Assembly: GCA_026395215.1 (NCBI GenBank)
Contig: JAPLZC010000010.1
Location: 140,150 to 204,149, forward strand
Source: Candidatus Staskawiczbacteria bacterium
GTDB lineage: Bacteria > Patescibacteriota > Minisyncoccia > Minisyncoccales > Staskawiczbacteraceae
Direction: 5' to 3'
DNA length: 64,000 nt
The position numbers and the translations under genes are program-made. The notes under the pieces were generated by a model. That model made no database searches. It had not been told where the DNA came from and saw only the letters and a list, made by a program, of their open reading frames with translations. Below are positions 1 through 64,000 of this stretch, piece by piece; the stretch's first letter is position 1; every line of letters starts with the position of its first letter.

Positions 1-1241
1 TGTTGGACTGACAATTGAAGTGTCCTGTTTGTTCCTTTTTGAACATCGGCTCTCACATCAACTGTGTGTGTGCCTGTTGTTAATGTAATAGGTGCTGATG
101 CTAAGTCAAACATTGCATAGTTAGAACCAGTTATGGATCCAACTGTTGCAATTTTGCCTGTGTCAACGCCATCAATAAACAACTTAATATTTCCTAATGC
201 GTCTGCAGGAGCAGAGCCAACCATTCTGAAGTTAGCTGTTTTTAACAAAACTGCTCTTGTATTAACCGTTATTTGATTTGTCCAGAATACATTTTGTGTT
301 GTGCCAGCATTTACATATGTTGGATCCGTTGTGTCCATCGTATTAGCGGCAAAGTAAACTGTGGCTGCGGTTCCAGTGACAAGTGCCATTGTGCTACCTT
401 GTACACTTGCTGTGCCTCCGTTAAATGCTGTTAATGCAACTGCTATCGAACTACCTGTGTCAGTTGATGTAGCAGCGGCAGAAACGTCGGCTCTTACTGA
501 AATTGTCTTTGAACCGTTTACATTGATGGAAAGACCATTGATAACGGTTGAACCGTTAACATTGAAGGAATATCCATCTGTAATTCTTGTAGCTCCATCA
601 AACAAGTAAATGTTTGAAAGAGTGTTTTGGTCTGAAATTCCAGATCTTTGTAATGTTACTGTTGTAACTACTCCTGATCCGGTAAAGTTAATATCTAACA
701 AACCAGCTTGTGCTTGGCCTGCAATTAACCCACTTGCTGCAGGTGAACTTGCAGCCACTGTGGCTGAAATTGAACCTGTAGGTGTTACTACTGGAGGTTG
801 TCCAGGTGTTACTGATCCAAGAGAAGCGTTTAATCTTGCTCTTGTCATAGGACCAACCTGATTTGCAGGTGTGAATCCTTGTGCTACCTGGTATAATTTA
901 ACAGCTACTAAGGTTTTTGCACCAAAGTAAGTTGTTTCGTTTCCAGGTGAGCCTGCTCCTGTTGCTGAAACTGTAAAACCTTTGGTGTTCAAGATAGATT
1001 GTAAACATTTTACATCTGATCCTGTTGCGCCAACTGTCAAGTTTCTTGCGAATGCAACTCCTGCGCAAGCTCCAGTTCCTGATGCTGCTGGTGTGCCTGA
1101 CAAGGTTGTTAATTGAGCTTGTAATGTAGCAATCTGAGCCATGAGCTCGTCAATTGTTACACCTTGAGCTACTCCAGGGGCAACTACTGCAACCAATGTC
1201 AATCCGACAATGGCTGTTATAATTGTTTTTTTAATACTCAT
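1..1241 (-). CDS. Large secreted surface/S-layer-like protein with peptidoglycan-binding domain (runs off window start)
   Basis: ATG at 1241 reads MSIKKTIITAIVGLTLVAVVAPGVAQGVTIDELMAQIATLQAQL (signal peptide plus coiled coil), then NLTVGATGSDVKCLQSILN...YFGAKTLVAVKLYQ...VGPMTRARLN (PG-binding-like), then Thr/Ser/Gly-rich beta sequence. Confidence 0.75.
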   Translation of the reverse strand, partial: MSIKKTIITAIVGLTLVAVVAPGVAQGVTIDELMAQIATLQAQLTTLSGTPAASGTGACAGVAFARNLTVGATGSDVKCLQSILNTKGFTVSATGAGSPGNETTYFGAKTLVAVKLYQVAQGFTPANQVGPMTRARLNASLGSVTPGQPPVVTPTGSISATVAASSPAASGLIAGQAQAGLLDINFTGSGVVTTVTLQRSGISDQNTLSNIYLFDGATRITDGYSFNVNGSTVINGLSINVNGSKTISVRADVSAAATSTDTGSSIAVALTAFNGGTASVQGSTMALVTGTAATVYFAANTMDTTDPTYVNAGTTQNVFWTNQITVNTRAVLLKTANFRMVGSAPADALGNIKLFIDGVDTGKIATVGSITGSNYAMFDLASAPITLTTGTHTVDVRADVQKGTNRTLQLSVQ

Positions 1242-1463
1242 TTTTTGTTTAATTTTTGTTTGTTCCCGTCTAATTGAATATAAATATTTAATTAGACAAG
1301 AAGTTATTATTAGTTTTTTTTATTTCTCATCGGTCGACCTTCTTTATCTATGGTTTTTAGCTCGCGACTTTACGTACTAATCACGAACCTGCCATAAACA
1401 ACGACTCTTCAAATGTAAGTTATAATGGCAAAAAAGTACGAATTCTCTGCCAAGTCAAAATGT

Positions 1464-2081
1464 TTAGTTATTTATCAATAATATTGCTTCCAATGCTTCT
1501 GAATATTTTTCTTGATTATATAAATTTTCTACTTGGGTCAATGTAATTTTCTGTTCGTTGGTTAGTGTGGCCTTTTGTAAATCGGCAACTTGCCCTTCAA
1601 CTACTGTTTGCATTAAACCTTTAACATCTTGGTTGTCTGTCATGTCTCCGGGCATATCGGCTAATGTTTTTACAAGAACCTTCATTGTTTGTGGAGTTTG
1701 AACCGGATTATCTTTTAAGTTTTGCGCTAGGTTTTTTACAGTTTCATTAATCTGTTCTTTTATAGCCACTGCAGTCTGATTTGTTAAAGTGGCCTGTTGC
1801 TGAGGCGCTTTTTCTACTGGCAATGATTTAATTATTCCAAATGTCCCAACAACAAAAAGAAGAACTACCGAAAAAGCATAAACCAACTTTCTTGGTGTAA
1901 ATATAAACCTTAAGGTTTCTGCAAAGCTGACTTTCTTGGCAAGAACTGTCCCAGTCATTCGACCGGGCACTTTGTTTTCTAACAAAGTGGTCTTAAGCAA
2001 AGAAGCCCACTCTCTGTTGGGTTTGATTTCTTTAAGCTGTCTCAACGACTCAATAAGTTGTTTTTCTGTTATTTTAGTCAT
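1464..2081 (-). CDS. Single-TM protein, putative anti-sigma factor
   Basis: Directly downstream of ECF sigma gene; one TM helix (LVYAFSVVLLFVVGTFGII). Confidence 0.55.
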   Translation of the reverse strand: MTKITEKQLIESLRQLKEIKPNREWASLLKTTLLENKVPGRMTGTVLAKKVSFAETLRFIFTPRKLVYAFSVVLLFVVGTFGIIKSLPVEKAPQQQATLTNQTAVAIKEQINETVKNLAQNLKDNPVQTPQTMKVLVKTLADMPGDMTDNQDVKGLMQTVVEGQVADLQKATLTNEQKITLTQVENLYNQEKYSEALEAILLINN

Positions 2082-2134
2082 TGTAAGTCTAGTATAAGTA
2101 TGACGCTCCAGCCCTATGATTTGTTACAATTTCC

Positions 2135-2641
2135 TTATGCCTCCTGGATTTTGTCCTTTAGGTCTTTTAGTCCTCTATGTAACATTACCCTTATTGTCCC
2201 AGCTGGTTTGTTTATAAGCTCAGCTATCTCGGGGACGGACATATCCTCTAAATAGTGCCAAATTATTATGTCCTGATGCTCTTTCTTAAGCTTTTGTAAG
2301 GCCTTCCTGACAACACTAATATCTGCGCTCAAAATGGCCATGTCCTGAGCATTTGTCCCAGGGTCAGCGAGTTCCGGGCTGGCATCAGCCGAAACCGTGT
2401 TTGCCCTGCCCTTGTCCCTGTAATGGTCTACAACCGCATTCCTAGCTATTTGATACAAGAACGCGCCCGGGTTTTTTATGCTATCTGTAGCCCCTTCAAA
2501 CGCTTCCCAGCCCTTTAAAAACACCTTAGACGTGACATCCTCGGCAGTTTCCTGCGAATTCACTTTTAGGTAAACAAACCTGTATATCTTATCAATATAT
2601 TGGTCGTAAATCCTGCCAAATTGTTCATTTTTACTATCCAT
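2135..2641 (-). CDS. ECF RNA polymerase sigma factor (sigma-70 group 4)
   Basis: AEDVTSKVFLKGW, FLYQIARNAVVDHYR, and region 4 HTH SVPEIAELINKPAGTIRVMLHRG. Confidence 0.93.
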   Translation of the reverse strand: MDSKNEQFGRIYDQYIDKIYRFVYLKVNSQETAEDVTSKVFLKGWEAFEGATDSIKNPGAFLYQIARNAVVDHYRDKGRANTVSADASPELADPGTNAQDMAILSADISVVRKALQKLKKEHQDIIIWHYLEDMSVPEIAELINKPAGTIRVMLHRGLKDLKDKIQEA

Positions 2642-2710
2642 CTATGAGTGTTGATACTAACACAGTTAATGATAAAAATCAATAGTTTTGCTATCCTGTC
2701 CTACCTTGTC

Positions 2711-3340
2711 CTATCTCTTAACCTGATAGGACACCTGGTTAAAGTCGCCTGTCCTAACTATTTTACCGGCTTGGAGCAACTCGTCCAAATCTCTCCTTAT
2801 TGTCCTTTTTGTAATATCTGGCAATATTGTCTGCAAATCCATAACCTGCGCCTTTTCATTCTTACTCAAAAAATCCATAATCTTCTTTTGTCTATCTGTT
2901 TGGGCTGACGAATCATTCTCAATTTCTTCTATTTCTACGCTTTCAGTTGCTAAATTAGGTGCAACTTCTGCTTCAATTCTTGGCTTGTCTATTCCTGGTA
3001 ATTTCTGGGTTTGTTCGACTATCGGCGAGGATATTGGTTCCATTCCTATTTTAATCTTTTCATATTCGTTGGCAATTATAAGAAAGTTAACCGAATTCAG
3101 CCAGCCTTGCGTTTTTCCTATCCACAAATATCCCATTAAAATTTCTATGTCTTCTAAAAGCTGTACTTTAATTTTTTCCTTACTAAAAGAAGCCCAACCG
3201 GAAACTTCATTAACCAAAACCAAATTATCCATTATTGCCAGCGCCTTGTCTTTGGCTCTGTTTTTTAATGGATCGGCTTCTGGAAAAAATTCCAGCATTT
3301 TATAAACCTCGTTTGTTAATTTCAGAAATTTTTCTTGCAT
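2711..3340 (-). CDS. Protein with helical N-domain and C-terminal DeoR-type winged HTH
   Basis: RQKKIMDFL...ITKRTIRRDLDELLQAGKIVR. Confidence 0.75.
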   Translation of the reverse strand: MQEKFLKLTNEVYKMLEFFPEADPLKNRAKDKALAIMDNLVLVNEVSGWASFSKEKIKVQLLEDIEILMGYLWIGKTQGWLNSVNFLIIANEYEKIKIGMEPISSPIVEQTQKLPGIDKPRIEAEVAPNLATESVEIEEIENDSSAQTDRQKKIMDFLSKNEKAQVMDLQTILPDITKRTIRRDLDELLQAGKIVRTGDFNQVSYQVKR

Positions 3341-3424
3341 AATAATTAGTCTCTAAATTTAACAAAAAATACAACAAAAGTAAAGTACTTTTTTGGTACG
3401 AAAATATTTAGTAATTATATCACA

Positions 3425-3464
3425 CTATTTGTTAGTTGCGAACTGCCCACATGCCGCGTTTATA
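3425..3464 (-). repeat. Orphan diverged copy of the rlmN 3' end (INAACGQFATNK*)
   Basis: 32/40 nt identical to 3532-3571 (INAACGQFVTSK*); most differences are synonymous. Confidence 0.8.
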
Positions 3465-3531
3465 CAGCCTTTTATAAATTTTTTGTTTGAAGGGTGCGCG
3501 CTACTTTTGATGACTTTTGTAACACAAAGAT

Positions 3532-4602
3532 TTACTTACTTGTTACGAACTGGCCACAAGCCGCGTTTATATCATCACCAAACCTGTATCTTTGGGTATA
3601 TCTTATCTTTAATTCTTCTAGTATATCTCTAAACTTTTTTACCCGTTCGGTTGTAGACGGTTCAAACGCCTGCCCCGCCAGGGCGGGGTCCCGCTGTGGC
3701 GGGATGGCATTATACAAAATCAAGTTAACAAAATATAATTTTTTGTTCATTATTTTTGCTAATTCTCTGGCATGTTCTTCTGAGTCATTTACATCTTTAA
3801 TCAAAACATATTCAAACATTACTTTCCTTTTTGTTTTTTCAATATATTGGTCAACTGCTTTTAAAACTTCGGCTAATGGATATTTTTTGTTTATTGGCAT
3901 TAACTCCCCTCTTAATTTATTATTTGGAGCGTGTAGAGAAATTGCTAGGTTAATATGTAAAGGGTCGTCACTTAACTTCTTTATGCCTTCAATAATTCCG
4001 GCAGTTGAAACAGAAATAGACCTTACTCCTATATTAAAATATTTGTAATCGTTCAAAATTCTTATAGAGTCTAACACATTGTCATAATTTAAAAATGGCT
4101 CCCCCATGCCCATATAGGTGACGTTGGTCACGCTTATTGCAAACCCTTCGACTTCGCTCAGGGTGATTTTTTTCAGATACCTACTGAAAAAAATCACTTG
4201 CTCTAGGATTTCTTCGGAGGTTAAATTTCTTTTAAAACCCATTTTGCCGGTGGCACAGAACAGGCATCCTAATGGACATCCTACCTGTGAAGAAACACAC
4301 ACAGTATTTCTGCCACTTGTCTCTGGCCTAAGCGGGTCTTTGTGTCGCATTAAAACCGTTTCTATCATCATCCCATCTTCCAAGGTTATTCTAGCCTTCA
4401 CGCTGTCTTCCTTTTTTGAGACCAAAACATCTGCCTTTATTTCCAGCGGACATTCTTTATTTAACTTTTCCCGCAATTCCACGGAGAAAAAAGTCGCCTC
4501 TGACCAATCAGAAATAAAATTTTTGTACACCGCTTCCCTAGCCTGATTAAGACGATATTTCGGCTCCCCTTCCAAAACTTTTTCCAAATTACTTAAATCC
4601 AT
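3532..4602 (-). CDS. rlmN: Dual-specificity RNA methyltransferase RlmN (radical SAM)
   Basis: CVSSQVGCPLGCLFCATG, MGMGEP, SLHAPN, INAACGQ. Confidence 0.95.
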   Translation of the reverse strand: MDLSNLEKVLEGEPKYRLNQAREAVYKNFISDWSEATFFSVELREKLNKECPLEIKADVLVSKKEDSVKARITLEDGMMIETVLMRHKDPLRPETSGRNTVCVSSQVGCPLGCLFCATGKMGFKRNLTSEEILEQVIFFSRYLKKITLSEVEGFAISVTNVTYMGMGEPFLNYDNVLDSIRILNDYKYFNIGVRSISVSTAGIIEGIKKLSDDPLHINLAISLHAPNNKLRGELMPINKKYPLAEVLKAVDQYIEKTKRKVMFEYVLIKDVNDSEEHARELAKIMNKKLYFVNLILYNAIPPQRDPALAGQAFEPSTTERVKKFRDILEELKIRYTQRYRFGDDINAACGQFVTSK

Positions 4603-4639
4603 AAATTACTTATAATCTTTTTCTAAATATTTTGCAAAA

Positions 4640-6811
4640 TTATGGCACCGTAGTATCAACAGTTATTGTATAAGGTGCCAAAGTAAGAGTTGCATCATTC
4701 CCTAATTCATCAACAATATGGACAACAATTTTATAAATTCCGTCTTGAGCGTAGTTGCCATTACTCATCTTCCCGTCCCATAATTTTGATGTTACAGTAG
4801 CATAACTTGTTGTCTGAGTAAAATACTTTATATAATGCGAACCATCACATGTCGCAACCGAATTTAAACAAATATAAATACGACTGAACTTTACTGGTAC
4901 GCTCACATTTATAATAATTCCCACCGATGAAGGTATGGAAGGGTTAAAAGACACATTTTGTGCAGATCCATTAAAAGTATAACTAGTGACGCTTGGTGGT
5001 GCTTCATTCACGGTAATTGTGTAAATAGACTCTGTTATTCCGTCTTGAGCCGTGACTGCAAGAGTATCATTAGATACTATCGGGTTGCCAAGAGTACTAC
5101 TTGTATTATTTTCAAGAGCGCCCACGGCAAACGTTAAATTACTTAAAAAAATAGCTTTTGCTGTTCCAAAAGAAACATTTGTGATAGTCCCAGCCCCACC
5201 CGCAAGAGAACTTACTGTATAAACTGTGGATGTTACTGTGGCATCATTACTTGCGATTGGCACGGCGACAACATGAACTAATCTTGTCACTTCAACAGCG
5301 CTATTTCCTGCAACATCAGAAACATTGTAAGTAATTGTATAATCTCCTACTGCATTAGCATCAACTGGGTTAACAATAATTATTTTTGTGGTAAGGTCTC
5401 CATCAACATTATCTAAAACTGTTGCACCCGCATCAATATAAACATCGCCAACGGTGATTGTAATTTCAGGGTCGCCCGTTAGAGTAATTACTGGCGCAGT
5501 TGTATCTGGAGGTACAAAAGCAGTATTTTGTGCTTTTGGTGTTGGTGTGTCTATCTCAAAATCTGCTGAATTATCGTCCGTATCTTGCTCTGAATTGTCT
5601 GGCAAAACTTTCCTGCCAATACTTTCACCTTCTGGCGGACATTCTCCTAGGCCAGGACAGATTGCTTTAAAATTTTCTAGGGAGCAAGCATCTTTACCAA
5701 TACCAACTTCATCAATAATATCGGGGTCATTATAATCTACAATGTCATCAGTGTTTTTAACTAAATAAATTGTATTATTGCCTGTCAGCAACCAACCTAT
5801 TGTCATGCCTGTTGGCGATGCTGCCAACGTTTTCAGAGAATCATCTGCATTTGTACTAACAACTAAATAAAAACCCTTTGGCGGAATAACGGCATCGACA
5901 TTAAAATGTTTGGAATAAAAACTCGTATTTACAGAACATCCGCCTACCCCCCAACCGCTTTTTTGAATTGACCACCCTTTTAAAGAGAAACTAGAATCAT
6001 TTGGATTATAAAGCTCAACCCAATCGTCATTTACATTAGTTTGTCCTGCAATTTGAATTTCGCTTATCAAAGGATTTTGCAACACTGGCGCGGGAGCTCC
6101 TCCTCCGCCTCCTCCGCCACCGCCACCTGCGGGCGGCGAGGTAAGACCGGGCTCAACATAGGCGCAACCTTGAGCAATTATTCCCTGCAAAGTTGCAGGT
6201 CCTATCCCGCTGACGCGCAATAAATCATTCAGCGAATAAAATGGTCTGGCAGATATAATTTTTTGAGCTGTTGTTGGCCCAACTTGAGTTATTTTATCTA
6301 AATCTTCTGCGGAGGCTGTATTTATATTTATTTGCCCGGTGCAAACAGTTATCTGGTTATTTTCATTGTTATCATTATTTTGGTCATTACTCTGGTCTTG
6401 GTCACTTTTATCTTGATCATTCTGGTCGTCTGCAACTTTATCTTTGTCTACGTCGGCAACCTGATTATCGAGATTTTGCTGGGCAATTAATTCATTTACT
6501 TTCTGTTGTATTATATCCAATTTTTCCTGAATGTCGTCCAATTGGTCTTGCCTGCTTATAATAATTGGCGCAACCGTATCTTCGGTAGATTCTTGCAAAT
6601 CAATTGCCGGAATTATGTCTGTAATTTCAGGAATTGCTGAAAGCGAGGCCGGAAAAAATTTGGCTAAAATATTAATATTTGAATTGGAAAAAATATTCCA
6701 TACAAAAAATCCTACCACAATAATGACGGTTAAACCTGAAAAAAAATAAAAAAATCGGCTCTTTTTGGGCATAAGTTGCAACAGTTCTTTTAATTTTACA
6801 CTTTTTTGCAC
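4640..6811 (-). CDS. Membrane-anchored ComEA-like HhH / lamin-tail / Ig-like multidomain protein (start may be 6772)
   Basis: ININTASAEDLDKITQVGPTTAQKII (HhH), ISEIQ...DWVELYNP (lamin-tail domain), DTTAPVITLTG...YTITYNVSDVAGN (Ig-like), WDGKMSNG...DGIYKI (FlgD-like). Confidence 0.8.
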   Translation of the reverse strand: MQKSVKLKELLQLMPKKSRFFYFFSGLTVIIVVGFFVWNIFSNSNINILAKFFPASLSAIPEITDIIPAIDLQESTEDTVAPIIISRQDQLDDIQEKLDIIQQKVNELIAQQNLDNQVADVDKDKVADDQNDQDKSDQDQSNDQNNDNNENNQITVCTGQININTASAEDLDKITQVGPTTAQKIISARPFYSLNDLLRVSGIGPATLQGIIAQGCAYVEPGLTSPPAGGGGGGGGGGAPAPVLQNPLISEIQIAGQTNVNDDWVELYNPNDSSFSLKGWSIQKSGWGVGGCSVNTSFYSKHFNVDAVIPPKGFYLVVSTNADDSLKTLAASPTGMTIGWLLTGNNTIYLVKNTDDIVDYNDPDIIDEVGIGKDACSLENFKAICPGLGECPPEGESIGRKVLPDNSEQDTDDNSADFEIDTPTPKAQNTAFVPPDTTAPVITLTGDPEITITVGDVYIDAGATVLDNVDGDLTTKIIIVNPVDANAVGDYTITYNVSDVAGNSAVEVTRLVHVVAVPIASNDATVTSTVYTVSSLAGGAGTITNVSFGTAKAIFLSNLTFAVGALENNTSSTLGNPIVSNDTLAVTAQDGITESIYTITVNEAPPSVTSYTFNGSAQNVSFNPSIPSSVGIIINVSVPVKFSRIYICLNSVATCDGSHYIKYFTQTTSYATVTSKLWDGKMSNGNYAQDGIYKIVVHIVDELGNDATLTLAPYTITVDTTVP

Positions 6812-6854
6812 AATAAAAAAAGCCCCGGGGTGTTACCGCGGGTTTATACTAAAT

Positions 6855-7061
6855 TTATCTTGAAGGACTGCCATTTTTGCGATCCTTATAATCCACAATG
6901 CTGGTTAAAATCCAAGAAACACCAAAAAAAGATGCACAAAAGAAAAATATTGACCATTCCTTATAATTTTTAGAAAAAGCAAAAAGCAAACCCACAATTA
7001 TTGCCGCCAATGTAGCAATAATTAAACATAAAATATATTTTATCTTTTTCCCAGTTTTCAT
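6855..7061 (-). CDS. Small two-TM membrane protein
   Basis: Two hydrophobic segments; SD AAGGAGG upstream; terminator-like hairpin at about 6816-6844. Confidence 0.6.
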   Translation of the reverse strand: MKTGKKIKYILCLIIATLAAIIVGLLFAFSKNYKEWSIFFFCASFFGVSWILTSIVDYKDRKNGSPSR

Positions 7062-7161
7062 TTCCGTCCTCCTTATTTATCAAAGAGCAGTCATTTGCTC
7101 CTTTAATTTAACAATAATCTTAATTACAACTTTGTCAAATAAAAAAAGCCGGGTGATAAAA

Positions 7162-7710
7162 TTACCTCGGCATGACTAATGGTTTAACTTTAGGACTGTC
7201 TGTTATGGCCGGACGTTCATTCAGACCTTCCCTCAAAAGATATTTATCTCCTATTTTTAAAAGAGTGCCTCTCCTAAAAAGGTTTAAAATTACAGCATGG
7301 ACAGAAACCCTTGAAAACTGGCGGCCTATTGCTTTATTTACTTCTTGAAAAATGTGTCGTCCCTCTAAAGATACTCCTTTTGCCCTTGCTCTAAACAAAA
7401 TTGTCCAAACTGCATTTGCAACCGTACCGCTGGACTCATTGGGTGGTGGCAATAATCTTAAAGCGCTATATGTGTAACCACATCCTTCGCAGTTTCCGTG
7501 TGTACCTAGACGACGCAGAAATCCTTTTTTAGTGCGTCTCAATAAAAAACTTGCTACAACGGCACACGAAACCCCGGTGCTTGTTCTAATATCAGCTAAG
7601 GTAAATTGCTTCCTACGAATACGACAGGCATTTACAAAATCTGTAATGCGTTTGTATTGGTCAGTAGGTATCCGTAACCGACCAGGAATTGCTCCTCTGG
7701 GCATAAACAC
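7162..7710 (-). CDS. Basic hypothetical protein, possible tandem winged-helix DNA-binding domains
   Basis: FTLADIRTSTGVSCAVVASFLLRRTKKGFLRR and a second similar segment; Arg-rich; GGAGG SD. Confidence 0.5.
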   Translation of the reverse strand: MFMPRGAIPGRLRIPTDQYKRITDFVNACRIRRKQFTLADIRTSTGVSCAVVASFLLRRTKKGFLRRLGTHGNCEGCGYTYSALRLLPPPNESSGTVANAVWTILFRARAKGVSLEGRHIFQEVNKAIGRQFSRVSVHAVILNLFRRGTLLKIGDKYLLREGLNERPAITDSPKVKPLVMPR

Positions 7711-7824
7711 CTCCGTTAAAGTGATGACAATGAACTCAACAAAATATTATCACAAAAAAATACTGTCGTCAACAATACATTTCATCATAAAAAAAGCCCG
7801 CGTTTGAAGTCCGCGGGTAATGGG

Positions 7825-8286
7825 TTATTGAAAGATTTGACGAATATAGGGGTTGTCGCTTATGGCAGAAATACTCTGCACCTTAACACTGTCAAACCAG
7901 CCAACATCGTGGGCGGTGAGAATCATCAGTGCCTCATTGGTTATATCTTCAGCAAATCCTGAAAAAGACAAAATTATATTTCCGGCTCTAACAGCTCCGG
8001 CAGTCTTATCTTCATCGAGATCTAGGCTTTGAAAGCTTGTTTCATGATCGGGAAGAAGAGAAAAAAGTCTCCTAGCATTTTCAACAGACAAACTGAAGTG
8101 CTTGTCTGCTTTTCCCGGAGGACAGTGATTTATTTGTATTACAAATAAAACTCCCAAATTAGACTCGCAATCAAAAGCAGTGAAATAACCGTAGTCTCTT
8201 GTAAGACCAAACTTTTCAATGAGCAGATGCATATTCTTCCTTACGGCAACAACCAATTCCTCGTGAGTGAGTCCGCGAACGTTCAT
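7825..8286 (-). CDS. Hypothetical protein
   Basis: 153-aa ORF with its own upstream promoter-like and downstream terminator-like sequences. Confidence 0.6.
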   Translation of the reverse strand: MNVRGLTHEELVVAVRKNMHLLIEKFGLTRDYGYFTAFDCESNLGVLFVIQINHCPPGKADKHFSLSVENARRLFSLLPDHETSFQSLDLDEDKTAGAVRAGNIILSFSGFAEDITNEALMILTAHDVGWFDSVKVQSISAISDNPYIRQIFQ

Positions 8287-8357
8287 TTTCAGTTCCTTTT
8301 AGTTGGGAAGATTAGTGTATTGTAAGACTTTGAAATATTGGAGTCAACTGTGTATAA

Positions 8358-8933
8358 CTATTGTCCGCTCCACTTACAACCAATTTTATTTTGCTGGGCA
8401 TATTGTTCAACTTCACTAATTTCGGCTCGATATTTTACGTCCGGCGAATAAAAACGCGCCACTGCCAAACCTTCTTTTACTAGTTGTGCATCAACATTTA
8501 TATTGTTTATAAAAATATATCTTAGACATCGGCCATATTGATCAACATCGGTTTTATCTTTTTCTAATAAAACATTCTTACTTAAAACTAAATCTTCAAG
8601 CCGAGTTTTTGCCGTGTCATAACACGGATATCCTTTTTCGTCGGCATCCATTCCCAAAAGCCGAACATGCCACCCGCCTTTCACCACAACCGTGTCCCCA
8701 TCAATCACTTTTGTAACTATTGTATTATTATCTGCGCCGCACCCGCCCAAACTCGCCGAAGGCGAGATTGTGACAGGCCCGTCAAAATGCCCGGCTGGGC
8801 TTTTGTCGGGCTGTATTTGTGGGATGTCCGACATCCCACCGACTTGCTTATCATCTTTTAAGCCATAATAAATACACCCGCCAATTATTACGGCTCCAAT
8901 TATTATTCCAAAAAATATTTTATTATTATCCAT
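8358..8933 (-). CDS. Thermonuclease (SNase-like), membrane-anchored
   Basis: VIDGDTV, VRLLGMDA, DQYGRCLRYI, LVKEGLA. Confidence 0.92.
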   Translation of the reverse strand: MDNNKIFFGIIIGAVIIGGCIYYGLKDDKQVGGMSDIPQIQPDKSPAGHFDGPVTISPSASLGGCGADNNTIVTKVIDGDTVVVKGGWHVRLLGMDADEKGYPCYDTAKTRLEDLVLSKNVLLEKDKTDVDQYGRCLRYIFINNINVDAQLVKEGLAVARFYSPDVKYRAEISEVEQYAQQNKIGCKWSGQ

Positions 8934-8993
8934 AATTATATTTTAACACAAAAAAAATCGAGCCCAAAAGCTCGACATGTTGCTCAATCAACT

Positions 8994-9380
8994 TCATTGA
9001 TTTTTCAGATTAGTGCGAGATGCGCTAAGGCTTATGCCGGAAGATTTAGTGTATGCTTCCAGTTGCTTAACAATAAAGTCTGCTATAGCCTTGTTCAATT
9101 TGCTGTCGAGGGTAAAAACGGATTCGCCTGTTGCCTTATCTAACCATGCAGAGCGATCACCATCTTCCGATCTGAAAACAAACCAAACTTTTTGCATGTT
9201 ACATATAATAACCCTGGCGGTCCATGGATCATCCGATATGACACGAGGTTCCGCATGGTCTATGCAGGAAATTTTCCCCTTAGCGTTACCTTCCTCATCA
9301 GAAAAATCAATAACAAAGCCCACAATAGCGCACCCAAATTCCGGTAACTCTTCCATCCCCTCCCACTTAGATGACTGCAT
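8994..9380 (-). CDS. Hypothetical protein
   Basis: ATG at 9380 preceded by AAGGAG; terminator-like hairpin at about 8951-8975. Confidence 0.55.
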   Translation of the reverse strand: MQSSKWEGMEELPEFGCAIVGFVIDFSDEEGNAKGKISCIDHAEPRVISDDPWTARVIICNMQKVWFVFRSEDGDRSAWLDKATGESVFTLDSKLNKAIADFIVKQLEAYTKSSGISLSASRTNLKNQ

Positions 9381-9405
9381 GTTTTGTCTCCTTCTGTTCA
9401 CGCGG

Positions 9406-9567
9406 TTAAAGTTGAGGTGCGGTTAAGATAAACAGAAGCCTATTAGTTTCACCTCTGTTGCATATTGCTGGCGAAAGTCCGTCCTCCGGCGATTCTTCAA
9501 TTATTGCCGGCTTGCCTTTGATAGGTTTTTTAACCTTTTTCCTCTTCCGTTTCAATAAGTTGGTCAT
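9406..9567 (-). CDS. Small Lys-rich hypothetical protein (53 aa; not in ORF track)
   Basis: MTNLLKRKRKKVKKPIKGKPAIIEESPEDGLSPAICNRGETNRLLFILTAPQL*; AAAGGA upstream. Confidence 0.35.
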   Translation of the reverse strand: MTNLLKRKRKKVKKPIKGKPAIIEESPEDGLSPAICNRGETNRLLFILTAPQL

Positions 9568-9668
9568 AACGCACATCCTTTCGTTTACGCCTATGATAAA
9601 AAGAGCTGATAATTCAATCTACAACATACAACAAAAAACTGCAAGTTTTGGCTCGCAGTTTTTTATTT

Positions 9669-12386
9669 TTACTTTTTTGCTTTTGTTAATTTTGGTCTTT
9701 CGGTAAATCTGGGCATAAGCTTTGGCGTGTCAAAAGTCATTTTGCCTTCGCCAGTTGGCGAATTGTCTGCATCAATCAAAATTCGTGAACCTTCGGCAAT
9801 TTCATTGGTGACAATTTTTATAGACAACGGGTCTAAAATTAGACGCTGGATAACTCTTTTCAACGGTCTGGCTCCCAAATTGGCATCAAAACCTTCTTTA
9901 ACTAAAAGCTCTTTGGCTTTATCTGAAATACCAATTTTTATCTCCTTTGTAGCCAAACGTTTCTCAACTTTGGCCAATTCCAAATCAACAATTGTTTTAA
10001 TCTGCTCTTTTTGTAAATAATTAAAAATAACAACTTCATCAATTCTGTTCAAAAATTCCGGCCTGAATGAATCCTTTAAGGTGTCCATTATTTTTTCCTT
10101 CATTGACTCGCGCTGTTCTAACTCTTCTTTGTTATTAAACCCAAGGGAAGACATTTTGTTTATGTAATCAGAACCCAAGTTAGATGTCATTATAATAATT
10201 GTATTTTTAAATGACACTACTCTACCTTTAGAATCTGTCAGCCTTCCATCTTCAAAAATTTGCAACAAAAGATTAAACACATCAGGATGGGCTTTCTCAA
10301 CTTCATCTAATAACAAAACAGAATACGGCCTGCGCCTGACTTTTTCTGTAAGCTGTCCGGCTTCTTCATATCCCACATATCCTGGAGGACTTCCAATCAT
10401 TTTTGAAACCGTGTGTTTCTCCATATACTCAGACATGTCCATTCTTATTAAGGCCTTTTCGTCGTCAAACAAAAACTCTGCCAAAGCGCGGGCACACTCT
10501 GTTTTTCCAACACCAGTAGGCCCCAAAAATAAGAAAGACCCTAAAGGTTTGTTCTCTTCGGAAATTCCGGCCCTAGCCCTGCGTATGGCGCGAGATATGG
10601 CAGAAATTGCCTCTTGCTGTCCTACAACTCTTCTGTTCAAAGTATCTTCCATTGTCTCTAATTTTTTAGCTTCCTCTGTTATCAAGCGCATTACAGGTAT
10701 TCCTGTCCAGCGCGAAACAACTTTGGCAACTTCTTCTTCTGTAACTTCTTCTTTAAGAAATCTGTGCTCTTTTTGAATTTTAATTAATTTTTGTTCTATC
10801 TCAGAGGACTCTTTCAACAATTCGGGAATTCTTCCATATTTAATTTCGGCCACCTTTTCTAGGTCGGCTTCCCGCTGAGCAATTTCTGTTTGGTAAGAAA
10901 GATTATCTAATTTTTCTCTAATATCTTTAATTTTATTTATAAGCTCTTTCTCTGTTCCCCATTTTAACCTAAGAGCTTTTGTTTTTTCATTCAAATCTGC
11001 CAACTCTCTGGCAATAACCTTTAATCTTTTTTCAGATCCTTTTTCTTTCTTAAGCGCCTGCTTTTCAATTTCCAACTTCATTATTGCTTCATCAAAAGTT
11101 TCCAATTCTTGAGGGTCAGATTCATTCTCCAATCTTAAAGCACTGGCCGCTTCGTCCATTAAGTCAACTGCTTTGTCTGGCAGAAATCTGTCAGAAATAT
11201 ATCTGTTTGCCAATTCTACGGCCGCTTTTATTGCAGAATCTTTTATTTTAACTCCATGGTGAACTTCATATTTTTCTTTAATACCGCGCAACATTGCAAC
11301 GGCATCATCCACAGAGGGCTCCTGTACATAAATTGGCTGAAACCTTCTTTCCAGTGCAGCATCTTTTTCAATATATTTTTGGTATTCCTTTAAAGTTGTA
11401 GCTCCAATTGCTCTTAATTCTCCTCTGGCCAATGCTGGTTTCAAAAGGTTTGAGGCATCAATTGCACCCTCAGCAGCTCCCGCGCCAACTATTGTATGAA
11501 GCTCATCTATAAATAAAATATATTTACCAGCTGACCTAGATAATTCTTTTAACAAAGCTTTAATTCTTGTCTCAAATTCTCCTCTATATTTTGTTCCTGC
11601 AATTATGGCTCCCAAATCTAAAGAAATAACTTCTTTATTTCTCAAAAAATCCGGCACATTTCCTCTGGCGATTCTTTGGGCAAAACCTTCCACAATAGCT
11701 GTTTTTCCAACTCCGGCTTCTCCAATTAACACCGGATTATTTTTTGTCCTTCTAGAAATTATTTGCATTAATCTCCTAATTTCATTATCTCTGCCAACTA
11801 TTGGGTCAATTTTTCCGGCTGAAGCCAGATTGGTTAAATTCCTGGTATATTTTTCAATTACTTGATATTTTGATTCTGGTTCGGGATCTGTAATGCGTTG
11901 CCCTCCCCTTATTTGTGACAAAACTTTCATTACCGCCTCGTAATCAAGCTTGGAACTTTTTAGATTATTTCCTTCACCCGAGGCCAAAAAATTAACTTTT
12001 TCCAAAATATCCTTGGCTCCCGATTTTGTATCCAATACAGCCAAAAACAAATGCTCAACGGAAATAAACTCGTCATTCATTTTGATTGCTTCCTGCCTTG
12101 CTCTATCTAAAGCTTTTGCCATATCTTGCGTAAGATAAAACTGCCCAAACGCCTGCGGTGTTGAAATTACTGGAATTTTAGTAATTTGTATTTCAACCTT
12201 CTTCATTAATGCTTCGGCATCAACTCCAAGTTTTTGCAAAACTGTAATTACTATACTTCCCTCTTGAGAAAGTAAAACCAACAATAAATGCAGGGCATCA
12301 ATTTGTGATTGCCCCTTCTCCTGCGCCAATTGTTGCGCCTGCATTAAAGCATCCTGCGCCTTATTAGTAAAATTAGCTCCATTCAT
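9669..12386 (-). CDS. clpB: Chaperone ClpB
   Basis: Two AAA modules ([16 protein letters not shown]), middle coiled coil, GARPLKR. Confidence 0.95.
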
Positions 12387-12443
12387 AATATTTTATTATT
12401 ATAATTTAATACTTTATTTTATCCTAAACCCAACAATAAATCA

Positions 12444-12470
12444 ATAGCACTCCCCAGTCAAGAGTGCTAA
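12444..12470 (-). promoter_or_regulatory. CIRCE element (HrcA operator) upstream of clpB
   Basis: Minus strand TTAGCACTC-N9-GAGTGCTAT, one mismatch to the CIRCE consensus. Confidence 0.9.
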
Positions 12471-12520
12471 TTAATAAACAAAAAAAACCAGGAACTATTC
12501 CTGGATCTATTGATGCCTGT

Positions 12521-12781
12521 CTAAGGAGACGGCCTGCTTGCGACACGCATGATGCTGTTTATGCCCAGCATTTTGGGATCTACCCTCTCAACAACCTTGT
12601 CATGGCCTATTGCTAGGGGTTCTAATAAGCAAATCCTGCCGTCTTCTAAAACAAAGAAACACAATGCCACTCCCCTCATGAAGATTTCTCCGCTGTCATC
12701 CAATCTGAAAAAACTGAAATCCTTGAGCTCTCCGAGTTCCGTTGTGTGGCCCGGCACATTTTTGTTGACCATTTGTTTCAT
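12521..12781 (-). CDS. Hypothetical protein
   Basis: AGGGAG SD; own promoter-like region; terminator-like hairpin at about 12481-12504. Confidence 0.5.
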   Translation of the reverse strand: MKQMVNKNVPGHTTELGELKDFSFFRLDDSGEIFMRGVALCFFVLEDGRICLLEPLAIGHDKVVERVDPKMLGINSIMRVASRPSP

Positions 12782-12938
12782 GATTTACTCCCTTTAAAGA
12801 ACCAATGTCATATTATATATTTTATCCCCCAAAGTCAAACAAAAAAAGAACCCGGAAACGTGAGAGCAACCTTTCGTAAGGTTGTATTCTGCACGTTCCC
12901 GGGCATTTATCGGCGCGATTCGCCCAACTTCTCACGGG

Positions 12939-13364
12939 CTACGCGCATTTCTCCGCTGTGAAGACGTCGGCCGCGGTAGGAAAGACACCTAGTGATCCTT
13001 CACGGGCGCCGGCGGTGGCCTGCTGGGTTGTGGCAGTAACGCGCGGATTCGGGTTAGAGACAACCGTCACCGATGTAGGCAGGACACGCTGGTCGGAAGT
13101 TGCCGGTACGGCACATTCCAGACTGCCCTCGGGCGCATTGGCGCGGTTGCCACTGTTGCCGACCGTCACGCTGTCCAGCGCAACAATCATGTTTTCCGGC
13201 GCATTAATGTCAACCATAGCCTCTGACGGTGGCGACGTGTCGACGATGGCCGTGATTTGCGTGCCGTTCGGCGCGTTGGCCGGCGGACCCGCGGTGGTCT
13301 GCATCATCGCAATGCCTAATGCGGCAACCGCGATGCTTGCAATCATGAGCTGACTCAGCTTCAT
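12939..13364 (-). CDS. Secreted Ala/Thr/Pro-rich hypothetical protein
   Basis: AAGGAGG SD, signal peptide MKLSQLMIASIAVAALGIA, internal ANAP/INAP repeats, GC-rich DNA. Confidence 0.55.
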   Translation of the reverse strand: MKLSQLMIASIAVAALGIAMMQTTAGPPANAPNGTQITAIVDTSPPSEAMVDINAPENMIVALDSVTVGNSGNRANAPEGSLECAVPATSDQRVLPTSVTVVSNPNPRVTATTQQATAGAREGSLGVFPTAADVFTAEKCA

Positions 13365-13575
13365 GATATTTCCTCCTTTTGGGGGGTTTGTTGTACTTGA
13401 TATGACTGGTACCGACCAGCCAACGGAGATTCTACAAAGTGTCAAAGAGCTATTGCTCTTTCAAAAAACATTAAACGCATCCTTTTATTAATTCCATACT
13501 ACTACAAGAAAATCAAACAGTCAAAAAAAAGCAGCCAGATTTCTCGGGCCGCATCAACGCGCGTTAAGCGCATAT

Positions 13576-13821
13576 TTAGGGAGCAGACAAAGCTCCAAAT
13601 GGCTTTGGGAGCTCAACAAGGATAGAGTAGACTTTCTCCACACCTTCCATTGCCTCGAAGGGTACAGGGTCTAACTCACCTTTGTTATCAACGCTGATTA
13701 CCTTTTGTGTCGCGCTAAGTTTAGACACATGATATCTGTGTCCTGACTTAACCACCGCATCTGTCACCTCGCGCACTTTTCCTTTTTTCGCACCCAACTT
13801 CATCCTAATTATCATAACCAT
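13576..13821 (-). CDS. Stand-alone ferredoxin-like (ACT-type) regulatory domain resembling the N-terminus of type I-beta DAHP synthases
   Basis: MIIRMKLGA...HVSK...ELDPVPFEAMEGVEKVYSI...KPF pattern; directly after pheA. Confidence 0.65.
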   Translation of the reverse strand: MVMIIRMKLGAKKGKVREVTDAVVKSGHRYHVSKLSATQKVISVDNKGELDPVPFEAMEGVEKVYSILVELPKPFGALSAP

Positions 13822-13839
13822 CTCCTTTTTTACAGTTAC

Positions 13840-14679
13840 TTAACCAGCATTTGCCGCAATAGTCGCCTTATGGTAAGAGCCGAGTACCTTCAAATAGGTT
13901 CTCTCTCTTATTTTTGACAGCGCCACCCGCAAATCTTCATCCCTTTGATGCCCATCCACGTCCACAATAAACAGGCATTCTCCCAACTTCCTATTCGGAG
14001 ATCTGGTAGACAGAATCGTTCCAATGTTAATGTCCAAAACACCAAAGACTTCCAACACCTCCAACAATGCTCTGGGTTTATCGGACACACCGAAAATTAA
14101 AGTTGTTCGGTTATTTTCATTAAGTGGTGGTCTTCTTCCTCCAAGAACAACAAAACGAGTTTGATTGTCCGGGAAGTCACTGATATTACTAGCGATAATT
14201 GGAACGCCGTATTTTCCCGCGGCGTATTGTGTCCCAATTGCAGCAATTGTAGGATCTTTCTTATCGGCAACCAGCTTGACCGATGCGCTTGTACTTCCTA
14301 AGGCCTGAGTTGTAATATCCGGCATGCCCTCAAGAAATCTGCGACACTGATCCAATGGCTGGGAATGAGAATAAACCATCTTGATCTGATCCTTATGGCC
14401 AAAGCCAACCAAATAAGACCTTATGTTCCAGATGATTTCGCCGGTTATTTGATAACCGTCGCTACTCTCTGTGAGCAGATCAAGCACCCATTGAACCTGC
14501 CAACCAATCGCATTGACTATTGGCAGGACTACCTTCCAAACCTTCTTCTCTCGCATTGCCTGAGCGAACCTTGAAGGCTCAAGAGAAATCAACTTGCAAT
14601 TGTCACTGTCGCCGACGTGCAAGGCAACTTCGTGTGAATACGATCCTTCTGGACCCAGATAACCGATTGTCTTTTTCAT
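13840..14679 (-). CDS. pheA: Prephenate dehydratase with ACT domain
   Basis: GYLGPEGSYSH, YSHSQPLDQC, NQTRFVVL, C-terminal ACT ending LKVLGSY. Confidence 0.9.
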   Translation of the reverse strand: MKKTIGYLGPEGSYSHEVALHVGDSDNCKLISLEPSRFAQAMREKKVWKVVLPIVNAIGWQVQWVLDLLTESSDGYQITGEIIWNIRSYLVGFGHKDQIKMVYSHSQPLDQCRRFLEGMPDITTQALGSTSASVKLVADKKDPTIAAIGTQYAAGKYGVPIIASNISDFPDNQTRFVVLGGRRPPLNENNRTTLIFGVSDKPRALLEVLEVFGVLDINIGTILSTRSPNRKLGECLFIVDVDGHQRDEDLRVALSKIRERTYLKVLGSYHKATIAANAG

Positions 14680-14726
14680 CACCATTCCTCCATTTGGTTT
14701 GTTTGTTTTGTTCCCTATTCTGTTGT

Positions 14727-14759
14727 CAAAAAGCAAAAGCTCCTCGGTGAGAGGAGCTT
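14727..14759 (-). terminator. Attenuator terminator hairpin upstream of pheA
   Basis: Minus strand AAGCTCCTC-TCACC-GAGGAGCTT followed by TTGCTTTTT. Confidence 0.8.
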
Positions 14760-14786
14760 GTTTGAAGTTTTAATTTTGTTTCTTAA

Positions 14787-14864
14787 TTAAACGCTCAAAC
14801 CAACCCCTCTCATTGAGAAGCTAAAGAAGAAAAAATAATTATTCTTTCTGTTGGTTTGTTTCAT
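14787..14864 (-). CDS. Phe-rich leader peptide (pheL-like)
   Basis: MKQTNRKNNYFFFFSFSMRGVGLSV*; its 3' part can pair with the terminator 5' arm. Confidence 0.8.
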   Translation of the reverse strand: MKQTNRKNNYFFFFSFSMRGVGLSV

Positions 14865-14874
14865 AACAATTTTT

Positions 14875-14903
14875 AGTCTATCAGATACAAGGATACGTGT
14901 CAA
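14875..14903 (-). promoter_or_regulatory. Sigma-70 promoter of the leader-pheA unit
   Basis: TTGACA-17 nt-TAGACT. Confidence 0.7.
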
Positions 14904-14914
14904 CAGTCTAGACT

Positions 14915-16498
14915 TTATTGGCCACGCAGGTTAAGTATCTTCCTAAACGTAGCCGCCCCGACAAAACCTGTGCCTTTAGTGAGACCGGAAGGAGTTAATA
15001 CATCCTTCTTATAGCACTCCTGAAACTTTTTGACTGCGTTCCATGTCTTTATGCTAAAAGTGGTGGTTTCATTTCCCGGAGAACCGGCTCCACTGACAGA
15101 AACTTTGCAAGATGTTTGGGGACAACCTAAATTAGGACAACCCGCCTTGGCGCTGTTTAAAAATTTCTGCAGTTGTCTGACGTCTTCGCCCCTCATGCCA
15201 AGTCTCAACGCACGAGTAAAAGTGAATTGCTCTGAACCAGGACAGGTACCACTAAAGGTTGCTTTTATGGTTTTGTTTGAATTCATTGTTACGGTTATAG
15301 GGTTATTTGTGCCTGAAGCATCAACTGACCACCCGGTAAAATTACAATCGATTGTAGTTACAGCAGTAAGTGTTACTTGTGTGCCTTCAAAATAACTTGA
15401 CCAATTAAGATTTTTTGTTATTGAACCACCACCAATTGTTGATGTTGAAATTGTATAATAGTTACCTCCTCCGCCACCGCCACCACCTATGCTGTTAATT
15501 GCAAAGGTTGCTGTGACAGAAATATTTCCTGTTACATTTGTGTCGGTTCTTGGATTTTGTGTTGAACCGTCACTCCAACTTACAAAATGATAATTAGTAT
15601 TTGCTGCGGCAGTAACAGCTGTTCCGCTTGCACCAGAAGCTACCATCTGCGGAGCGGTACCAGAAATATAGCCGTTAACTCCTGCAGTATAGTTTAAGGA
15701 ATAACAACTCCTGCTTAAAACCGGAGTTCCACCGGTGCAACCTGAGGGAGATTGAGTAGCAACGGTTCTTGTCTGACTTCCTCCAGCAGAACAGGTCCCC
15801 CAATCAGAATAAGTAAAAGAAGTGCAGGTGGGAACAACTGGCGGTGTGCAGCTCTGGCTCAAAATCGGACTTCCGCCTGTGCAACCTGCTGGAGATTGAG
15901 TAGCTATTGTGTGCGTTTGAGTACCTCCTGCTGAACAAGTTCCCCAATCAGAGTAAGTAAATGCTGTACAGGTAGGAAGAGCGATATACCGGACACAACG
16001 GACTAAGCGTGTGCCGTATTTGCCGTCTTTGTACTGGTTCCCATCGTTGTACTGGGCCCAGGCGTAGTAGGAGTTGTACTCCGTGGAGGACCAGTAGTAG
16101 AGCCCACCCATGCCTAATGCTCCTTTATTAACATACAACGTGTTCAATTCATCCTTCGCCGGCAAATACCAGTCTGTATGTCCACCGGTACTCATATTCT
16201 TACAATAATACGCTGCCACATACCTAGACCCTCTGGCCGCCAGATTATTTGTATTAGCTGCCCCGTCAGTCGTACTGGTCGCGCCTGTAACGACATTTTC
16301 ATTAGCCCACTGCATTGTTCCGGCATCACTCAGTGTGGTGCGAAGTGTAGGGGTGACATACACCGTGCCATCTGCGCACACTGTTCCTACGGCCGGAGTT
16401 CCAGCGCAAAGATCAGCTTGAGCGTGAAGCACTTGTCCACCAAATAATAAACCTGTTGTGGCTAAAACAACTGCAAATAATAGAGATTTAATTTTCAT
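14915..16498 (-). CDS. Secreted surface protein: DUF1566/Lcl C-type-lectin-like domain, two TSP1-like repeats, InlB B-repeat-like domains, PG-binding domain
   Basis: Signal peptide; GHTDWYLPAKDEL...YWSSTE...VRCVR; YSDWGTC x2; GMRGEDVRQLQKFLN. Confidence 0.8.
   Translation of the reverse strand: MKIKSLLFAVVLATTGLLFGGQVLHAQADLCAGTPAVGTVCADGTVYVTPTLRTTLSDAGTMQWANENVVTGATSTTDGAANTNNLAARGSRYVAAYYCKNMSTGGHTDWYLPAKDELNTLYVNKGALGMGGLYYWSSTEYNSYYAWAQYNDGNQYKDGKYGTRLVRCVRYIALPTCTAFTYSDWGTCSAGGTQTHTIATQSPAGCTGGSPILSQSCTPPVVPTCTSFTYSDWGTCSAGGSQTRTVATQSPSGCTGGTPVLSRSCYSLNYTAGVNGYISGTAPQMVASGASGTAVTAAANTNYHFVSWSDGSTQNPRTDTNVTGNISVTATFAINSIGGGGGGGGNYYTISTSTIGGGSITKNLNWSSYFEGTQVTLTAVTTIDCNFTGWSVDASGTNNPITVTMNSNKTIKATFSGTCPGSEQFTFTRALRLGMRGEDVRQLQKFLNSAKAGCPNLGCPQTSCKVSVSGAGSPGNETTTFSIKTWNAVKKFQECYKKDVLTPSGLTKGTGFVGAATFRKILNLRGQ
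15704..15970 (-). repeat. Two tandem TSP1-like coding repeats (period 144 bp)
   Basis: CTAFTYSDWGTCSAGGTQT...SC and CTSFTYSDWGTCSAGGSQT...SC. Confidence 0.85.
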
Positions 16499-16503
16499 AT
16501 TTG

Positions 16504-16740
16504 TTATTTTTTAATTTTATTTTGGCAAGCAAAAATACATTCTTCTTTTGTTAAAAATTTGTTTTTAGCAATTGGGCCGGCGCCAGGGAAAGTCCACCCC
16601 ATACTTCCAATGTGAATGCATGCCGTCTGACAATTAATTTTCACTTTTGGCGCATTAGATTGCATATTCCAAATGCTAATTGCAAAAATTATTATCAAAA
16701 TAATTAATATCGCTATACCTACTTTTTCTCTTGTTTGCAT
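16504..16740 (-). CDS. Small membrane-anchored Cys-containing protein
   Basis: N-terminal TM; four Cys including FLTKEECIFAC. Confidence 0.6.
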   Translation of the reverse strand: MQTREKVGIAILIILIIIFAISIWNMQSNAPKVKINCQTACIHIGSMGWTFPGAGPIAKNKFLTKEECIFACQNKIKK

Positions 16741-16759
16741 TGTTTTTATTTATTAATTA

Positions 16760-17356
16760 TTAAAATATTTTCTGTGTTTGAAAAGGATTATTAATACAAT
16801 CCGCATCTGAATTTTGGTCGTCACTACAGGTACAATCTTGGCAGATGATACATTTTATTCCGTAGACATTTAAGTCTTTATCGGTCAAAACAACATAACC
16901 ACAACCGATTTTCCCGTCCCCTATCCCGGTATCAGAAGAAGGGGTATCAGAAAGCACAACTTCATAATATCCTCCTTGGACAAAATAGTCGGCGTTATAA
17001 TCTGATTTATAAAATTCAGAAAGATAGTGAGTATTATTGTTTAAAGACGGATTATCCGACCCTTCGCCCCCATTTGAACCGTAAAAATCTTCGGGACCGC
17101 AAATATAGTCAGGCTCTCCGGGATTCCCATCGCAGATTGCTTGATCATTTGGATAGTCGCCATATTGGGCGGAAAAGGCGAGCAAGGCTTTTTCTATGTT
17201 TTTGGCGTCTGCATTTGCCCGCGATTCTTTTGCTTTGCCAATATAAAAAACCACATTGGCCGTAACAATGCCAGCTAAAATAGCGATTATGGCAACAACC
17301 ACTACAAGCTCAATAATAGTAAACCCACCTGAAAGCCTATTTTTTATTTTATTCAT
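16760..17356 (-). CDS. Type IV pilin / pseudopilin-like protein
   Basis: Prepilin motif GFTIIELVVVVAIIAILAGI; YGDYP. Confidence 0.9.
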   Translation of the reverse strand: MNKIKNRLSGGFTIIELVVVVAIIAILAGIVTANVVFYIGKAKESRANADAKNIEKALLAFSAQYGDYPNDQAICDGNPGEPDYICGPEDFYGSNGGEGSDNPSLNNNTHYLSEFYKSDYNADYFVQGGYYEVVLSDTPSSDTGIGDGKIGCGYVVLTDKDLNVYGIKCIICQDCTCSDDQNSDADCINNPFQTQKIF

Positions 17357-17445
17357 GCAAATTATTGTCAATAATATTTATTGCCTATACTATATTATAT
17401 AATTTCTAAAAAATTAGATAAAGGCGCACACCGATATTATAATTT

Positions 17446-18783
17446 TTATGAGCTTCTCTCGCCCAGTGTCACGTCAACGTCTATTTCCCGCCCTGCAGGG
17501 GCGGCTTTATCATTCCTTAAAATGTGCAAAGTAATTTTATCGCCGGGATTATATTTCTGGATTATTTTTGCCATTGAATTATTCTTGGTAATTTTTTCTC
17601 CGTTGATTTCTAAAATAACATCCTTCTCTTTTATGCCGGCTTTCTCTGCGGCAGAATTGGCAGTTACGGCTGGTTCTCCTTTATCGCCTTCCAAAACCAA
17701 CGCTCCATAATCTATAGACAGTTTATATTTTTCTTTAACTTGTTCATCAACCAAAATATATCTTACACCCAAAAAAGGATAAACAATTTTGTTATTTTTT
17801 ACAACCTGGTCAATATCTTTTTTTGCCATATTTATTGGAAGCGCAAAACCAATACTTTGGGCTCCTTCTGCCATAGCTGTATTTATACCTATAACCTCGC
17901 CTTTCAAATTAACCAACGGTCCGCCGGAATTTCCCGAGTTAATGGCAGTATCTGTTTGAATAATTCCTTCAAGAGTTTCAGAAAAAGAACCAATATTGTC
18001 AGAAGCCGAAATAGTCCTTCCTAAACCCGAAACTACGCCCACTGAAACTGTGTTACTAAATTGCCCCAAAGCGTTTCCAATTGCAATTGCTGTCTGTCCA
18101 ATTTGTATTCCCGAAGAATCTCCCAAAATTACTGATGGAAATGGAATGAATTCTTTAACATTTGGAAGCTGGATCTTTATTATAGCCAAATCTTGTACTG
18201 GGTCTAATGCCAAAACTTTGGCGTTATATTTTTGACCGTCATTTGTAAAAACAGCGTATTCGGCACTGCGGTCTGAAACAACGTGTTTATTGGTTAGAAT
18301 AAGTCCATCTTCTGAAACTATAAACCCAGACCCAGCGCCAATTTCCTGCAACTGTGTCCCTTTTTGCACTTGCTGAGGAATTTGTAAATTAAAATCAGGA
18401 AAAAGGTCGCCGAAAGGATTACCATTGTCTCCCATAGGATCTACAAACTGCTGTTCATAAACTGGCACATTCTTAGAAATTACAATACTTACTACAGAAG
18501 GTGAAACATTTTTTGCTACGTCAATTATAGCCTGCTCATAAGCAAATGCCGATGTATATATTTTCTGAACCTCCAGATTCTCAATTTCAGCCACATCCTC
18601 TAAAATAGGCCTAGTAAAATAATTAATAAATTCCTGCGTCTGTGCTGGGAAATATTGCCAAGCAATTATGCTTGCAGAATATCCAAACAGACACAAGGCC
18701 ACAATTAAATAAAAAATACCCAAAAAAATCCTATTTTTTATAATCTTATTTAAATCAAATTTTGGAAGGTTATATAAATTCAT
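17446..18783 (-). CDS. htrA: HtrA/DegP-family serine protease with PDZ domain
   Basis: GSGFIV, TNKHVV, DLAIIK, IQTDTAINSGNSGGPL, PDZ. Confidence 0.93.
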   Translation of the reverse strand: MNLYNLPKFDLNKIIKNRIFLGIFYLIVALCLFGYSASIIAWQYFPAQTQEFINYFTRPILEDVAEIENLEVQKIYTSAFAYEQAIIDVAKNVSPSVVSIVISKNVPVYEQQFVDPMGDNGNPFGDLFPDFNLQIPQQVQKGTQLQEIGAGSGFIVSEDGLILTNKHVVSDRSAEYAVFTNDGQKYNAKVLALDPVQDLAIIKIQLPNVKEFIPFPSVILGDSSGIQIGQTAIAIGNALGQFSNTVSVGVVSGLGRTISASDNIGSFSETLEGIIQTDTAINSGNSGGPLVNLKGEVIGINTAMAEGAQSIGFALPINMAKKDIDQVVKNNKIVYPFLGVRYILVDEQVKEKYKLSIDYGALVLEGDKGEPAVTANSAAEKAGIKEKDVILEINGEKITKNNSMAKIIQKYNPGDKITLHILRNDKAAPAGREIDVDVTLGERSS

Positions 18784-18810
18784 ATTTTAATATATAAATA
18801 CGAATAATAA

Positions 18811-19530
18811 TTATTTTTTAGTGCCTTCTTTATTTTTATAGTGTCCAAACTTATATTTAAATATATCAGATCTTACCGGTCCAATAAAAATCATGTAAAG
18901 TTCACAAAGAAAGAATTTGATTCCAGTTCTAAACCAGCCGTCAGTTTTGAGCCTTCTATCTGACGAATAAAGTATAACAGACTTTATTATACCAAAGTTG
19001 GCTATTTTATTAGCACGCCTCGCAAAATCCATATCTTCAGCAATTTTTATTGTTTCGTCAAACCCCTTCAATTCATCATATAAATCCCTCTTTACCAATA
19101 TACCCATTGCCGCGTGTGGTAAAACTTTTTCTAGAAAACGCATGGGTCTGTTATAATAATATTCCAAAAGATGGTCTAAAAAACGGTTTGTAGGATATGT
19201 TTTTATACAAAAACTGGCAATATCGAGATTCCTTTCTTCGAACTCCGCTAAAGATTTATCCAAAAATCCTTCTGACAAAATAACGTCAGAATCTAAAAAG
19301 AACAGTACATCTCCTTTGGCAATTTTTGCCCCCTCGTTTCTACCTTTGGCAGGTAACCCTCCAGAAGTTATAATGCAATTATATCTTTTTGCAATTTCAA
19401 GTGTTTTATCTTTAGAGCCAGCATCAGCCAAAATTATTTCGTAGTCAAAAAACTTTTGGTCTTTTATAGAAGCCAAAAGCAACGGCAAATACTTCTCTTC
19501 GTTTAGCGATGGAATAATAATACTTATCAT
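18811..19530 (-). CDS. Glycosyltransferase family 2
   Basis: ISIIIPSLNEE, ADAGSKD, FLDSD, EDMDF. Confidence 0.9.
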   Translation of the reverse strand: MISIIIPSLNEEKYLPLLLASIKDQKFFDYEIILADAGSKDKTLEIAKRYNCIITSGGLPAKGRNEGAKIAKGDVLFFLDSDVILSEGFLDKSLAEFEERNLDIASFCIKTYPTNRFLDHLLEYYYNRPMRFLEKVLPHAAMGILVKRDLYDELKGFDETIKIAEDMDFARRANKIANFGIIKSVILYSSDRRLKTDGWFRTGIKFFLCELYMIFIGPVRSDIFKYKFGHYKNKEGTKK

Positions 19531-19560
19531 ATTATTTATTTTGTATTAAACAAAAGTTTG

Positions 19561-19799
19561 GCTTCCTGCCATATCTGTGGCTGATTTTGCTTCTCTTTCA
19601 TCCAATACCACCAAGTCGCTCGTTCCTCGCTCCTTCAAAACCCTCGGTTTTGAATAATTTCCTACACGGGAGGAAGTCCTTCCTCCCGACCCCTCCTTAA
19701 ATGGTGGTATTGTTCTCAAAACTAACTTGATTGAAAAAGTTTCTGTGCTTCCTGCCATATCTGTGGCTGATTTTGCTTCTCTTTCATCCAATACCACCA
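19561..19799. repeat. 53-bp perfect direct repeat (19561-19613 and 19747-19799) flanking a hairpin-rich spacer
   Basis: gcttcctgccatatctgtggctgattttgcttctctttcatccaataccacca occurs twice; hairpins at 19634-19654 and 19667-19688. Confidence 0.9.
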
Positions 19800-20759
19800 T
19801 TCTGTTCCCCAAAAATAGAATGTGTCTAAACCTGTGTTTTTGGCATATTCAATATTTTCTTTAAATATTTCTAGATTCATTGTTTTTGACTGCTCTGCCA
19901 GGGGCACATCATAAAATGGTCTTGGCGTCCACGGTTCTGCCTGCAACTCTATGCATATTACATTTTTACCAAATATCTCCTTAATAAGCAAAGCTTTTCT
20001 GGAATAATACACCGGTGAGAATAAATAATGAAAATAAAAACCCAAACTGTTTGATATGTGCGCCCAAGCCTCGCGGTACATTGTTGTACCCACAATATCT
20101 CCTATTTTTGCCACACCAAACCACATAGAACCTTCTCCCGAATCAGAAACAATAACCTTTCGCGAAGGATCTAGTGATTTTACCAAAGCCACTTCTTCCT
20201 TCAAAAAATCTTTGTCTGTATAATACCAAGAAGGACATTCCCCAAATTTAAACAATGGTTCATTCTCAACCTGCCAATTTATAATAGCGGGATTATCTTT
20301 ATACCTCTGCACAACTGTTTTTATATAATTTAGCACAGCATCTTTCTGCTGTTGTTCGGCTAAGCCGTCTGCCCATTTTGGAATATGGCATTCCGGCCAC
20401 CTGCCACTTTTCATGCCAACCACATATATTATATTCACGCCGGGGTACCCCTTAGGTCCTTTTGCCTGCGCCAACTGCCAATCTATGTCATTAAAATAAA
20501 ACTCTCCATGTTTGCCCTCAACCCAATCCCATTGAGTATGAATTTTAATATTTTTAACCCCCAGGTCATCTATAATTGCCGAATAAGTATCTTTCCAATC
20601 CAAACCCAACGCTTGCGCCTGCATTTGTGAAAAATCAACGCCCCAAGTAATATTCTGAGGAACTTTTGCCTTGCCTACAAAAAAATAACAGAAAACAATT
20701 GCCAACAAGGCTAAAATTACTGCCAAAAAAATAACTATTGTTTTTATTAGTCTAGACAT
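19722..20759 (-). CDS. Membrane-anchored clan GH-A glycoside hydrolase-like protein
   Basis: WDWVE, WQVENEP (acid/base), IELQAEPW (nucleophile), WGTEWW. Confidence 0.75.
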   Translation of the reverse strand: MSRLIKTIVIFLAVILALLAIVFCYFFVGKAKVPQNITWGVDFSQMQAQALGLDWKDTYSAIIDDLGVKNIKIHTQWDWVEGKHGEFYFNDIDWQLAQAKGPKGYPGVNIIYVVGMKSGRWPECHIPKWADGLAEQQQKDAVLNYIKTVVQRYKDNPAIINWQVENEPLFKFGECPSWYYTDKDFLKEEVALVKSLDPSRKVIVSDSGEGSMWFGVAKIGDIVGTTMYREAWAHISNSLGFYFHYLFSPVYYSRKALLIKEIFGKNVICIELQAEPWTPRPFYDVPLAEQSKTMNLEIFKENIEYAKNTGLDTFYFWGTEWWYWMKEKQNQPQIWQEAQKLFQSS

Positions 20760-22045
20760 TAAGAATTAAAAATTGTCCGCTCAATATTATATGTTCCCAT
20801 TGATCCTATTTCCATAAAACCCTGCATTGCGGCCTCGGCTAAATCTCCTGAATTAAGCAAATCATAAAACCATTGGTCGGCATATTTTGGATCTTCCTGC
20901 GGAATCCCAGCATTGGTGTGTAGCAACCATTTTTTATTAAAATCCTCTTGCGAACCAATTGTTGGAGCTATAATTATGGGAATTCCTAAACCCGCGTAAA
21001 AAGAAAGTTCTGACGGTTTTGTCCATAAAATATCTGTTTCTCTTAGGGCTTCATTAAAAGTTTTAAAATATTCATCTGTTGTAATCCCTGAAACTATGTG
21101 TACCCAGCCATCCAGTTTTAATTCCTTTATATTGTCTACATAATATTTTCTCAGTTCTTCCCGCACACCAATGGCAATAATAAACCTCAATTTTCTATCT
21201 TTTATTTTTCCTCTAAGGCTGTTTATTGCATGCAAAGGTATTTCTTTCTGCGCTCCGGCGCCACCAATTGAAAACATAATTGTCAGAGGATGATTGGACT
21301 TTTCAGGCAAATTTCCTAATGAAACCTTAATTAACGGCCCATATATTTCTCTATATTTCCTATTGGGGTCAAGATTTAAAATGCGATGTCTCAGATCATC
21401 TTTCAAAATAGCCAAATTCTCGCCAACATTTTCTTTTGGCAACGGGTAGCCGGTCAAAAAAATATTTTCTGGCTTGACGCCGTATAGCTTTAACCTGTCC
21501 CTCACCCATGTGCATGGGGCAAAATACTTAATTTTACTTTTTTTGGGGTTGATTGAGGCCCATGTCCTATTTATGTCGGCGTCACAAACTACACAATAAA
21601 CATCACCGGGATATTTTAGCTCTTCCGCCATAAAAGCCGGAGTAAAAAATGTAGAAACAAGCGGTAAGGGGTTTTTTTGTAACCTTTCAATTAAATCTTT
21701 GCCCCAGCCACCTTTAATAAAACTAAGAATATTTTTTAAAGTGAAACTTGGTTTAGATAAATCTCTTTTTGGGTAATAAATTGAAATTTTTTGAAACTTG
21801 TCCAAAATTGAAAACGCCAAACTCCCTAGAAAAGGAACTTTTTTAAACCTGGACACAAATTCATATAAATAGCGGGTTTCCTGCCAGAAATTTTTATCTT
21901 TTTTAGGAATACCGTCATAGCTGTTGGCATTTATCACTTTATCGCCAAAAGCAATATCCCTTAAAGGATAAGCTGTCCGCTGATGCCCATAGCCCATATC
22001 TGCAGCCACAACCCAAGCCCTTTTATTATTTTTTTTGTTTTCCAT
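20759..22045 (-). CDS. GT-B fold glycosyltransferase-like protein
   Basis: DMGYGHQR, GYPLP, GGAGAQ, TKPSEL, GSQE; likely start MENKK at 22045. Confidence 0.7.
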   Translation of the reverse strand: MENKKNNKRAWVVAADMGYGHQRTAYPLRDIAFGDKVINANSYDGIPKKDKNFWQETRYLYEFVSRFKKVPFLGSLAFSILDKFQKISIYYPKRDLSKPSFTLKNILSFIKGGWGKDLIERLQKNPLPLVSTFFTPAFMAEELKYPGDVYCVVCDADINRTWASINPKKSKIKYFAPCTWVRDRLKLYGVKPENIFLTGYPLPKENVGENLAILKDDLRHRILNLDPNRKYREIYGPLIKVSLGNLPEKSNHPLTIMFSIGGAGAQKEIPLHAINSLRGKIKDRKLRFIIAIGVREELRKYYVDNIKELKLDGWVHIVSGITTDEYFKTFNEALRETDILWTKPSELSFYAGLGIPIIIAPTIGSQEDFNKKWLLHTNAGIPQEDPKYADQWFYDLLNSGDLAEAAMQGFMEIGSMGTYNIERTIFNS

Positions 22046-22134
22046 TACAACTATTATAACAAAAAAACAGCAAAAAAAGAACCCTTTCAACTTACGATAT
22101 TGAAAGGGTATAATTGGTTCCGCATGGAACATGG

Positions 22135-22689
22135 TCAACCAGGGAGGGTCAGCAAAATTCGCGCACCAGCGCCCAGGTTAGCATTTGCGCTGTGAGCATA
22201 CAAATACATCCTGCCATTCGATTGGCGCCCTACAAGGAAAACCCTAGAATTGATGGGATTCATGCCGGCGACTAAACATTCGCCACAGGGTTGAGCCCTG
22301 TATCTTAGTCGCAGACGGCAAACAAACTGACCGGTTACAAGACCGCAACCAAACCTGGAAGCGCTTTCCCAAAGCTGGGGCAGGTGTGCATTCCTGAAGC
22401 CCAGATCCTCCACTGATGGAGTAACGATTTTGATGTTTCCGTCTGGTTCGACGGTGCGGAAATGTCCATGAGAGAGAAGTTCTTGAGCACAAGATCCAAC
22501 ATCTATCCCAGCCTCATCCATAGCTTGATAGTAGTCTGGAACTTGCCCAAACCCTCCCAAACGAAAGATTCTTGCATCGGCAATCCAGGGAGGCGCTATC
22601 GTCCCCCGTGCCAATGACGGTTGTGTTTCTGTATCTGCAGCACCTACTGTTTTCAATGCGGCTTCTCCTTCTAGGCTGATTTGGCCCAT
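22135..22689 (-). CDS. Hypothetical protein resembling C-type-lectin-fold DGR-target-like proteins
   Basis: SVEDLGF...RLRLRYRAQP.GE...MNPI..RVFLV; GC-richer than flanks. Confidence 0.5.
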   Translation of the reverse strand: MGQISLEGEAALKTVGAADTETQPSLARGTIAPPWIADARIFRLGGFGQVPDYYQAMDEAGIDVGSCAQELLSHGHFRTVEPDGNIKIVTPSVEDLGFRNAHLPQLWESASRFGCGLVTGQFVCRLRLRYRAQPCGECLVAGMNPINSRVFLVGRQSNGRMYLYAHSANANLGAGARILLTLPG

Positions 22690-22769
22690 ATGAGTTGTTT
22701 ATGACAAGGTACCATTTTGAACACTTTCTAAGTATATGCTACTTTTAGACTATTGTCAATATCAGACTT

Positions 22770-24290
22770 CTACACAATACTTCTACTATATCTCCTGTTG
22801 AGAAACCAAGTTACGGCTCCAATAACAAAATATGCAACAAAAACCCAAATCCAGGAAATATTTGTTATGGTTTTGGCCATCCATGGCTGGGAAAAAATGT
22901 CTATTACTTTTACAAAATATGTAAGTAACAACCAGCACGGAATTGATAAAATCCAACCCAGTGCGTAAGAAAAAATTCCGGCCAAAGATGCTAAAAAGCC
23001 AAAAACCATCAGTCCGTAAACAATTGGAAGTATTAAAAGATTGGTAATGGGAGAAACAAGAGATACATTTCCAAAATTATAAACCATAATAGGCAAAGTA
23101 AAAATTTGTGCGGCAAAAGTTGCCGAGACGATGCTTATTAATTCTTTTGCCGACGATTCTTCCGACTGCAGTGTAAAATAATTTATAAATCTTTTAATCA
23201 AGGGCTCTAGATACATAAGGCCTAACACAGCCAAAAATGAAAGCTGAAAACCAACATCATAAACCAAAAGTAAGGGGTTTATTACCAGCATTACAGCTCC
23301 TGCTATTGTTATTATTCTCGGCCCCATACTTTGCCGCCCCAAATGTTGAGAAAAAAGGTAAAGCCCGCCCATAATACCTGCCCTAACTCCGGACGGAGGC
23401 AAACCTGTCAAAACAATATAAATACAAATAAAAATTATAGCAATATAAAACGCCTGCCCTCGCCAAAGTCCCATGGCTAATAATAAAGACATTATAATTG
23501 CGCTTAAAATAACAACGTGCGTGCCGGAAACAGCTATTACGTGTCTGAGTCCGGTAATATTTAATTTGCTTTTCAAGTCGTTAGTCATTGCCCCATTATC
23601 TCCCAAAATTGTCCCCTCTAAAATTGAGCTCTGCGGAGGTAAAAAGTTCCCTTGGATGCTCTCTCTTATTTTTTGCTTGCAAAACAAAACCCACGAATAA
23701 ATTTTTTGTGTTACAGTTATCTCCCCCGCTAAGCGGGGCCCGTTTAGAGCGGAAACCTTGGGAGAATTCATTACAGAATATATTCCGTCTTTCATTAAAT
23801 AGTTTTTGTAATTAAAGGTGTCAGTAACCGACGGGGTTTCTAACTTTCCCGAAAGTTTTATTTTATCCAAATATTTATATTCTGGATATCTGTTTATTGT
23901 CACTAAAACCGTGCTGCCCGCCTCGCCCGCCGGCTGGTCGTCAGTTTTTACTTTTAATTTTTGAAAAGTATCCCTAACATCTGGCTCGTTATCAACAATA
24001 CCGGTTATAACAACTTGCTGACCATTAAATTTGCTCAATTTGTCATTAGCAATATTAAACTCGCTGATTTGTACCCGTATAATTCCAAGAGTAAAAAATA
24101 TAACACAAAAACCGAAAACCAAGATATAATGCCCATACTGCGATGGATATATCAATGCTGCAAATATAAAAAATATTGAAACAAATAAAAACGCCCACAA
24201 ATAAATTTGCGGAACTCTTGTTATTGATTCCAAAAATATGCCTGCTGTCAGCGCCAGACAAAATATAAATAATACCTTAGACGGGCTCAT
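22770..24290 (-). CDS. comEC: ComEC/Rec2 DNA uptake channel (no beta-lactamase domain)
   Basis: GLRHVIAVSGTHV, PSGVRAGIM, DVGFQLSF, OB-fold region. Confidence 0.92.
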   Translation of the reverse strand: MSPSKVLFIFCLALTAGIFLESITRVPQIYLWAFLFVSIFFIFAALIYPSQYGHYILVFGFCVIFFTLGIIRVQISEFNIANDKLSKFNGQQVVITGIVDNEPDVRDTFQKLKVKTDDQPAGEAGSTVLVTINRYPEYKYLDKIKLSGKLETPSVTDTFNYKNYLMKDGIYSVMNSPKVSALNGPRLAGEITVTQKIYSWVLFCKQKIRESIQGNFLPPQSSILEGTILGDNGAMTNDLKSKLNITGLRHVIAVSGTHVVILSAIIMSLLLAMGLWRGQAFYIAIIFICIYIVLTGLPPSGVRAGIMGGLYLFSQHLGRQSMGPRIITIAGAVMLVINPLLLVYDVGFQLSFLAVLGLMYLEPLIKRFINYFTLQSEESSAKELISIVSATFAAQIFTLPIMVYNFGNVSLVSPITNLLILPIVYGLMVFGFLASLAGIFSYALGWILSIPCWLLLTYFVKVIDIFSQPWMAKTITNISWIWVFVAYFVIGAVTWFLNRRYSRSIV

Positions 24291-25009
24291 CTTACCTTAC
24301 ATTCTTTAAAATTTGAAGAAATTTCTTTGGCTATGCCTTGCAAAAATTCATCTTTGAATGGTTGAATTTTCTCAAATGCCGGGTCAATTGTCTTTTCTCC
24401 CCTAAAACCTTGCAAATAATATTTAACGTTTTGGCCACCTATCCATTTTGCAATTTCTATAAAATCTTCTTTTTGGTGAACACCCGGTACGCAAGTTGTA
24501 CGGAATTCAAACCCGCAGGTTTGCCCTGAGCCTGTCGAATGGGCTTTCAAAAACTCCACACTCTCTTTTATATTATTAATAGTAACCTCTTCAATCATAA
24601 GATTTTTATAAACAGGGCTTTCCGGAGAAGTTTTTATATCCATGGCAACATAGTCTATTAGTCTCAAATCAACTAGGTTTTTAAGCATTTCTGGATTAGA
24701 CCCATTTGTGTCTAACTTTACCGCATATCCTAAAGTTTTAATTTTTTCTATAAACAAGGGTAAATCTTTATTTATTGTCGGCTCTCCCCCACAAATTACA
24801 ACTCCATCTAACAACCCCTTTCTCTGACGCAAAAAATCAAAAAATTCTTTTTCCGAAATCCTTGGATGCTGTGCAATTTCCAATGGCAAAACCAACTCTC
24901 GTGAATAACACCAAGGACACCTAAAATTGCACCCCGCCAAAAAAACCACGCAGGCCAACTTCCCCGGATAATCAATCAACGTAGTTCTCTGTAACCCAGC
25001 AATTATCAT
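24287..25009 (-). CDS. nrdG: Anaerobic ribonucleotide reductase activating protein
   Basis: LIDYPGK, GCNFRCPWC, GGEPT, KLDTNG. Confidence 0.92.
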   Translation of the reverse strand: MIIAGLQRTTLIDYPGKLACVVFLAGCNFRCPWCYSRELVLPLEIAQHPRISEKEFFDFLRQRKGLLDGVVICGGEPTINKDLPLFIEKIKTLGYAVKLDTNGSNPEMLKNLVDLRLIDYVAMDIKTSPESPVYKNLMIEEVTINNIKESVEFLKAHSTGSGQTCGFEFRTTCVPGVHQKEDFIEIAKWIGGQNVKYYLQGFRGEKTIDPAFEKIQPFKDEFLQGIAKEISSNFKECKVR

Positions 25010-25020
25010 AATTTATAATT

Positions 25021-25965
25021 CTATATAACTCTTATTTTACTAAAATTTTTACCAGACAAGCCTTCAATTTTAATTTCCTCCCAAGAAAACTCAACTTTTT
25101 CCAATTGCGAAGGCGAATAAATATACTCAATATAGCTATCGGCCTCTTTTTTCAAAACACCAACCCCAGTCTGAAACTTAACTACGGAAGTTTTTGTTGT
25201 TCCCATTGGTATGCTTGTTCTGTCTCCAAAGGGAGTCACCGATATAGTAATCTTATCTGGTCTTCTGTGATATGACCTTCTTTTAACTAAAGACATATAT
25301 GCATCGTGCAAAACGTGATTCTTTTGAAAATCTATCTGTTCCCCATTGTGGGGTTTTATATTTAATTTCATCATTTCAATGTCTCGATCAGTCAAAGCAG
25401 TTTCTCCTTTCTTGTTCAACTCTTCTATTTGTTTATTCAAATCTTCTATAAATTCTTCTTTTGAACCATATCTATCACCAACAGGACTGAAAGTATATTT
25501 TAAATTATCCGGTAAGTACGGCTGTATAAATTTAATCAAATCTCTAAAAACTTTTTTGTATATTTCGGTGTTATCTACTGGTATGTTATCCATAAACTCC
25601 AAAATGATATCATCTCCACAAAAATCAAACCACACACCAGGCTTATATGCATCCGTTATTGGTTTTAACCAACAGGCGTAATAAATCATTGCAAAAAGTT
25701 CTGCCCAATCCGGCTCGGGGCTTTCGCTAAATCTCCATAGCTTATATGTTCCAAAAATAATAGCAATTTTTATTGGCTCGCCGTTTTTAATATTTAATTC
25801 TATTGAGCTACGGATCTTTTTATTTGCTTCGGGATTCACACTATATTTTCTGAATTTTTTAGACATTATTCTATCATATATAAAATCAACCAATTCTTTA
25901 TTTTGGGTAAGTTTTTCCTCTTTAATGCCAACCAATCTTTTTTCAATATAATCTTTTGCTGTCAT
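25021..25965 (-). CDS. Hypothetical protein with distant PvcA/Dit1 (isocyanide synthase)-like motifs
   Basis: PIKIAIIFGTYK...PDWAELFA...I...YKPGVWFDFCGDD resembles the PvcA-family PDxAE...YxPG...SD pattern; judged by eye. Confidence 0.45.
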   Translation of the reverse strand: MTAKDYIEKRLVGIKEEKLTQNKELVDFIYDRIMSKKFRKYSVNPEANKKIRSSIELNIKNGEPIKIAIIFGTYKLWRFSESPEPDWAELFAMIYYACWLKPITDAYKPGVWFDFCGDDIILEFMDNIPVDNTEIYKKVFRDLIKFIQPYLPDNLKYTFSPVGDRYGSKEEFIEDLNKQIEELNKKGETALTDRDIEMMKLNIKPHNGEQIDFQKNHVLHDAYMSLVKRRSYHRRPDKITISVTPFGDRTSIPMGTTKTSVVKFQTGVGVLKKEADSYIEYIYSPSQLEKVEFSWEEIKIEGLSGKNFSKIRVI

Positions 25966-25966
25966 G

Positions 25967-26037
25967 AGATGTGGGAAGGAATTGAACCCCCGTGCCTTGT
26001 CTTGCGAACAAGTGCCTAACTACTCGGCCACCACATC
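25967..26037 (-). tRNA. tRNA-Cys(GCA), atypical
   Basis: Acceptor stem GATGTGG/CCACATC, discriminator U, anticodon arm CTTGT-TCGCAAG-ACAAG, T arm GGGGG-TTCAATT-CCTTC; no encoded CCA. Confidence 0.8.
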
Positions 26038-26051
26038 AATTGTATATTACC

Positions 26052-26080
26052 AAAAACCCACCTGGATTAAAAGGTGGGTT
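26052..26080 (-). terminator. Intrinsic terminator after nrdD
   Basis: AACCCACCT/AGGTGGGTT stem followed by a T-run on the minus strand. Confidence 0.65.
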
Positions 26081-26092
26081 AGGATATTAGAA

Positions 26093-28312
26093 TTAGACGG
26101 CGGCGGATTTTTCTTCTACTTTGATTAGGGTGTCTTTTACTGGGTCTGCACAATTTGCACAATCTGTAGATTCTGCAGGGGTTGCAGGATTTACAGGTTG
26201 CTCTATGGGGTTGGCGAATTCTTTTCTTTCACCAAATTCCTGACGTTTACCTTTGTGCCACTGTTGGACGGGTCTAATGTAACCTACAACTCTTGAGTAA
26301 ACTTCACAGGGCTGTTTTATGGCGCATTGAGGACATTCAAAGTGTTCTCCTGAAAGATAACCGTGTGTTGGGCAAATTGAAAATGTTGGAGTTAAGGTTA
26401 TATATGGTAAGCTGTAATTTTCAAATATTTTCCTGACCAAGTTCTTTGCCATATTAGGATCTGAAATTTTTTCTCCCAAAAATATGTGCAAAACAGTTCC
26501 GCCAGTATATTTTGTTTGGATATCGTTTTGCAAATCCAAAGCTTGAAAAACATCATCTGTAAAACCAACCGGCAATTGACTGGAATTTGTATAATAAGGA
26601 ACTTCTTTAGTACCGGCCGTAATAATATCCGGATATTTTTCTCTATCGGTCTTTGCTTGCCTATAACTTGTTCCTTCTCCGGGAGTTGCTTCTAAGTTAT
26701 ATAAGTTCCCTGTTTCCTCTTGGAACTTAACCATTTTCTCTCTCATAAAATCCAAAACCTCAATTGCAAACTTTTTCCCTTTTGGAGTTGTAATGTCTTC
26801 CTCTAAAAAGTTAAGTAAGGACTCATTCATTCCCATAATTCCAATGGTTGAAAAATGGTTTCCAAAATAGGTATTTCTCATATTTTTCATCTCTTGCAAA
26901 TAATGTCTTGAATATGGATAAAGTCCCTTCTCCATAAAGTTATCCAATGCTTTTCGCTTAATTTCCAAGCTTTCTTTTGCCAATTCCATTAAATGAGTTA
27001 ACTTTTCCAAAAATTCTGTCTTTGTTTTTGAAGTATATCCAATTCTTGGCAGGTTTATTGTAACCACACCAATTGAACCTGTTTTAGGTGATGATCCAAA
27101 TAATCCGCCACCTCTTTTATACAATTCCCTATTATCTAATCTAAGTCTGCAACACATACTTCGGGCATCATCTGGGCTCATATCTGAGTGTATAAAGTTG
27201 GAAAAATAATTTATTCCGTATTTTGCCGTTGCCTCCCACATTGTTATTAAGTTTGGATTATCCCACTCAAAATCTTTGCCAATTGAAACAGTTGGAATTG
27301 GGAAAGTAAATGGCCTACTAGAAGCATCTCCCTCCATTAAACCTTCATAGAAAGCTTTAATAAACATATCCATTTCCGGCTGGAAGTCTCCATAAACTTC
27401 ATTTTGTGGTTCTCCTCCAATAATAACCGGCTGTTTTGCCAAAAATGTTGGGGCCTTCATATCTAAAGAAACATTCAAAAATGGAGTCTGGAAACCAACT
27501 CTTGTAGGAACCATACAGTTGTACAAAAATTCCTGCATGGCTTGTTTTACTTGTTTATAGCTCAAATTGTCATATCTTATAAACGGAGCAAGCAAAGTAT
27601 CAAAGTTAGAAATAGCGTTTGCCCCTGCTGTTTCCCCCTGCAATGTAAACAAAGCATTAACTAGTTGACCCAAAGCTGTTCTAAAGTGCCTTGGAGGGCT
27701 ACATTCTATTTTTCCATATACTCCACCAAATCCTTTTACCAAAAAGTCATACAAGTCCCACCCTGCGCAATAAGGAGCTAACAATTCCAGATTGTGTATA
27801 TGAAAATCTTCATTAAGCGCCGCGTCTCTGATTTCTTTCGGATAAATTTTATTCAACCAATATTTTTTGGAAATATATGAGCCAACATATTGGTTTAATC
27901 CTTGTAAGGAAAAAGTCATATTAGCATTTTCCTTAACCTGCCAATCAATCTCTTTCAAATAGCTATCAACTTTTTCCGAAGAGTCGTCAGCCGCTTTTGC
28001 TGATTCACGAATTGTTCTTCTTTGCTCTCTATATAGAATGTAAGCTTTAGCAGTATCAACCAAGTCTTCCAATATTAAAGCCTCCTCAACAATATCCTGA
28101 ACTTGCTCAACAGTAGGCACTTCGCCTTTCTTAAATCTTCTATTTAACAAACTTACAACTTTCTCAGAAACCTTTTTGGAGACTTCTCCATCTCCCTGAT
28201 TTGCCGCAACAACGGCTTTATGAATTGCTTCTTCAATTTTTGATTGCTCAAAAATAACGGTTCTGCCGTCTCTTTTTTGTATCCTCTCTATGTTGTTTTT
28301 TTCTGCTTCCAT
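26093..28312 (-). CDS. nrdD: Anaerobic (class III) ribonucleoside-triphosphate reductase with ATP cone
   Basis: IQKRDG ATP cone, SMCCRL, YYTNS, CPTHG...CPQC, YSRVVGYIRP glycyl-radical motif. Confidence 0.95.
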   Translation of the reverse strand: MEAEKNNIERIQKRDGRTVIFEQSKIEEAIHKAVVAANQGDGEVSKKVSEKVVSLLNRRFKKGEVPTVEQVQDIVEEALILEDLVDTAKAYILYREQRRTIRESAKAADDSSEKVDSYLKEIDWQVKENANMTFSLQGLNQYVGSYISKKYWLNKIYPKEIRDAALNEDFHIHNLELLAPYCAGWDLYDFLVKGFGGVYGKIECSPPRHFRTALGQLVNALFTLQGETAGANAISNFDTLLAPFIRYDNLSYKQVKQAMQEFLYNCMVPTRVGFQTPFLNVSLDMKAPTFLAKQPVIIGGEPQNEVYGDFQPEMDMFIKAFYEGLMEGDASSRPFTFPIPTVSIGKDFEWDNPNLITMWEATAKYGINYFSNFIHSDMSPDDARSMCCRLRLDNRELYKRGGGLFGSSPKTGSIGVVTINLPRIGYTSKTKTEFLEKLTHLMELAKESLEIKRKALDNFMEKGLYPYSRHYLQEMKNMRNTYFGNHFSTIGIMGMNESLLNFLEEDITTPKGKKFAIEVLDFMREKMVKFQEETGNLYNLEATPGEGTSYRQAKTDREKYPDIITAGTKEVPYYTNSSQLPVGFTDDVFQALDLQNDIQTKYTGGTVLHIFLGEKISDPNMAKNLVRKIFENYSLPYITLTPTFSICPTHGYLSGEHFECPQCAIKQPCEVYSRVVGYIRPVQQWHKGKRQEFGERKEFANPIEQPVNPATPAESTDCANCADPVKDTLIKVEEKSAAV

Positions 28313-28406
28313 GCTATTTTTTTAATTATCGTATATCTATTTTACTCCGCTAAGAAACCGTGTCAACTCTTTTCATTTCTAAAAATGTGTTGGATTAAAT
28401 ATAGGT

Positions 28407-29360
28407 TTATAATTTTGTAGCAATGACGGTAACTTTTATCTCTCCTTTTTTAAGGTTATCATCTTTTACTGCTCCAAAAATTATCTGAGCTTTAGGATCA
28501 ACGTTTTTTGTTATAATTTTGGCGGCTTCCTGAATTTCATTCAAACTTATATCACTTCCGGAAACCGAGAACAAAACTCCCTTAGCTCCCTTAATGGAAA
28601 AATCCAATAAAGGAGAGCTGATTGCTTTTTCTGCCGCCAAGACTGCACGGTTTTCTCCTATTGCTTTTCCTGCGCCAAATAAAGCCTGCCCTGAATTTTT
28701 CATAATAGACAAAACCGATGCAAAATCAATGTTTATAATTCCGGGAACTAAAATTAAATCAGTAATTGACTGCACAGCCTCTCTTAAAATATCGTCGCAG
28801 ACTAAAAATGCATCTGATACTGTTGTCTTTTCATCTATAACTCCTAAAAGTTTATCATTTGAAATAACTAAAACACAATCAACTTTTTCTCTTAAATTTT
28901 TAAGAGCTAATTCCGCCACTTTTTTTCTTTCAGCTCCTTCAAAAGAAAAAGGAGTTGTGACAACCGCCACAGTTAAAATGCCCAGACCCCTTGAAATCTC
29001 GGCAATAACAGGAGAAGCGCCAGACCCGGTTCCGCCCCCAAGACCACAAGTCACAAAAATCATATCTGCACCTTTTAAATTTTCTGTAATTTCTTGGCTG
29101 GATTCTTCAGCAGACTTCCTGCCCAAATTAGCATCCATTCCGGTGCCAAGTCCTTTGGTAACATCTTTACCAATGAGAATTTTTTTAGGGTACCCTCCTC
29201 TAGGTCCTTTAGAAGAATGAAGAGCTTGGGCATCTGTGTTGACTGCCAACAACTCAACATCTCGGATTTGAAGTCTTGCCTGCCCGCTGAGACGGGCCAT
29301 TCTAGAAATTGTGTTAGACCCAGATCCGCCCACTCCAATAACTTTTATAATCGGATGCAT
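28407..29360 (-). CDS. ftsZ: Cell division protein FtsZ (divergent, tail-less)
   Basis: VIGVGG, NTDAQ, GLGGGTGSGA, PFSFEG, NIDFAS; follows ftsA. Confidence 0.88.
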   Translation of the reverse strand: MHPIIKVIGVGGSGSNTISRMARLSGQARLQIRDVELLAVNTDAQALHSSKGPRGGYPKKILIGKDVTKGLGTGMDANLGRKSAEESSQEITENLKGADMIFVTCGLGGGTGSGASPVIAEISRGLGILTVAVVTTPFSFEGAERKKVAELALKNLREKVDCVLVISNDKLLGVIDEKTTVSDAFLVCDDILREAVQSITDLILVPGIINIDFASVLSIMKNSGQALFGAGKAIGENRAVLAAEKAISSPLLDFSIKGAKGVLFSVSGSDISLNEIQEAAKIITKNVDPKAQIIFGAVKDDNLKKGEIKVTVIATKL

Positions 29361-29368
29361 AATAACGC

Positions 29369-30592
29369 CTAGGGTTTAAAAGCTCTGAGAATTTTTTTAA
29401 ATATAGAGCTTATTTTCCCGGCACCTCCCAGTATACCTTCTTCTGCGCCAGAATCAACCCCCTCTAAAGCCAAACCAACAACTGTTGCTAAAGCAGGGTC
29501 ATCTTGCAGACCAATAATTCCTTTAGGTGTCCCAATTTCACACGATAATTTTAATATCTCTTTTGTAAGTTCTTTAATTTTTGGAATTTTAGCTCCTCCG
29601 CCAGTTAAAACAACTCCACCGGGCAACAACTCCTGCCTGTTTATTTTTTTTAATTCCTTTTGTACCAAATCCAAAATCTCAGAAACCCTTGGCTCAATAA
29701 TATCTACTAAGTCTTTTTTTGTAAAATCTATGGTTGATGACCGATCAAAAACTTCAATTTTTTTCTTTGATTGGTTTTTCTGATCTTTTTCCGTTTTAGC
29801 AAACATACAGGTGCCGTGCTGTTTTTTTATTGCTTCGGCAATTGCAACTTCTGTTTTTAGCCCGATAGCAATGTCATTTGTAATGTTGGCTGACCCAATT
29901 GGAAAAATAGCCAAGTGCATCAGCTGTCCTTCTTCAAAAACTGCCAATGATGTTGTAGCCGCCCCAATGTCAATTAAAGCTACTCCCAATTCTTTTTGCT
30001 GAGAAGTCAAAACAGCATTGGCGGCTGCTAAAGGAGATGGAATAACATCATTTATTTGTAATTTTGAGTTTAAAACAGCCTGGGTCAAGTTTGTAAAATA
30101 TGGTTGAAAATAGCAAAGCAATAAAACTTTTGCTTCCAATCTTATGCCGGTCAAGTTTTCTGGCTCTTTTATGCCTTTTTGATCATCAATAATAAATTCT
30201 CTTGGAATGACATCAAGTATTTCATCATTCTTTGACGCAATATTTATTGCCCTGGTTGCCTGCAAAACTCTTTCAACATCTTCCTTAGAAATTCTCTGGT
30301 CGGCTCTGGAAACAGAAATTATTCCGTCCGATGGAGTAACATAAAGATGATTTCCTCCAATATTCACAAAAGCAGAACTAATTCTTCTATTGCAATCTTT
30401 TTCTATGCCCGACACTATCATCTGCACATTTTTTGCCGTTTCTTCTATATTTACTACCGCTCCTTTTCTAAGCCCAAAAGACGGCATTTCTGCATAAGAT
30501 AAAACTTCCCAATCACTTCCTTTTTTTTGAGCCACAAGTGCTTTAATGCTATGTGTCCCAATATCCAAACCTGTAATAATATTACTCTTCAT
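29369..30592 (-). CDS. ftsA: Cell division protein FtsA
   Basis: GLDIGT, DIGAATT, VLTGGGAK. Confidence 0.95.
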   Translation of the reverse strand: MKSNIITGLDIGTHSIKALVAQKKGSDWEVLSYAEMPSFGLRKGAVVNIEETAKNVQMIVSGIEKDCNRRISSAFVNIGGNHLYVTPSDGIISVSRADQRISKEDVERVLQATRAINIASKNDEILDVIPREFIIDDQKGIKEPENLTGIRLEAKVLLLCYFQPYFTNLTQAVLNSKLQINDVIPSPLAAANAVLTSQQKELGVALIDIGAATTSLAVFEEGQLMHLAIFPIGSANITNDIAIGLKTEVAIAEAIKKQHGTCMFAKTEKDQKNQSKKKIEVFDRSSTIDFTKKDLVDIIEPRVSEILDLVQKELKKINRQELLPGGVVLTGGGAKIPKIKELTKEILKLSCEIGTPKGIIGLQDDPALATVVGLALEGVDSGAEEGILGGAGKISSIFKKILRAFKP

Positions 30593-30618
30593 CGCAAATT
30601 TTTAAATTTTTCTAATTT

Positions 30619-31008
30619 TTAAATTTTAAAATATTCTTTCTCTTTTGCTTCCATGATTTCAGCTTCTCTTTTAGACTTTTCGTGATCATATCCGCACAGA
30701 TGCAAAATTCCATGTACAAAAACTTTTACAATATCTTCTTTTTTTTCCTTAACAACTTCCGGACATATTATAACTTCCCCTAAATAACTTTTTTCATTTA
30801 TATTAAACGAAAGAACGTCTGTCGGCTTATTCTTTTTGCGAAATTTTTTGTTAAGCTCTTTTATCTCTGCTTTATCAACAAAAGCCAGAGAAACTGTTTG
30901 TGTTAATCTATTTTCGCCTTTTAATACAATTTTTGCAACTGTGGAAAAAACTTTTTTATCCACACCGCCAAAAGCACATCCCTTTGCGAGATTATTTATT
31001 TCAATCAT
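30619..31008 (-). CDS. ybeY: rRNA maturation endoribonuclease YbeY
   Basis: PTDVLSF, HGILHLCGYDH. Confidence 0.95.
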   Translation of the reverse strand: MIEINNLAKGCAFGGVDKKVFSTVAKIVLKGENRLTQTVSLAFVDKAEIKELNKKFRKKNKPTDVLSFNINEKSYLGEVIICPEVVKEKKEDIVKVFVHGILHLCGYDHEKSKREAEIMEAKEKEYFKI

Positions 31009-31070
31009 ATTATTATTTTATTTTACACTATTTTTGGCGTAAAACAAAACCCCGCTAACGGGGCTTGAAT

Positions 31071-31538
31071 TTATTGAGCTAATAGTTCTTTCACTATCTT
31101 TGAAACTTCTCCGCCGTCGGCCTTACCTTTTACTTTTGGACTTAAATCGGCCATTACTTTTCCCATATCTTTTATACTTGCAGCTCCGGTGCTGGCAATA
31201 GACTCTGCGACCAATTTTTTGATATCTTCAGTCGAAAGTTGAGCCGGCAGATATTTTATCAAAACTTCTATCTCCTTCTTTTCCCGGTCAGCTAACTCTG
31301 GTCTATTACCTTGTGTGTACAAAGCAATGGCATCTTTTCTTTTTTTAATTTCAGAAGATATTGTTTCAAGTATCTGTTCGTCGGTTAATTGAGCTTCTCC
31401 TTCTATTTTTTCTTTAAACTTTTTCTCTTTTTCTTTAGCCTGTACTGAAGCCAACAACATACGTAAAGTCCCAACAACAAAACTGTCTTTGCTTTTCAGG
31501 GCTTCAGTGGTAGCAATTTGGATGGTTTGCTTTAACAT
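31071..31538 (-). CDS. GatB/YqeY domain protein
   Basis: KKRKDAI..Y...R.EL...E, YLPAQL, DMGKVM, ADGG. Confidence 0.9.
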   Translation of the reverse strand: MLKQTIQIATTEALKSKDSFVVGTLRMLLASVQAKEKEKKFKEKIEGEAQLTDEQILETISSEIKKRKDAIALYTQGNRPELADREKKEIEVLIKYLPAQLSTEDIKKLVAESIASTGAASIKDMGKVMADLSPKVKGKADGGEVSKIVKELLAQ

Positions 31539-31551
31539 GATTTTAAACAAA

Positions 31552-31643
31552 TTTTCACGGACAAATTACGGATTTTCACAAATCACAGATGTTTCGTATT
31601 TGTGATCTGTGCAAATCTGTTTTCAAATCTGTGTAAATCTGTC
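31552..31643. repeat. Short-period repeat / inverted-repeat tract between rpsU and the YqeY gene
   Basis: Repeated aaatctgt units; acaaatcacagat...atttgtgatctgt inverted repeat. Confidence 0.55.
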
Positions 31644-31658
31644 AGCGAACGAAGTGAG

Positions 31659-31877
31659 CTATTTTGGTTTGGCCAATTTATCGGCCATTATTTTCTCAGC
31701 TTTTTTGACAACTCTATTTAAGGCAGATCTCTTGTTTGCCAAGTCTGATTTTGCTCTTTTGAAAAATCTGTTTTTCCTCAATTCAAGCAAAATGCCCGAT
31801 TGACGCACAGTTTTTGTAAACCTGTGCACCAAGTTTTGCGAAGTTTCTCTTTCTTTTTTTGTAACTTGTACTGGCAT
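31659..31877 (-). CDS. rpsU: 30S ribosomal protein S21
   Basis: VTKKERETSQNLVHRFTKTVRQSGIL; basic, 72 aa; upstream of YqeY. Confidence 0.75.
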   Translation of the reverse strand: MPVQVTKKERETSQNLVHRFTKTVRQSGILLELRKNRFFKRAKSDLANKRSALNRVVKKAEKIMADKLAKPK

Positions 31878-31888
31878 GATAATATAAT

Positions 31889-31968
31889 ACTAATCTACAA
31901 ATCTTATACTAATCTACAAAAATACGAATTCGTGTTTCCGTAGATTAGAATATTTTCCGTAGATTAGT
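31889..31968. repeat. Doubled inverted repeat around a central palindrome
   Basis: actaatctacaa x2, acgaattcgt, tttccgtagattag x2. Confidence 0.7.
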
Positions 31969-31974
31969 GTTTTG

Positions 31975-33258
31975 TTAGTTTTTTACTTTTTCCTTCATTT
32001 CTTCTACGACCTTGTCGAGTTTAATTTCTTTTTGAACACCTGTTTCCATGTCCCTCAAAGTTATAAACTCTTCTAATGCTTCTTTTTGCCCAAAAATCAA
32101 AACCCATTTTATATTCATTTTGTTTGCGGTTCTTAATTGGGCTTTTAAAGAATCCTTTGAAAATGATTCTGCTACAGGAATTTTTGCGTCTCTGAATTCC
32201 TCAAATAATTTCATACTTTTCCTTTTTGCTAACTGTCCTAACTGCGCTAAAAATATCTTCGGCTCTTCCTCTTTTTTACCAGTTTTCATTTCCCGCGATT
32301 TCATTAAAGAAACAATTCTTTCAATACCAGCTGCCGAACCGCAGGCTGGCACATCTCTTCCGCCCAGCATTTTAGACAAATTGTCATATCTCCCTCCCCC
32401 GGCCAAGGAGCCTAGCGCTTTCCCGTCTTCCGATGTTTCTACAATTTCAAAAACTGTTTTAGTGTAATAGTCCAACCCACGAACCAAATAAGGATTCAAT
32501 GTATATGGTAATTCCAATTCGTCCAAAAATTCCAAAACCTCTTTAAAGTGACCATGGCAACTTTCACAAAGGTGGTCTAATATTTGCGGGGCTCCAGCTT
32601 TTACGCGCTGGCATTTTTCTTCTTTGCAGTCTAAAATTCTCAGTGGATTTTCTTTAAGCCTTCTCTGGCAGTCTCCACACAAGGACGAACGTTTTGATTT
32701 TAAATAACTTGTCAGAATTTTTTTAAAATATGGCCTGCACTCCGAATCTCCAATTGAATTTACTTCAATTGTTAAATTTTTAAATCCCAACTCTTTTAAA
32801 ACGTCATAGCTCATCTGAATTGTCTGGCCATCAATTGACGGGCTGGCTTCCCCAATTGCCTCAAAGCCAAATTGATGAAACTGTCTAAACCTTCCTGCCT
32901 GCGGTCTTTCATATCTGAAAAACGGACCCATATACCAAAGCTTTACGGGCTGAGGCAAGTTGTGCATTCCATGCTCTAAATAACTTCGCATAACCGGAGC
33001 TGTTCCTTCTGGTCTCAAAGAAACCAAATCTCCGCCCTTTGTTCTAAAGGTGTACATTTCTTTGCCAATAATGTCTGTGTCATTGCCAACTGCTTTTTGA
33101 AAAACTTCGGCAAACTCTAAAATAGGAGTTTCAATTTTTTCAAAAGTATAAGAATTGGCAACAGACTCAACTACCTTTTGGACTCTTTTAAAATATATCT
33201 GGTCCTCGGGCAAAACATCGTGCATCCCGGTTAAAGTTTGATAATTTATTTTACTCAT
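31975..33258 (-). CDS. hisS: Histidine--tRNA ligase
   Basis: LRPEGTA, FRYERPQAGRFRQFHQ, LVRGLDYY, GGGRYD. Confidence 0.96.
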   Translation of the reverse strand: MSKINYQTLTGMHDVLPEDQIYFKRVQKVVESVANSYTFEKIETPILEFAEVFQKAVGNDTDIIGKEMYTFRTKGGDLVSLRPEGTAPVMRSYLEHGMHNLPQPVKLWYMGPFFRYERPQAGRFRQFHQFGFEAIGEASPSIDGQTIQMSYDVLKELGFKNLTIEVNSIGDSECRPYFKKILTSYLKSKRSSLCGDCQRRLKENPLRILDCKEEKCQRVKAGAPQILDHLCESCHGHFKEVLEFLDELELPYTLNPYLVRGLDYYTKTVFEIVETSEDGKALGSLAGGGRYDNLSKMLGGRDVPACGSAAGIERIVSLMKSREMKTGKKEEEPKIFLAQLGQLAKRKSMKLFEEFRDAKIPVAESFSKDSLKAQLRTANKMNIKWVLIFGQKEALEEFITLRDMETGVQKEIKLDKVVEEMKEKVKN

Positions 33259-33833
33259 TTTATTATTTTAATTTCATTTATTGGCAGAAGCCTTAATGAC
33301 GCTTTACCAACTACTTGATTTTTTGGCACAACCCCCCAATATCTTGAATCATACGAATATTGTCTGTTATCTCCCATAACAAAATACTGATTGGCGGACA
33401 GCGTAATTTCTTTATCTTGGTAGGTCTTCATATCACCAGGCAAATACTTTTCGTCTAAAACTGTTGTTTTGCCGTCTTTTGTTATTTGGACCTGTCCATT
33501 TGACACGTTAACTGTTTCACCCGGAACCCCAATAATTCTCTTAATGAATCTCTGGCCACTGTATCCTTCTATAAACCCAGCGTTAAAGACAATCACATCT
33601 CCTCTCTGCGGTTCTGAAAATCTGTAGGAGATTTCATCAATAATTAAATAATTTCCGTTCTGAAGGTTAGGCATCATTGATTCTCCACTTACAATAAATG
33701 GCTGAAACAAGAAATATCTTATTGGAGCCACTATAACAAAAGCAATAACGGCTATTTTAACCAGTTCCCAAACAAACGACAAAAATTTATTTGCCTGTGG
33801 CTTTGCTTCTGCGTCTTTACTTTCCTCCATCAT
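33255..33833 (-). CDS. lepB: Signal peptidase I
   Basis: SGESMMPNL, FIKRIIG, GDNRQYSYDSR. Confidence 0.95.
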   Translation of the reverse strand: MMEESKDAEAKPQANKFLSFVWELVKIAVIAFVIVAPIRYFLFQPFIVSGESMMPNLQNGNYLIIDEISYRFSEPQRGDVIVFNAGFIEGYSGQRFIKRIIGVPGETVNVSNGQVQITKDGKTTVLDEKYLPGDMKTYQDKEITLSANQYFVMGDNRQYSYDSRYWGVVPKNQVVGKASLRLLPINEIKIIK

Positions 33834-33900
33834 ACTTTAAGATATTATCACGTTTTTTAAGTAATTGCAAGATGTAAAGAAAGTGCTATAATAACAAAAC

Positions 33901-34479
33901 ATGACAATAATTATTGGGTTAGGTAACCCCGGAAAAAAATTCGAGAACACTCGCCACAATGTTGGCTTTACCGCGATCGATAAAATCGCCGCGAATTTTC
34001 AATTTCCAATTTTTAATTTTCAATCAAGCTTCAATGCCGAAATTTCTCAAGGCGAAATTGCAAATAAAAAAGCCTTGCTGGTCAAACCGCAAACATTTAT
34101 GAATGATTCGGGAAAGTCTGTAAAAAAAATACTGTCGAAAAACAGAGACCAAGTTTCAGATATAATCGTCATCCATGATGATATAGACCTAGAAATCGGA
34201 AAAATAAAAATCATCAAAGAGCGAGGTAGCGCCGGCCATAAAGGAGTAGAATCAATAATCAAAGCCATCGGAAACGAAGGCTTAGTGAGATTCCGTATAG
34301 GCATTGGTGAGCGGACCCATGGACCGGTCCACGGGTCCAAGAAAGCTATGCAAATTGTCTTAAAAAAATTCACAACCGAAGAACAAAAAACAATAACCGA
34401 AACAATAATAAAAACCGCTGATGCTCTCAATTCATTTGTCACCGATGGCCTAGAAAAGACAATGAATAAATTCAATTAA
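33901..34479 (+). CDS. pth: Peptidyl-tRNA hydrolase
   Basis: GLGNPG, TRHNVG, KPQTFMN, HDDID, GHKG; divergent promoter TTGCAA..TATAAT upstream. Confidence 0.95.
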   Translation: MTIIIGLGNPGKKFENTRHNVGFTAIDKIAANFQFPIFNFQSSFNAEISQGEIANKKALLVKPQTFMNDSGKSVKKILSKNRDQVSDIIVIHDDIDLEIGKIKIIKERGSAGHKGVESIIKAIGNEGLVRFRIGIGERTHGPVHGSKKAMQIVLKKFTTEEQKTITETIIKTADALNSFVTDGLEKTMNKFN

Positions 34480-35455
34480 AAATTTTTACAACTTCCAGCT
34501 GAATCATTTTAGTATTCCCGTGTTTCAGAAGTCCTAAATAAGAATTCAACGTTTCAATACTTGAATTCTTTTTTATTCTATCAAACATTTTGTTCTTAGT
34601 CTTGTTTCTCAGAACTCTATGGTCATAATAATTAACCCAGCCGAGAAAATCCATACCGGAATATAGTGTTTTAATAAAGACTTTGTCAGGATGCAAAATA
34701 AGTTTTAGTTTGTTTTGTAAATATAGTTTTGTTACTAAAACCATATTTTCTAAATACTTTTTACTATCTGATAAAATAACAAAATCATCTGCATAACGAA
34801 TATAGTGTTTTACTTTTAGTTTATGTTTTACAAAATGATCAAACTCGTTTAAATAGATATTAGAAAAAAGTTGAGAAGTTAAATTGCCGAGGGGTAAACC
34901 GTTCGGCTTAAAGCTGAAAGTTATTTCTTTTAATAAATTGATAATATTTTTGTCTAAAATATGTTCTCTTAAAATATCTATCAAAATATTCTGATTTATA
35001 CTGGCGAAAAACTTTTTGATATCGCATTTTAAAACCCAGCAAGTTTTAGTGTTATTTTTTGAAACGATATATGCAAATTCTCTAAATCTATTTATGGCTT
35101 TGTGTGTGCCCTTGTTATTTCTGCAGGAGAACGAGTCAGAAATAAAAGTTCTATCAAAAAATGGATATAATATACGATAGATGGCTCGATGCAAAAGCCG
35201 GTCTCTTACGCTGGCTTTATGGATTATTCTCGGCTTTGGGTCGTTAATTTTAAAACATTCATATCCGCCATGTTTGTATGTGTTATTCTTTAAATCATTA
35301 TGTAATGATAATATATTATCCATCAGGTTAAACTGAAACTCTTGAACGTCTTTTTTATTTCGTTTCCCTTTCAAAAACTCCAGCCAAGCTAAAAGCAAAT
35401 TATCAATACTAACTAAATCATCAAATTTATGACACAGAATACTTTTCATAATCAA
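34472..35455 (-). CDS. DGR reverse transcriptase
   Basis: KPRII...RDRLLH, KGTHKA, KCDIKKFF, GLPLGNLTSQLFSNIYL, YIRYADD, DFLG; 327 aa, no maturase or RNase H. Confidence 0.95.
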   Translation of the reverse strand: MIMKSILCHKFDDLVSIDNLLLAWLEFLKGKRNKKDVQEFQFNLMDNILSLHNDLKNNTYKHGGYECFKINDPKPRIIHKASVRDRLLHRAIYRILYPFFDRTFISDSFSCRNNKGTHKAINRFREFAYIVSKNNTKTCWVLKCDIKKFFASINQNILIDILREHILDKNIINLLKEITFSFKPNGLPLGNLTSQLFSNIYLNEFDHFVKHKLKVKHYIRYADDFVILSDSKKYLENMVLVTKLYLQNKLKLILHPDKVFIKTLYSGMDFLGWVNYYDHRVLRNKTKNKMFDRIKKNSSIETLNSYLGLLKHGNTKMIQLEVVKIFN

Positions 35456-35836
35456 AATAATTATTCCTCTAATCCCCCAAAACTCTTACCTGTTTTAGAG
35501 AAAATTAAAAGTGCTTATCTTTTTTGGTACCAACACTATTTGATTATACCGAAAACGCATAGATATTCTTTGGGAGAAAAAATAGACAAATTTTTTGTTG
35601 AAACACTTGAAGCAATAATTACGGCGAGTTTTTTAAGTCAAAATGAAAAGTTACCTTATGTGCGTTTAGCAATCAGAAAAATAGACACTTTAAAAATATT
35701 TCTAATGCTTCTTTGGGAGACAAAATCTTTTGACAATAAAAAATATATCGCCCTCTCATTAAAATTAGACGAAATCGGGAAAAATCTTGGCGGGTGGTGC
35801 GGACAAATATTAAAACAAAACTCTCTCAAAAAGTGA
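35429..35836 (+). CDS. avd: Avd-like accessory variability determinant (four-helix bundle)
   Basis: IPKTHRYSLGEKID...LDEIGKNLGGW; basic, 135 aa; adjacent to DGR RT. Confidence 0.85.
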   Translation: MTQNTFHNQNNYSSNPPKLLPVLEKIKSAYLFWYQHYLIIPKTHRYSLGEKIDKFFVETLEAIITASFLSQNEKLPYVRLAIRKIDTLKIFLMLLWETKSFDNKKYIALSLKLDEIGKNLGGWCGQILKQNSLKK

Positions 35837-35853
35837 GCGAGGAATGAAAAGAG

Positions 35854-35985
35854 TTGCGAGCAGGCAGCCAGATTGCCACCATTCCAGTCATTGCTGAGCC
35901 AGTTGTAGTTCCAGTTCCACTTGCCATCATCATCACGATAGACATACAGTACGTTACGGTTGCCGTTAGGGTTCAGAATGATTTC
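35854..35985 (-). repeat. DGR template repeat (TR)
   Basis: Matches 36366-36497; AAY-rich, conceptually reading IILNPNGNRNVLYVYRDDDGKWNWNYNWLSNDWNGGNLAACSQ. Confidence 0.95.
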
Positions 35986-36203
35986 ACAAAATACCGTCTA
36001 TACCACCACCCTTTGAATACTCTTGGGGTTGAATCGGATTCGGTATCGTAATACCCTAGTATTTTGTGCCAAGTATTTTCATTTTTTGAAGTATTTATAC
36101 ACCCTCCGTCTGAATCCTTGAACGCAGACGCTCTCAGCGTATGAACACTGGATTCGGTAGCAGGAAACCGTGATCTCCCGCATATTCGCCTAATACCGCT
36201 TAT

Positions 36204-36212
36204 ATTTTATCA
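36204..36212 (-). promoter_or_regulatory. Putative extended -10 promoter for the TR RNA
   Basis: TGATAAAAT on the minus strand just past the target-gene terminator. Confidence 0.45.
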
Positions 36213-36226
36213 TAAATTAAAATATT

Positions 36227-36258
36227 AAAAAACCGGACACCATACTATGTATGTCCGG
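36227..36258 (-). terminator. Intrinsic terminator of the DGR target gene
   Basis: CCGGACA/TGTCCGG stem followed by a T-run on the minus strand. Confidence 0.65.
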
Positions 36259-36346
36259 CAAAGTTTGTGCTGTTCCAAACAGCGTTTTGTGGAAAATACC
36301 ACGATTGTTCTAAGGGCAAAGGATTTCAGGCCAAGACCTAATTTCC

Positions 36347-36361
36347 AAGTCCTAAGGACTT
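36347..36361. other. Hairpin/cruciform immediately 3' of VR, overlapping the stop codon
   Basis: AAGTCC-TAA-GGACTT, in the position of DGR target-recognition hairpins; absent after TR. Confidence 0.55.
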
Positions 36362-37004
36362 ATACTTGCGAGCAGGCAGCCAGATTGCCACCATCCCAGT
36401 CATTGCCGAGCCAGTCGTAGTCCCAGTGCCACTCGCCATCATCATCACGATAGACATACAGTACGCTACGGTCGCCGTCAGGGCTCAGAATGACATCGCC
36501 GAGGAAGGCGATGAAAGTTGTGCCATTCTGCTGGTACAACTTCTCCAGAACGCTTTCTGTCTTACGCGCCTGATAGTCCTGCCACAAGCCCATAAAGACC
36601 GTGGCTCCGTAGCGGATGGCTCCAGAGGCCTTCAGCCTTGCCAACTTCTCTTCCCCCTTGATTGGGGTTTCACCCTCTTTCAGGGAGGAGGTGAAGTTTG
36701 CCGAACCCAAGTCCACTTCGGTGAGGGCCACGGAAACCTTGTCCTGATCTTTTTGGACAATACTCCAGCCTTTGCCGAGGAACTTGATTGGGTCGAACGG
36801 AGCCGTGGCAAACTTGAGACCGCCGAAGATGAAATTCATACCGTTCTTAATGAACGCTGTCATCCTCCGCCCGATTTCCTCCGGTGGCAGACTGATCACA
36901 TTCGCCTGAAGTTTTTCTCCGTCGATTTGTTGCCAGTCGATCAGGGTTCCATTCCCGCACCGATTGATAACCTCGAAAGCTTGATTCTGTGTTACGACTT
37001 TCAT
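36360..37004 (-). CDS. DGR target (variable) protein, probable C-type-lectin fold, no signal peptide
   Basis: C-terminal VR; AAGGAAGG SD; GC-richer than RT. Confidence 0.9.
   Translation of the reverse strand: MKVVTQNQAFEVINRCGNGTLIDWQQIDGEKLQANVISLPPEEIGRRMTAFIKNGMNFIFGGLKFATAPFDPIKFLGKGWSIVQKDQDKVSVALTEVDLGSANFTSSLKEGETPIKGEEKLARLKASGAIRYGATVFMGLWQDYQARKTESVLEKLYQQNGTTFIAFLGDVILSPDGDRSVLYVYRDDDGEWHWDYDWLGNDWDGGNLAACSQV
36366..36497 (-). repeat. DGR variable repeat (VR)
   Basis: 12 mismatches vs TR over 132 bp, all at TR adenines (10 A>G, 1 A>C, 1 A>T). Confidence 0.95.
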
Positions 37005-37184
37005 GACACTATCCTTCCTTCGTTTTGCCGACTTTTATTTCCTCACCACCCGGTGAAAAAACTCTATCGGCGTCTGTGCTATGGCGTTTTGCCACACCAG
37101 AAAATTGTTTATTTCTAAACCGCTTTCTGGCATGGCAAAAATAAGTATCTTGTGCTGTAAATGTGCTAATTCGCTATATTATTA

Positions 37185-37213
37185 ATTATACACCTAAATA
37201 GCACCTTTGTCAA
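37185..37213 (-). promoter_or_regulatory. Perfect consensus sigma-70 promoter of the DGR target gene
   Basis: TTGACA-17 nt-TATAAT. Confidence 0.85.
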
Positions 37214-37216
37214 TGG

Positions 37217-37245
37217 TTGAAAAACATCAGTTTCCCCGCTATAAT
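37217..37245 (+). promoter_or_regulatory. Divergent promoter for mfd
   Basis: TTGAAA-17 nt-TATAAT, ending 12 nt before the ATG. Confidence 0.7.
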
Positions 37246-37257
37246 TACGCAATGTGA

Positions 37258-39252
37258 ATGGATAAAACTGCTAAAGAATTAACCCAACTTTTAATTGTCG
37301 GCATTACCCCCTATTTTTTAGATAAGGAGGTTTTTTGGTTTGAGGAGAATCTACAACAAGTGTTAGATGCCAGGCATACTCAAAACTTTTTTGAAGATAA
37401 TATAGTTTTTTTGGAAAAAGACCATAGTTTCCAGTTTTCACAATTTTTGAGGAAGCTTGATGAAATGGGTTATGAAAGGGTTTTTAAGGTTTCAGAACCT
37501 GGTGAATTTTCCCAACGCGGAGGAATTATTGATGTCTTCCCTATCAACTGTCTTCAAGCTGCGCGAATTGATTTTCTTGGAAATGAAGTAGATAATATTC
37601 AGTTGTTAGATGATAAAAAATTCTATCCTGCAAAACTTTCGGAAGAAGAGTTTAAAAAAACAAGGGAGGTTATAAAAAAGAAACTGAAATCGCAGAAACT
37701 GTTTTCGGAGCTAAAAGGATTGAAGGCGGGAGACTATCTTGTGCACCTTGATCATGGAATTGGAAAATTTATTGGCATAGAAAAGTTTGAGACTACTGTT
37801 GGAGAGTTTCAAGAATACTATGTTCTGCAATATGACAAAGAAGATAAGCTTTATATTCCACTTGGTTTAGAAAGAAAATTATCTAAATATGTTGGTTTCC
37901 AAGACCCAAAAGTTTCCAGACTGGGCTCATCCTTATGGCAAAAAACTAAAAGAATAATAAAAGAAGAAGTTGAGAAATTAGCCAAGGAGCTTTTGCAGTT
38001 ATATGCAAAAAAAGAGATTACAGAAAGAACACCATATATAGAAGATAAAGAATTGGAGTCACAGATTAGAGACAGTTTTCCTTTTCAAGAAACTCCCGAC
38101 CAAATCAAAACAATAGAAGACATAAAAGACGACCTTTCAAAAAACAGGCCAATGGATAGAATTGTGTGCGGAGATGTTGGCTTTGGCAAAACAGAGGTTG
38201 CTATAAGAACAGCTCTGTTAGCTTGTGCAAACAATAGGCAAACTGCATTAATTTGCCCTACTACAATTTTGGCAAATCAGCATTATAATGGGTTCAAAAG
38301 AAGATTTGATAAACTACCGGTTAGAGTTGCCATACTTTCCGGTTTGCAGACAAAACAAGAACAGAAGAAAATAATTGGCGATATAAAAGAAGGCAGGGTA
38401 GATATTGTTATAGGCACCCACCGACTTTTGTCTCGAGACATAGAATTTAAAAATCTACAGCTTTTAATTATTGATGACGAACAAAAATTTGGAGTAAAAC
38501 AAAAAGAAAAATTGCGCCAAATGAAAACCAGTTTAGATGTTTTGAGTTTGTCAGCCACTCCAATCCCCCGCACAATTTATTTGGCATTATCTTCATTAAA
38601 AAGCATAAGTTTAATGCAAACTCCCCCACAAGGAAGACAAGCAATAAAAACAGAAGTTGCCCCTTACGACACAAAATTTGTTAAAAAAATAATCCATGCT
38701 GAACTTAGTAGAAAAGGCCAAATTTACTTCTTGCATAATGTGGTGCAAACAATTGAGACAAAGGCAGCTGAAATAAAGAAACTCTACCCACGGGCAAAAA
38801 TTGGCGTAATCCACGGTAGAATGCCAGAAAAACATTTGCTAGAAATAATGGACAACTTCCAAAAAGAAAAAATAAATGTTTTAATGGCAACTACAATTAT
38901 AGAAAATGGAATCGATTTTCCCAACGTAAACACAATTATAATAGAAGACTCTACAAGATTGGGACTTTCACAAGCACACCAAATAAGAGGAAGAGTTGGC
39001 AGGTCTGGTACAAAAAGTTTTGCATACTTCCTATATAACGACAAAGATATGACCCCGCTGGCTAGAGAAAGGCTGAAAGCATTAGAAGATTCCCAGGAAC
39101 TTGGAGCCGGGTATAGAATTGCAATTAGGGATTTGGAATTGCGTGGAGCGGGAAACATTTTAGGCAAAGAACAATCCGGTGCCATAAATAAAGTAGGACT
39201 AAACCTATATTCTCAGCTTTTGGCAGAAAGTATAGAGAAGTATAAAAGTTAA
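37258..39252 (+). CDS. mfd: Transcription-repair coupling factor (compact Mfd)
   Basis: GEFSQRGGIID, CarD-like VHLDHGIG, GDVGFGKT, DDEQKFG, QIRGRVGRS, DLELRGAG; no C-terminal TRCF domain. Confidence 0.9.
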   Translation: MDKTAKELTQLLIVGITPYFLDKEVFWFEENLQQVLDARHTQNFFEDNIVFLEKDHSFQFSQFLRKLDEMGYERVFKVSEPGEFSQRGGIIDVFPINCLQAARIDFLGNEVDNIQLLDDKKFYPAKLSEEEFKKTREVIKKKLKSQKLFSELKGLKAGDYLVHLDHGIGKFIGIEKFETTVGEFQEYYVLQYDKEDKLYIPLGLERKLSKYVGFQDPKVSRLGSSLWQKTKRIIKEEVEKLAKELLQLYAKKEITERTPYIEDKELESQIRDSFPFQETPDQIKTIEDIKDDLSKNRPMDRIVCGDVGFGKTEVAIRTALLACANNRQTALICPTTILANQHYNGFKRRFDKLPVRVAILSGLQTKQEQKKIIGDIKEGRVDIVIGTHRLLSRDIEFKNLQLLIIDDEQKFGVKQKEKLRQMKTSLDVLSLSATPIPRTIYLALSSLKSISLMQTPPQGRQAIKTEVAPYDTKFVKKIIHAELSRKGQIYFLHNVVQTIETKAAEIKKLYPRAKIGVIHGRMPEKHLLEIMDNFQKEKINVLMATTIIENGIDFPNVNTIIIEDSTRLGLSQAHQIRGRVGRSGTKSFAYFLYNDKDMTPLARERLKALEDSQELGAGYRIAIRDLELRGAGNILGKEQSGAINKVGLNLYSQLLAESIEKYKS

Positions 39253-39353
39253 TCTCCGCCGCCCCGCTTCTCGGGGCGAGCCTCGCCCATTTTTATGGGC
39301 GGGAAGCCATAGAAAAATTTAAATAAAAAAAGAAGTGGTTATTGTCCCACTCC

Positions 39354-39923
39354 CTACGCATTACTTCGTTTCAAATCTTTGAAACTTGCTGGCATAAGAG
39401 TCACCGACTCAATTTCGACAATCGGCTTTTTCTCACCCCTACGCCTGATGGAAAATGGACCGCCAGTGATTGTAAAAAGTCCCAAACGCTCTTTGTAAGC
39501 AACTGTTGGCGGACCTTCAATAATTAGGTAATCATCTGGAAAAGCCGGCCCTCGAAAGTTGCTGGCGCCATAACCCTTCGAAGCCACTTTATTATCTTTG
39601 CCAAGACGAGCTAGCACCTTTGGCTCTCTGGAAATCATAATCCCAAAAAATTGGGCAGCCATGTCGTACCAAATACAACCCGGCGCCAAAAGTACGCCGT
39701 CTATGACGTGACCTCTACAGATTTCACCAATGAAAAATAGTTCCCCTATTGCTTTGTTAACAGATGTGACTGTGTCAACAAAAAATGTGACTGTGTCTAT
39801 AAGATGCCACCAACCTTCGTGAGGAAGAATTGCGTCAACCTCTTGTTTCCCCAAAACTACTTTGGGTTGATTGACGAGAAGTTGGGCTATCCATTCAATA
39901 GGTACTCTAGCAGATTCCTGCAT
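39354..39923 (-). CDS. FabA/FabZ-like hotdog-fold protein (divergent)
   Basis: ILPHEGWWHLID, RGHVIDGVLLAPG, DMAAQ, FRGPAFPDD. Confidence 0.65.
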   Translation of the reverse strand: MQESARVPIEWIAQLLVNQPKVVLGKQEVDAILPHEGWWHLIDTVTFFVDTVTSVNKAIGELFFIGEICRGHVIDGVLLAPGCIWYDMAAQFFGIMISREPKVLARLGKDNKVASKGYGASNFRGPAFPDDYLIIEGPPTVAYKERLGLFTITGGPFSIRRRGEKKPIVEIESVTLMPASFKDLKRSNA

Positions 39924-40071
39924 GGTTTTCTCTCCTTATTAAGTTGTCCAAAGAACCGAAAATACCGTAATTTATAGTAGCATAAATGGGAATGATTTCA
40001 AGAATTTTTGACTTTTGTGCTATTATAAGTGAATATGAATAAAAAAATAAAATTATTAATAGAAAATAAAA

Positions 40072-42099
40072 ATGATTTTACTACTGGTAGAGAGCCCAAC
40101 GAAAGCTAAAACTCTGGGAAAATTTCTCGGCAAAGACTACAGGGTCTTGGCGTCTTTTGGGCATGTTAGGGATTTGCCTAAGAGAGAGCTTGGGGTTGAT
40201 GTGGAACATAATTTTGAACCAAAATATGTGGTTCCCACAAAAGCCAAGAAGGTTATTGCTGAGTTGAAAAAGGAATCTGCAAAAGCAGACCAAACCATAC
40301 TGGCGTCCGACGAAGACCGTGAAGGAGAATCTATCGCCTGGCACTTACAAGAAGCCCTTAAGTTAAAAAACCCTCAGAGAATTGTGTTCCATGAAATTAC
40401 AAAATCTGCAATTGAAAATGCCTTAAAAAATCCAAGACACATTGATATGAATTTGGTTAATGCCCAGCAGGCAAGAAGGGTTTTAGACAGAATTGTGGGC
40501 TACAAACTTTCGCCATTTTTGTGGAAAAAAGTTGCCAAAGGACTTTCGGCCGGCCGAGTTCAATCGGTTGCCTTGAGACTAATTGTTGAGAAAGAAAGAG
40601 AAATTGAAAAATTTGTTGCTGTTGAATATTGGAATCTTGAGACCACACTTAAAAAAAATAATACAGAATTCAAAGCATCTTTAACAAAAAATAACGGCAA
40701 GGTTATAGACAAGCTGGAAATTAAAACCAAAGAAGAAGCTGATAAAATTTTACAAGCATTAAATGGGTCAGATTATGTTGTTGAGTCTGTAGAGAAGAAG
40801 GAAACAAAAAGACATCCTGCTCCCCCATTCACAACCAGTACACTGCAACAAGCAGCTTGGCAAAGATACAAATTTTCAGCAAAAACGACAATGTCTTTGG
40901 CTCAAAGATTATATGAAGAAGGAAATATAACTTACCACAGGACAGACTCGCTAAATCTTTCAGAGGTATCACTAACTGCAGCTAAAGATTTTATTTTTAA
41001 CCAATATGGGCAAAATTATTGGGCTGGCAAAGCTGTAAAATATAAAACAAAGGATGGTTCAGCCCAAGAAGCTCACGAAGCAATTAGGCCGGCTTATGCT
41101 GAAAAAACCCCCGAGTCGCTTGGATTAACCGATGCAAGGCAATTAAAACTTTACACTTTAATCTGGCAAAGGTTTATGGCTTCGCAAATGGCACCCGCTG
41201 TCTTTGACTCGGTTTCATCTGACATACAAGCAAGCAATTTTACATTTAGAGCAACTGGCCAAACAATAAAGTTTGACGGGTTCTTAAAAGTTTACCCAAC
41301 AAAAACCGAGGAAACCATTCTGCCTCCTTTAGAAAAAAACGATAAGCTTAATCTTGTAAAATTAGAAGCCTTACAGCATTTTACAGAGCCACCTGCAAGA
41401 TACACCGAAGCTAGCCTGGTAAAAGCTTTAGAAAAACACGGCATTGGCAGACCATCTACTTACGCCTCTATTATAACCGCTATAACGATTAGAAACTATG
41501 TAGCCGAAAATGACCAAAAAAGACTCTTCCCAAGCGAGATGGGAACAATAGTTAATGACGTGCTTGTAAAAAACTTTCCAGAAATAGTTGATGTAGATTT
41601 TACCGCAAAAATGGAAAAAGAGTTAGATGAAGTGGCAGAAGGCAAAGATACTTGGGAAAAAACATGCAAAGATTTCTATAAACCCTTTGCAAAAAACTTG
41701 GAAGAAAAGTATAAAGAAGTTATAAAGTCTGATTTGACCCAAAAAACAGATAAGGTTTGTCCAAAATGCGGAGCTCCTCTAATTGAAAGGCTCGGCAGAT
41801 TTGGAAGGTTTTACGCCTGTTCAAAGTTCCCTGAATGCAAACATACAGAATCTGTTGAAGGAGATCCAGATACCTTGAATATATCCTGTCCAAAATGCAA
41901 AGAAGGAAAAATTACCGGCAAAAGAACAAAAAAAGGCAAAACATTTTATGGATGTAATCGTTTTCCAAAATGCGATTTTGCTTTATGGGATAAGCCAATA
42001 AATGAACTTTGCCCAAAATGTGATTCACTGCTAATACAAAAAACCAAAACCAAAATAAAATGCTCAAATAAAGAGTGTGATTACACCAAAGAAGATTAA
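40072..42099 (+). CDS. topA: DNA topoisomerase I
   Basis: VESPTKAK, DEDREGE, SAGRVQS, ITYHRTDS, Zn ribbons. Confidence 0.97.
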   Translation: MILLLVESPTKAKTLGKFLGKDYRVLASFGHVRDLPKRELGVDVEHNFEPKYVVPTKAKKVIAELKKESAKADQTILASDEDREGESIAWHLQEALKLKNPQRIVFHEITKSAIENALKNPRHIDMNLVNAQQARRVLDRIVGYKLSPFLWKKVAKGLSAGRVQSVALRLIVEKEREIEKFVAVEYWNLETTLKKNNTEFKASLTKNNGKVIDKLEIKTKEEADKILQALNGSDYVVESVEKKETKRHPAPPFTTSTLQQAAWQRYKFSAKTTMSLAQRLYEEGNITYHRTDSLNLSEVSLTAAKDFIFNQYGQNYWAGKAVKYKTKDGSAQEAHEAIRPAYAEKTPESLGLTDARQLKLYTLIWQRFMASQMAPAVFDSVSSDIQASNFTFRATGQTIKFDGFLKVYPTKTEETILPPLEKNDKLNLVKLEALQHFTEPPARYTEASLVKALEKHGIGRPSTYASIITAITIRNYVAENDQKRLFPSEMGTIVNDVLVKNFPEIVDVDFTAKMEKELDEVAEGKDTWEKTCKDFYKPFAKNLEEKYKEVIKSDLTQKTDKVCPKCGAPLIERLGRFGRFYACSKFPECKHTESVEGDPDTLNISCPKCKEGKITGKRTKKGKTFYGCNRFPKCDFALWDKPINELCPKCDSLLIQKTKTKIKCSNKECDYTKED

Positions 42100-43832
42100 T
42101 GATAAATAATATTCAAAAAATAATAAACAAAAGTTCTGATCCTAAACTGATTGAGAATGCATTTAAGTTTGCAACAGAAGCATATAAGGACAAATTTAGA
42201 GCCTCCGGAGAAAACTGCATTTTACATACAACAAGAGTAGCTTTAATGCTTGATAAAATGGAGCTTGACCCAACAACAATTGCTCTTGGAATTCTTCATG
42301 ATGTATTAGATGATGTCCCGGGTTATGCCAGGAAAATTGAAGCAAAAGAAATTGAAAAAAAATTTGGTGTAGATATAGGGCAGCTGGTAGAAAAAATTGC
42401 GGATCTCAGCAGAATTCAATATTCTCTATCTGTTGGCATGAAAGAGAAAAAGGCACTGACCAGAGAAAAAATTGAAAATTTAAGAAGGATGTTTTTAGCG
42501 CTGTCTGGAGACTTACGGGTGGTTATAGTAGAATTGCTTTCAAGGATGGATGGCTTAAATGAACTGCACTATTTGTCACGAGACAAACAAAAATTATTTT
42601 CAGCAGAAACTTTGCAGGTTTTTGTGCCTATTGCCAGCAGACTTGGTTTGTCAGAACTAAGAAGAAATCTTGAAGACGTTGCTTTCTCATATTTATTGCC
42701 GGAAAAATTTAAGTGGATAAAGGAAAATATTAAAGGACAATATGAGGAGAGAGAAAAATATCTGAAAAAATTTATTCCTCACCTTGAAAAAATCCTCAAA
42801 AAAGAAAGAGTTAAATTTTTGAGTATAAATTACCGGGCAAAATCTTATTGGAGCACTTATCAAAAACTCATAAAACATGGAATGGATTTTGATGAGATTA
42901 ATGATTTGCTTGCATTGAGAATAATCACCGCCGATGTTGAAAGTTGCTACAGAATTCTGGGCATAATGCATAAATACTTCAAACCTATTTCTGAAGAAAT
43001 AAATGACTATATCGCCCACCCAAAACTCAACGGATACAGATCCTTGCACACTACAATTTTTTCTCATGAAGGAAAAATAACCGAGGTACAAATAAGAACA
43101 GAAGAAATGCAGAAGGAAGCTGAATATGGCGTGTGCGCTCACTGGTCTTACAAGGAAAAAATTAACCTTGCAAAAGACAAAGAAAATTTTGAATGGACAA
43201 AAAATATCCCTGAATTTTGGAAAACTTTTAAAATCGACTTTTTCTCTAACAAAGTTTTTACTTTCACCCCAAAGGGAGACGTTATTGTTTTACCCAAAAA
43301 CTCAACTCCTGTTGATTTTGCGTATGCCGTGCATTCAGACATTGGAAACCATTGCGAATCTGCAAAAATAGGAAACAAAATAGTACAGCTTAACCATATT
43401 TTAGAAAATGGGGACATAGTTGAAATATCCACAAATAAAAACAAAACTCCTTCAAAGGACTGGCTTAAATTTGTTCAAACCTCTTTAGCTAAGTCTCACA
43501 TAAATAGGCTAACCGGTCAGGAAAAATCAGGTTTTCGCTTTCCAATGCCAAACTTTATAAGAAAGAAAATTACTGAAATTTCTGAAGCTTCAAAAAAGAA
43601 AAAAGAGCAAAAGGAACTTTTGAAAAAAGAAGGCTCAAAACATATTTATATAGCCGGTCAAAAAGGGATGCTAATTCACATAGCCAAGTGCTGTAATCCC
43701 CAGCCGGGAGACAAAATTATGGCCTATATTGCCCCAAATAGAGCGACTGTTTTACATAAAAGCACCTGCAATGTTTTCAAAGAAATTTACAGAAAATTTC
43801 CAGAAAAAACCATCAACGCCTCCTGGGAATAA
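42099..43832 (+). CDS. RelA/SpoT-family (p)ppGpp synthetase with TGS domain
   Basis: LHD, RAKSYWS, PKLNGYRSLHT, EVQIRT, TPVDFAYAVH, AKCCNP. Confidence 0.92.
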   Translation: MINNIQKIINKSSDPKLIENAFKFATEAYKDKFRASGENCILHTTRVALMLDKMELDPTTIALGILHDVLDDVPGYARKIEAKEIEKKFGVDIGQLVEKIADLSRIQYSLSVGMKEKKALTREKIENLRRMFLALSGDLRVVIVELLSRMDGLNELHYLSRDKQKLFSAETLQVFVPIASRLGLSELRRNLEDVAFSYLLPEKFKWIKENIKGQYEEREKYLKKFIPHLEKILKKERVKFLSINYRAKSYWSTYQKLIKHGMDFDEINDLLALRIITADVESCYRILGIMHKYFKPISEEINDYIAHPKLNGYRSLHTTIFSHEGKITEVQIRTEEMQKEAEYGVCAHWSYKEKINLAKDKENFEWTKNIPEFWKTFKIDFFSNKVFTFTPKGDVIVLPKNSTPVDFAYAVHSDIGNHCESAKIGNKIVQLNHILENGDIVEISTNKNKTPSKDWLKFVQTSLAKSHINRLTGQEKSGFRFPMPNFIRKKITEISEASKKKKEQKELLKKEGSKHIYIAGQKGMLIHIAKCCNPQPGDKIMAYIAPNRATVLHKSTCNVFKEIYRKFPEKTINASWE

Positions 43833-43934
43833 CATGCGAAAAGCGGTATACGAAAAGCCTGCTACGAACAGGCACATACTAATAAAATACTCTTGAAATT
43901 TACGAAAAAATCTGTTAGTATTAAGCAAAATTAA

Positions 43935-44017
43935 GCCGTCGTGGCGGAATGGCATACGCGATAGACTCAAAATCTATTGTCCGCAAGGGCTTGTGGGTTC
44001 AACTCCCACCGACGGCA
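43935..44017 (+). tRNA. tRNA-Leu(CAA)
   Basis: GCCGTCG/CGACGGC acceptor stem, ATAGA-CTCAAAA-TCTAT anticodon arm, long variable arm, GGTTCAACTCC. Confidence 0.95.
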
Positions 44018-44020
44018 CAT

Positions 44021-44049
44021 AAAAAATCCAGGTCTAACCTGGATTTTTC
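44021..44049. terminator. Bidirectional intrinsic terminator
   Basis: aaaaaatccagg-tctaa-cctggattttt between convergent tRNA-Leu and MBL gene. Confidence 0.8.
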
Positions 44050-44051
44050 TT

Positions 44052-44786
44052 TTACAAATTATATTCATCTAGGGGTTCGGGGATAACGATTCTAACTTTA
44101 TCGCTTTTGATTGTTTCTTTAATTTTGGGCAATTCGTTTTTTCTGAAATCTCTGTTCAAATGGGTCAAAGCTAAGCATTTTATATTATTTTCCTCAGAAA
44201 ATTTTATTGCACCAACAACTGATGCGTGGCCAATTTTTCCTTGGTCATATAAATACGTTTCGGCAATAAATAGATCTAAATCTCTGTAAAAATTGCTTCC
44301 TGCTATTGGAGAACCGTCTCCACTGTAGGCATAGCTATTTTTTCCGTCTGTTATTTTAACTGCCAAATTTTGTCCAGAGTGCACAGTTTTCTGAAAAGAC
44401 ATTTTAATGTCCTGAAATTTTACATTACTCCCCTCTTGTACCTCAACTAAATTTATTTTATATTTAAATTTTTTTTGAAAATCTTTGTAGGCAAACTCCA
44501 TATAGTTTCGCAAACCATTAAACCCAAAAATAGTTAGTTTTCTTTTCCTGCCGTCTTCCCACATTCTCATTAAAATAGCTGGCAACCCAAATGAGTGGTC
44601 TGCATGATGATGGCTGATATAAATAGCATCTAAAAAATTTGGATCTGAATTAAATTTCCAAAACTGCTGAGGCACAGAGTACCCGCAATCTAAAAGCAGT
44701 TTTGTTTTTTCTGTAATTACTAAATGCGAATTATTTGGAACATTTTCATCAAACGCTTCGCCTGTCCCTAAAAATATAATTTTCAT
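44052..44786 (-). CDS. RNase Z-like metallo-beta-lactamase hydrolase
   Basis: MKIIFLGTG, LDCG, SHHHADH, YSGD, LTH. Confidence 0.88.
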   Translation of the reverse strand: MKIIFLGTGEAFDENVPNNSHLVITEKTKLLLDCGYSVPQQFWKFNSDPNFLDAIYISHHHADHSFGLPAILMRMWEDGRKRKLTIFGFNGLRNYMEFAYKDFQKKFKYKINLVEVQEGSNVKFQDIKMSFQKTVHSGQNLAVKITDGKNSYAYSGDGSPIAGSNFYRDLDLFIAETYLYDQGKIGHASVVGAIKFSEENNIKCLALTHLNRDFRKNELPKIKETIKSDKVRIVIPEPLDEYNL

Positions 44787-45280
44787 CTTATTAAACCTAA
44801 TATTAAATATAATAATGTTGAGGACAAAAATCCTATAAAGGCTCCGGCTAGAATGTCGCGGAACCAGTGGACTCCGCAGAAAACTCGGGCAACTCCCACA
44901 AAACACGAGCAAACTAGAAAAAACATCGCTATAGGAAAACTGTAAAAAAATAAATATGAAGACACTCCAAAAAGTAATGCGGCATGGCGGGAAGGAAATG
45001 ACGGGTTCTCCGGTACTGGTATTAATATTTTTGTGTTTGGCAGAGTTGCCGGACGTAGTTCCTTATAAAATATATAAATTATTTTATTTAAAACAAAAGC
45101 CGCACAAAGACCTGAAAATAATGAATAAACAAAAACCCCTTTACTATGTAAAATAACGGCAAGACACAACAATAAAACTACCATCAAATAAATCAAATAT
45201 CTTGCGCAGAATATCGCAAAACCGTCTAACAATTTAGATTTCCCTGCAACCTGATTTATGTTTTTAAACACTGAGAACAT
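44783..45280 (-). CDS. PAP2-family phosphatase (undecaprenyl-diphosphatase-like)
   Basis: RP, SFPSRH, ARVFCGVHWFRD. Confidence 0.88.
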   Translation of the reverse strand: MFSVFKNINQVAGKSKLLDGFAIFCARYLIYLMVVLLLCLAVILHSKGVFVYSLFSGLCAAFVLNKIIYIFYKELRPATLPNTKILIPVPENPSFPSRHAALLFGVSSYLFFYSFPIAMFFLVCSCFVGVARVFCGVHWFRDILAGAFIGFLSSTLLYLILGLIR

Positions 45281-46512
45281 TATTTAGGTAGAGGAAACCT
45301 TTTACAAAGCTTTATTACTTCGTTGTGAAGTTTGGCTAAAACCTTTTCATTGGTATGGTTGGTTATGGCCTGATTTATCCAGCTGGAAATTATTTTAACT
45401 TCTTTTTCTTTCATACCACGGGTTGTTATTGCGGGAACTCCAATACGTATACCGCTTGGGTCAAAAGGTTTTCGCGGGTCATCGGGAATCATATTTTTAT
45501 TAACGGTAATACCAATTTTGTCTAAAGCTTTTTCTGCCTCCTTCCCTGTAACTCCTTTACTGGAAAAAACATCAACTAAAACCATATGATTGTCTGTTTT
45601 CCCGAAGGCTAATTTAAACCCATATTTTTTAAGTTCTTGCTCTAAAACTTTTGCATTTTTTATAATTTGCTTAGCATAAACCTTAAACGATGGCTTTAAT
45701 GCCTCGCCCAAAGCCACGGCTAACGCAGCAATATTATTCATATGCGGGCCTCCCTGAAAACCCGGGAAAAGAGCCTTATCTATTGCTTCGGCAAATGGTT
45801 GTTTGCACATTATCATTCCTCCCCTTGGACCGCGTAAAGTTTTGTGGGTTGTGGTTGTGACAATATCAAAATAAGGAACAGGGTTTGGTATGGCTTTTCC
45901 GGCAATAAGCCCAGCAATATGAGCAATATCAAACATTGTTATAGCTCCAACTTTTTTTGCAATATCTTGAAACTTCTGATAATCAAGCTGGCGTGTGTAG
46001 GCGGAAAAGCCGGCCAAAATTAACTTTGGTTTTTCGGCAATTGCCATTTTCTCTAATTCATCATAATCAATTTCTCCCAAAGCATTGGTTTTATACCTTA
46101 CAAATCTATAAATTTTTGCAGCCAAAGTTACGGGATGACCATGGCTCAAGTGCCCTCCATGCGACAAATCCATTCCTAAAACAGTGTCTCCGGGCTTTAA
46201 AATGGCGCTATAAACTATCATATTAGCAGGGCATCCCGAAAGTGGTTGAACATTTACGTGTTCGGCTCCAAAAATCTTTTTTGCTCTCTCAATTGCCAGG
46301 GTTTCAACAACATCTGTATAGGTTTGTCCACCATAATAACGCTTCCCCGGATAACCCTCGGAATATTTGTTTGTAAAAACCGACCCCAGTGCCTCCAAAA
46401 CAGCCGGAGAAACATAATTTTCCGAAGCAATCATTTCCATCCCCTCCTGCTGTCTTTTAGTCTCTCCCACTATTGCCGCATAAACTTTTGAATCTTGATT
46501 TTTGATTTTCAT
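45280..46512 (-). CDS. glyA: Serine hydroxymethyltransferase
   Basis: IASEN, KYSEGYPGKRYYGG, TTTHKTLRGPRGG. Confidence 0.97.
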   Translation of the reverse strand: MKIKNQDSKVYAAIVGETKRQQEGMEMIASENYVSPAVLEALGSVFTNKYSEGYPGKRYYGGQTYTDVVETLAIERAKKIFGAEHVNVQPLSGCPANMIVYSAILKPGDTVLGMDLSHGGHLSHGHPVTLAAKIYRFVRYKTNALGEIDYDELEKMAIAEKPKLILAGFSAYTRQLDYQKFQDIAKKVGAITMFDIAHIAGLIAGKAIPNPVPYFDIVTTTTHKTLRGPRGGMIMCKQPFAEAIDKALFPGFQGGPHMNNIAALAVALGEALKPSFKVYAKQIIKNAKVLEQELKKYGFKLAFGKTDNHMVLVDVFSSKGVTGKEAEKALDKIGITVNKNMIPDDPRKPFDPSGIRIGVPAITTRGMKEKEVKIISSWINQAITNHTNEKVLAKLHNEVIKLCKRFPLPK

Positions 46513-46513
46513 A

Positions 46514-47092
46514 TTATTTTCTTATAATATTAATTTTTTCGTCTGTTAAATCTATTATGACTGAAGGTTTGTTCTTTGGCAAATGGCCAGCATCAATGAC
46601 TAAATCTGGTTTATGTTCTTCACAATCAAAGACTTTTACAATTTCTTTAATATCGTCCATAAACGGCTGGTCAGAAATGTTAACCGAGGTCTGAGCTAAA
46701 GGCCTTTTAAATTTTTTGAATATTTCAGCAATTAAATTATGGTTTGGTTGGCGCAAGGCAATAGTTTTATTTTTATAAACCAGTAAAGACAATCCCTTTT
46801 TACCGTTTAAAACAACCGTTACGGCTCCCGGCCAATTTTCATTTAAAAACTTTTCTTCCCTGCTTTTAACAACTGCGTACTTTTTTGCCATTTTTATATC
46901 TCTAACAAATACTGGCAATGATTTTGATTTGTCTCTCTTTTTTATCTTAAATATTTTTCCAACTGCGCGTTTGTTAGTTGCGTCACAAATAAATCCATAA
47001 ACAGTATCTGTAGGACAGACCAAAACTGCCCCATTTTTCAGAGCAGTAATTATTTCTTTTACATTTTTTTCACCTTTTTGAATTATTTTCAT
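46514..47092 (-). CDS. tsaC: Threonylcarbamoyl-AMP synthase (Sua5/TsaC)
   Basis: PTDTVYG, KKRD, WPGAVT, TSVNIS. Confidence 0.9.
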   Translation of the reverse strand: MKIIQKGEKNVKEIITALKNGAVLVCPTDTVYGFICDATNKRAVGKIFKIKKRDKSKSLPVFVRDIKMAKKYAVVKSREEKFLNENWPGAVTVVLNGKKGLSLLVYKNKTIALRQPNHNLIAEIFKKFKRPLAQTSVNISDQPFMDDIKEIVKVFDCEEHKPDLVIDAGHLPKNKPSVIIDLTDEKINIIRK

Positions 47093-47813
47093 CTAAAAAT
47101 TTAGACAATTTTTCAACATCCTCCGGTTTACCAAAATCCATCCAAAAATCTTTTATTTTATTTATTTTGACTTTCTTTTCTTGGGCTAAAAGTGAAACTG
47201 CATCTGTAACTTCATATTCTCCGCGAGGCGATTTTTCTATTTCCATAACCTTCTCAAAAATTTCAGGAGTAAATTTATATAAACTCGTGTTAATTAAGTC
47301 ACCCACAAATTCTTTTGCCTGCCCGCCGAGCAGGCGGGGCTTCTCAACTATTTTATCTAAAAAATCTCCATCAGCCAGAAGCACTCCAAAATTTTCTGGA
47401 TGATCATTTTTAAATCCGGCAACGTAATTAAAATTATCATCTACATTCATCGCCTCCAAATCTTCTACAGAATAAAAATTATCTCCGCATATATACAAAA
47501 ACGGCTCACCAATATCCTTAACACACATTAAGGGACAGGCGGTGCCATATATTTTTTCCTTCGGACCTAAAATTTCAAATTGGTTGATAACTCTTGCTTT
47601 ATATCCGGCGTCTTTCAAAAACTTCTCCATTAGTTTACTCTCATACCCAACAACTAAAATAAAATCGTCATAGCCGGCTTTTTGTAAATTATCTAAAACA
47701 TACGATAAAAAAGGTTTTCCATTAACCTTTATCAGATGTTTTGATTTATCTTTTGTCAGTTGCAGCATTCGAGTCCCCTGACCCGCAGCAGCTATGACAA
47801 CTTTTTTAATCAT
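47070..47813 (-). CDS. Sugar-phosphate nucleotidyltransferase
   Basis: AAGQGTRM, VEKP, RGEYEVTD, WMDFG. Confidence 0.9.
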   Translation of the reverse strand: MIKKVVIAAAGQGTRMLQLTKDKSKHLIKVNGKPFLSYVLDNLQKAGYDDFILVVGYESKLMEKFLKDAGYKARVINQFEILGPKEKIYGTACPLMCVKDIGEPFLYICGDNFYSVEDLEAMNVDDNFNYVAGFKNDHPENFGVLLADGDFLDKIVEKPRLLGGQAKEFVGDLINTSLYKFTPEIFEKVMEIEKSPRGEYEVTDAVSLLAQEKKVKINKIKDFWMDFGKPEDVEKLSKFLDENNSKR

Positions 47814-48372
47814 GGCCCAATTTAAAAGCGTTAATATTTAAATCCAAATATTTTTCAGGAATAACATTTTTAATCGCCCGCAGAACAGACTCCTTTTTAA
47901 ACGGAATTAATCCCTTACCAACAGCATATCCCAAAAGGTACAGTGTACATACAACATCGTTTTGTAGTTTGTCTTTGCACTCTTGCGAAGCCGGAACTAA
48001 ATACAATTCACTTTTAACCTTGTTTAAATCTTTTACAATTTCCTCTTTTGCGGGTGACCCAATAAATGGTAATAAATATTCATTAACTAATAACCTTGTT
48101 TTACCACCTGCCTTTGCCGATTCCCGTAACCCTTCAAGCAATTCTAAAGCAATAATTAGATCTGCTTGGCCATTTTGAACCATTGGAGAATAAACTTTCC
48201 TTCCAAATCTAATATGTGCTTCAACGCTTCCTCCTCTTTGTGAAAGCCCGTGAAGTTCCGAAGACCTCACGTCATATCCTTCAACAAAAGCAGTCTCATC
48301 TATCACCTGTAACAAAGTTATAATTCCCTGTCCGCCAACCCCTGTTAAAATTAAATTGAATGTTTTTTCCAT
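47806..48372 (-). CDS. iorB: Indolepyruvate:ferredoxin oxidoreductase beta subunit
   Basis: GVGGQG, SELHGLSQRGGSV. Confidence 0.9.
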   Translation of the reverse strand: MEKTFNLILTGVGGQGIITLLQVIDETAFVEGYDVRSSELHGLSQRGGSVEAHIRFGRKVYSPMVQNGQADLIIALELLEGLRESAKAGGKTRLLVNEYLLPFIGSPAKEEIVKDLNKVKSELYLVPASQECKDKLQNDVVCTLYLLGYAVGKGLIPFKKESVLRAIKNVIPEKYLDLNINAFKLGHD

Positions 48373-48373
48373 A

Positions 48374-50041
48374 TTATTTTGCTTGCCTCTTAGCTAAAAG
48401 AGCGCAAATTCTTTTACAAATAATTACTGATATCTCACCTTTTTCTAAAAATTCTTTGACCGTACTTTCTAATTCCTGCACATTTATTGGATCTAAAACT
48501 TTTATATTTTTAACTCCACAGGCTTTAGTTATTTCTTCTATGCTTAGTTCTTGCGTATCCTCACCCATTAAAGTTTTGCCCATCCCAGGATTTGGCTGGT
48601 GACCCGTCATGGCTGTTATTCTATTATCTAAAATAACCACTAAAGGATTAGATTTATTGTAGACCGCATTAATAAGCCCTGCAATTCCTGAGTGAAAAAA
48701 TGTTCCGTCTCCCATTATAGAAATTACTTTTTGCCTGCCCGCCGAAGCTTCAACGAAGGCGGGGTTGACCGCTTTCGAAACTCCATGAGAAATTCCAATT
48801 CCAGCTCCCATTGCAAACATATAATCAGATAAACTATGCGGAGGAAGATTGGCTATCATATTGCACCCAATATCTCCTCCAAATATTGCGTCGGGCGCTA
48901 CTCTTCTTAAAACAGGAAAAACATACCAATATGGACAACCTTCGCACAGCCTGGCTGTTCTCTTTGGTAAGTCTATCTTTTTTGTCTTAAAAGCAACAAA
49001 TTTCTTGCCAGTGACTTTTGCCAAGGCGACTGTAATTTTTTCTGTGTTTAGCTCGCCAATTTCTGATAATACACTTTTCCCAAAAATTTCTAGTTTACAA
49101 TTTGCGCCTTTTGCTAAAACGGTAATCTCTTTTTCCAAATAGCCATCTAGCTCTTCAACAATTAAAACTTTTTCAAGATTCTTTATAAAATTCTTAATTT
49201 TCTTTTCTGGCAAAGGATAGAAAAATCCGAGTTTTAAAACTGGCAAGTCCCTGCCTTCCGGCAGGCAGGTAGACCCTAAAAATTCCAACGCTTCCTTCAC
49301 ATGTAAATAAGAAATCCCTGAAGTAATAATGCCAATCTTGCTCTTTCCTCCGGTGATTTGATTTGTTTCTGATACTTCTGCAATTTGTTTTATTTTTTTA
49401 ATTTTATCCAAAAGCTCTTTCTTCATTTCCAGGGTCCTTGGTGGCATTGTAGAAAACTGGTGCGGATTCTTCACAAAATTTCCAACTTTAGGTTGGCTAT
49501 CTCTTTTCACTTCACTAAAAATAACTGGCGCTTTTTGGTGATTTACCCTTGTGGTTGTGTGCAATATCACGGGCGTATTAAATTCTTCAGAAATCTTGTA
49601 AGCTAATTTAGTAAAATCATAACACTCTTGTGGATCAGACGGTTCTAACATTGGTATGTGCCCAAAACCAGCATAAACTCTTGAGTTTTGCTCTGTTTGG
49701 GCCGAGCTCCAGCAAGAAGGGTCGTCAGCCACTACAATAACCATTGCACCCTTAGTTCCAGTGTAGGCTAAAGGCAATAAAGAGTCAGAACAAACGTTTA
49801 TTCCAAAGCTCTTCATATTAACCAAAGACTTTAACCCAGAAAAACTGGCCCCAATTGCAGCCTCCAAAGCAGTTTTTTCGTTAGTTGACCATTCAGCATA
49901 AACTCCGTTTTCCTTGGCAATCTTACCAAAATTGTCCCCAATTTCAGCCGAAGGACATCCAGGATATCCCGAAACAAAAGATACGCCCGAAGCCAAAGCC
50001 CCCTGAATTATTGCATCATTCCCTAATAATATTTTTTTCAT
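48374..50041 (-). CDS. iorA: Indolepyruvate:ferredoxin oxidoreductase alpha subunit (no C-terminal ferredoxin)
   Basis: GYPGCPS, WSTNEK, LCEGCP, GDIGC, GDGTFFHSG, TAMTGHQP. Confidence 0.9.
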   Translation of the reverse strand: MKKILLGNDAIIQGALASGVSFVSGYPGCPSAEIGDNFGKIAKENGVYAEWSTNEKTALEAAIGASFSGLKSLVNMKSFGINVCSDSLLPLAYTGTKGAMVIVVADDPSCWSSAQTEQNSRVYAGFGHIPMLEPSDPQECYDFTKLAYKISEEFNTPVILHTTTRVNHQKAPVIFSEVKRDSQPKVGNFVKNPHQFSTMPPRTLEMKKELLDKIKKIKQIAEVSETNQITGGKSKIGIITSGISYLHVKEALEFLGSTCLPEGRDLPVLKLGFFYPLPEKKIKNFIKNLEKVLIVEELDGYLEKEITVLAKGANCKLEIFGKSVLSEIGELNTEKITVALAKVTGKKFVAFKTKKIDLPKRTARLCEGCPYWYVFPVLRRVAPDAIFGGDIGCNMIANLPPHSLSDYMFAMGAGIGISHGVSKAVNPAFVEASAGRQKVISIMGDGTFFHSGIAGLINAVYNKSNPLVVILDNRITAMTGHQPNPGMGKTLMGEDTQELSIEEITKACGVKNIKVLDPINVQELESTVKEFLEKGEISVIICKRICALLAKRQAK

Positions 50042-52515
50042 ATAACAACATTAATTAATTTATTTGGGACGAAAACTATTTTTTTTACCTCGCTTTTGCC
50101 GATTAGCGCTTGTATTTTTTCTGATTTTAAAACCAATTTTTCTGCCTCTTTTTGCGTGAGGCCGGATTTGGCGATTATTTTATCACGCACCTTACCGTTT
50201 ATTTGAACAATTAAAAGTATATTTTCTTCTTCAATTAATTTTTCATCATATTTTGGCCACTTCTGTTCACAGCACAACTCTTTTTGCCCAGAGTTAGACC
50301 AAAGCTCTTCAGCTAAATGCGGAGCAAAAGGCGACAAAATCTTCAAAAAGTCTGATAAATCCTTTTTATCCAACCCTTCACTGGAAGCTTGATATGCATT
50401 TACAAACTCCATCATAGAACTTACTGCTGTATTAAATTTCATCAACTCAATATCCTCGCCAACTTTTTTGATTGTCTTATGAAGTAGTTTTCTTAATTCT
50501 ACCCCGTCATTCGACGGGGTACCCGGTCGTATGACCGGGTAAATTTTTTGAGAAAGATTCCAAATCTTTTCAAGGAATCTTCTCGAACCTACAACTCCTT
50601 TTGTGTCCCAAGGAATCATTTGTTCAAATGGCCCCATAAACATTTCGTAAAGCCTTAAAGTGTCAGCTCCGTATTGTTTTACAATTACATCTGGGTTTAT
50701 TACATTACCCTTAGATTTTGACATCTTAATACCACCCTCTCCCAAAACCATTCCGTGCGAGGTTCTCTTTTTGTAAGGCTCAGATCCAATAGAGGTTGGG
50801 AAAGCTTTAATATCCCACAAAAATTTAAAAATAAATCTTGAATACAAGAGGTGCAGAGTTGTGTGCTCCATTCCGCCATTATACCAATCAACCGGCATCC
50901 AATATCTTGCCAAAGATTCGTCAACCAATTTTTTACTGTTTTTTGGATCTATATACCTTAAATAATACCAATTGGATCCTGCCCAGTTAGGCATTGTGTC
51001 TGTTTCTCTTTTTGCATCTTCACCGCATTTTGGACATTTGGTTTCCACCCATTTATTAATTAAAGAAAGTGGCGATTCTCCAGTATCAGTAGGCTGATAT
51101 TTTTTAACATTAGGTAATTTAACCGGTAAATCTTTTTCGCCAACCGGCTGCCACCCAGCTTGTGCTGAGCCACCAGTTGAAGCACATTTTTTACAAAAAA
51201 CCATAGGAATTGGCTCTCCCCAATAATGCTGGCGTGAAAAAACCCAATCTCTTAGTTTGTAGCTAACTTTCGGTTGAGCCAAACCCTTAGAAGACAACCA
51301 TGTTATTATCATTGGCCTTGCTTCTGCAGATTTTAAACCATCAAATTGCGCTGAATTGTATAAAGTGCCGTCGCCTTCAAAACATTCTTCTAGATTTTTA
51401 ACCTTTTGCCATAGCAATTCGTCATCTGGTTTTATTGATGTTCTTAGGGCTATACCATATTTCTTAGCCATTTTAAAATCCCTCTTGTCGTGCGCATCAG
51501 CAAAAACAGCGCCCGAACCATATTGTTCTAGCACAAAATCAGCCACCCAAACTGGCATCTCTTCATTTGTAGCTGGGTTTCTAACCAATATTCCTTTTAG
51601 CTGTACACCCGTAACGTCTTTATCCTGGTTTGTTCTATCCATGTCAGAAACATTTTTGGCGTCTTCTCTGTATTTTAAAACCTCTTCAATATTTTCTATC
51701 TTGCCCTTATGTTTTTCTATAAAATTATGCCCGGGAGCCAGTATAAGAAAAGTACCGGAAAATATTGTGTCTACCCTTGTTGTGAAAACTTCTATAAACT
51801 CTTCAACTCCTTCAACCGGAAATTTAACAATTGCTCCGTGACTTTCCCCAATCCAGTCTTTTTGTTGTGTTTTAATTTTCTCTAAATAATCCACGGAGTC
51901 CAAATCTCTAATCAGTCTGTCGGCATAATTGGTAATTTTTATCATCCATTGATCCTTTTCTCTTTTCTCAACCTTTGCTCCACACCTTTCACAATTCCCA
52001 GCAACAACTTCTTCGTTAGCCAGCCCAATTTTGCATGAAGGACACCAATTTATATTTATCTTTGCCTTGTACGCCAACCCATTTTTAAACAACTGTATAA
52101 AAATCCACTGTGTCCATTTATAATATTTTGGATCTGTTGTATCAATTTCGCGTGACCAATCAAAAGACCAACCCAAACTTTTCATTTGCGTTCTAAATGT
52201 CTCTGTGTTCTTTTTTGTAATTACCGAAGGGTGCACTCCCTTTTTGATTGCATAGTTTTCAGTTGGCAAACCAAAAGCGTCCCAGCCCATTGGGTACAAA
52301 ACGTTATATCCCTGCATTCGCCTTTTACGGGCAATAATGTCTAAAGCCGTATAGCTTCTGCAGTGTCCTACGTGAAGCCCGTCTCCCGAAGGGTATGGAA
52401 ACTCCACCATAACATAAAATTTCTTCTTTTTAGACCCATTTTTAGCCTTAAAAACCCCAGTCTCATACCAGACATCTTGCCACTTAGGTTCAATTTTCTT
52501 AGGATTGTATTTCAT
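50038..52515 (-). CDS. leuS: Leucine--tRNA ligase
   Basis: FPYPSG.LHVGH, GWDAFGLP, RQHYWGEP, KMSKS. Confidence 0.97.
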   Translation of the reverse strand: MKYNPKKIEPKWQDVWYETGVFKAKNGSKKKKFYVMVEFPYPSGDGLHVGHCRSYTALDIIARKRRMQGYNVLYPMGWDAFGLPTENYAIKKGVHPSVITKKNTETFRTQMKSLGWSFDWSREIDTTDPKYYKWTQWIFIQLFKNGLAYKAKININWCPSCKIGLANEEVVAGNCERCGAKVEKREKDQWMIKITNYADRLIRDLDSVDYLEKIKTQQKDWIGESHGAIVKFPVEGVEEFIEVFTTRVDTIFSGTFLILAPGHNFIEKHKGKIENIEEVLKYREDAKNVSDMDRTNQDKDVTGVQLKGILVRNPATNEEMPVWVADFVLEQYGSGAVFADAHDKRDFKMAKKYGIALRTSIKPDDELLWQKVKNLEECFEGDGTLYNSAQFDGLKSAEARPMIITWLSSKGLAQPKVSYKLRDWVFSRQHYWGEPIPMVFCKKCASTGGSAQAGWQPVGEKDLPVKLPNVKKYQPTDTGESPLSLINKWVETKCPKCGEDAKRETDTMPNWAGSNWYYLRYIDPKNSKKLVDESLARYWMPVDWYNGGMEHTTLHLLYSRFIFKFLWDIKAFPTSIGSEPYKKRTSHGMVLGEGGIKMSKSKGNVINPDVIVKQYGADTLRLYEMFMGPFEQMIPWDTKGVVGSRRFLEKIWNLSQKIYPVIRPGTPSNDGVELRKLLHKTIKKVGEDIELMKFNTAVSSMMEFVNAYQASSEGLDKKDLSDFLKILSPFAPHLAEELWSNSGQKELCCEQKWPKYDEKLIEEENILLIVQINGKVRDKIIAKSGLTQKEAEKLVLKSEKIQALIGKSEVKKIVFVPNKLINVVI

Positions 52516-52663
52516 AAAATATTACCTTCATAATAGCAAAATTTGCCATTTGGGTAAATCTTGACATAGGTCATATAATATGCCAGTGTATAGTCAAGGC
52601 ATATTTCATAAACAATCCCAAAAGGGACGGCGATGGCAGCCGAAATTCTGAAAGGAGAAAGCC

Positions 52664-52864
52664 ATGGATAGGAAGGTCAAAATCGTAATCACGTGTTTGG
52701 TCGTCGGTGTGGTGGCTGGCTTGAGCGCCCACCTGTTCTTCAAACATACAACCAGCGCGATCATCGGTGTAGCCGCGGGCGCATGGATCGTACTCGTGGC
52801 CAACGACTGGTGCCTAGGAGTCTGGGCGCTCCGCCGGCTCGGAGTACTCCCGCCCAAGAAATAG
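52664..52864 (+). CDS. Small two-TM membrane protein
   Basis: AAAGGAG SD, TTGACA-type promoter at about 52561, two TM helices, GC-rich. Confidence 0.6.
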   Translation: MDRKVKIVITCLVVGVVAGLSAHLFFKHTTSAIIGVAAGAWIVLVANDWCLGVWALRRLGVLPPKK

Positions 52865-52925
52865 CGAGCATTGCTCGCCAAGGTACGAACCCATTCTCAC
52901 CCGAGAATCCTTAAGGGTTCTTTTT

Positions 52926-53780
52926 TTATATTTTGAATAGATTTTTGGCGTTTTGGGTGGTTGCAGAGGCAACTTCGTCGAAGGTTATACCTTTTAACTC
53001 GGCTATTCTTTCGGCGACGTATTTTACAAAAATTGGTTCATTCCTGCCGCCTTCGCCCTCTGGGCTTCGGCGAGCCAAGGGTGGAGTAAGATAAGGGCAA
53101 TCAGTTTCAATCAAAATTTTATCTAGCGGGGTTTTTTTTATAACCTCGTCTAAATCTAATTTAAAAATTATTCCATTAATTCCCAAATAAAATCCCAACG
53201 CTATAAACTTTTCTGCTTCTTCTAAGGTACCGGTAAAGCAATGGATTACTCCCCTATTTTTTCTATTTTTCAGTATTTCATACAAATCATCAAAAGCCAT
53301 TCGGCAATGTACAATTACTGGTAAATCTAGCTCGCTGGCCAAATCTAGTTGTTCAATAAAAACTTTCTTCTGTAATTCTTTAAATTGCTCTAATCTTGCA
53401 GTTGTTTTTGGTTTGTAATAATAATCCAACCCAATCTCCCCAATAGCCACTATTTTATTTTTCCCCGATTCGCTTCTATCTGCTAAAACTAAATTTTTAT
53501 ATTTTTCCCGGTCATATTCTTCCCCCAGCGGGGCAAAGGCGCCTTCTTCCTCGTCCATCCTTAGTTTCATTAAATCTGTCTTTATATGAATTGGATGCAT
53601 TCCAATTGCCGCGTAAATATTGTCATTCTTCTCTGCCAACTCAACCGCGTTTTTGGAAGTCTCATATTTTGTCCCCACATCAATACAAACAACGCCCTCA
53701 TCCCGAGTGCGTTTTATCACCTCCTCCCTATCTTTATCGTACGCCTTAAAGCTTATGTGAGAATGAGTGTCTATCAACAT
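52926..53780 (-). CDS. tatD: TatD-family DNase
   Basis: DTHSH, GEIGLDY, HCR, HCF, ETDCPY. Confidence 0.95.
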   Translation of the reverse strand: MLIDTHSHISFKAYDKDREEVIKRTRDEGVVCIDVGTKYETSKNAVELAEKNDNIYAAIGMHPIHIKTDLMKLRMDEEEGAFAPLGEEYDREKYKNLVLADRSESGKNKIVAIGEIGLDYYYKPKTTARLEQFKELQKKVFIEQLDLASELDLPVIVHCRMAFDDLYEILKNRKNRGVIHCFTGTLEEAEKFIALGFYLGINGIIFKLDLDEVIKKTPLDKILIETDCPYLTPPLARRSPEGEGGRNEPIFVKYVAERIAELKGITFDEVASATTQNAKNLFKI

Positions 53781-55223
53781 TTATTTTACTTTATCAATTC
53801 TAGGGAATAAATTTTCGGATTTCTTAGATTCAACAGCTTTTATAATTTTTGCAGAAGTTTCTGGTAAAAATGGGTCTAGGAGAATGCCGATTTCTTTTAT
53901 GGCGAAGAATAGGTCGTTTATAACTTGAGGATTTCGTGTCTCCCACAATTTTTCTTCATTTATATATTTGTCGCAGAAAGCAATTATCTCCCACACCGAA
54001 GCTAAGGCTTCGTTGAATTTGAAATTTGAAATTTGAAATTTGAAATTTTTCTGAACTTCTTTAATTTTCTTTTTTAATTCTTTATTTCGGATTTCTAATT
54101 TCGTGCTTCGAGTTTCAGATTTGGCGATCCCCAAAGTACGAGCAACCAAGTTACCTATTCCGCCCGCCAAATCTGCGTTGTATCTTTGCTCAAATTTTTC
54201 ATAGGTAAAATCTCCATCTTCTGTTGGTGAAAACTCACGAAGCAAATAATAACGCACTGCGTCTGTACTATATTTTTTAACTAACTCAAATGGATTAATT
54301 ACATTTCCCAAAGACTTAGACATTTTCTGACCATTGGCTGTTACAAAACCGTGTATAAAAATCTGCTTAGATGTTGGCAGCCCAGCTGACAAAAGCATTG
54401 CCTGCCACATTGAGCTTTGTTGACGCAAATTGTCTTTACCGGCAATCTGAAGCCCTGGCCAAAAATCTTTGAACTTCTTCTTATCTTCGGGCCAACCCAA
54501 AGCTGAAACATAATTTACAAGCGCATCAAACCAAACATACATTACTTGTTTGCTATCCCCCGGAACCTCTATCCCCCACGGCATTTTTTCTTTTATTCTA
54601 GAAATACTAAAATCTTCCAAGCCTCGCTCTGTAAACATTGCAATCTCATTTAGCTTTGAGTTTGGTACAACAAATTCAGGATTCTTCTTATATAACTTTA
54701 AAAGATCTTTTTGGTATTTTGAATATCTAAAAAAATAATTCTCTTCATCTATAATTTCCACTTCCAAGTTTGGATGTATCGGACATCTTCCATTTACCAG
54801 TTCTGAATCTGTTTTTTCTAATTCACACCCAACACAATACTTTGATTTATAAATTTTTTTATAAATATCGCCATTTTTTTCGCAGAGCTTCCAAAAGGTC
54901 TGGGCTGCTTCTATGTGGTGCAAATCTGTTGTTCTTACAAAATTATTATAGCTTAAATTAAGCGCCTGCTTTAAATTATCAAACTTTTTCGCATAAATAT
55001 TGCAATATTCCTGAGGGGTCAATTTATTTTCTTCTGCCTTCTGAAAAATTTTTAACCCATGCTCGTCAACGCCGGTATTAAAAAATACTTCTTCTCCTAA
55101 AGATTTATGGTAACGGGCAATAACATCTGCTTGTATAATTTCTAAAGCAAAACCAATGTGCGGGTCGGCGTTTACGTATGGCAATGTGGTAGTTATGTAA
55201 AATTTATTCTTTTTCTTAAACAT
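53781..55223 (-). CDS. metG: Methionine--tRNA ligase
   Basis: YVNADPHIG, YVWFDAL, KMSKS. Confidence 0.96.
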   Translation of the reverse strand: MFKKKNKFYITTTLPYVNADPHIGFALEIIQADVIARYHKSLGEEVFFNTGVDEHGLKIFQKAEENKLTPQEYCNIYAKKFDNLKQALNLSYNNFVRTTDLHHIEAAQTFWKLCEKNGDIYKKIYKSKYCVGCELEKTDSELVNGRCPIHPNLEVEIIDEENYFFRYSKYQKDLLKLYKKNPEFVVPNSKLNEIAMFTERGLEDFSISRIKEKMPWGIEVPGDSKQVMYVWFDALVNYVSALGWPEDKKKFKDFWPGLQIAGKDNLRQQSSMWQAMLLSAGLPTSKQIFIHGFVTANGQKMSKSLGNVINPFELVKKYSTDAVRYYLLREFSPTEDGDFTYEKFEQRYNADLAGGIGNLVARTLGIAKSETRSTKLEIRNKELKKKIKEVQKNFKFQISNFKFNEALASVWEIIAFCDKYINEEKLWETRNPQVINDLFFAIKEIGILLDPFLPETSAKIIKAVESKKSENLFPRIDKVK

Positions 55224-55261
55224 AGTATAATTATTAATTACTTGATTTTAACACTTTTTTT

Positions 55262-55741
55262 ATGATTTTACTCGTACATATACTATTTGGGGTTGCAGTA
55301 GGCTCTTTAGTGAATAACATCCCACTAGCTATTGTTTTTGCTTTCCTAAGCCATTACTTTTTGGATTTATTCCCACATATTGAATATAATATCGAAATTA
55401 GGAACAAAAAACAATGGCCCTCCTCCGCTAAAGCTATGGCGGGCAGGCAAGGAAAGTTATGGAGTATTACAAAAATAGCTATAGACTTTTTAACAGGCGT
55501 CTTATTTATTTTTTTATTCTCAAAAAACCAACCTATAAATTATATTTGCGCTTTTTTTGCAATATTACCCGATGGCATTACTGTTTTAACTAATCATTTC
55601 CCAAGCAAATTTTTAAAACCACATAACAAGTTTCACCAAGAAAAAATACACTTTCTAAAATATAAAAAAATCTCCAACTTCTGGAGAATTTTAAGCCAAG
55701 TACTAGCAGTTGTTATTTCTATTTTACTCCTGAAGTTCTAA
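55262..55741 (+). CDS. Membrane protein (metal-dependent hydrolase-like H..SH..D..PH motif)
   Basis: VHILFG, LSHYFLDLFPH, ILPD. Confidence 0.65.
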   Translation: MILLVHILFGVAVGSLVNNIPLAIVFAFLSHYFLDLFPHIEYNIEIRNKKQWPSSAKAMAGRQGKLWSITKIAIDFLTGVLFIFLFSKNQPINYICAFFAILPDGITVLTNHFPSKFLKPHNKFHQEKIHFLKYKKISNFWRILSQVLAVVISILLLKF

Positions 55742-56761
55742 ACTCTCTTCTCGCCTCTTCTCTAAGAATTCTTTCAAAAACTCATAAATAATACCAAAAA
55801 CCGGGACTGCAAAAATTGTCCCCAAAAACCCAAATAATTTAGCTCCAACAAGTAATGCAATCAAAACCAAAACTGGCGGGACATCTGCCAGTTTTTTCAT
55901 TAACAGAGGCGTCAAAAGCTTATTATCAATTTCTTGTACCAAAAATACGGCCAGTAAAACATATAAAATTGTCACCCATGCCCCAGAAGAAACGGCAATA
56001 AAAACAACTAACAAAACTGTTGTTATTAATGGCCCTATATAAGGGACAAAATTTAAAACCCCGGAAATTAGGGCCAAAAGGAAGGCGTACTTTATCCCAA
56101 ATACATAAAAAACAATATAAGAAGCAACTCCCACAAAAAGGCAAGAAAGAATTCTTGCTCCAAACCAACCAGAAATTTTATTTTGAGCTCTCCCAAAAAG
56201 AGTGACAATATTTTCCTCATATTTTTTAGGAAAAACGAGCTTTAAAAATCTCTCGAAAGCATTGTCCTCCAAAGAAAGAAAAATAGCAGTTGTCAAAATA
56301 AATGCTGTGCTGGCAAGTCCCCCAAAAAATGTGGCAACAGCATTCATAACTCCCTTTGAACTCTGAGCAAGACCTGCAAGCAAAAGCTGGGTTAAATTTG
56401 CGAATGTCTGGGTTGTATCAATTCCTATTTGTTGTAAAAAAGGACTTAGCGTATACGAGTATTCTGGTAAATGGCGCGACAATTGTCTCAGCTCTTCGAT
56501 AAAAAGCGGAGCAGTTAAATAAATTAAAATTCCTAAAATTCCAAATATAGAAAAATAAACAAAAATTACAGCCAAAGCTTTAGGCACCCAAAATTTTCTC
56601 AAAAAGTTTATCGCCGGAGTAAGCAAAACAGATATAGCTAAAGCAAAGAAAAACCAAAGAGCTATGTCTCTTGTCAAATAAATAAGATAAAAAACAAAAA
56701 TCGCTATAAATATCTTAGCTATTGTTTCCCAAGAAATATCTAAAACCTGATTTTTTTCCAT
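55724..56761 (-). CDS. AI-2E family transporter
   Basis: NFVPYIGP, GFLGTIFAVP, multi-TM. Confidence 0.9.
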   Translation of the reverse strand: MEKNQVLDISWETIAKIFIAIFVFYLIYLTRDIALWFFFALAISVLLTPAINFLRKFWVPKALAVIFVYFSIFGILGILIYLTAPLFIEELRQLSRHLPEYSYTLSPFLQQIGIDTTQTFANLTQLLLAGLAQSSKGVMNAVATFFGGLASTAFILTTAIFLSLEDNAFERFLKLVFPKKYEENIVTLFGRAQNKISGWFGARILSCLFVGVASYIVFYVFGIKYAFLLALISGVLNFVPYIGPLITTVLLVVFIAVSSGAWVTILYVLLAVFLVQEIDNKLLTPLLMKKLADVPPVLVLIALLVGAKLFGFLGTIFAVPVFGIIYEFLKEFLEKRREESLELQE

Positions 56762-58039
56762 TTATATTTTTAATAGTTGCTTAATCCTAGTAGAATCTTT
56801 CTCTTCAATTGGGCCTATGACGGCTAAATTGATTTTCTCTGGCACAAATATATCTTCTGCTACATTCTTTATATCATCTATAGAAACCATGTCAATTAAT
56901 TTAAATTTTTCTTCTGGTGTTAGAATGTTTTTTTCCAACAATTCTTGCACAGCATAAAAAGACGCCTGACTATCTGAAGAATCTAAAGATAATGATGTTG
57001 TACCTTTTAAATAATCTTTTGCCTTTTGCAATTCTTTTTCTGTGATTTTATTATTTTTTAAATCTTTATATTCCTGCAATATTAATTCTATGGCTTTTTC
57101 CAGATTTTTGTGGTCAATCCCAGCTTGAGTAACTAAATATCCGGTATCTGTGGTTGCGTCAGCAGAAGTATGTATAGAATAAGCCAGACCATTTCTCTCT
57201 CTTACTTTTATAAAAAGGCGCGAACTCATATTCCCTCCTAAAATTATTGACAGCAAAGCCAAAGAATATCTTCTTTTATCAAACATATCATATGCTCTTA
57301 CTCCCAAACAAAAATGTGTTTGGTCTGTTTTTTTGTAATGTAATAAAACTTCCGGTTCAGATTGTTCTTCTCTCACCTCAATTTTTTGATCTATGGCTGA
57401 CTTCCCTCCTTTTTTAAAATAATCTTCTATTTTTTTGGTGGCCTCTTTTTCATTAATGGCTCCAGCAACACAAACTATCACATTTGACGGCGAATAATGC
57501 GATTTATAATATTCTACAACCTTTTCTCTATCAAAACTTAAAATATTTTCCTTTTCTCCTATAACCATCCAACCTGCCGGCTGGTCTCCATATAAAAGTT
57601 TTTCCCAAAGATCTCCAAGATAGGCCGTAGGAGTATCCAAATACATATTTACTTCTTCAATTATCACCCCTTTTTCTCTTTTCACCTCTTCCTCATCAAA
57701 TTTAGAGTTTAAAAAAATGTCAGAAATCCAATCTAGCGCAACATCAAAATGGGATTTATCAACCTTAGCATAAAATCCTGTTATTTCTTTTGAGGTAAAA
57801 GCATTGTATTCTCCACCAACTGAATCTAAGGTTTCTGAAACATCCAAAGTATTTGGCCTTTTTTTTGTCCCTTTAAAAAACATATGTTCCAAGAAATGGG
57901 AGATTCCATTTATGTCTTTTGTTTCATATTTTGACCCAGTGCCAACCAATATCAAAACCGTCACACTGTTAGCGTTTTCCATTGGGATTGTTATAACTCT
58001 CAACCCATTATCTAAAGTAATTTTTTTATAATTTGCCAT
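56762..58039 (-). CDS. M16 family zinc peptidase
   Basis: HFLEHMFFKGT, NAFT, SSRLF..VRE..GLAY. Confidence 0.93.
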   Translation of the reverse strand: MANYKKITLDNGLRVITIPMENANSVTVLILVGTGSKYETKDINGISHFLEHMFFKGTKKRPNTLDVSETLDSVGGEYNAFTSKEITGFYAKVDKSHFDVALDWISDIFLNSKFDEEEVKREKGVIIEEVNMYLDTPTAYLGDLWEKLLYGDQPAGWMVIGEKENILSFDREKVVEYYKSHYSPSNVIVCVAGAINEKEATKKIEDYFKKGGKSAIDQKIEVREEQSEPEVLLHYKKTDQTHFCLGVRAYDMFDKRRYSLALLSIILGGNMSSRLFIKVRERNGLAYSIHTSADATTDTGYLVTQAGIDHKNLEKAIELILQEYKDLKNNKITEKELQKAKDYLKGTTSLSLDSSDSQASFYAVQELLEKNILTPEEKFKLIDMVSIDDIKNVAEDIFVPEKINLAVIGPIEEKDSTRIKQLLKI

Positions 58040-59321
58040 TAATATAAGAATTTAAACCTTTTATTTTTATTCTCTCTTGCTTCATAGTATCACGGTCTCT
58101 GACAGTTACTGCTTCATCTTTTAAGGTGTCGAAATCAACTGTTATACAAAATGGAGTTCCAATTTCATCTTGACTATAATATCTTTTGCCAATGTTTCCC
58201 CTTTCATCAAAAATAACTGTAAACTCTTTTTTTAAATCAGAATATATTTCTTTAGCCTTTGCCACCAATTCAGGTTTATTTTTCAAAAGTGGGAAAACAG
58301 CCACTTTATACGGAGCCAAACTGGGCTTTAATTTTAAAACAATGCGCTCTTCTTCCTCTGTATAAGCGTCCAGCATTAAGAATAAAAAAGTGCGATCAAC
58401 TCCACCGGAAGTTTCAACAATATTTGGAATAAATTTTTCATTTGTTTCCAGATCGGCATAACTCAAATCCTGTCCGGAAAATTCCGAATGTCTGGACAAA
58501 TCCCAATCACCACGCCAATGGATTCCCTCCATTTCTTTCCCAACCGGTGATGCAATATATTCAATGTCAAAAGCTTTTTTGGCATAATGCGCCAACTTTT
58601 CATGCTTATAAAATCCGAGATTTTTCGGATTAGTAAAAATACTTTTATACCAATTCATTCTTTCTTCTTTCCAAAATTCAAACCATTTTTCCATTTCATC
58701 GGGACGGCAAAACCATTGTAAATCCCACTGCTCAAATTCTCTTTGTCTGAAAAGAAAATTCCCTGGAGTCACTTCGTTTCTAAAAGCTTTTCCTATTTGG
58801 CAAATTCCAAAAGGAATTTTTATACGTGTACTGTCTAATACATTTTTATAATCAAGGTAAATAGTCTGACACGCTTCTCCCCTAAGATAAGCATCCACTT
58901 TTTCGCCTTCAACTACTCCAAGTTTGCTAGGAACTAAAATATTAAATATTTTTGGCTCAGTCAGAAGGCCGTCGCATTCGGAGCATTTGTCGCCGGTAAT
59001 ATCATCTGCCTTAAAACGATGATGGCATTTTTTACATTCAACAAGCGGGTCAACAAAATTTTTCACATGGCCACTAGCTTCCCAGACCTTAGGATTTGTA
59101 ATTATTGCGCCGTCTATTCCAACTATATTTTCATGTTCTTTTGTCATCCAGTTCCACCATAGTTTTTTCAAATTATTTTTCATTTCCACTCCAAGCGGAC
59201 CGTAATCATAAAAACCCTGTAACCCTCCATATATTTCAGAACCGGGAAACACAAAACCCCGCCTCTTGCACAAAGATACAATTTTCTCCATTAATTCTTG
59301 ATTAATTTTTTCTTTTGCCAT
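58026..59321 (-). CDS. glyQS: Glycine--tRNA ligase (alpha2 type)
   Basis: IYGG...DYGPLG, FRNE, FRQREFEQ, IGKRY..QDEIGTP. Confidence 0.95.
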   Translation of the reverse strand: MAKEKINQELMEKIVSLCKRRGFVFPGSEIYGGLQGFYDYGPLGVEMKNNLKKLWWNWMTKEHENIVGIDGAIITNPKVWEASGHVKNFVDPLVECKKCHHRFKADDITGDKCSECDGLLTEPKIFNILVPSKLGVVEGEKVDAYLRGEACQTIYLDYKNVLDSTRIKIPFGICQIGKAFRNEVTPGNFLFRQREFEQWDLQWFCRPDEMEKWFEFWKEERMNWYKSIFTNPKNLGFYKHEKLAHYAKKAFDIEYIASPVGKEMEGIHWRGDWDLSRHSEFSGQDLSYADLETNEKFIPNIVETSGGVDRTFLFLMLDAYTEEEERIVLKLKPSLAPYKVAVFPLLKNKPELVAKAKEIYSDLKKEFTVIFDERGNIGKRYYSQDEIGTPFCITVDFDTLKDEAVTVRDRDTMKQERIKIKGLNSYINGKL

Positions 59322-59433
59322 AAATTTATTGTTTAAACTTAATTTATCTTACTCTTTTAAGCCTACAAATTCAATGTTTCACACAAAAAAAGAGCCAACT
59401 GGGTTGTTGGCATCATATCTATGTGATTGGAGA

Positions 59434-60006
59434 TTACTCGAGCGTTTCGGCAAATTTCCGTATTGTAGTGGGAAGCAACCGGCGCTCCACACGCTTAATG
59501 CGTTCGTGGAGTATTGCTTCGGTATCAAAAGGAAGTACCGAGACTTCTTCTTGGGCAAGAATCGGACCCTCATCAAGCTCCTTGGTTGCAATGTGAATTG
59601 TGCAACCAGTCACTTTCGCGCCGGATGACAGAGCATCCCGAACTGCATGTTCGCCCTTAAACAAGGGCAACAAGGAAGGGTGGTTATTGATAATCCGACC
59701 TTCGTAGCACCGGTTATTATGAGGAAGAAAAATGACTGGATGCAATATCGTCATGAAGCCGGCCATAGAGACAAAATCAATTTCGAAACCATCTAATACC
59801 ATAGCAACCAGACTGGTGTATGTTTCACGATCGAAATCTGGCTTAAATGTCCGCGCCAGAAGTGCTGTTGGTATTCCAGCCTTCGTTGCGATTTCCAAAC
59901 CGCGACATTGGCGATCTGCCAACACAAGGCTGATTTCAAGGTCAGCAGCTTTCAAGGCCTCGAGTAAGGTACCGGTTCCGGAAACAAGTACTGCGAATCT
60001 TTTCAC
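59434..60006 (-). CDS. purN: Phosphoribosylglycinamide formyltransferase
   Basis: LVSGTGT, AGFM, NNHPSLLP, GCTIH, LDEGPI; GTG start with AGGAG. Confidence 0.92.
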   Translation of the reverse strand: MKRFAVLVSGTGTLLEALKAADLEISLVLADRQCRGLEIATKAGIPTALLARTFKPDFDRETYTSLVAMVLDGFEIDFVSMAGFMTILHPVIFLPHNNRCYEGRIINNHPSLLPLFKGEHAVRDALSSGAKVTGCTIHIATKELDEGPILAQEEVSVLPFDTEAILHERIKRVERRLLPTTIRKFAETLE

Positions 60007-60146
60007 GTTGAATCTCCTGTTTTCAAGGTGCGAGACTTTCACACCTGATTTATCATACCTTACCACAACAAATTGTTTTTATCAATTTTTTGCAAAAAAA
60101 GAAGGCAACGAGTGTTGCCTTATGTATAATTGTTAGACTTCAGGAT

Positions 60147-61436
60147 TCAGGATTTCTTGAGAGCACGAGCCCCAATGTCGGACCGGAATCTCATGCCGGA
60201 GAAACGGATACATTTCACTGCTTTGTACGCGGTATCAACGGCCTCGGCGATAGTGTCTTTGAGAGCCGTAATGCCCAAAACTCGACCACCATTAACCACG
60301 ACGTTGAATTCGCATGTTTTTGTTCCGGCATGAAAGACTTCCACGCCCGGAATAGACCTTGCCTCACTAATGCCGACTATCGGCATTCCCTTTTCATAGT
60401 GGCCCGGATAACCATCAGCAGCTGCTACTACGCACACGCAGGCTTGCGGCTTCCAACGCACAAGGTCAGGAGTGAGGTTGCCGTCAATACAGGCCTCTAA
60501 CGCAGGAATCAGATCGCCCTTAATGCGAGGTAGAATCACCTGCGTCTCGGGATCGCCGAATCGGCAGTTGAACTCCAGCACCTTGGGACCGGATTTGGTA
60601 ATCATCAGGCCGGCGTACAATACGCCTTTGTAGACAATCCCACGCTTGCGCAGTTCGACCAATGTCGGGCCAAACACTTCGCGCTCGATGATGCGCTCCA
60701 ATTCTGGCGTAATTATCGGCGCGGGCGAATAGGCACCCATGCCACCGGTATTGGGACCTTGGTCGTCGTCGAATGCGCGCTTGTGATCTTGTGCTGAGGA
60801 CAGCATCACCACGTGTTCGCCATCTACCAAAGCCAATACAGAGGCTTCCTCTCCTTCGAGATATTCTTCAACCAACACTCGTGCACCAGCCGAACCGAAC
60901 ACTTTTTTCACGAGTGCTTCGGTAATCGCACCCATAGCCTCTGCCACTGTGTTGCACACGACAACGCCCTTGCCAGCAGCCAAGCCGTCGGCCTTGATGA
61001 CAACTTTGGCATTCTTTTGTTTCATGAATATCTGTTGCACCAGCCTTTGTGCTCTTGGGGCATCGTCGAACCACTGGGATTTTGCCGTTGGAACACCCGC
61101 AGCATCCATCACTTCCTTGGCAAAGATTTTGCTGCCTTCCAGTTTGGCAGCCGCCTTGCAGGGACCAAATACGCGCAGTCCCTCTTTTTCAAATTGATCA
61201 ACCAACCCGGCGCACAGTGGCACCTCCGGACCGACAATAGTCAAATCCGGGCGGTTAGTTTTTGCCCACGCAACAAGCGTAGGCACATCTTCAGCAGAAA
61301 TCGGCACGTTTATTGCCAATTCAGCCATACCAGCATTACCTGGCGCGCAAAACAAGGACGGCCTTGTGCTGTCGCGAGACAGTTTCCACACAAGAGCATG
61401 TTCCCGTCCACCACCACCAATAACCAGGATTTTCAT
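60147..61436 (-). CDS. purD: Phosphoribosylamine--glycine ligase
   Basis: GGGGREHAL, KADGLAAGKGV, QDHKR, NTGGMG, EFNCRFGDPE. Confidence 0.97.
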   Translation of the reverse strand: MKILVIGGGGREHALVWKLSRDSTRPSLFCAPGNAGMAELAINVPISAEDVPTLVAWAKTNRPDLTIVGPEVPLCAGLVDQFEKEGLRVFGPCKAAAKLEGSKIFAKEVMDAAGVPTAKSQWFDDAPRAQRLVQQIFMKQKNAKVVIKADGLAAGKGVVVCNTVAEAMGAITEALVKKVFGSAGARVLVEEYLEGEEASVLALVDGEHVVMLSSAQDHKRAFDDDQGPNTGGMGAYSPAPIITPELERIIEREVFGPTLVELRKRGIVYKGVLYAGLMITKSGPKVLEFNCRFGDPETQVILPRIKGDLIPALEACIDGNLTPDLVRWKPQACVCVVAAADGYPGHYEKGMPIVGISEARSIPGVEVFHAGTKTCEFNVVVNGGRVLGITALKDTIAEAVDTAYKAVKCIRFSGMRFRSDIGARALKKS

Positions 61437-61544
61437 CTTGGTTCTCCTTATCATTATTCATCTTACAACGAGCCTGATCAGACAGATACTTTTTTCCTGT
61501 CCATCATACAATCAGACTACACCAAATTATAAAAAAGTCAAAAT

Positions 61545-63206
61545 TTATTGGACTATTCCGCCGGCGGAGTTGGTAAAGTCGTCGGGGAGGGTTGTGTTAA
61601 TGGCAGAATCCTGAGAGGTTATTATTGTGTTTGTGAACTGATTTTCCCCTGAAATCTGAACCTGGCCCATTAACTGTGCCGCTGAACCTTTTTGTGAATT
61701 ATCTGGAGTTAGAGAAACCTGAAATGAAAGCGCAACAGGATCTCCTGTAACTCCTGTGCCTGCTGTGATATCACCAACTGACCAAACAATTTCCCGGCTA
61801 GCAGAATCAAAAGAAAAATTAGACAATTCGTCTTGTGGCATGATTCGGCCAGTTAAACTTACATTCTTAGGCATAATTGCCTTTACTTTAACATTCTTTT
61901 CATCACTGAAATAATTTTTAATCTCCCAATTTATCGTGTAAGTTGTCGCTTTGCCTGCCTGAGGAGGGGTTGGCCCAGAGTTAGAAATATCAGAACTTTT
62001 ATAATATCCTTTCTGAGAAATTAATAATCCGGAACTTACTTTTATGCTAAATTTTTGAGTTATTTGTGAGATATTAATGGAGTCAGATATTATGGCGCTG
62101 TTTGCATCGGTTGCCGATGGAGTCCAATCATCTTTTACTTTTATGCTAAAATCAACCTCACCTTGCTCCTGGACATCTAAGTGCCTCAACTGTGATGACT
62201 GACTATAATCCCAGACAATCATATTATCATTTGGTTGCGCCTGTCCCCCGTCTTCAGCCTGCATAGTAGACATATCTAGGGCAGAGCCATCAATTTTTGC
62301 CACCATAAATAAATTATCAAAAGAATTAGAACCTATATTCCTGAAAAAAATCTTATAATGCAAAGTTTCGCCGGGCGAAGCAACGTAAGAATCTGATCCA
62401 TTAACCTGTTGTGAAATAAATAATAACGGCTGTATAACCTGAACTGTTGTACTGGCTTGTTCTATTACAACAAAATTTCCATTTTGCCACATCCCCAATG
62501 AAACTGAAAAAACTAAATTTTGATTGGCATTTGCCGAAACCTTGCCCAAAATATTAATCCTGCCTCCTTGCGCTTTATTTAAGGTTTGTAATTTCCATTC
62601 AATATTATCTAAAGATGCAGGATCAGATGAGGTAAAATCAAAACCGGGGACAGAGTCTATTTTTATGCTAAGATTTTCCAACGGGTAATCTACATTGGAA
62701 AAATAATTAATTGAATATGGCAAGGCTTTTCCCTGTTCAGCTTTAGTTGGTAAATCAAAATCTAAAGTAATTGGACTAGCATCAATTTTTGTGATAAAAG
62801 TTGTCTTTGATTCATAGGGGGCGGTTATGTTTTTAGGTACATAAGAAATAGACGCCTTGGCTGTTTTCAAATCTTCATCCTTTCCCAAAAGCCTCGCCTT
62901 AAAACTCACAGATTCCTGAGCGCCAGGATAAATATCGCTTAAAGTTTTAGTAATCATTGTTTTCCCGTCTTCGGTCAAAGAATTATCCGGTAAAACAAAA
63001 GTTAACTTTGCCTTCTCTAAAACAAAATTACCGTTGTTTTTATACTGCACAGTGTACTGTATCTCATCTCCAATTTTGGCAGTATCTGGTCCCAAAATCT
63101 CAAATCTTAAAATTTCTTTTGAGAACATGCTCCCTCTGTAAAGCAAGAAAATTGCCACCAACACAACTATAATTATAAATAAAATTAAAAGTATTTTTTT
63201 GCTCAT
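61545..63206 (-). CDS. Membrane-anchored protein with tandem Ig-like (DUF11-like) domains
   Basis: N-terminal TM; repeated GDEIQYTVQYKN / GETLHYKIFFRN / TTYTINW. Confidence 0.7.
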   Translation of the reverse strand: MSKKILLILFIIIVVLVAIFLLYRGSMFSKEILRFEILGPDTAKIGDEIQYTVQYKNNGNFVLEKAKLTFVLPDNSLTEDGKTMITKTLSDIYPGAQESVSFKARLLGKDEDLKTAKASISYVPKNITAPYESKTTFITKIDASPITLDFDLPTKAEQGKALPYSINYFSNVDYPLENLSIKIDSVPGFDFTSSDPASLDNIEWKLQTLNKAQGGRINILGKVSANANQNLVFSVSLGMWQNGNFVVIEQASTTVQVIQPLLFISQQVNGSDSYVASPGETLHYKIFFRNIGSNSFDNLFMVAKIDGSALDMSTMQAEDGGQAQPNDNMIVWDYSQSSQLRHLDVQEQGEVDFSIKVKDDWTPSATDANSAIISDSINISQITQKFSIKVSSGLLISQKGYYKSSDISNSGPTPPQAGKATTYTINWEIKNYFSDEKNVKVKAIMPKNVSLTGRIMPQDELSNFSFDSASREIVWSVGDITAGTGVTGDPVALSFQVSLTPDNSQKGSAAQLMGQVQISGENQFTNTIITSQDSAINTTLPDDFTNSAGGIVQ

Positions 63207-63242
63207 ATTTATGGGTTATTACTATGTTTTATATTAACTTAA

Positions 63243-63974
63243 TTATACCACTTCTCTAGACAGCGTGTAAGAATAATAATTATTTGATATTTCTTTAAAC
63301 AATTTTTGACTCTCAGGTCCCACCTTTAACTTAGATATTATCTGCCATTCTTTATTAAGAATTAGCCGAAGTACTTTTACTATGTCAGCGTTTATTCTTT
63401 CGGCCGGAGCATCATGGCTCAAGCATTTTTTACAAATTGTACCTCCCGTCTTAGCAGAAAAGTATATTTCGGAGAAATTGAGTTTGTCTCGGCAAATATT
63501 GCATTTTTGAGACTCTGGTTTATACCCAAACAAAGAAAGTGCATTCCATAAAAAATAATAATACACCATTGTATATTTATCATTTTTTAATTTTTCATCG
63601 TTTAGTTTGTGAAAAACTTCATTCAATAAATTAAAAAAATCCTCGTCTTTCTCCTGACCTATAACAAAACTGTCCAGCACATCTCCTATTCTATTAGCAA
63701 TTCCAAACTTCTCCAAATCTTGAAAAATACCGCTGAATTTTTCTATTGCAGCCGCGTCTATGAGTGTCTTCCTGTTTTTGCCCTGTACAAATTCTATGTC
63801 AGAAATGTAAAAAGTATCTATTCCGCTTCTTAGTTTTGAAGCATTTTTTCTTATGGCCTTTGCAAATATATCCAGCCGCCCAAAATCATCCGTAAAAACA
63901 GAATAAACCCTATCTGCTTCATTCCTATCACTCTTTTTAAAAACAAAAGCCCGTGTCTTATATCGAGTCGTCAT
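63243..63974 (-). CDS. recO: DNA repair protein RecO
   Basis: EADRVYSVFTDDFG, AKAIRK..SKL, GYKP..C..C...GG.IC..C. Confidence 0.92.
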   Translation of the reverse strand: MTTRYKTRAFVFKKSDRNEADRVYSVFTDDFGRLDIFAKAIRKNASKLRSGIDTFYISDIEFVQGKNRKTLIDAAAIEKFSGIFQDLEKFGIANRIGDVLDSFVIGQEKDEDFFNLLNEVFHKLNDEKLKNDKYTMVYYYFLWNALSLFGYKPESQKCNICRDKLNFSEIYFSAKTGGTICKKCLSHDAPAERINADIVKVLRLILNKEWQIISKLKVGPESQKLFKEISNNYYSYTLSREVV

Positions 63975-64000
63975 TTTCCTATCTTTTTGAATTTTTTTCC

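Follow-up and report, generated by a model that had tools for sequence, protein, structure and literature searches.

An intact chromosomal DGR of a patescibacterium with a predicted template RNA that places its primer strand before the template

Introduction

In the phage tail-fibre DGRs of BPP-1 and BMP-1 the RNA spacer lies 3′ of TR (partial texts of bioRxiv 2023.10.23.563531 and PMC5703328), and this arrangement is described by the Rfam family Phage_DGR (RF03022). BPP-1 primes from an A, and the change A56G there abolished homing unless compensated. Whether priming proceeds from a 2′-OH branch or from a 3′-OH after nicking is debated in the consulted parts of Handa et al. (bioRxiv 2023.10.23.563531) and Naorem et al. 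(PMC5703328), and how the cDNA finds VR is called unanswered in passages of PMC5703328 and PMC12875486.

Among CPR bacteria the architecture B3, 'TR-(avd)-RT', accounts for 90% of DGRs according to the accessible sections of Wu et al. 2018 (PMC5758913), where the VR class UVR2 is left without a fold and a stem-loop downstream of VR is reported in only 34% of DGRs. Sections of Roux et al. 2021 (PMC8144416) describe DGR clade 2 as having below-average activity and targets that lack membrane or known domains, and leave open whether such CPR targets are truly non-membrane proteins. The window analysed here is a stretch of 64,000 nucleotides from a Patescibacteria genome of 772 kb that is 100% complete. 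The closest named RTs, at 74-77%, come from Ca. Staskawiczbacteria, the presumed name of the host.

Results and Discussion

Gene layout and the adenine record

Flanked by pth and mfd, two genes that abut each other in 10 of 17 same-genus genomes, the cassette has the chromosomal setting given in the original prediction. Its parts and flanks are:

33901..34479, plus strand: pth, left flank, with an 8-nt overlap with the RT stop
34472..35455, minus strand: DGR RT, 327 aa, intact, TTG start with an in-frame ATG at 35449 as alternative
35429..35836, plus strand: avd accessory gene, antisense, its 5′ end overlapping the RT start head to head
35854..35985, minus strand: TR, 132 nt with 37 adenines
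36360..37004, minus strand: target gene, 214 aa, with a three-helix N-terminal part and a predicted CLec-like domain at about residues 61-214
36366..36497, minus strand: VR, codons 170-213 of the target
37258..39252, plus strand: mfd-like helicase, right flank

The genes, the repeats with their adenine-specific record and the antisense avd are direct observations at this locus, and the frames of RT, avd and target are all intact. RT, TR and target share one strand and avd lies on the other, which the original prediction does not mention. This antisense arrangement, present in 27 of the 28 loci that have both RT and avd, makes the layout the B3 architecture, with the same gene order and antisense avd as in the available parts of Wu et al. 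(PMC5758913). The locus is an intact chromosomal DGR, and the cassette itself is ordinary, its layout already catalogued; as one more member of a common CPR class it matters less than the layout of its RNA. The same cassette was found in many other genomes, and broken cassettes are common in relatives.

Over 132 nt and at offset 512, TR and VR align without a gap. They differ at 12 positions, every one of them an adenine in TR (hypergeometric p=5.3e-8): ten changes are A>G, one is A>C and one A>T, exactly as had been read from the letters. Asn codons receive eight of the 12 changes, yielding Asp five times, Ser twice and His once, and the other four are E>D, I>V, K>E and S>G; the count of Asp plus Glu rises from 5 in TR to 11 in VR, which bears out the acidic shift noted earlier. 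A coding VR paired with a TR from which it differs at adenines is the signature of a DGR, and it is likely that the DGR has rewritten adenines at the tip of the target.

Reverse transcriptase and Avd

The motifs LGNLTSQ and YADD were found in the RT as predicted, and the alignment retains the equivalents of the bRT catalytic and A-mutagenesis residues K29, F66, R74, I76, D138, Q187, D215 and D216, with Leu at the equivalent of I181. Among solved structures the nearest is that of Bordetella bRT (130 bits, against 73 for the top-scoring group II intron RT). In a tree of 38 RTs, from which 12 loci (duplicates, fragments and one unannotated RT) and frames below 250 aa were omitted and which holds no retron, Abi or DRT rows, the 34 DGR-type RTs, the focal one included, split from four group II intron RTs (100/100). 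Together with the repeat signature, this phylogeny upholds the DGR identity that it had been proposed to examine.

An ordinary duplication or assembly artefact beside an unrelated RT, such as that of a group II intron or retron, could draw on the highest NCBIfam score of the RT, which belongs to a group II RT model and at 141 bits lies far under the cut-off of 300. A group II intron was rejected on the SQ motif, which is not PQG..SP, on the length of 327 aa, on the score below the model cut-off and on the lack of any Rfam intron match, and a retron or DRT on family models that reach 35-70 bits against cut-offs of 200-600. The adenine-only mismatches (p=5e-8), the SQ motif and the RT tree, the recurrence of the same cassette in many genomes and the independent contigs that cover parts of it unchanged exclude the duplication or artefact reading, and its probability is practically negligible.

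The accessory gene is Avd-like, as had been stated: its frame matches NF033474 (E 9e-17, 103/104 positions, 61 bits) and PF22296 (E 2e-9, 38 bits), both under the curated cut-offs of 80 and 40 bits, respectively. No PDB sequence matched Avd. The last avd codons overlap a hairpin 3′ of TR that is considered with the template RNA below.

The target protein and its signals

The signals around the target gene are:

37185..37213, minus strand: target sigma70 promoter, 12/12 consensus
36310..36356, minus strand: CTT(N)G array of five units, 7-9 nt apart or multiples of that, immediately behind the stop codon of the target
36233..36259, minus strand: GC-rich hairpin with a T tract behind it, a target stem-loop and/or target mRNA terminator

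The promoter at 37213-37185 has the perfect TTGACA-17-TATAAT form that was predicted, and back to back with it an 11/12 sigma70 site at 37217-37245 on the plus strand faces mfd. A hairpin had also been placed at the VR 3′ end. The flank does fold as DNA, better than 200 of 200 shuffles (z -3.8), and that part of the claim stands; the hairpin itself belongs to the CTTG array and, judged by eye, is not kept in relatives. What is shared is a GC-rich hairpin about 110-130 nt downstream of the VR end. A stem-loop downstream of VR is thus present, although it may be a terminator; the terminator scan's list does not contain it.

Hydropathy alone (best 19-residue Kyte-Doolittle mean 0.96) reveals no hydrophobic segment in the target, which agrees with the earlier statement that it lacks a signal peptide. 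No Pfam or NCBIfam family, no PDB sequence (best E 0.58) and no viral fold matched it. Clustered at 50% identity, its own family has 1546 clusters, and none of the 148 members scanned matched Pfam; its Atlas neighbours are nameless except that a C-terminal match falls in an AAA+ protein (TM 0.53).

The predicted structure (pLDDT 92-97) had been expected to show a CLec fold. Structures that we take, from their titles, to belong to the CLec superfamily fill 49 of the top 50 rows in one fold comparison and 50 of 50 in the other, Mtd and TvpA among them. The likeness is weak, with Z at most 4.8 and no Foldseek match at E<=0.001, and the fold rows point weakly but consistently to a C-type-lectin-like fold. 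Z is 3.7-3.8 for Mtd, 3.6 for TvpA and 2.8 for TaqVP; AvpA, an accepted CLec protein that is in neither top-50 list, scores 2.6 against Mtd. The closure by N- and C-terminal strands and the C-terminal VR over the last strands of Mtd (1yu0), TvpA (2y3c), TaqVP (5vf4) and AvpA (as described in part of PMC5006420) are likewise predicted in the target, which differs from these variable proteins in lacking sequence similarity, in an rmsd of 4-5 A and in its extra three-helix N-terminal part. The alternation on strand 192-198 suggests that the variable residues may be surface-exposed.

An 18-nt TR motif occurs four times in the supplement of Wu et al. (PMC5758913), the two places visible there being in the uVR2 file, and the TR peptide pattern agrees by eye with the two uVR2 rows seen. 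These sequence likenesses bring the target close to class UVR2, for which the consulted parts of that paper give no fold and the CLec-like model suggests one. Like the clade 2 targets in the excerpts of Roux et al. (PMC8144416), the protein has no membrane or known domain, a likeness at the level of the targets.

The target may be a cytoplasmic ligand-binding protein, as the original prediction proposed. Display on the surface or a pilus, through a partner or by unrecognised export, with host cells or phage as ligands, is possible but rather doubtful; this alternative bears on nothing but localisation and fits with all else proposed here. The closest folds include the adhesin tips Bd2740, InvE, intimin and Mtd, and the non-membrane status of CPR targets is left open in the quoted parts of Roux et al.; against display speak the N-terminus without a hydrophobic stretch, a monocistronic target with no export or pilus genes as neighbours, a fold that shows no function and, as a weak test, the absence of a longer fusion form among 7996 candidates.

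An upstream leader with the elements of a spacer

Upstream of TR lies a covarying leader of about 215 nt in which the order of elements is that of the Bordetella spacer. Its elements and their partners, with roles proposed from comparison, are:

36204..36212, minus strand: extended -10-like element before the leader, candidate template-RNA promoter, read from sequence
36149..36198, minus strand: leader 5′ domain with hairpin A (36181-36160), whose loop motif is that of the BMP-1 Avd-binding hairpin
36097..36142, minus strand: hairpin B with a YAMG-type loop, candidate Avd-binding hairpin
36069..36084, minus strand: predicted primer strand with the invariant G36070 (predicted priming base); G36069 opposes G35857
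36058..36068, minus strand: 5′ strand of an 11-bp stop-like helix
36030..36055, minus strand: short stem-loop (36055-36042), GAA and conserved single strand, similar to the BMP-1 A-minor/Thumb Ring, role presumed
36008..36029, minus strand: stem-loop at the position of the RT-binding stem-loop, role presumed
35985..35995, minus strand: 3′ strand of the 11-bp helix just 5′ of TR, putative counterpart of the cPRT Stop duplex
35842..35857, minus strand: IMH*-like strand, partner of the upstream primer strand, with G35857 as the base predicted to be copied first
35812..35841, minus strand: hairpin (35841-35821) and U-rich tail after TR, likely template-RNA terminator, alternatively an Avd-binding hairpin
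36362..36369, minus strand: IMH, a 7-nt exact complement of the primer strand that starts next to G36369

The comparison used 26 of the 31 TR/VR loci, with L012-L015 and L017 (other RT branches) left out, and A4 kept 21 of these 26. A structure of 70 pairs has 90.5% of its cells paired versus 74.9% when shuffled (0/500 as high), a significance overstated by the relatedness of the loci, and 41-51% when slid. RNAalifold proposes 49 pairs for the leader, 40 of them with changes on both sides, and predicts neither the primer duplex nor the 3′ hairpin; the latter has 79% of its cells paired. The 11-bp helix is 98% paired with changes on both sides at 10 of its 11 pairs. Covariation thus supports the leader helices as well as the long-range duplex between the leader strand and the TR 3′ end. 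The loop motif of the BMP-1 Avd hairpin is present in 22 of 26 leaders versus 56 sites genome-wide, and the Thumb-Ring-like segment has 6-10 of 12 identities, mostly 8, with BMP-1 Sp79-90. Folded by itself, the focal RNA is no more stable than its shuffles (z -0.23). The extended -10-like element is missing from the promoter scan's list; similar elements were seen by eye in relatives.

One strand of the leader pairs in a fixed register with the end of TR and pairs better with the end of VR. Cognate leader/TR-end duplexes are stronger than those with permuted partners (-6.7 versus -5.3 kcal/mol; p=3e-5 in 26 loci, likewise overstated since the loci are related); the focal duplex is weak at -5.6 kcal/mol and ranks 6/26 among partners. 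Positions 1-5 between primer strand and VR are paired in 96-100% of the 26 loci, with compensatory changes, and at position 0 a G opposes a G in 26/26 VRs and 25/26 TRs. IMH and IMH* differ at the 3′ end, and the greater complementarity of the primer to IMH than to IMH* is a comparative result; BMP-1 Sp57-42 shows the same register pattern. Within the 40 nt 5′ of the anchor 148 of 152 TR/VR mismatches are at A, and from the anchor on they are mostly at other bases. The register is the point where the A-specific mismatches stop, which predicts cDNA priming from G36070 in a template RNA folded with its primer strand before the template, both predictions being drawn from sequence comparison.

The locus departs from BPP-1 and BMP-1 in several respects. 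Their spacer is 3′ of TR, in the described parts of bioRxiv 2023.10.23.563531 and PMC5703328, whereas the whole spacer equivalent is here 5′ of it; the predicted priming base is G instead of the A of BPP-1; the leader has two loop-motif hairpins; avd is antisense and lies outside the stop helix; several CTTG units follow VR where BPP-1 and BMP-1 have one; and the element is chromosomal. The RF03022 model, with spacer and primer downstream of TR, scores 105 bits on the BMP-1 Sp and nothing at the focal locus, where the complement and motifs are upstream, and the focal leader model has no match at the BMP-1 locus at E<=10, so that only topology and short motifs are shared with BMP-1. No other Rfam family matched the locus, nor did the motifs RT-1 to RT-19 in the part of PMC5737381 consulted.

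It may be argued that the upstream strand of this genuine DGR is only a partner for the stop or closing duplex, and that priming occurs from RNA 3′ of TR as in BPP-1, with the hairpin there binding Avd. The consulted portions of Handa et al. (bioRxiv 2023.10.23.563531) place putative Avd hairpins just downstream of TR in many DGRs and report upstream/downstream duplexes in 207/278 DGRs, CPR included, and no covariance-model match ties the leader to the BPP-1 Sp. That analysis, as described there, used just 40 nt upstream of TR, which leaves a strand at a distance of 85-100 nt out of its reach. Beyond TR, the next 150 nt consist largely of avd antisense and offer a complement to the VR end of at most 4 nt, versus 7 nt in register in the leader, and the G·G anchor, the complementarity to VR and the mismatch boundary all point upstream. 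Downstream priming is therefore regarded as unlikely.

Signs of recent activity

A differing VR allele was found in run X4 of another study, in which all seven listed differences are at TR A (p=4e-5). The allele consists of one 151-nt contig of depth 3.1, and 3/10 differences are unlisted (worst case p=3e-3). TR and flanks from X3/X4 are unchanged relative to the focal locus, and a differing A-restricted allele with identical flanks supports recent activity, so that the earlier suggestion of a recently active element gains independent if thin support from a single low-depth contig. Assembled contigs of the two possible source runs carry a single VR allele. Contig breaks of X1/X2 at 36436-36464 were rejected as a sign of polymorphism because they coincide with a stretch identical in TR and VR.

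These data bear on whether the DGR is well preserved but now silent, its VR record being old. In the trimmed repeat 10 of 34 adenines differ, the second lowest among 31 loci (median 0.58); this, the one allele in the source runs, the broken cassettes of relatives, the mismatch that the focal leader has in one conserved 5′ helix and again in the hairpin after TR, and the below-average activity given for clade 2 in the cited parts of PMC8144416 would fit a silent element. Three intact genes, the lack of any non-A difference between TR and VR and the A-restricted allele with identical flanks from another study argue against it. In E. coli, BPP-1 misincorporated at a rate of about 31% in one round, with C as the favoured base and A>G as the outcome (PMC12875486), which also weighs against silence, and we consider a silent DGR quite improbable.

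A working model and its reach

The reading that we hold to be fairly probable is that of an intact chromosomal TR-(avd)-RT DGR whose VR differs only at A and whose conserved upstream leader likely supplies the primer, and in which an A-error copy made by RT-Avd would replace the tip of a predicted CLec-like binder. By analogy with BPP-1, an RNA of about 385 nt would run from the extended -10 (36212) to the hairpin and U tract (about 35812), hairpins A and B would bind Avd, and the cDNA would start from G36070 opposite G35857 and stop at the 11-bp helix 5′ of TR. The RNA primer attached to the cDNA might then pair with the IMH DNA of VR, through which VR would be picked over TR, and the target might be opened with the aid of the CTTG array and the GC-rich hairpin. 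The ligand-binding face would be formed by some 22 variable codons, which allow up to 4e19 peptide variants.

More broadly, we lean slightly towards the view that the dominant Patescibacteria DGR type uses a circularly permuted RNP RNA. All of the spacer, from the Avd hairpins and the primer to the stop helix, the Thumb Ring and the RT-binding stem, would be transcribed ahead of the template under its own promoter, priming would be from an internal G, co-evolution of primer and IMH would steer integration, and the CTTG array with its 7-8-nt period would mark the recipient and perhaps give the Avd pentamer a place to land. In the literature searched, which lay mostly outside subscription papers, neither a DGR RNA of upstream or permuted layout nor a CTTG array was described, and the CPR predictions in Fig. 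S18 and Table S3 of Handa et al. may bear on novelty. The leader, primer register and CTTG array were likewise absent from the accessible parts of PMC5758913 and PMC8144416, and nothing relevant was found in those of 10.1101/2024.11.15.621889 and 10.64898/2026.09.22.753630.

With an upstream primer the competing priming models predict clearly different products: nicking with a 3′-OH would yield cDNA on a 130-nt TR-free leader fragment, and priming from a 2′-OH a branched full-length RNA. The natural covariation of primer and IMH is comparative support for primer-IMH targeting and offers ready-made compensatory pairs, and DGR-based mutagenesis tools could profit from a self-contained template RNA that is separate from the sequence coding for avd and RT.

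The same contig carries a second DGR (G000:C15:40620-43360). A scan of the genome with TR had been called for, and over 15 contigs neither BLASTN nor an A-blind ungapped scan found a remote VR for either TR, the best other site in the A-blind scan having 45/95 non-A matches. By GC skew the focal target is on the G-rich strand and the target of the second DGR on the other, so no rule of replication orientation applies. The RT of the second DGR is 47% identical and falls on another tree branch, its TR and target are unrelated to the focal ones, and the focal leader model does not match it at E<=0.001. It has the same B3 layout, 16 of its 17 mismatches are at TR A, its leader strand is complementary over 8 nt to its own VR end, and it has the Thumb-Ring-like and loop motifs in common with the focal element.

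Identity and composition of the cassette

That the element is a DGR is virtually beyond doubt. Its reverse transcriptase (RT) has the Bordetella bRT as its best solved relative (E 8e-37, against E 2e-19 for the best group II intron RT), and it retains every active-site residue and template contact listed by Handa et al. save I181, replaced by Leu as in most relatives. A tree of 38 RTs separates 34 DGR-type rows, the focal RT among them, from the 4 group II rows with 100/100 support. The focal RT falls within a 21-row Patescibacteria group, also at 100/100, in a tree that has long branches and holds DGR-type and group II rows only, with no retron or DRT rows. The closest named RTs (74-77%) are those of Ca. 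Staskawiczbacteria, which makes the host a likely member of that group, and RT relatives were found in 28 of 61 genomes searched and in 24 of 36 within the same family. The cassette comprises:

34472-35455, RT, intact frame
35429-35836, plus strand, Avd-like ORF (accessory gene avd), intact frame
35854-35985, minus strand, template repeat (TR)
36360-37004, target (gene holding the VR), 214 aa, intact frame
36366-36497, minus strand, variable repeat (VR)
37213-37185, 12/12 promoter consensus of the target

A recount of the gapless TR/VR alignment (132 nt, offset 512) agrees with the original prediction, as does the perfect promoter consensus: each of the 12 differences falls at one of the 37 adenines of the TR, 10 being A>G, with one A>C and one A>T (p=5.3e-8), and all 7 AAC codons are hit, with one change per codon. 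The RT and avd are AT-rich (GC content 0.29 and 0.30), whereas the TR and target are GC-rich (0.49 and 0.53). A point the original prediction does not make is that avd, on the plus strand, lies head to head with the RT, converging on the TR. The cassette thereby shares the layout TR-(avd)-RT with reversed avd, architecture B3, which Wu et al. (2018, PMC5758913) give for 90% of their CPR set, and the antisense orientation of avd recurs at 27 of the 28 related loci that hold both avd and RT. The cassette is a further member of an already catalogued DGR class. The sole exception, L020, carries avd on the RT strand; L020 and L019, from two relatives, have longer RTs (open frames of 445-497 aa) that cluster with phage DGR RTs. 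A C5 run (35473-35477, plus strand) occurs early in avd, a short way upstream of where the RT starts on the opposite strand. The same region in loci L013, L014 and L072 holds much longer G/C runs, and a slippage switch is possible.

A predicted structured leader in front of the TR

The 215-240 nt preceding the TR align well across 26 related loci. RNAalifold gave 49 pairs, 40 of them with both-sided changes, and a 70-pair structure drawn from the window sequence has 90.5% of cells paired, against 74.9% in shuffled and 41-51% in slid controls, which are inflated by kinship among the loci. Single-sequence folding of the focal RNA was no better than shuffles. Searches with the leader model hit 21 of the 61 genomes of relatives, and the held-out copies fall 0.5-0.8 kb upstream of where the RT matches.

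The 5′ part holds two hairpins with the loop motif of the Avd-binding hairpin of BMP-1 (Bordetella phage DGR), a motif present in 22 of 26 leaders and at 56 sites genome-wide. These are followed by an A-rich strand, two invariant Gs and an 11-bp helix (98% paired) that ends just before the TR and encloses a short stem-loop, GAA, a conserved single strand (mostly 8/12 identities to BMP-1 Sp79-90 of the spacer RNA, Sp) and a further stem-loop. The BPP-1 order Sp3-33, Sp47-56, G57, Sp59-70, Sp71-81, Thumb Ring and RT-binding stem recurs in the leader, but here these spacer-like elements stand in front of the TR, unlike in BPP-1. On the 3′ side of the TR the sequence shows just two elements, the partner strand and a hairpin that carries a U-rich tail and overlaps the avd end. 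This RNA layout departs from the only worked-out DGR mechanism.

Neither a search of BMP-1 Sp with the leader model nor a search of the leader with RF03022 (Rfam Phage_DGR) gave a match. An upstream, permuted DGR RNA was not found described in the literature searched, which did not extend to the supplementary data of Handa et al.; their analysis (bioRxiv 2023.10.23.563531) is limited to 40 nt upstream of the TR. Among variants, L012, from another RT branch, has a one-hairpin form, and L030, L029 and L052 match the leader 5′ part only. A near-identical 25-nt insertion lengthens the short stem-loop within the stop-like helix in L025, L031 and L042, three genomes of different lineages.

Putative primer strand and predicted priming register

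Pairing is predicted between the A-rich strand and the nucleotides immediately past the TR end, and cognate partners outperform permuted ones (p=3e-5; p=2e-5 without a five-locus subgroup). Anchored at the invariant Gs, the pairing is imperfect with the TR and perfect with the VR from position 1 to 5 (96-100% across 26 loci), with G opposite G at position 0 in 26/26 VRs. The complement to the VR is 7 nt at the focal locus and up to 13 nt among loci, with compensatory changes, and the focal primer:TR duplex is weak. BMP-1 Sp57-42 shows these two pairing patterns too; better pairing to the VR than to the TR is the basis of target choice proposed by Naorem et al. (2017, PMC5703328). On the upstream side of the anchor, A positions account for 148 of the 152 mismatches, and from the anchor onward mismatches are mostly non-A. 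The comparative sequence evidence suggests that the primer probably lies upstream of the TR, in the leader. Counting against this are the failure of the leader model to match BMP-1 Sp and of RF03022 to match the leader, the single-sequence folding result and the weak focal duplex. The anchor register together with the mismatch boundary predicts priming from G36070, with G35857 as first copied base, an assignment to this exact base that we favour by a narrow margin. The upstream-primer layout puts questions of priming and targeting within experimental test.

CTT(N)G units, a motif picked post hoc after data inspection, form an array past the target stop codon. They number 111 over 31 loci against 38 ± 5 in shuffles, and average 3.6 per VR end, compared with 0.36 per end for 465 host ORFs. 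Successive units are 7-8 nt apart, with an autocorrelation z of 11 at each of these two lags and of 5.6-6.3 at lags 14-16; units are missing in 2 of 31 loci, and BMP-1 has a single unit. Any role of the array in the recipient is a guess. A GC-rich hairpin with a T tract and then an extended -10-like element follow 3′ of it.

The target protein

A first pass gave 39 target relatives among 214 candidates and a profile search 1546 clusters (E<=0.001); none of 148 members scanned had a Pfam family. Genome loci carrying a target relative number 43, and an RT lay inside the fetched flank at 13 of them and not at the remaining 30; many copies of the target therefore stand alone or are truncated by the end of a contig. 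At several RT-less loci 5 kb on either side is present and no TR/VR pair was found there; the RT-less loci include L022, L023, L026, L030, L036 and L039. Relatives without RT or TR/VR pair may be remote or retired targets.

The TR peptide fits the UVR2 rows (a VR class) of Wu et al., who left the fold of that class unassigned (PMC5758913). Structure models (pLDDT 92 and 97) gave no fold match of Z >=5, but CLec (C-type lectin) superfamily domains, including Mtd and TvpA, fill the matches listed and span residues 61-214; AvpA, an accepted CLec, reaches Z 2.6 to Mtd. On these models a CLec-like fold is likely. Variable residues alternate with Trp/Tyr in strand 192-198 and are dense in the 174-180 hairpin, an arrangement that would fit one binding face. 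No hydrophobic segment was found in the target sequence. Among the Atlas structure matches is an AAA+ ATPase family of Minisyncoccota, 745 aa long, one of whose domains is similar to residues 68-214 of the target (TM 0.53); this recalls the P-loop NTPase targets of Wu et al. (PMC5758913).

Evidence on recent activity

Activity was assessed from assembled contigs. The two possible source runs show a single VR allele. Run X4, from a separate study, includes a 151-nt contig spanning 36319-36469 with 10 letters unlike the focal VR; all 7 listed differences fall at TR-A positions (27 of 104 positions; p=4e-5, or 3e-3 were the remaining 3 non-A), altering D189, H193, D195, G200 and N207. X3 and X4 contigs show zero differences across TR, avd and promoter side. 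This is what a DGR active after the split of two populations would leave, but the record is a single contig of depth 3.1. Pooled over 31 loci, 539 of 602 mismatches are at A (61% A>G). The changed-adenine fraction of the focal VR, 0.29, is lower than most (median 0.58, 31 loci) and close to the 31% misincorporation, with C preferred, of BPP-1 in E. coli (PMC12875486). We consider recent activity probable.

Genomic context

A second, unrelated, complete B3 cassette lies on the same contig outside the window (focal genome, G000:C15:40620-43360), with avd antisense:

40620-41393, plus strand, target
41268-41391, VR
41783-41906, TR
42311-43360, RT

TR adenines account for 16 of its 17 mismatches, and its leader contains 8 nt complementary to the end of its own VR. 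A genome scan found no remote VRs for either TR.

The focal cassette occupies the pth-mfd junction (window 34479/37258). Since pth and mfd abut in relatives (10 of 17 same-genus genomes having the pth locus), the element is an insertion into a housekeeping region; ORFs across 28-44 kb give no prophage setting. In genome G002 the junction holds a similar cassette whose RT and avd matches are each split near their overlap, and in G006 an avd remnant and a different TR/VR pair. Insertions may recur at this junction (loci L101, L097, L072, L068 and L012), or it may house an ancient cassette that has been replaced repeatedly. G024 has a target relative without RT in this junction, and G036 a DGR from another RT branch adjoining pth. 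Back-to-back near-perfect sigma70 sites lie at 37185-37245, 12/12 toward the target and 11/12 toward mfd. In relatives mfd comes directly after pth, and the insertion may have brought in a new mfd promoter.

An ORF of 189 aa (39354-39923, minus strand) has weak FabZ-like hot-dog matches, far under the cut-off; this lineage is not known to have fatty-acid synthesis. At 31880-31977, in the intergenic gap after a hisS-like gene, is an imperfect inverted repeat (49-nt arms, 76%) with internal short repeats.
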